Assembly: GCA_016930515.1 (NCBI GenBank)
Contig: JAFGGO010000096.1
Span: 1 to 24,251, forward strand
Source: Promethearchaeota archaeon
GTDB lineage: Archaea > Asgardarchaeota > Lokiarchaeia > Sigyniarchaeales > SOKP01
Direction: 5' to 3'
DNA length: 24,251 nucleotides
Shown: positions 1 to 24,251 of the stretch, one piece after another
Numbering within the stretch: position 1 is the stretch's first letter
Layout of the letters: the number at the start of each line of letters is the position of its first letter
Notes under the pieces: generated by a model
What the model saw: only the letters and a program-made list of their open reading frames with translations
The model's database searches: none
Told to the model about the DNA's origin: nothing
Program-made: the position numbers and the translations under genes

Positions 1-121
1 AGTTTTTTATATTATAATAAAATAATAATCATTAGATTTAATTCAAAACATAAACTTAAATTTCCACGTTATTTATTTATATTAAAATTAAAAAGTGACC
101 TACACTACAAGTCTGATTATC

Positions 122-505
122 ATGTCTGATTTAACCGCAGAAGAAGCACAAAGCTTGTCAAATTTCTTGGGAAACATAACGGAGCACACGGAATTAGAAG
201 CACTTGCTTTAATCACCAGAGAAGGTCTGAAACTCGCGTTCTCTTCGATCCCTACATACGATGTAAATGCAGATTTGTTTTCTAGCATGAGCGCGGTGGT
301 ATTGCAGAGTGCTTCCGAAGCAATTGCTTCTTTGGGATACCATCAGATGCTTGAAGTAGTATTGCGTGGCTCAGATGCATTTATTATATTAAGTGCCGCA
401 GGCAGATTTTTCCTAATGGGTGCCTGTCGAAAGCTAGAAGATTTGGGAAAAGTCGTTACCGTATTCAGGTATTACGCAGGTGAAATAGCCAAGCGATATC
501 CTTGA
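122..505 (+). CDS. Roadblock/LC7 (MglB/LAMTOR-like) domain protein
   Basis: About 127 aa with the Roadblock pattern: helix, ALALITREGLKLA strand pair, DLFSSMSAVVL helix, EVVLRGSDAFIIL, LGKV. ATG at 122 is preferred over the GTG at 95 in the ORF track. Confidence 0.85.
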   Translation: MSDLTAEEAQSLSNFLGNITEHTELEALALITREGLKLAFSSIPTYDVNADLFSSMSAVVLQSASEAIASLGYHQMLEVVLRGSDAFIILSAAGRFFLMGACRKLEDLGKVVTVFRYYAGEIAKRYP

Positions 506-578
506 AATTCTTTTTACTTTTAATTTTAAATCAATGACGGTTGTTTTATGTTATCTAAATTTAAAAAAATGATATCAA

Positions 579-2870
579 ATGACCGAAATTAAAATCTTTG
601 TAGATGTTGACGAGAAAACCTCTGGAAGATTAGTAATTTGTCCAGAAAATATTAGAAAATTAGGTTTAAAAAACGGAGATACCGTTGAAATCGTTAACCA
701 AGAAAATAAAAAAAAGACAACTGCAGTAATTCAAGAATCTGACCTCATTTTAGATTTTGCAGGTCAATTTTCCAAGAATATCCTGGTTGCGGTAGATTTT
801 GATGGAGTGGAACTAACCGTTAAACCATTAGCAGGTGTTGCTCAACTTACAACTCCTTTGCCTAAAAAAGCAAAGAAAGTAAAATCTAAGAAATCGGCCG
901 GAAAAGCCCCCTCAGCACCAGTTTTTCAACCTCCTCCTAAACCCCAACCAGCACCTCTAAACGAGCCAATACCTATTCCATCTCCGCTTCAACCCACCTC
1001 ACCTTTACCAGCACCCGCCCCAAAATTCAAACCAACCCCTGTACCTCAGTTTCAACCATCTACAACCTCCATCCCCCCTGAACCGAGGCAATCTCAATTT
1101 ACAACACCAGTTCCTCAATTTAAGCCCGCACCTACTCAGTATCAAGCACCTGCGCCTATACCACCTCCTGCACCTACTCAGTATCAAGCACCTGCACCTA
1201 CACCACCTCCTGCACCTACTCAGTATCAAGCACCTGCGCCCGTACAATTTCAGCCTCCCCCATCAATACCCCCCGCACCAACTCGACCTCAATCGGTACC
1301 TCAAGCTACTTCAGCTGGAGCATACGCAACTCCTATAGATATTAACATGTTAAAACAACAGAAAAATGGCATTATCCTCAATCCCGTAGTGGATCCCTCA
1401 TTGCGAGGTGGAAGAGTTCAAATAAATCCTTCCGTACTACAATCTTTAGGTTTAGCTCAAGATATGCTAATAGCGTGGGAAGATCCTTCTACTAGAGCGA
1501 AAGGTTCGGCAAGAGTAGACGCTGTGGCGATAAATATGTCGGAGATAAGGATGAGTATAGACACAAAACAAGATACAAACATTCAATCACCTCAGATCGT
1601 TGTGTATTCAACTGAAACTTCTTTACAAAAAGCATCTCAAGTTACCTTAGAAGTTCGTTCGCAACCTAACCTCATGGGGTATTGTCAAGTAGGTCCAAAT
1701 GTTCAATATACACTATCGCTTCAACAAAATGATGTACTTCAATTCTCTGACGATCTTACAGGTGCAACCGGAGCGTGTAGGGTACAAATTATCGATTCAA
1801 TTCAGGGTAATATAATAGTAATCGATAGCGAAATTTTAGAAGCTTCTGGAATCGGTAGTTTTGAAGTTGGTGTTTCCAAAAACCAAAGGCAGATAATACC
1901 ATTGCAAAGCGTCTCATTAGGTTTGACCCCCATTTCGGGAGAAAATATGTGGCAAATAATTAGTATAGCGAGAACTAATATCGAGCCGCTTAAAGCGTGG
2001 TTGCAAAGACACATAATTTTCAAGGGCATAAAACTACGATGGAAAGAAGCGAATGTAGCCTGTTCAATAGTAAGTTGCGTGCCAGATTTAACAGGTGATG
2101 TTTTAGCACAAATTACACCAAATACAACTTTAGAGTTAGCACCAGTTGGTTTGATACCTTTTAACGCAATATTAATATTAGATATAAGTCGTTCCATGAT
2201 GGCAAGAGATGTATTGGTTTCGAATATCGCCCCAGCAATCGAGGGAATTAAAGCAGCAATGGAATCTCGAGAAGTTCAAGAATTTCTAGTCCATTTTAAA
2301 GAAGGAGTGAACATTCCAAGGAGAATCTCTGCAGCTTTTGCAGCCGTTTTATTCTTAAGCGAAAAAGTCGGAAGAGGATTTGGAGAAAAGGTTAGTGTAA
2401 TACGTTTTGCTGATGAAGCACAAGTTTTATCGTTTGGTAACAATTTTTTCATGGATTCTGCCTCTGGAAAGAAAGGTATTCTCGAAGAAGCTGCCCGTGT
2501 TGTCGTTGATCGAATTGGAAATGCATACGGACAAGCAACAAATATGGGTCAAGCAATGGTAGCTGCGCGTCAAATCCTTGGAGAATTTGATAAAATGAAT
2601 CCAAACCAACCTACCATGATTGTACTACTTACTGACGGCGTTCCAACGGACGGAGATGCCTTTTTCAACGAAATTAGAAAGTTTTCCGCAAATCCGAATG
2701 TCGTCATATATGTGATTGGATTGGGAAACCCTGACGATGATTTAATGACTCGGGCCGCAGCATTATGTGGAGGCGAGTATTACAAACCAGAAAACGCGGG
2801 AGATTTATTAATTTGGTATTCAAAACGTGCAAGAGATCTCACTGTTAAACTTAAAGCACATGGCCAATAA
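579..2870 (+). CDS. Cdc48/p97 N-domain-like (three double-psi beta-barrel repeats plus N2 subdomain), Pro-rich linker, C-terminal vWA domain
   Basis: The vWA has a complete MIDAS (LILD535ISRS, T654, LLTD686G) and ends VIYVIGLG...AALCGGEYY. The N-terminus GRLVICPENIRKLGLKNGDTVEI matches the CDC48_N pattern, with two more internal copies (GRVQINPSVLQSLGL; GYCQVGPNVQYTLSL). A CDC48_2-like segment (LKAWLQRHIIFKG...SIVSCVP...AQITPNTTLEL) precedes the vWA. Confidence 0.75.
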   Translation: MTEIKIFVDVDEKTSGRLVICPENIRKLGLKNGDTVEIVNQENKKKTTAVIQESDLILDFAGQFSKNILVAVDFDGVELTVKPLAGVAQLTTPLPKKAKKVKSKKSAGKAPSAPVFQPPPKPQPAPLNEPIPIPSPLQPTSPLPAPAPKFKPTPVPQFQPSTTSIPPEPRQSQFTTPVPQFKPAPTQYQAPAPIPPPAPTQYQAPAPTPPPAPTQYQAPAPVQFQPPPSIPPAPTRPQSVPQATSAGAYATPIDINMLKQQKNGIILNPVVDPSLRGGRVQINPSVLQSLGLAQDMLIAWEDPSTRAKGSARVDAVAINMSEIRMSIDTKQDTNIQSPQIVVYSTETSLQKASQVTLEVRSQPNLMGYCQVGPNVQYTLSLQQNDVLQFSDDLTGATGACRVQIIDSIQGNIIVIDSEILEASGIGSFEVGVSKNQRQIIPLQSVSLGLTPISGENMWQIISIARTNIEPLKAWLQRHIIFKGIKLRWKEANVACSIVSCVPDLTGDVLAQITPNTTLELAPVGLIPFNAILILDISRSMMARDVLVSNIAPAIEGIKAAMESREVQEFLVHFKEGVNIPRRISAAFAAVLFLSEKVGRGFGEKVSVIRFADEAQVLSFGNNFFMDSASGKKGILEEAARVVVDRIGNAYGQATNMGQAMVAARQILGEFDKMNPNQPTMIVLLTDGVPTDGDAFFNEIRKFSANPNVVIYVIGLGNPDDDLMTRAAALCGGEYYKPENAGDLLIWYSKRARDLTVKLKAHGQ
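1128..1240 (+). repeat. 42-bp in-frame tandem repeat, about 2.7 copies, encoding APTQYQAPAP(I/T)PPP
   Basis: Units begin at 1128, 1170 and 1212 (gcacctactcagtatcaagcacctgc...) and are near-identical at DNA level. Confidence 0.95.
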
Positions 2871-2888
2871 TCAACAAACCTCATTAAC

Positions 2889-2918
2889 AATTTATTTCTT
2901 AGTTTTCTTTCTTTTTTT
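2889..2918 (+). terminator. Oligo-T tract, putative archaeal intrinsic terminator
   Basis: T-rich run (tttatttcttagttttctttcttttttt) about 20 nt after the stop of the vWA gene. Confidence 0.45.
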
Positions 2919-2967
2919 ACCCATTTAGAAAACCCAATTAAAAATCTTAAGAGATTTTCAATAAACA

Positions 2968-2975
2968 TTTATATT
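2968..2975 (+). promoter_or_regulatory. Putative TATA box for a leaderless AbrB-ACT transcript
   Basis: TTTATATT begins 29 nt upstream of the ATG at 2997, which is typical archaeal leaderless spacing. Confidence 0.5.
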
Positions 2976-2996
2976 ATGATGTAAAAAATGTATCAT

Positions 2997-3404
2997 ATGA
3001 AGGAAGTAAGAATACTGACTTTAGATACGAGGGGTCGCATCGTCATACCTCAAATTATCCGAAAAAGCCTTGGTATCACGACAAACTCGCAATTAATGCT
3101 AGTGGCAGATTCCGACTCGAAAGAGATAAAAATTACCCCGATAGGAATGGACGATAAAAGTCAATATTTCAAATATAGAATTACCATGAAAGACGAGGCG
3201 GGTGCCTTGGGAAAGATTGCAACCACATTAGGTAAACTTGGAATTTCTCTTGTTTTCGGTGAATCCGTAATTGCTGAGAAGGACAAGGCAGCAATTTGGA
3301 CGGTTATTGGACCTAAACCCCCCCAAATGGATCTCGAAAAGCTCGACGAAATATTGCGAGAAGAAGGGAACGCGTTGCATACTGAAATAACGCCATTAGA
3401 GTGA
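2997..3404 (+). CDS. AbrB/MazE/SpoVT-family DNA-binding domain fused to an ACT domain
   Basis: N-terminal TLDTRGRIVIPQIIRKSLGI (swapped-hairpin signature). C-terminal ITMKDEAGALGKIATTLGKLGISL (ACT signature). Start 2997 is supported by TATA spacing; 2988 is the alternative. Confidence 0.85.
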   Translation: MKEVRILTLDTRGRIVIPQIIRKSLGITTNSQLMLVADSDSKEIKITPIGMDDKSQYFKYRITMKDEAGALGKIATTLGKLGISLVFGESVIAEKDKAAIWTVIGPKPPQMDLEKLDEILREEGNALHTEITPLE

Positions 3405-3540
3405 TCTTAGATAGAGAGAGATATTACTCATTTTCCCGATATTTTCTATTGATAAATTTTAAAATAGATTTATAAACTAATTGTACTATTAAAATATTAA
3501 GTTTTGTTATTTAACAGATAGATAAAAAACAATTTCTCTC

Positions 3541-4491
3541 ATGGCTAAAAAAAAGAAGAAGGATAAGAAAAAGAAAGAAAAAAAGCTACAAGAAGAAGAA
3601 TCTGCGTCTGATGACGAGGCAAGCGAAGCTCAATCACTTCCAACCATTCAATTGGATAAGGCATTGCTTGAACAAATGGAGGAATCAGAAGAGATTGATG
3701 TCGCCTTAGAAAGTGCTAAAGAGACTCAAGAAGATCTGCAAGGACTCTTATCGAATATTTCCAAAGGTGATGGTTTCTTTCGTAGCCAAATCAAGGTTGA
3801 AATAAAAGAAGAGCAAGTTAAACCTCAATTATCATACAATCGACAAGAAAGCAATTTAGTAAACGATTTTTTAATTGAGGACGTTCCATTGACCGAACGA
3901 AAAATTAGCCGCTCTGAAATTAAAAATAGGACTCGTTTAGTAGACAGTTCGATTGAAAAAAAACCTCTATATGAACCACCACCTAAACCACCTGTAAAAA
4001 TTGGCATTCCAAAGGCAGTTCCCGCCAAGGAGCCTCCTCTTGATGGGGTAAGTGAAGAAAATAATGAGGTTTTAGAAGATGTCGAAGAACAAATGGAACC
4101 AAAACCAATTATTGAAGAAGTCCAGAAACCTATAAAGGAGAACATTTATCCAAAATTAGAAGCGTTTTTCACCGAACTTATCGAGGGATACGGTTCCCGT
4201 TATAAAATATGGGAAGATTCTATTTCGAGCGTGTTGTCTGTTTTACGAAAAATGAGAAAGGTCACCAAGACGAATACCGAGGATTTAGTAAAATCAATCA
4301 ACCAATCCTACGAGAAAATCCAAAAAGGTTTGTCGCAATTCGCAATAAAAAGAACTGAAATTGAAAAGATCGCAGAAATTGACATTGAATCTCTCTCCAA
4401 GCAATTTAAAAAGGTCTTAGGCATGTTAGAACTCCAAGTAAAAGAGTATCAACTAAAAAGACTCGCTGATGAATACATTCACGAACTGTAA
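3541..4491 (+). CDS. Hypothetical protein: poly-Lys N-terminus, acidic/Pro-containing disordered middle, C-terminal helical/coiled-coil domain
   Basis: 316-aa ORF starting MAKKKKKDKKKKEKK, with E/D-rich tracts, YEPPPKPP, and about 115 aa of amphipathic helices at the C-terminus. No family recognised. Confidence 0.7.
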   Translation: MAKKKKKDKKKKEKKLQEEESASDDEASEAQSLPTIQLDKALLEQMEESEEIDVALESAKETQEDLQGLLSNISKGDGFFRSQIKVEIKEEQVKPQLSYNRQESNLVNDFLIEDVPLTERKISRSEIKNRTRLVDSSIEKKPLYEPPPKPPVKIGIPKAVPAKEPPLDGVSEENNEVLEDVEEQMEPKPIIEEVQKPIKENIYPKLEAFFTELIEGYGSRYKIWEDSISSVLSVLRKMRKVTKTNTEDLVKSINQSYEKIQKGLSQFAIKRTEIEKIAEIDIESLSKQFKKVLGMLELQVKEYQLKRLADEYIHEL

Positions 4492-4544
4492 TGCCGCGAT
4501 TGAGATTGTTATTATAAAAACATATCATCATCTTTGGAAAACAC

Positions 4545-5720
4545 ATGTCATCAATAGAAGAATTGAAGAAAGATCCATTAAGGCCTTTAATTTTAGATTT
4601 TGGAACGTCTTCGTTCCGATTAGGTTTTGCAGGAGACGATTTTCCATTGATTATAGCACCTAGCGTTTATGTTAATATTACAGATTATTTGTTTACTTCT
4701 GACGCAATTGAAGGATTGGACGAGATCCTAGTAGGGGGGGAAAGCTCGCAGAATTATCTTTTTGGAGACGAGGCTTTAAAATATAAGAACATTCTTAAAA
4801 TTCGAGAGGTGAGAAAAGAAGATAATTACACCATTATATCTAAATTCTTCGATTACTACTACTCTAAATTAGAAATTGCCCCGGAATATCGTTATAAGCA
4901 ACCAATCGTGTTAATAACTTCTTTTTTGATGACTGAACTCGAAAAATCGAAATTTCAACATTTTTTTTTTAACGAGTTTCATTTTCCCAAGCTCCTTTTT
5001 CTTTCGGAAAGTCAAGCCATCATGGCGCCTTTACAAAAAATTAGCGCCGTTGTTGTAAATATGGGTGAAATGAAAACGTATATAAATTCTTTTCTTCACG
5101 GATTCAATCAAATCATGTCACGGGATGTATATCCCATAGCTGGAAAAGATCTCACGACATTCTTGTTGAATTTGTGTATAACACATAAAAAATCTGGAAA
5201 AAAAAATTATATCGATACTTTAATTGCTCGAGAAATAAAGGATAAAACCTCCACATGCGTTTTAAACGCAAAGGCAGAAGCAAAAAGAATCAGAGAAGGC
5301 GTAAATAAATACGATAAGATCATTAATTTACCAGATGGAAATTCTTTGATGATTAATTCCGAACGTTTCATGCTAGCAGAACCGTTATTTAATCCTAAAT
5401 TAATTCACATGGATTATTTTAGCTTGGCTGAAGCCATTTCTAAAGTAATTAAGACTTGGGCGCGAGAAGATTGGGAAGAGCTCCTCTCAAACATCATTTT
5501 AGCGGGAGGAGGAAGTTTAATTCCTGGATTAAAAGACAGGTTAAAAATAGAACTTAAAAATTTCTTTCCTGACAAGATCACATCAAAAATTAATGTGATC
5601 TCCTTGGCCGGGAGGGAACACATGAGCTGGATCGGCGCTTCGATATTGTATTTAAAAAATCAATTTCAGAAGGGATGGATTGAAAATAGTATTCAAGAAA
5701 ACTCAAACGAAATTAAATGA
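4545..5720 (+). CDS. Divergent actin-related protein (Arp-like, eukaryotic actin family)
   Basis: LILDFGTSSFRLGFAGDDFP matches actin LVxDNGSGMCKAGFAGDDAP. Also FGDEAL, IAGKDLT, AREIKDK, LPDGN..I.SERF.LAEPLFNP, NIILAGGGSLIPGLKDRL and SWIGASIL. Confidence 0.92.
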   Translation: MSSIEELKKDPLRPLILDFGTSSFRLGFAGDDFPLIIAPSVYVNITDYLFTSDAIEGLDEILVGGESSQNYLFGDEALKYKNILKIREVRKEDNYTIISKFFDYYYSKLEIAPEYRYKQPIVLITSFLMTELEKSKFQHFFFNEFHFPKLLFLSESQAIMAPLQKISAVVVNMGEMKTYINSFLHGFNQIMSRDVYPIAGKDLTTFLLNLCITHKKSGKKNYIDTLIAREIKDKTSTCVLNAKAEAKRIREGVNKYDKIINLPDGNSLMINSERFMLAEPLFNPKLIHMDYFSLAEAISKVIKTWAREDWEELLSNIILAGGGSLIPGLKDRLKIELKNFFPDKITSKINVISLAGREHMSWIGASILYLKNQFQKGWIENSIQENSNEIK

Positions 5721-5749
5721 TTTAACTTTTAAAAAAAAGATTGATTAAA

Positions 5750-8251
5750 ATGTCCGAAATTTCAGATATCAAGAAAAAATTCCTTTCCAATTTTCAAAGT
5801 AAGGTTTTACAAGGTCGAAAGCTTTTATCAAGTGCAAATCACGTTTGGGCAGACAAATTGCTCAACGACCTTTATTACGATATAGAAAAAACTGAATGGA
5901 TTGATGTCCAAAAAAAGAAACAGTTGATAATGATCATCGTAAACACATGGCATCTGTACATAAATTCCCTCATAAAAAGAGACGAATCTGGTGTTCATTA
6001 CGATAGAATAAAATACTTGGATGCATATAATCGATTTTTCACATTTTTATCAAGACTCGATGATTTTTACCACTTCAAGATTTTTTTTACAAACCTGCTC
6101 AAATCTTTCATAGAAATGGAAGAACTCTCTCATTCAGGAATTTCAAAATTTATTAATTCTTTTTGCAATAAATTATACGACAGGGAAGAATACCTCGAAC
6201 TTATAGAACTTCAAACATTATTAATGTATTTAAGAAAATCGGTCCTTCCAACAAAATTATTTCTTTTTGGAATGGAATATCTCAATAAGATTGTCCAGAA
6301 ATTAGTCCCAGATAAGAGAGGACTGTTTATTGCTGTCTTTCTGGAAAATGTATGTATAAAATATAATCTCAATACCGAAGGACAGGAATTCGTAAATGAA
6401 ATGAATAAAATATTAGTAAATAGGCTTCCAAACGATTTAAAGAACGAATTTGGAAAGCTTGGAAGAGTCGCAATAAACGAACGAACATTCCCGACAGTTT
6501 TACAAGACCTAACGGATCTCGTGTATTACTTAAACGATATTGGAGAAGATTTATGGATTCTAATAATTATTAGATACATTCAATCAAAAATTGAGATTTT
6601 TCAATCATTTCCCGAAGCGATTAATTACATTAGGCAATTTATCGAGCTTTCAATCAATAGGGGCAGATATAAATTAGCTTTTGAGATTTACGATTTTATT
6701 GAAGATTTATTCATATTAAAGTCGGATTTAGGCTATAGCAACATATTAGTAGAATTATGGGTTGAGGCTTGTAAGAAATTCTTGGAAGTTAAAGAAAGAA
6801 CATATTTACTCCAATCGCTTACGAAACTCGGAATGAATCTTAAAATCCCTAGGACAAATGCTCAAATCCTCCACTTTTTTCACACATGTAACTATCTATG
6901 GATGTTTAAATCGTTGTTCTACTCCATCGAAAAACAGGATTTTTGGAGGATGATGTTTTATAGAGCTCTGTTTGAAGAAGGAAACGTGAATTTAGCTTCC
7001 AAAATATTGCCCTACCTAGATGCTAATTTAAAACCCTTATTGACTGATTTAATAGCATTAAAAGAAGATTCGATTTCTTTAAAAGAGCAATTATATTCTC
7101 TTGATAATGGAGAGGATATTTTTAAGGAAGAACAATCCTTAAAGAAATGCATAATTCGAATAGGTTCTGATGGATCTATATCATATAGGATTGAAACAAT
7201 TAACAACTCCATTTTGGATGGAAATGTGTCTCAAGAGCATTGGAACGATTCTATGATGTTAGAGATATATTTAGACCTTTTTTCTTTTAATTCTACTAAA
7301 AAATATCAATTTAGTTTTAACGATCTCGGATCTCTTTTTTACTTATTTTTACCCAAGAAAGTTAAACAAATCATTTCAACTATTGAACAGTCTGCGAATA
7401 ATGCCTCTCCTCAATTATATATAATATTAAAAAAAATAACGATACCTTTTGAGATTGTTCAAGGAAATAAACACCTAGCAATACTAGTCCCGATCTCGTA
7501 TAAAGTAGGAAAATCTAAAATTGAAGGTGTTTCTCTTGAAAGCAATACAAGGTCTGAGTCTCCTAGTGATTTGAAAAATGTATTGATCATCGAATCTACT
7601 AATTCTATTCATCCTACGAAATGGAGCGAGAAGAACCAGAAAAAAGAACTTTTATTTCCTTTTTTAGGAGGAAAAAATCAGCTTTCACACGCATCAGCGT
7701 TCTTTAATTCAATCAATAAAATTGGATCCATTACTCTTATCTCAGAAGATCAAGCATCCAGGGAAAGAATAATTACTGAAATTTCTCAAGGAAACCACGA
7801 TATCATCCATTTTATTGGAAATATTTTCTTTTCAAAAGCCAGCCCTCAAGACAGTTATATTCTAACTCAAGATAAAAATATTGTTAAATTCAAGGAATTA
7901 TTCAACGAAATAAAAACTAAAAAAAAATTGCCATTCCTCTTTTTTGATGCTCAAATTTACGATTCTGATGCGAATTTGATTGAAAATACCAGAAATCAAT
8001 TTGGAGATATTTTATCAGAATTTGATATCAATTTGGTTATGGGGATAATTACAAGAAATTATCCAACATTTGACAGTAATGCAAACCAAATCATTGAAGA
8101 TTTTTATATCAATCTGCTTGGGAACGAATCTTTAGGTGACGCCATTATTAACGCAATCAAGTCTAAATATCAAGAAAACATCATTGATTACGAATTGGGT
8201 GCAAAAATAACTTTATTTACGATCTTTGGTTCTCCTTGGAATAAATTATAA
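5750..8251 (+). CDS. Helical (TPR/solenoid-like) N-terminus plus C-terminal CHAT (caspase/separase-like, clan CD) domain, predicted catalytically inactive
   Basis: CHAT landmarks appear in order: LGSLFYLFLP, IPFEIV (consensus LPWELL), NVLII, HDIIHFIGN (consensus DILHFAGHG), FLFFDAQ (consensus LVxLNAC), FYINLL.NESLGDAI, FTIFGSP (consensus FVLYGDP). The N-terminal ~450 aa look all-helical. ATG at 5750 is preferred over the TTG at 5741. Confidence 0.7.
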   Translation: MSEISDIKKKFLSNFQSKVLQGRKLLSSANHVWADKLLNDLYYDIEKTEWIDVQKKKQLIMIIVNTWHLYINSLIKRDESGVHYDRIKYLDAYNRFFTFLSRLDDFYHFKIFFTNLLKSFIEMEELSHSGISKFINSFCNKLYDREEYLELIELQTLLMYLRKSVLPTKLFLFGMEYLNKIVQKLVPDKRGLFIAVFLENVCIKYNLNTEGQEFVNEMNKILVNRLPNDLKNEFGKLGRVAINERTFPTVLQDLTDLVYYLNDIGEDLWILIIIRYIQSKIEIFQSFPEAINYIRQFIELSINRGRYKLAFEIYDFIEDLFILKSDLGYSNILVELWVEACKKFLEVKERTYLLQSLTKLGMNLKIPRTNAQILHFFHTCNYLWMFKSLFYSIEKQDFWRMMFYRALFEEGNVNLASKILPYLDANLKPLLTDLIALKEDSISLKEQLYSLDNGEDIFKEEQSLKKCIIRIGSDGSISYRIETINNSILDGNVSQEHWNDSMMLEIYLDLFSFNSTKKYQFSFNDLGSLFYLFLPKKVKQIISTIEQSANNASPQLYIILKKITIPFEIVQGNKHLAILVPISYKVGKSKIEGVSLESNTRSESPSDLKNVLIIESTNSIHPTKWSEKNQKKELLFPFLGGKNQLSHASAFFNSINKIGSITLISEDQASRERIITEISQGNHDIIHFIGNIFFSKASPQDSYILTQDKNIVKFKELFNEIKTKKKLPFLFFDAQIYDSDANLIENTRNQFGDILSEFDINLVMGIITRNYPTFDSNANQIIEDFYINLLGNESLGDAIINAIKSKYQENIIDYELGAKITLFTIFGSPWNKL

Positions 8252-8422
8252 AATAATATTTTTAACAAATATGTTAATCTAATTGACTACTTTATCTGTT
8301 TTATTTGTTAATGAAATGCATATGGATTCGACATGCAAAATCATTTATATGAATTTCTTTTTTATAATATTTAAAATAATTTCTAAGAGCGATAATAAAT
8401 AATTAATATTGGTGTGTTTATT

Positions 8423-8959
8423 ATGAGTGATCGAATAATAGAACTAAGACTAGAAAATCGGCGTCTTAAAGAACAAGTACAAAATTTGGAAAATAAGGTT
8501 CTATCGTTGGTTGGTGCAATCAACATTCAGACCTCAGGCGTGTTCGCAAACACGAAACACGTGTTAAACGACTTGATCTTGGAACTACTCAGGCAAACAG
8601 AGGGACGACTCAATGTGGTATCCCCAAAAATCGGAAAATTCTACGCCACCGAACTTAAAAACCTTGCGACCAAGGGAGTTGAAATTTTTATCATAACTAA
8701 CGACAGGGGTGGAATGCCAGGAGAGCATAGATTAATTTACGACGAGATAAAAGCAACCAACGGGATTAAAGTCGTGAATAATCCAAATGTGAGGTATTTA
8801 TTAGTGTTTAATGCAACAAACGCCATATATGCAGGCGGATCGTTAGACAAAGACGAATTAGAACGCTCCATATTAATCGCAACTACGGTTGAATCAAAAT
8901 CAAAACTGAAAAAAATAAACGAAATTTTTAGCTTGATGCTTCCATCATTTATGAGATAG
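8423..8959 (+). CDS. N-terminal coiled coil plus PLD-like (PLDc_2/TrmB-type) domain lacking the HKD motif
   Basis: Heptads IIELRLENRRLKEQVQNLENKV. PLD-fold pattern ILELLRQTEGRLNVVSP...LKNLATKGVEIFIITN...IKVV. The HxKxxxxD position reads RYLLVFN and GSxN reads GGSL. Confidence 0.65.
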   Translation: MSDRIIELRLENRRLKEQVQNLENKVLSLVGAINIQTSGVFANTKHVLNDLILELLRQTEGRLNVVSPKIGKFYATELKNLATKGVEIFIITNDRGGMPGEHRLIYDEIKATNGIKVVNNPNVRYLLVFNATNAIYAGGSLDKDELERSILIATTVESKSKLKKINEIFSLMLPSFMR

Positions 8960-9052
8960 GATTTAATATTCATGTTTTTATTTTAATTCATCTTACAGAA
9001 TATGTATGTTTCTAAGTAAGAACATGCAAAGCAATTTAATTAAAGAAATGAA

Positions 9053-11254
9053 ATGGTCGAAAATAATAAAATAATAGATTCTAAAGATATCTCACGCCTT
9101 TTTGGACTGAGATCGAGAATTTTTAAATTAATTGTGGATTTCTTCAAGAAAAATACAAAAAACAAGCAAAATTTGGATTTCAAAGAAAAATTGGATTCAT
9201 GGAAACAAGTATATGGAAGTATTTATAGTGGCGTGCTTGATAAAACGCTCTTTTTCAAGCATTCCTATTTTTCTTTAATATTAAAATCATTTTTTTTAAT
9301 TAAGTTAGGCGTAATCCAAAATTTAGATTTCGAAGAAATTTACGACGATAGCATTTCGAACGATTTAGAAGCCTTTCAAATTTTTGAATATGAACACTTT
9401 TATTGGATTGATATTCCCAAAAAGGTTTTTCAAGAAATTTATGAGGAACTAGAAGGTATTACCTTTGCTTTGCAAGATTTATTTATCGATCTCTACCAAG
9501 AACTTTTTTTTGCCGATCTTCGACACAAAATAGGAGAATTTTATACGCCTCTGAAGCTCGTATCTAAGATGGTAGAAGATTTCTACGAGTTTGGAACCTT
9601 AATATTAGATCCTTCTTGCGGATCAGGAAGTTTTCTAACCAATATCGTGATAAAAATTTTAAAAACCGATAATACTTCTAATGAAGAGAAGATCGAAGCG
9701 ATTAATAATGTTTACGGCTTTGATATTAATCCGTTAGCGATTTTTACGGCAAAGATAAACATGTTTCTAATCTTCCTCGAATATTTTAACATTGGAGAAG
9801 AAAAAATTCCACAACTCAACTTATTTATTGTTGATTCTCTTTTCCCTGAAAAATACGAAATGAAAATGATGTGTCAAGTTAAAAAATTATATAACTCGTT
9901 TGATTTAGTTATCGGAAATCCCCCTTGGATAACATATAAAGACTTGAATAGCAATGAATATCAAGCAGATGTGAGGAACTTAGCAGACCAACTTGAGATC
10001 AAGCCATTTAGTCAGTACATTACTCATATAGAATTGGGTGCTTTGTTTTTTTATGCAGTTACTAAATTCTTAAAAATTGGTGGAAAGGTGTTTTTTATTA
10101 ATCCAAAAAGCGTGTTAAATGGGGATCATTGTTTTTTATTTAGATCGTTTTCTATCTTTAACGATCTCGAAATTTGGGACTTTCCAAGCACTAAAACTCT
10201 CTTTTCGATACCTCATATTTGTTTAAAAGGGACCTATATAGGAAAGGATAATGGAGCATCCATCAAGACTAAATATCCTATCAAAACGAAAATATTTAGC
10301 GATGATATTGAATTTATGGAAGAGACGCTATATTCAAGCTTGAAAATAGAAGCTAAAGGAGCGAAATTAATTCTTCCCGTATATCAGCTCAAGTTACTGA
10401 GTAAAATCTCTCATAGTCCCTATAAAAATAAGTTTCACCAAGGGGCTACCCTAGTACCTAGAACGCTTGTTTTTTTTAAGATAAAAGAAAAGAACTCGCA
10501 GTTTGTATCCATTTCTTCTGACCCGGATGTTAGCAGCACTGCAAAAAAAGAATGGAATCTCGAGATTTCAGAACGCCAAGTAGAAAAAAAATTTATCTTC
10601 AAGTCGTATCTCAATAAGAATTTAGTACCTTTTTGTTTGAAAAAGTTCCATCGGATCTATCTACCTATTGATGATAATTTTCTATTTGATGTTGAACACT
10701 TGAAAGCATATTCACAGGCTTATGAACTTTACAAAGAGATTAACAATTTATATATGAATAATAAAAAACCCACTACAAACATTCAAGGGTTATTCGATAA
10801 TCTTAACTATTGGAACAAGTTAACAAAGCAAAGGAACAACGAGAATTATCTCGTAGTATACAATGCTTCGGGATCAAGTTTGAAGTCTGCAGTCATAAAT
10901 AATTTTAAGAAAAACATAATCGTACCCTCGGAGAATTATTATTTTTCCACAGATTCTAAAGATGAAGCGTATTATCTTTCAGCTGTTCTAAACGCACCTA
11001 TTATATCGAAAAGTATTAAAATTATAAAGAGCTCTCGCCACATACATAAAAGACCATTTTCGTTTCCCTTACCGGAATTTGATGATAATAACAGCGATCA
11101 TCAAGAAATAGCACGAAAAGGGAGAAAATATAATGCTGCCGTTCAAGATATGGTAAATAATAATTCAACTATTAACGCAAACAAGGTAAGAATGCTCTTG
11201 CATAAAAAATTAAGAAAGCTCGACATTCTTGTGGAAAAAATTGTTTTCAAATGA
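9053..11254 (+). CDS. N6-adenine DNA methyltransferase (gamma class, Type IIG/IIL-like MTase-TRD) with no recognisable endonuclease domain
   Basis: GEFYTP, motif I ILDPSCGSGSF, GFDINPLA, motif IV VIGNPPW. TRD-like C-terminus (QGATLVPR, EAYYLSAVLNAP, RHIHKRP). Confidence 0.88.
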   Translation: MVENNKIIDSKDISRLFGLRSRIFKLIVDFFKKNTKNKQNLDFKEKLDSWKQVYGSIYSGVLDKTLFFKHSYFSLILKSFFLIKLGVIQNLDFEEIYDDSISNDLEAFQIFEYEHFYWIDIPKKVFQEIYEELEGITFALQDLFIDLYQELFFADLRHKIGEFYTPLKLVSKMVEDFYEFGTLILDPSCGSGSFLTNIVIKILKTDNTSNEEKIEAINNVYGFDINPLAIFTAKINMFLIFLEYFNIGEEKIPQLNLFIVDSLFPEKYEMKMMCQVKKLYNSFDLVIGNPPWITYKDLNSNEYQADVRNLADQLEIKPFSQYITHIELGALFFYAVTKFLKIGGKVFFINPKSVLNGDHCFLFRSFSIFNDLEIWDFPSTKTLFSIPHICLKGTYIGKDNGASIKTKYPIKTKIFSDDIEFMEETLYSSLKIEAKGAKLILPVYQLKLLSKISHSPYKNKFHQGATLVPRTLVFFKIKEKNSQFVSISSDPDVSSTAKKEWNLEISERQVEKKFIFKSYLNKNLVPFCLKKFHRIYLPIDDNFLFDVEHLKAYSQAYELYKEINNLYMNNKKPTTNIQGLFDNLNYWNKLTKQRNNENYLVVYNASGSSLKSAVINNFKKNIIVPSENYYFSTDSKDEAYYLSAVLNAPIISKSIKIIKSSRHIHKRPFSFPLPEFDDNNSDHQEIARKGRKYNAAVQDMVNNNSTINANKVRMLLHKKLRKLDILVEKIVFK

Positions 11255-11354
11255 GAAACACGGGGTTATTGATTTTTAAAAAGCTTTTTCTTATATGATG
11301 CATTTTACAAATTGATTTTACGAGAAAAATAAGAGACGCAACAGGGAATAATTT

Positions 11355-12497
11355 TTGAATTTTAAAGAACTAGGAATTAACGATACTTATATCGACACCC
11401 TCTCCAAACAAAAAATTACAACACCCACTCCAGTGCAAGAAAAATCTATACCACTCATCCTTCAGGGAAAGCACTTGATGGTCCAATCGAAAACTGGAAC
11501 GGGTAAAACACTCGCTTTCACGCTTCCTATTGTTGAGAAATTGAAAGGTATCAAAAACGAGGCATTGATCTTAGTACCCACGAGAGAACTTGCCAAGCAA
11601 GTCCAAGAAGTTGTAGAAAGCCTAGGGAACGATTTTAAATCAATACCAATATATGGGGGTGTTTCAATAAACAATCAAATAGAATATTTAAAGAAAGGAG
11701 TTCAAATCATCTGTGGCACACCGGGTCGTATTATTGACCTTTACAAAAGGAGGGTATTGGATTTTTCAAACATTCGATTCGTTGTTTTAGACGAGGCTGA
11801 TAGATTGTGGGATATGGGGTTTTCACCCGATATAAAATACATTCTAAACCAAATAAAAACAAACTACCAATTTTTACTGTTTTCTGCCACTTTAGACCCT
11901 GATATTAGAGATCTAGTCAAGAAGCACTCGAAAAACGATTTCAAATTCTTGAACTTAAGCAGGGACGACCTTACGGTGGGGAGTACGAGACAATACTATT
12001 ACCTAATAGACAGGTTTGAGCAGAAATTTAACTCGTTTTTGCAGGTGTTAAGAAAAGAAAAACCAAAATTTTCTCTCATCTTTACCAATACAAAAAGAAC
12101 GGCCTCCTGGCTGGCTCAAAAATTAAACTCAATGAATAACGATTTTCGAGTTGGTTTAATCTCGGGAGACCTTTCGCAATTCAAGCGAGAAAAGATCCTG
12201 AGCGAGTTCAAAGATCGCAAGGTTAACATGCTTATAGCGACGGATGTTGCTGCTCGAGGACTTGACATCGATAACATTACACACGTGTTCAATTACGATG
12301 TCCCCAAATTTCCAGAAAATTATGTCCACAGGATCGGACGTACTTCAAGGATGAATAAAAAAGGCGTGGCTATTACCATTTGCTTGAAAGATGAGTATGA
12401 ATATCTTTGCCACATCGAAGGTTTCATTGATAAAGAACTAAAGAAAAAGACATTATACAGGCAGGAACAAAAGCAATTAAGATTTCCTTTTTATTAA
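11355..12497 (+). CDS. DEAD-box RNA helicase (minimal core, DeaD/CshA-like)
   Basis: Q motif TPTPVQ, SKTGTGKT, PTRELA, GG, TPGRI, DEAD, SAT, TDVAARGLD, HRIGRT. TTG start. Confidence 0.95.
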   Translation: MNFKELGINDTYIDTLSKQKITTPTPVQEKSIPLILQGKHLMVQSKTGTGKTLAFTLPIVEKLKGIKNEALILVPTRELAKQVQEVVESLGNDFKSIPIYGGVSINNQIEYLKKGVQIICGTPGRIIDLYKRRVLDFSNIRFVVLDEADRLWDMGFSPDIKYILNQIKTNYQFLLFSATLDPDIRDLVKKHSKNDFKFLNLSRDDLTVGSTRQYYYLIDRFEQKFNSFLQVLRKEKPKFSLIFTNTKRTASWLAQKLNSMNNDFRVGLISGDLSQFKREKILSEFKDRKVNMLIATDVAARGLDIDNITHVFNYDVPKFPENYVHRIGRTSRMNKKGVAITICLKDEYEYLCHIEGFIDKELKKKTLYRQEQKQLRFPFY

Positions 12498-12761
12498 ATA
12501 TTAGTGTATTTTAATAAATCAAAGTAAATAATTAGAACGCTAATTTTCAGTCGAATTTGCCAATTGAAAAAAATATTTTAATTTCTTTCCATATAAATTT
12601 TAATACTTAATAAAATTGTATTTTTCTTATATTTGATTCAATTGTATTAAAATTAGAATTAATTAATTCAAGGACAATGAATTTTTAATAGATTATTTTA
12701 ATACAATTGATTTAATAGAAAAAAAATATTTGGTTTTAATAAATTATCCTAATTGAGATCT

Positions 12762-13110
12762 TCAAGCAGGTCCACCGTCAGAATTATCCCAATTGTGTAA
12801 ATTCAACCAAGATATCAATAGCAACTAATATTTCAGGATCCGTTGTATGAGTTGAATAACCTGCGTGAAAGAAGACATCGTTTTTAATGTAAGGAGATTG
12901 ATTAGTCCACCCGATTAAAATATTGTCGTAATTTTCTATTGATAATTTTACTCCTTCAAACATTTCTTTCATCGTGGAGACGTTGGAGATGTTCCAGAGA
13001 CCAAGATCTTGATCGAAAGAGGTGGTATTAAAAAACATATTATTCATTTTTTTAAAAGATGAGTCTTTCAAACCACTAATGTCGCCGTTAAAATTTGAAG
13101 CCCCGTAAAA
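12762..13110 (-). pseudogene. Remnant of a BspA-family/DUF285 surface repeat protein (C-terminal fragment, frameshifted)
   Basis: FYGASNFNGDISG..., MFFNTTSFDQDLGLWNISNVSTMKEMF and LSIENYDNILIGW are typical BspA/DUF285 repeats and cap. The usual terminal W-x-x-x-DGG appears one frame off (HNWDNSDGGPA*, stop at 12762-12764). No signal peptide or N-terminal part. Confidence 0.75.
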
Positions 13111-13267
13111 CCTTAATTCATGAAAAAACACAGTCGTTCGCTCGATCCTCACGATCGCAACTATCGCGCACATTTATATAAAAAAACTAATACCAATAAT
13201 ATAACATCAAAAATGTGTATTAGCAAATTTTTAAATTAAGGAATTAACATTCTATTATTATATTATA

Positions 13268-13275
13268 TTTATATT
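13268..13275 (+). promoter_or_regulatory. Putative TATA box upstream of the MglA-type GTPase
   Basis: TTTATATT, the same word as at 2968. Confidence 0.4.
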
Positions 13276-13343
13276 AACCACGATTTGAGGTTGAAAAATA
13301 TCACATGAACAACCTATGTTTTAGGAGATACAAGAAACGCCAC

Positions 13344-13350
13344 GGAGGTG
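13344..13350 (+). promoter_or_regulatory. Shine-Dalgarno site of the GTPase gene
   Basis: GGAGGTG ends 8 nt before the ATG at 13359. Confidence 0.7.
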
Positions 13351-13358
13351 CGCTCTAA

Positions 13359-13973
13359 ATGCCAAGCCGAAGAGGAGACGGCACGCTCGTGTTCAAGATA
13401 TGCTTTTACGGTCCTTCTTTAGGCGGTAAAACAACAGCCCTCGAATGGGTATACAACCGGGAAGGTCTTGCTTCAGGAGACATGCAACAAATTCAAGACC
13501 CCACGGGAAGGACCTTGTTTTTCGACAGAGTCGTTGCACGGGTTTCGAATGTCGTGTTCCAAGTATACACCGTTGCGGGCCAAAGAAGGCATAAATTCCA
13601 GCGTCAAACGGTATTAAAAGGTACGGACGCAGTCATATTCACATGGGATAGCTTGATCGACCAATGGGCTGAAAACATCTGGTCTCTCAAGGAACTTCTT
13701 AGATTCTATGGAGGTAAGCTGATTCCTCCGAGTATTGCAGAACCCCCTGAAGTACCACTAGTCATTCTTGCAAACAAGCGAGACCTCGACGACATCGTAG
13801 AGGTATCTAAAATTCGGGAAGTACTAGATAAAGCCAAGCTTAATCATTGCCTTATCTACGAAACTATTGCGATTACGGGAATTAATGTCAAGCGGGCATT
13901 TGTCTACGCTGCCCGCCAAGCAGTCCTTAATCATTATAAGAAGCTCTCAGGAAAATCCGTCGAAAGCGCATAA
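13359..13973 (+). CDS. MglA-family small GTPase (Ras superfamily)
   Basis: KICFYGPSLGGKTT (G1), GRTLFFD (MglA switch I with the intrinsic Arg), YTVAGQ (MglA-type TxxGQ in place of DxxG), NKRD (G4), ETIA (G5). Confidence 0.9.
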   Translation: MPSRRGDGTLVFKICFYGPSLGGKTTALEWVYNREGLASGDMQQIQDPTGRTLFFDRVVARVSNVVFQVYTVAGQRRHKFQRQTVLKGTDAVIFTWDSLIDQWAENIWSLKELLRFYGGKLIPPSIAEPPEVPLVILANKRDLDDIVEVSKIREVLDKAKLNHCLIYETIAITGINVKRAFVYAARQAVLNHYKKLSGKSVESA

Positions 13974-14005
13974 TTCTTTTTTTAATTTTCTCTTTCCTTA
14001 TTTTT
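13974..14005. terminator. T-rich tract between the convergent GTPase and phosphoesterase genes
   Basis: ttcttttttt...ttttctctttcc immediately after the GTPase stop. Confidence 0.45.
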
Positions 14006-14053
14006 AAGCATTGTTTATTTCCTTCAAAATAAATGACTTAATTGTATTTTAAA

Positions 14054-14605
14054 TCATTTTAGATTTACAATCTCGACGCTAGCATCATTAATAGAGATCT
14101 TTAAAAAACCATAGGTGCTAACTACCGTAAGTCTACCATCGATTGGAGTACATGTCCCAGGATTCACATATAACCTCCCATCTTTTTCGTTTAATTCATT
14201 TTTTGGATGGTGAGTATGTCCAAAAATTACTATATCGTAAGGAGATAGGTCGTAAGTCTTGTTCAACCTCCGAATTATCATATGAGGTCCACCAGAACCG
14301 TGTGTCATGAATATTTTATGGTCAAATATTTCAAGTTCTATGGTTTCGGGTAATATGTTCATCAACCTCTTGCTTCCAGCATCCATGTTTCCCCTCACGG
14401 CGATGACCTTGTTTTCTCCAAATAAATCTATCAGGAGTGAATAGACTTCGTAGGATGTGAAATCGCCCATATGAAACACATAATCCACATTTCTTTCTTG
14501 AAAATCTTTAAGGATTTGTTCAGGCACGCTAGAAGTTCTCGAAGGTACATGGGTGTCAGAGATCAAGCCGATCAATAATTCCTCCTTGTTTCTCTCCAAT
14601 CTCAT
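14054..14605 (-). CDS. YfcE/MJ0936/Vps29-family metallophosphoesterase
   Basis: LISDTH, HMGD, RGNMD, THG, GHTH and NPG motifs are all intact. TTTATAT on the minus strand begins about 27 nt upstream of the ATG. Confidence 0.9.
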   Translation of the reverse strand: MRLERNKEELLIGLISDTHVPSRTSSVPEQILKDFQERNVDYVFHMGDFTSYEVYSLLIDLFGENKVIAVRGNMDAGSKRLMNILPETIELEIFDHKIFMTHGSGGPHMIIRRLNKTYDLSPYDIVIFGHTHHPKNELNEKDGRLYVNPGTCTPIDGRLTVVSTYGFLKISINDASVEIVNLK

Positions 14606-14719
14606 GAATAGAATAATCTGTAATGATATAAATATAATATAATATTATTGGTGATCTTTGATGTAAAATCTATATTGTTTACGATTTTTAATTAAAAGAT
14701 AAAATGAAAAAAATGATTA

Positions 14720-17170
14720 CTAATCTTTTTGAGGTTGATCCTCTATGTATCGAGCACACGCTCCAATAGCCACGACTGAATCCTCCTTGTAGAGCTTGAT
14801 AACTCGCACGCCTTTCGACTTTCTGTGAGTTAGCCTAATTTCTTCGATAGGGGTTCGGATAACTTGTCCTTGCTCTGTTCCAATGAGTATATCCTCATCT
14901 TTAGCAATTTTAACTGCGATTACTTCATCATTGTCTTCTAGCGTAATGTTAATCACGCCTTTTGCGGCACGCCCCGTCTTCCTGTATTCGTCCATTTTTG
15001 TTTTTTGACCCTTGCCGTTTTTAGTAAGAGTGAGAACATATTCTTCGTCCGTAACCAATAAAGAACTAACGATCTGGTCGTCTTTTCTGAGATGCGCTCC
15101 TTTGACACCCATCGTGTTTCGCCCTAGCTCTCTAAGCTCGGATTCGTCGAACCTGATTGCATATCCAAACTTCGTTGCTAAGAAAATATCCTGCAGTTCG
15201 TTTGTCATACGACGGACCGATACTAATCTGTCGTCTGGTCTGATTTTTTGAGCGCGTATACCTGTTTTTTTGATTCTCGAAAACAATTTTAAAGGAGTTT
15301 TCTTAATAGTTCCGTTTTCAGTAACCAGAATTAACATATCATTCGTTTCAAAACTATGAATGGGAATCATATCGGCAATGTCCTCGTCTGTTTTCATGGA
15401 AAGCATGTTAACAATGGGTTTCCCCTTGGCAGTTCTTTGTTGAAGCGGGATTTCAAAGCATTTTTTCGAGTATACTCGCCCTTTATTGGTAAAAAAAAGA
15501 ATATTATCGTGCGTAGAAGCCACGAAAAGGTCTTTGATGAAATCCTCGTCTCTTACCGTCATGCCTTTTTTCCCACGACCTCCTCGACCTTGAGACTTGT
15601 ATTCTTGAAGAGACATTCTCTTTATGTAATTATTATTTGACAGTATTACGATAGTAGTTTCTTTTTTCACGAGGTCTTTTTTTTCAATTTCTTGAGTATC
15701 CGTTTTTTCTTCGCATATCTCGGTTTTTCTCTCGTCCCCGTATTTTTTGCTTAGTTCTGTCAATTCTTCTTTTATGATCGATAATTGTATGGCTTTACTT
15801 TTGAGTATTTTTTGAAGACTTTTGATGGTCTTTGTGAGTTCCTTTTGCTCATCAACAAGTTTTTGTTGTTCTAAATTTGTTAATCGGGACAATGGCATCG
15901 AGAGTATCGCTCTTGCTTGAACCTCGCTTAATTCGTAGGTTACCATGAGTTTATCTCTAGCCTCGTTTGTGTCTTTCGCTTGTTTTATAAGAGTTATGAC
16001 ATTATCAATGTCGTTTAGCGCAATAAGAAGTCCGTCTACAATGTGGAGTCTTTCTTCCGCTTTTTTCAGGTCAAATTCAGTTCTCCTAACAATGATCCTG
16101 ATCCTATGGTCGATGTATTCTTGAATGAGTTCCCTGAGCGTGAGGATCTTGGGTTGTTTCCCGTCGTTTATTAACACGAGATTAATAACATTAAAATTAG
16201 ATAGCAACCTGGTTCTTTTATATAGAACATTCTTGATTACGGCAGGTTGAGCACCTTTCTTCAAGTCGAGCACGATCCGCATGCCTCGCCTATCAGACTC
16301 GTCTCTCATGTCTTTTATGTCCTTAAGAACGCCATCTCGTATTAATTGAGCAATTGATTCAAGCAAGGTTGTCTTGTTTAACAAATACGGTATTTCCGTT
16401 ATAATCAAGCGAAAGTCCGTTCCTTTAGTTTCGACTTCAATTCTACCTTTAACGATAATTTTTCCGACTCCCGTGGAGTAAGCTTCATAAATTCCTTCGG
16501 GATTTGTGATTATGCCACCAGTTGGAAAATCAGGTCCTTGGATTATTTCTATTAATTCTTCAAGAGAAATTTCTGGATCATCGATCGTGGCTATTATTCC
16601 TTCGCAAATTTCCTTTAAATTATGTGGAGGCATCGAAGTAGCCATTCCAACGGCAATTCCTTTTGTGCCATTTAAGAGCATGTTGGGAAGCTTGGAAGGC
16701 ATATATTTTGGCTCTTCCAAGCTATCGTCGAAATTGGGCTGAAAATCAACCGTTTCCTTATTAATGTCTTCTACTATCTCGTTTGCTATTTGTGAAAGTC
16801 GTGCTTCCGTATATCGCATGGCGGCGGGTGGGTCGCCGTCAATTGATCCAAAATTACCTTGAGGATCTATGAGAGGATATCGTAAAGAAAAATCTTGACC
16901 CATTCGTACTAAAGAGTTATAGACGGCCATATCTCCGTGCGGGTGGTACATTCCAAGCACGATTCCAACAGTTCTAGCGCATTTTACATGTGGCCGATTG
17001 TAAGTATAATTATTATCGGCCATTGCAAATATAATTCGTCGATGTACTGGCTTCAAACCGTCTCGAACATCAGGAATTGCCCTGCCAACAACCACGGACA
17101 TTGCATAGTCGATGTAACTACTTTCCATCTCGTCTTTTAAAATAACTTCCCTAATTTTATCCGTACTCAT
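14720..17170 (-). CDS. gyrA: DNA gyrase subunit A
   Basis: [23 protein letters not shown], catalytic AAMRYTE, GPDFPTG, GyrA box QGRGGRG and C-terminal pinwheel repeats. Confidence 0.97.
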
Positions 17171-17217
17171 GTTAATAATAACCCTGTTTGATTAAAGCGT
17201 TATTGAATAAATTTTAT

Positions 17218-19221
<2,004 letters not shown>

Positions 19222-19476
19222 TTAATTCGTAATAGTAAAACTAATCAAATTAGTTGAAATTTTATCTATTTACAAGTATAATAAGGAATTCTACCCTTTT
19301 AATGTTATCTCAAATTTATAACTAGTTAAAAACATACAAGCGCCATCATTTAAGATATTATATCATAATTGCAAGCATATAAATGAAAATCTTTTTAATG
19401 GAGCGTAATAAATAAAAGATAGGCTTCTTAGAACGGCTATTATTAGAGTTTATTGAGTTACGAAAAAAGCTTCACT

Positions 19477-20343
19477 TTATGCATTCCTTCGAATTTCCTC
19501 AGCCATCTTTATCATTTCTTGCAATTCAACATTTACATCATGAGTTCTTACAATGTGGGCCCCGTTATAGACGGCTATTGCCGTTGCTGAAAGAGTTCCA
19601 TTAAGACGATCTTCGGGTTGTGGTAAATTTAAAGTGGTACCAATAAAAGATTTTCTCGAAATAGCTACTAAAATCGGTTTGTTAAGAGATCTTAATTTCT
19701 TCAGATTTCCTATTATCTTTAAATCGTAATCGTGAGTTTTTTGTTCTATCCATTTTCCGATTCCAGGATCCAATATCAAGAAATTCTCATCGTATCCTTT
19801 ATTCTTGAGGCGATTAATGGTTTCTGTAAAAAGTTTTACCATTTCTTCCACCGTAAGAATATCTCCTGGTAAATTCTTCGAAGCCATTAGGATCGCTGGC
19901 AAATGGTGTTCGATTATAAATTTTTCAAGGAGGGGATCGGTTTGTAGACAACTCACATCGTTGATTAACATTAACTTTCCGTGTTTTGAAGCAATTTGGT
20001 AAGCTTTTTTTGCCACGATTTCGTATTGCGTATCGATCGAGATAATAATATTTCTAGGGATCGTCTTACACACAAGTTCCATTGCAGGTACAATTCTTTG
20101 AACCTCTTCTTCAATAGAAATCTTTTTTGACCAAGGTGCCGTCGAACGAGCTCCTAAGTCCAACATTTTAGCACCGTTTTCAATCATTTGACTGATTCCT
20201 TTCCGTATTTGCTCGGAATTTTGATACACAGAATCCCTATAAAATGATTCAGGGCTTAAATTGAGTACACCCATAAGGACGGTTGGATAATCGTCTCCTA
20301 TTTCCAGAACATCGAAGAATTTTGCCTTTATCTTGGTCATCAT
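19477..20343 (-). CDS. folP: Dihydropteroate synthase
   Basis: MGVLNLSPESFY, LDLGARST, ISIDT, INDVS, LILDPGIG, SRKSFIG, IVRTHDV. Start is more likely the ATG at 20343 or 20340 than 20418. Confidence 0.92.
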   Translation of the reverse strand: MMTKIKAKFFDVLEIGDDYPTVLMGVLNLSPESFYRDSVYQNSEQIRKGISQMIENGAKMLDLGARSTAPWSKKISIEEEVQRIVPAMELVCKTIPRNIIISIDTQYEIVAKKAYQIASKHGKLMLINDVSCLQTDPLLEKFIIEHHLPAILMASKNLPGDILTVEEMVKLFTETINRLKNKGYDENFLILDPGIGKWIEQKTHDYDLKIIGNLKKLRSLNKPILVAISRKSFIGTTLNLPQPEDRLNGTLSATAIAVYNGAHIVRTHDVNVELQEMIKMAEEIRRNA

Positions 20344-20510
20344 GTTCAAACTGATAAAAATTATCAATTGAGATCTAATATGGTAACTATTATTTGAAAT
20401 TTTATTATTTATATCCAATAATATTTCATGATAGATTATTTACGAAGGAATAATAAGAATTTAAAGAAATACAAGTGTATATAGATCAAAAATATGCTAC
20501 TGATCGCAAA

Positions 20511-21254
20511 ATGAATTGGCAAGAAGAAAAAGAACAACTCGGTCGAGAAATAGTTAACCTCTTATATGAGTGTAACATGATCGACACGTGGTATAAATCC
20601 AAACCCGAAGGCTGGACGCTCTTTTCGGGTTTGTGGAGCCCATTATACATAAATCTACGCCTAGTGGGTGGTTTTCCCATTGTATTAAAAAAGATCGGAT
20701 ATGCTTTAGCAAGATTAATTAAAGAAGAAATTAAAAACACAAGCCAAATAGTTGGAATCGCGTCTGCAGGAGTTCCAATCGCCACTGCTATATCGGTTGA
20801 AGGCGAAATTCCGATGGGATACACTCGCAAATTGGAAGGAATTAAAGACTTGAACGATTTTCAGAACAAGATCTCTTCATACGGTCAGCATAATTTAGTT
20901 GAGGGGACTTTTTTAGACGGAGAAAAAATCGTTCTCGTCGACGATTTGGTAACTTCTTTAGGAAGCAAGCTCATCGCTCGCGAGCAAGTGTTGTTTGAAG
21001 CATCAAGAAGAAATATCAACATTGATTGCAATGATATTGTTGTTATTTTGGACAGGGAACAAGGCGCAGATAAATTAGCCAAGGAGAAAAACCTGTCCTT
21101 ATTTTCCTTGATCAAGTTTACATCGAATGGAATCCATTGGTTAAAGGAAAGATTCTCCAAAGTCGAGTACGATATCATTAGCGATTACCTCATGAACACG
21201 GAGAAATATCAAGACAAACAAATCCAGCAAGAGCTTAAGAAGCTAGCTAGTTAA
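20511..21254 (+). CDS. pyrE: Orotate phosphoribosyltransferase
   Basis: TLFSGLWSPLYINLR, GIASAGVPIA, YTRK, PRPP loop VLVDDLVTSLGS, VILDREQG. ATG at 20511 is preferred over the GTG at 20475. Confidence 0.82.
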   Translation: MNWQEEKEQLGREIVNLLYECNMIDTWYKSKPEGWTLFSGLWSPLYINLRLVGGFPIVLKKIGYALARLIKEEIKNTSQIVGIASAGVPIATAISVEGEIPMGYTRKLEGIKDLNDFQNKISSYGQHNLVEGTFLDGEKIVLVDDLVTSLGSKLIAREQVLFEASRRNINIDCNDIVVILDREQGADKLAKEKNLSLFSLIKFTSNGIHWLKERFSKVEYDIISDYLMNTEKYQDKQIQQELKKLAS

Positions 21255-21330
21255 AGATTTTACAAGATTTAAATAATTATATTTTTGAAATGTAAATTGA
21301 TTTAATTCAAGCCAAATTATCTTTCGTGCA

Positions 21331-22110
21331 ATGCAGTTATTTTCTCTCAAGCTACCGTTAATAAAAAAAAACGATCCCCTACTGGAAATCATCGCGAATC
21401 AACTGGTTTCCGAAAAAAAACCCTTGAAAAACGGCGATGTAATGGTCATCTCAGAAAAAGTAGTAGCGACCTCTCAAGGTAGAGTGGTTAGTTTGAGCGA
21501 AGTCGGACCGATTTCTGAAAAAGCTAAAAAACTTGCTAAAAAATACGACATGGACGATAGGTTCGTAGAATTGATCTTGAGGGAAGCTACTACCATATTA
21601 GGAGGCATGACGCACGTGATCTTGGCAGAAGTGAACGATTTCCTGATTGCCAACGCGGGAATCGATCAATCGAATGCGGGACCCGACAATGTGGTTTTAC
21701 TCCCGTCAAATGTCAAGCAAGTAGCATGGGATTATTGGAACGAATTTAAGGCAAGGTTCAATCTTGAAAACCTTGGTATAATTATTGCTGACTCTCGAGT
21801 CCAACCATTAAGAGTGGGAACGATTGGGATTGCCATCGCAACTGCGGGCTTCGAACCCATTCAAGATTGCATTGGTCAGAGTGATTTATACGACAGACCT
21901 TTAGAGATCACCAAGAGGGCCGTGGCGGACGACCTTGCAAGCGCGGCACAATTCCTGCTCGGCGAAGCGGGAGAACAAACGCCCGTGGTCATTATCCAGG
22001 ATATTAAATTGAATTTTACAGATTCCCCACAAACCATCACAAGAATGCCTCCTGAAGAATGCCTATATATGAACATCTTCGCAAGATATTTAGAGAAGAG
22101 AAATAAATGA
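21331..22110 (+). CDS. cofE: Coenzyme F420-0:L-glutamate ligase family protein
   Basis: LPLIKKND, GDVMVISEKVV..SQGR, ANAGIDQSN, IIIADS, GTIGIAI, DLYDRPL.IT.RAVAD.LA.AA..LLGE..E.TPVVII. Confidence 0.88.
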   Translation: MQLFSLKLPLIKKNDPLLEIIANQLVSEKKPLKNGDVMVISEKVVATSQGRVVSLSEVGPISEKAKKLAKKYDMDDRFVELILREATTILGGMTHVILAEVNDFLIANAGIDQSNAGPDNVVLLPSNVKQVAWDYWNEFKARFNLENLGIIIADSRVQPLRVGTIGIAIATAGFEPIQDCIGQSDLYDRPLEITKRAVADDLASAAQFLLGEAGEQTPVVIIQDIKLNFTDSPQTITRMPPEECLYMNIFARYLEKRNK

Positions 22111-22268
22111 AGAGTTATCTCTTTTTTTGAGTTCTAATCGTCGTAAAAATACTAATTTTTTAGGGTTTTTCAACTCAAGCTTATTTATTCAAATTCATCC
22201 AAGATCTGTTTTTATACTAATCGTCAATATTTATCCTATAAATTAGTACAATTAAATGTGATATTCAA

Positions 22269-23918
22269 ATGTCAATCAAAAAAAAAAGTCTAAAAACAAA
22301 AATAATATTATTTTTAGGAATTTTACAAATTATTTTTTTCTCAACAATGGCAACCATATTTTCCATTTCTATTCAAAGTGGAAATCAAACCGACTTAAAT
22401 GTTTTAACTCGTACTTCAGAAAAATTACTCTGGAACAATAACGGTAGCGTAATCTCAATTGCGAATTATTCACAAGGGGGAGGGGGAAACGTGCACAAAA
22501 TGATATCATCTGAAACGGGAGGTGCAATAATCGCTTGGGTTGATGCGAGAAATACAGATGACCCATATTGGGACATATACGCTCAAAAGATCAAATCTAA
22601 CGGAGAGGTCGAATGGTATCAAGACGGTATTCCTATTTGTACAGCGAACGATTCGCAAGTCTATCTCCAAATGATTAGCGATGGCGCTGGTGGAGCAATT
22701 ATCGCATGGGAAGATCACAGGGATTTCGATACGAATGGAATAGATTTATACGCTCAAAAGATTGATGCAAACGGAGATTCTCAATGGTTAGAGGACGGAA
22801 TAATTGTTTGCGATAAAATTGGTTCTCAAAGACACATTCAATTGGTTTCGGATGGAGCAGGTGGAGCAATATTAGTGTGGTCGGATGGTAGAGATCAAGC
22901 TATAAATCAATACAATATCTATTGCCAAAGATTATCGTCTATAGGAGAGAAAGTATGGGATTCTGATGGCGTTCCTATCTGTTGTTGGCCTGGAAATCAA
23001 ATGAAACCTGAGCTCGTAAGCGATCTCAATGGAGGAGCAATTATAGCATGGCAAGATAATCGGAGCGGTAATTATGACCTCTATTCTCAGAGAATAAATT
23101 CAACAGGAGAGAAATTATGGGATCAATTCGATGTTCCTATATGCGTCGCCCCGGAGGTCCAGGAATATTTAGCAATCTCTGAAGATGATGATGGTGGAGC
23201 GATTTTAACATGGAGAGATGAGCGATACGACGGAGAAAAAGGAGATATTTACGCTCAAAAAATAAATTCGACTGGAATGGTAGAATGGGATTACAACGGC
23301 GTTTTGGTCGCAATTAGAAACGGAAAAATTTATTCGCCACAGATTATAAACGATGGTGTTGGTGGGTCTATTTTGGTTTGGAACGAATATTATGATGGTG
23401 AAGAAAATATATATGCTCAAAAGATTGACGCTAATGGAACGCTAAAATGGTCTAATAATGGCATGGATGTCTGCACAGAGCCTAACGATCAATATAACCC
23501 TTCTATCTGCTCAGATGGCAAAGAAGGTGTCGTTATTACGTGGAACGATGTAAGAAGAGAGAATAACTACGATATTTACGCTCAATCAATCGATTCGAAC
23601 GGAAATTCTAGCTGGAAATCAAATGGTGCTGAAATTTGCACTTCAATTGGGCACCAAACCAATCCCATAATTATTTCAGATAACGCAGGTGGATTCATAA
23701 TATCTTGGATTGATTATAGAAATAGTGAGATCTATAGTGATCTATATGCTCAAAAGATATCTTTTTCAGAAGATTCTACCCAATCAGGAGGAGCCGGGGA
23801 AATAAACAATAATTTGTTGAGTAATGAAATTATTTTCTTTATGTTAGGCGCATTGGCTTCTGCGGGTATATTTATTACAATCGCAGTTGTGAAAAAAATT
23901 ATTAGCAAAAAACAATAA
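22269..23918 (+). CDS. Secreted/membrane-anchored surface protein with eight ~55-aa repeats (predicted beta-propeller)
   Basis: Basic N-terminus plus hydrophobic segment. Repeats of the form SDGxGGAIIAWxDxR...DIYAQKIxxxG...W...G..IC. C-terminal TM (IIFFMLGALASAGIFITIAVV) followed by KKIISKKQ. Several N-x-S/T sequons. Confidence 0.85.
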   Translation: MSIKKKSLKTKIILFLGILQIIFFSTMATIFSISIQSGNQTDLNVLTRTSEKLLWNNNGSVISIANYSQGGGGNVHKMISSETGGAIIAWVDARNTDDPYWDIYAQKIKSNGEVEWYQDGIPICTANDSQVYLQMISDGAGGAIIAWEDHRDFDTNGIDLYAQKIDANGDSQWLEDGIIVCDKIGSQRHIQLVSDGAGGAILVWSDGRDQAINQYNIYCQRLSSIGEKVWDSDGVPICCWPGNQMKPELVSDLNGGAIIAWQDNRSGNYDLYSQRINSTGEKLWDQFDVPICVAPEVQEYLAISEDDDGGAILTWRDERYDGEKGDIYAQKINSTGMVEWDYNGVLVAIRNGKIYSPQIINDGVGGSILVWNEYYDGEENIYAQKIDANGTLKWSNNGMDVCTEPNDQYNPSICSDGKEGVVITWNDVRRENNYDIYAQSIDSNGNSSWKSNGAEICTSIGHQTNPIIISDNAGGFIISWIDYRNSEIYSDLYAQKISFSEDSTQSGGAGEINNNLLSNEIIFFMLGALASAGIFITIAVVKKIISKKQ

Positions 23919-23946
23919 TACGGGTAATTTTATATCAGTAATTCTC

Positions 23947-24000
23947 GTCTTTTTTTTTATTATAAAGTGTTTTTCTTTAAAAACATAAATTTTTTTTTTC
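23947..24000 (+). terminator. Oligo-T tracts, putative terminator
   Basis: Long T runs starting about 30 nt after the stop at 23918. Confidence 0.4.
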
Positions 24001-24251
24001 ATTCAATTAAGGAAAAATTAGAAGGATTATAGATAAATTATATTAAAACAAGTTTTCTTGATAAAGGTTTACAAATCAATTAATTATTTCCAATAACGAT
24101 TCCATTACTTTTTTTGATGGATTAGCAGGTCCAAGCGAATGATTGATCAAAATCGTCCAATATGCATTTATATGCCAAAATCTATCATTTAATCACAAGA
24201 AACATAGAAGTTATTTGAATAATAATACAATAAGGGAATAAAAATTTATCA

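Follow-up and report, generated by a model that had tools for sequence, protein, structure and literature searches.

Downstream of a divergent actin-related protein (Arp) gene, members of one Lokiarchaeia order carry a gene for a solenoid-CHAT pseudo-protease, and the N-terminal solenoid of the pseudo-protease is predicted to grip the pointed end of the Arp. The two genes are inherited together as one module of a four-gene cassette, whose other module encodes a helical protein (CC) and a pseudo-PLD. Below, we set out the evidence for this arrangement and for the view that the Arp and the pseudo-protease may act together as a noncatalytic adaptor.

The window, that is, the entire 24,251-nucleotide contig analyzed here, comes from a 4.0-Mb genome that is 94% complete, contains four actin-family genes, and belongs with Lokiarchaeia according to its relatives. 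Four co-oriented genes on the forward strand, in the order CC-Arp-CHAT-PLD, encode the CC protein (positions 3541..4491, 316 aa), the Arp (4545..5720, 391 aa), the solenoid-CHAT pseudo-protease (5750..8251, 833 aa counted from ATG; an alternative TTG start at 5741 would add 3 aa) and the pseudo-PLD (8423..8959, 178 aa). They are separated by gaps of 53, 29, and 171 bp, and the ORF coordinates agree with the arrangement given in an earlier, sequence-only reading of this DNA. Each of the four genes is intact and single-copy in the window genome. Comparison of close relatives yielded dN/dS values of 0.04 to 0.29 for all four genes, indicating that all are kept by purifying selection, just as the sequence-only reading had taken the intact ORFs as a sign of selection rather than decay.

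Outside the window, the Arp gene is located immediately upstream of the CHAT gene in approximately 77 other genomes, which represent 18 genera in three families of a single Lokiarchaeia order. Arp orthologues, full-length solenoid-CHAT proteins and CC proteins are present in all three of these families, f1 (the family of the window genome), f2, and f3, whereas family f4 and some 240 genomes from other Asgard classes yielded no CC or full-length CHAT protein. A comparison of gene neighborhoods across Asgard genomes, suggested as a check when the cluster was first noticed, revealed the order CC-Arp-CHAT-PLD at the mapped loci, conserved in three families and beyond close relatives. Together with the dN/dS values, this shared order argues against a chance arrangement.

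The genes flanking the cassette differ between families. In f1, the upstream neighbors are gelsolin-like, Roadblock, poly-Pro/vWA, and AbrB-ACT genes, an N6-methyltransferase gene follows the cassette in most genomes, and the conserved block is wider than the cassette, including a methyltransferase and a DEAD helicase gene; in f3, the gelsolin neighborhood is missing and the cassette is preceded by PHP and Hef-like helicase genes. The unrelated genes of the wider f1 block, and a 3.8-kb insertion tolerated between Arp and CHAT in one genome (locus L092), would fit a neighborhood of co-regulated or hitchhiking genes without any Arp-CHAT complex. We consider this quite improbable, because the four-gene core stays constant while its flanks vary and because, as described below, Arp and CHAT were lost jointly twice, survived a rearrangement as a pair, and share a predicted interface that passes its controls.

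In many genomes, the Arp-CHAT gap is between −4 and ~30 bp, and at 11 of 37 measured loci the genes overlap or are at most 3 bp apart, a spacing that is suggestive, though not more than that, of an operon. A single RNA run for the G021 locus produced one 37-kb contig that spans the whole 18-kb region at flat depth; since this contig covers genes on both strands, DNA carry-over is likely. A scan for promoters and terminators, a method ill-suited to archaea, performed at chance level.

The Arp is a clear member of the actin family PF00022 (154 bits against a Pfam cut-off of 27, E value of 5e-45), and its best matches among solved structures are actins. It is 26% identical to the Lokiactin of the same genome and forms, together with the f2 and f3 proteins, one long-branched clade apart from Lokiactin, within which the tree follows the family groupings. 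The cassette is also present in “Candidatus Lokiarchaeum ossiferum” (G016), where the Arp gene of the syntenic locus L067 matches the two qPCR primers that were published for UYP47647.1. Based on monophyly (95% support) and synteny, the window Arp belongs to the UYP47647.1 orthogroup.

Residues involved in nucleotide hydrolysis and in nucleotide binding have fared differently. At the position of the actin catalytic residue Q137, the window protein carries E155 (5007..5009, forward strand); this position is E in 43 of 53 f1 sequences and H, S, D, or N in the other families. The D154 position is mostly N in f1, the H161 position is Y or R, the G158 position varies, and the H73 loop has been lost. 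Among the f1 sequences, D11 (47/53) and G13 (53/53) are retained, K18 is replaced by R (49/53), G156 and K213 are invariant, and the equivalents of G301 and G302 are kept, which suggests that the f1 Arp probably still binds nucleotide; the binding motifs are more degenerate in f2 and f3. No hydrolytic residue is conserved throughout the orthogroup, but bacterial actins use a Glu at the Q137 position for catalysis, and loss of ATPase activity is hence likely rather than certain. Residual activity is conceivable in the 43 f1 members with this Glu and would count against the adaptor reading that we favor. Of the three substituted catalytic motifs claimed in the sequence-only reading, those of CHAT and the PLD stand (see below), whereas the Arp keeps most nucleotide-binding residues, and for this protein we infer, rather than observe, a dead ATPase.

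The surfaces that actin uses for polymerization are altered as well. In the barbed-end cleft, the equivalents of Y143, L349, M355, I287, and the C-terminal F375 are replaced, those of G168, F169, I345, and L346 are kept, and 4 of 24 positions match Lokiactin; among the lateral filament contacts, 2 of 14 positions do so. A variable tail takes the place of the C-terminal helix, and W305, R307, G186, and F187 are newly or still conserved, forming a family-specific set with W378. Given its separate clade and the changes at Q137, D154, H161, the H73 loop, and the filament contacts, the Arp groups neither with polymerizing actins nor with Lokiactin. No longer Arp fusions were found, an observation to which we attach little weight.

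The solenoid-CHAT protein was modeled with a pLDDT of 86.8 and comprises a helical solenoid (aa 1 to 450), a pseudo-protease subdomain (approximately aa 464 to 590), and a caspase-fold domain (approximately aa 607 to 833). The model matches Csx29 (Z 19.6), another CRISPR-associated TPR-CHAT protein (Z 18.9), the separase protease domain (Z 18.2, root mean square deviation of 3.8 Å over 289 residues), and DdvA (Z 14.5), and Pfam CHAT was matched in 30 of 37 members. These structural and Pfam matches identify a caspase-hemoglobinase fold with a pseudo-protease subdomain and corroborate the separase/Csx29 architecture that had been recognized from the sequence. To locate the catalytic positions, we used a related Asgard Ras-CHAT fusion that retains the dyad: its HFAGH motif aligns to HFIGN of the window protein and its NAC motif to DAQ, which places N691 (7820..7822, forward strand) and Q735 (7952..7954, forward strand) at the positions of the catalytic His and Cys, respectively. 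Among 127 orthologues, the His position is N in 126 and His in none, and the Cys position is Q in 119 and Cys in none. The window protein has the separase/Csx29 architecture but, judged by these residues, is not an active member. Separase cuts kleisin at ExxR and is inhibited by securin; cleavage of this type is unlikely here because the His-Cys dyad is absent.

We predicted the structure of a complex between CHAT residues 1 to 455, which comprise the solenoid, and Arp residues 6 to 386. The Arp-CHAT complex scored 0.74, compared with 0.00 for the best of three controls; of 80 solved pairs, 58 attained the mark, compared with 2 of 110 mismatched pairs, counts that are valid only roughly with the alignments used. 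Runs agreed in at least 96% of contacts, and the partner pLDDT was at least 85. The predicted contacts connect the N-terminal solenoid helices (aa 17 to 141, including the invariant L25 and W33; 5798..6172, forward strand) to Arp residues 45 to 64, 79 to 84, 224, and 263 to 265. Arp subdomain 2 with its remodeled D-loop equivalent (aa 45 to 84; 4677..4796, forward strand) provides the main predicted contact and, with a loop of subdomain 4, corresponds to the pointed end of actin; the barbed face is left free in the predicted geometry. On the CHAT side, conservation is slightly higher at the interface than in the remaining solenoid (0.58 versus 0.51, P = 0.035). On the Arp side, the interface shows no such excess over the remainder of the protein (P = 0.23), and the D-loop equivalent varies strongly from family to family. 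We know of no solved complex between an actin and a TPR-CHAT protein that the prediction could be recalling. An interface between the products had been named as a check on the cluster, and the one predicted here passes its controls. The prediction supports binding, and we consider it probable that the Arp and the CHAT solenoid bind each other.

The history of the cassette shows which of its genes belong together. CC directly adjoins PLD in five genomes of the genera g15 (G009 and G010) and g18 (G013, G014, and G015), and in the four of these that were searched by profile, including the single-contig genome G013, neither an Arp orthologue nor CHAT was detected. In a tree of CC and PLD, g18 is nested beside L. 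ossiferum (98%) and g15 is placed elsewhere (97%), implying that Arp and CHAT were lost together twice, independently; both lineages kept Lokiactin. Genome G012 is rearranged to Arp-CHAT-CC, its PLD gene lying elsewhere, and Arp and CHAT remain adjacent; the Arp contig ends within the CHAT N terminus and has a 17-bp overlap with the next contig. Genome G023 contains CC, a 205-aa C-terminal CHAT remnant, and PLD, which reflects either a third deletion or a misassembly. Because CC stays with PLD where Arp and CHAT are both missing, the cassette consists of two modules, with Arp and CHAT inserted between CC and PLD. The PLD protein is the oldest part of the cassette and its most widely retained member, and in the sister order, several genomes have one to three PLD homologues near GTPase-fusion and surface-protein genes.

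These results divide the sequence-only reading, which had proposed a noncatalytic Arp-containing scaffold or signaling complex from a cluster that includes CC, with the PLD as a bracketed extra. Its core, the Arp together with a dead protease, is supported by synteny, short gaps, joint losses, and the predicted interface. The inclusion of CC in a single obligate complex is not supported, as CC persists with PLD where Arp and CHAT are absent, and the supposed extra, the PLD, is the member most widely retained.

The CC family is confined to one order. The window protein has a Lys-rich N terminus, a variable, acidic and Pro-containing disordered middle, and a conserved C-terminal helical domain (approximately aa 197 to 316). 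The conserved C-terminal 120 aa show a 3.6-residue helical periodicity without a clear heptad; of the former label “disordered coiled-coil protein,” the disordered middle and the helical character stand, and “helical” is safer than “coiled coil.” A polybasic N terminus is present in 51 of 93 CC proteins and Pro-rich tracts in 20 of 93. The profile search of 1.8 billion representatives gave 81 matches, the strong ones covering the same C-terminal domain, and no remote relatives of the domain were found there, in the ESM Atlas, or in the PDB. A dynein-tail match (E value of 0.42) was rejected. CC and PLD are unrelated to each other.

The pseudo-PLD consists of an N-terminal leucine-zipper helix (aa 2 to 31) and a single PLD-fold domain that lacks HxK and ends in a near-invariant LP[ST]FMR motif. 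Its model (pLDDT of 87.7) has the PLD fold, matching NucT (Z 19.1, root mean square deviation of 2.1 Å over 141 residues), FAM83A (Z 17.1), TrmB (Z 14.5), and TrmBL2 (Z 13.6). The catalytic signature HxK(x4)D plus GSxN is not retained: the His position is V, I, or T and the Lys position is Y, F, or S, and none of 39 sequences has His or Lys at the HxK positions. A single PLD-fold domain is shared with FAM83 DUF1669, the TrmB effector domain, and Nuc/NucT; unlike Nuc, the pseudo-PLD is without HxK, and in place of the winged helix of TrmB it has the zipper and LP[ST]FMR. This tail resembles the C-terminal peptide by which FtsZ docks on FtsA. However, it forms the end of the PLD fold and persists in homologues without a nearby Arp, and its likeness to the FtsZ peptide is thus a lead only.

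The TrmB and TrmBL2 effector-domain matches, hits of the Pfam TrmB/FilR1 models to some PLD members, the polybasic CC N termini, and an AbrB-ACT gene that often lies upstream would suit a nucleoid or transcription-regulatory assembly, working like nuclear Arp modules, in which the zipper-PLD would be a TrmB-type ligand sensor and a basic CC tail would bind DNA. Such an assembly appears improbable, as the cassette encodes no HTH protein or remodeler ATPase, NucT, Nuc, and FAM83 outscore TrmB, and in the sister order the neighbors of PLD homologues are GTPase-fusion and surface-protein genes rather than DNA regulators. The same folds also recall defense: TPR-CHAT proteins (Csx29 and DdvA) and PLD nucleases are defense associated, and with the N6-methyltransferase gene that follows in most f1 genomes, the cassette could be a domesticated defense system with the Arp as decoy or sensor and TPR-CHAT and PLD as former effectors. 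We regard this as very improbable, given that both putative effectors are missing their catalytic residues, that PADLOC returned no match to known anti-phage defense for the four proteins, and that a single copy of the cassette occupies a fixed locus, with an Arp tree that tracks the family groupings.

With little better than even confidence, we lean toward the view that Arp and CHAT constitute a nonpolymerizing, nonproteolytic adaptor heterodimer serving an older CC/pseudo-PLD unit. The two proteins would form a stable 1:1 heterodimer, in which the first solenoid repeats would clamp the pointed end of the Arp via the D-loop equivalent and the LPD loop of subdomain 4. Clamped at this end, the Arp would be unable to polymerize in that direction, and with its remodeled barbed-end cleft it would probably not seed Lokiactin filaments. 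It may instead act as a nucleotide-loaded monomeric adaptor whose barbed face exposes a conserved surface particular to the family, and the dead caspase domain, located at the other end of the solenoid, would be a second docking site. The pair would be an accessory to the two-gene unit of CC and zipper-pseudo-PLD, which would be able to work alone; as with nucleotide binding and the lack of polymerization, a physical link to CC/PLD is something we infer. The survival of CC and PLD without the pair could also mean that the modules are functionally separate, which speaks against this view. Our best guess for the process served is regulation of the actin cytoskeleton or the cell cortex.

To our knowledge, Lokiactin is the only Asgard actin relative tied to filaments, and the Arp-solenoid pair could alternatively be a pointed-end cap or seed for such filaments, comparable to Arp2/3 or dynactin Arp11, with CC and PLD as anchors. 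The free barbed face, the kept G168, F169, I345, and L346 equivalents, the gelsolin-like, Roadblock, and poly-Pro/vWA genes that immediately precede the cassette in f1, and the Pro-rich tracts in about one-fifth of CC proteins are consistent with this role. We nevertheless hold it to be unlikely, since most cleft and lateral filament contacts are replaced, the gelsolin neighborhood is absent in f3, the pair was lost in two lineages that keep Lokiactin, and the Arp transcript is severalfold below that of Lokiactin (PMC9834061). A bolder version, likewise doubtful, is a four-subunit archaeal Arp machine that arose independently of the eukaryotic ones from two domesticated defense-type folds; here, the dead TPR-caspase would cap the pointed end CC/pseudo-PLD would provide the anchor, and the machine would cap, seed, or position filaments of Lokiactin, much as its functional counterparts Arp2/3 or the end of dynactin do in eukaryotes.

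Eukaryotic Arps are subunits of dedicated complexes. The Arp11/p62 end of dynactin, Arp2/3, and the nuclear Arp modules of INO80/SWR1 likewise combine a divergent, probably nonpolymerizing Arp with a dedicated partner, and the predicted occlusion of the pointed end resembles that by DNase I or the dynactin pointed-end complex. In contrast to these assemblies, no orthologous subunits were detected, and the cassette is dispensable and restricted to a single Lokiarchaeia order, which makes the likeness an analogy or parallel rather than demonstrated ancestry. Separase, Csx29/Craspase, and DdvA (PMC11506125) have the same architecture of solenoid, pseudo-protease, and caspase fold, and in separase and TPR-CHAT proteases, the N-terminal solenoid binds a regulatory partner, as predicted here. 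Those proteases, however, keep the His-Cys dyad (H862/C907 in DdvA) where the window protein has Asn and Gln, and the partners of separase and Csx29 are securin and Cas7-11, whereas the predicted partner here has an actin fold. Among archaea, the crenactin “arcade” cluster combines an actin-family gene with small partners, two of which bind crenactin (Izore et al. 2016, PMC5173319). Crenactin is a polymerizing actin with arcadin-2 in its hydrophobic groove, whereas the window Arp is a divergent paralogue, predicted to be bound by an unrelated protein at the end opposite to the arcadin-2 site.

As a sequence, the Arp is known: UYP47647.1 is one of three non-Lokiactin homologues in L. ossiferum and is transcribed below Lokiactin (Rodrigues-Oliveira et al. 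2023, PMC9834061). The available part of that article gives no function, neighborhood, or partner for UYP47647.1, its accession appeared in no other paper of the literature searched, and the accessions were not found in the L. ossiferum supplements. Literature searches, whose coverage excluded subscription papers, returned nothing relevant on an Asgard Arp-CHAT cluster; within these sources, we found no description of the neighborhood, partner, or interface of this Arp. The pseudo-protease is the first testable partner to be named for a functionally unassigned archaeal actin relative, with an interface predicted at residue level, natural deletion lineages for comparison, and a locus that is present in the cultured L. 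ossiferum. If binding is confirmed, an actin paralogue would have become a subunit of a nonpolymerizing complex in archaea as well, with a caspase-fold pseudo-enzyme as its partner.

Synteny around the cassette in family f1 extends to both sides. Upstream lie the Roadblock, CDC48-N/poly-Pro/vWA and AbrB-ACT genes (window 95-3404), and the window itself is probably preceded by a gelsolin-like gene on contig C140, the end of which is 28 bp from the end of that contig. Downstream of the PLD gene, most f1 genomes retain an N6-adenine methyltransferase gene (window 9053-11254), which is unusual behavior for a gene of the restriction-modification type. The cassette is also often found within 5 kb of an MglA/Arf-like small GTPase gene (window 13359-13973), whose product shows 81 to 92% identity across f1. 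Farther along this archaeal contig, translation alone identified putative gyrA and gyrB genes of bacterial type (window 14720-19203).

In most genomes of family f3, the PLD gene is followed by a gene for a protein of approximately 405 amino acids without a Pfam match (L071:11436-12653), regardless of whether Arp-CHAT is present. Individual loci carried local variants of the cassette: a 3.8-kb insertion between Arp and CHAT (L092, genome G104), a duplicated N-terminal fragment of Arp (L102, G130), a CHAT gene with no PLD gene after it (L094, G066), and an apparent deletion of Arp and most of CHAT (L119, G023). Separate from the cassette Arp, a paralogue of 513 to 552 amino acids with a C-terminal extension was detected in both families (L003:1474-3015 and L127:5463-7127).

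Several genomes of the sister order encode one to three zipper-pseudo-PLD homologues each (L111 to L118), neighbored by Arf/Roc GTPase-fusion proteins, a long coiled-coil and winged-helix protein, and 2,300-amino-acid Ig-rich surface proteins. The sister order also has a fusion of a Ras/Rab-like small GTPase with a CHAT domain that retains both residues of the His-Cys dyad (L100:4708-6372, genome G003), and a comparable fusion lies at L101:5789-7444. Such a protein may be a caspase-fold protease under GTPase control.
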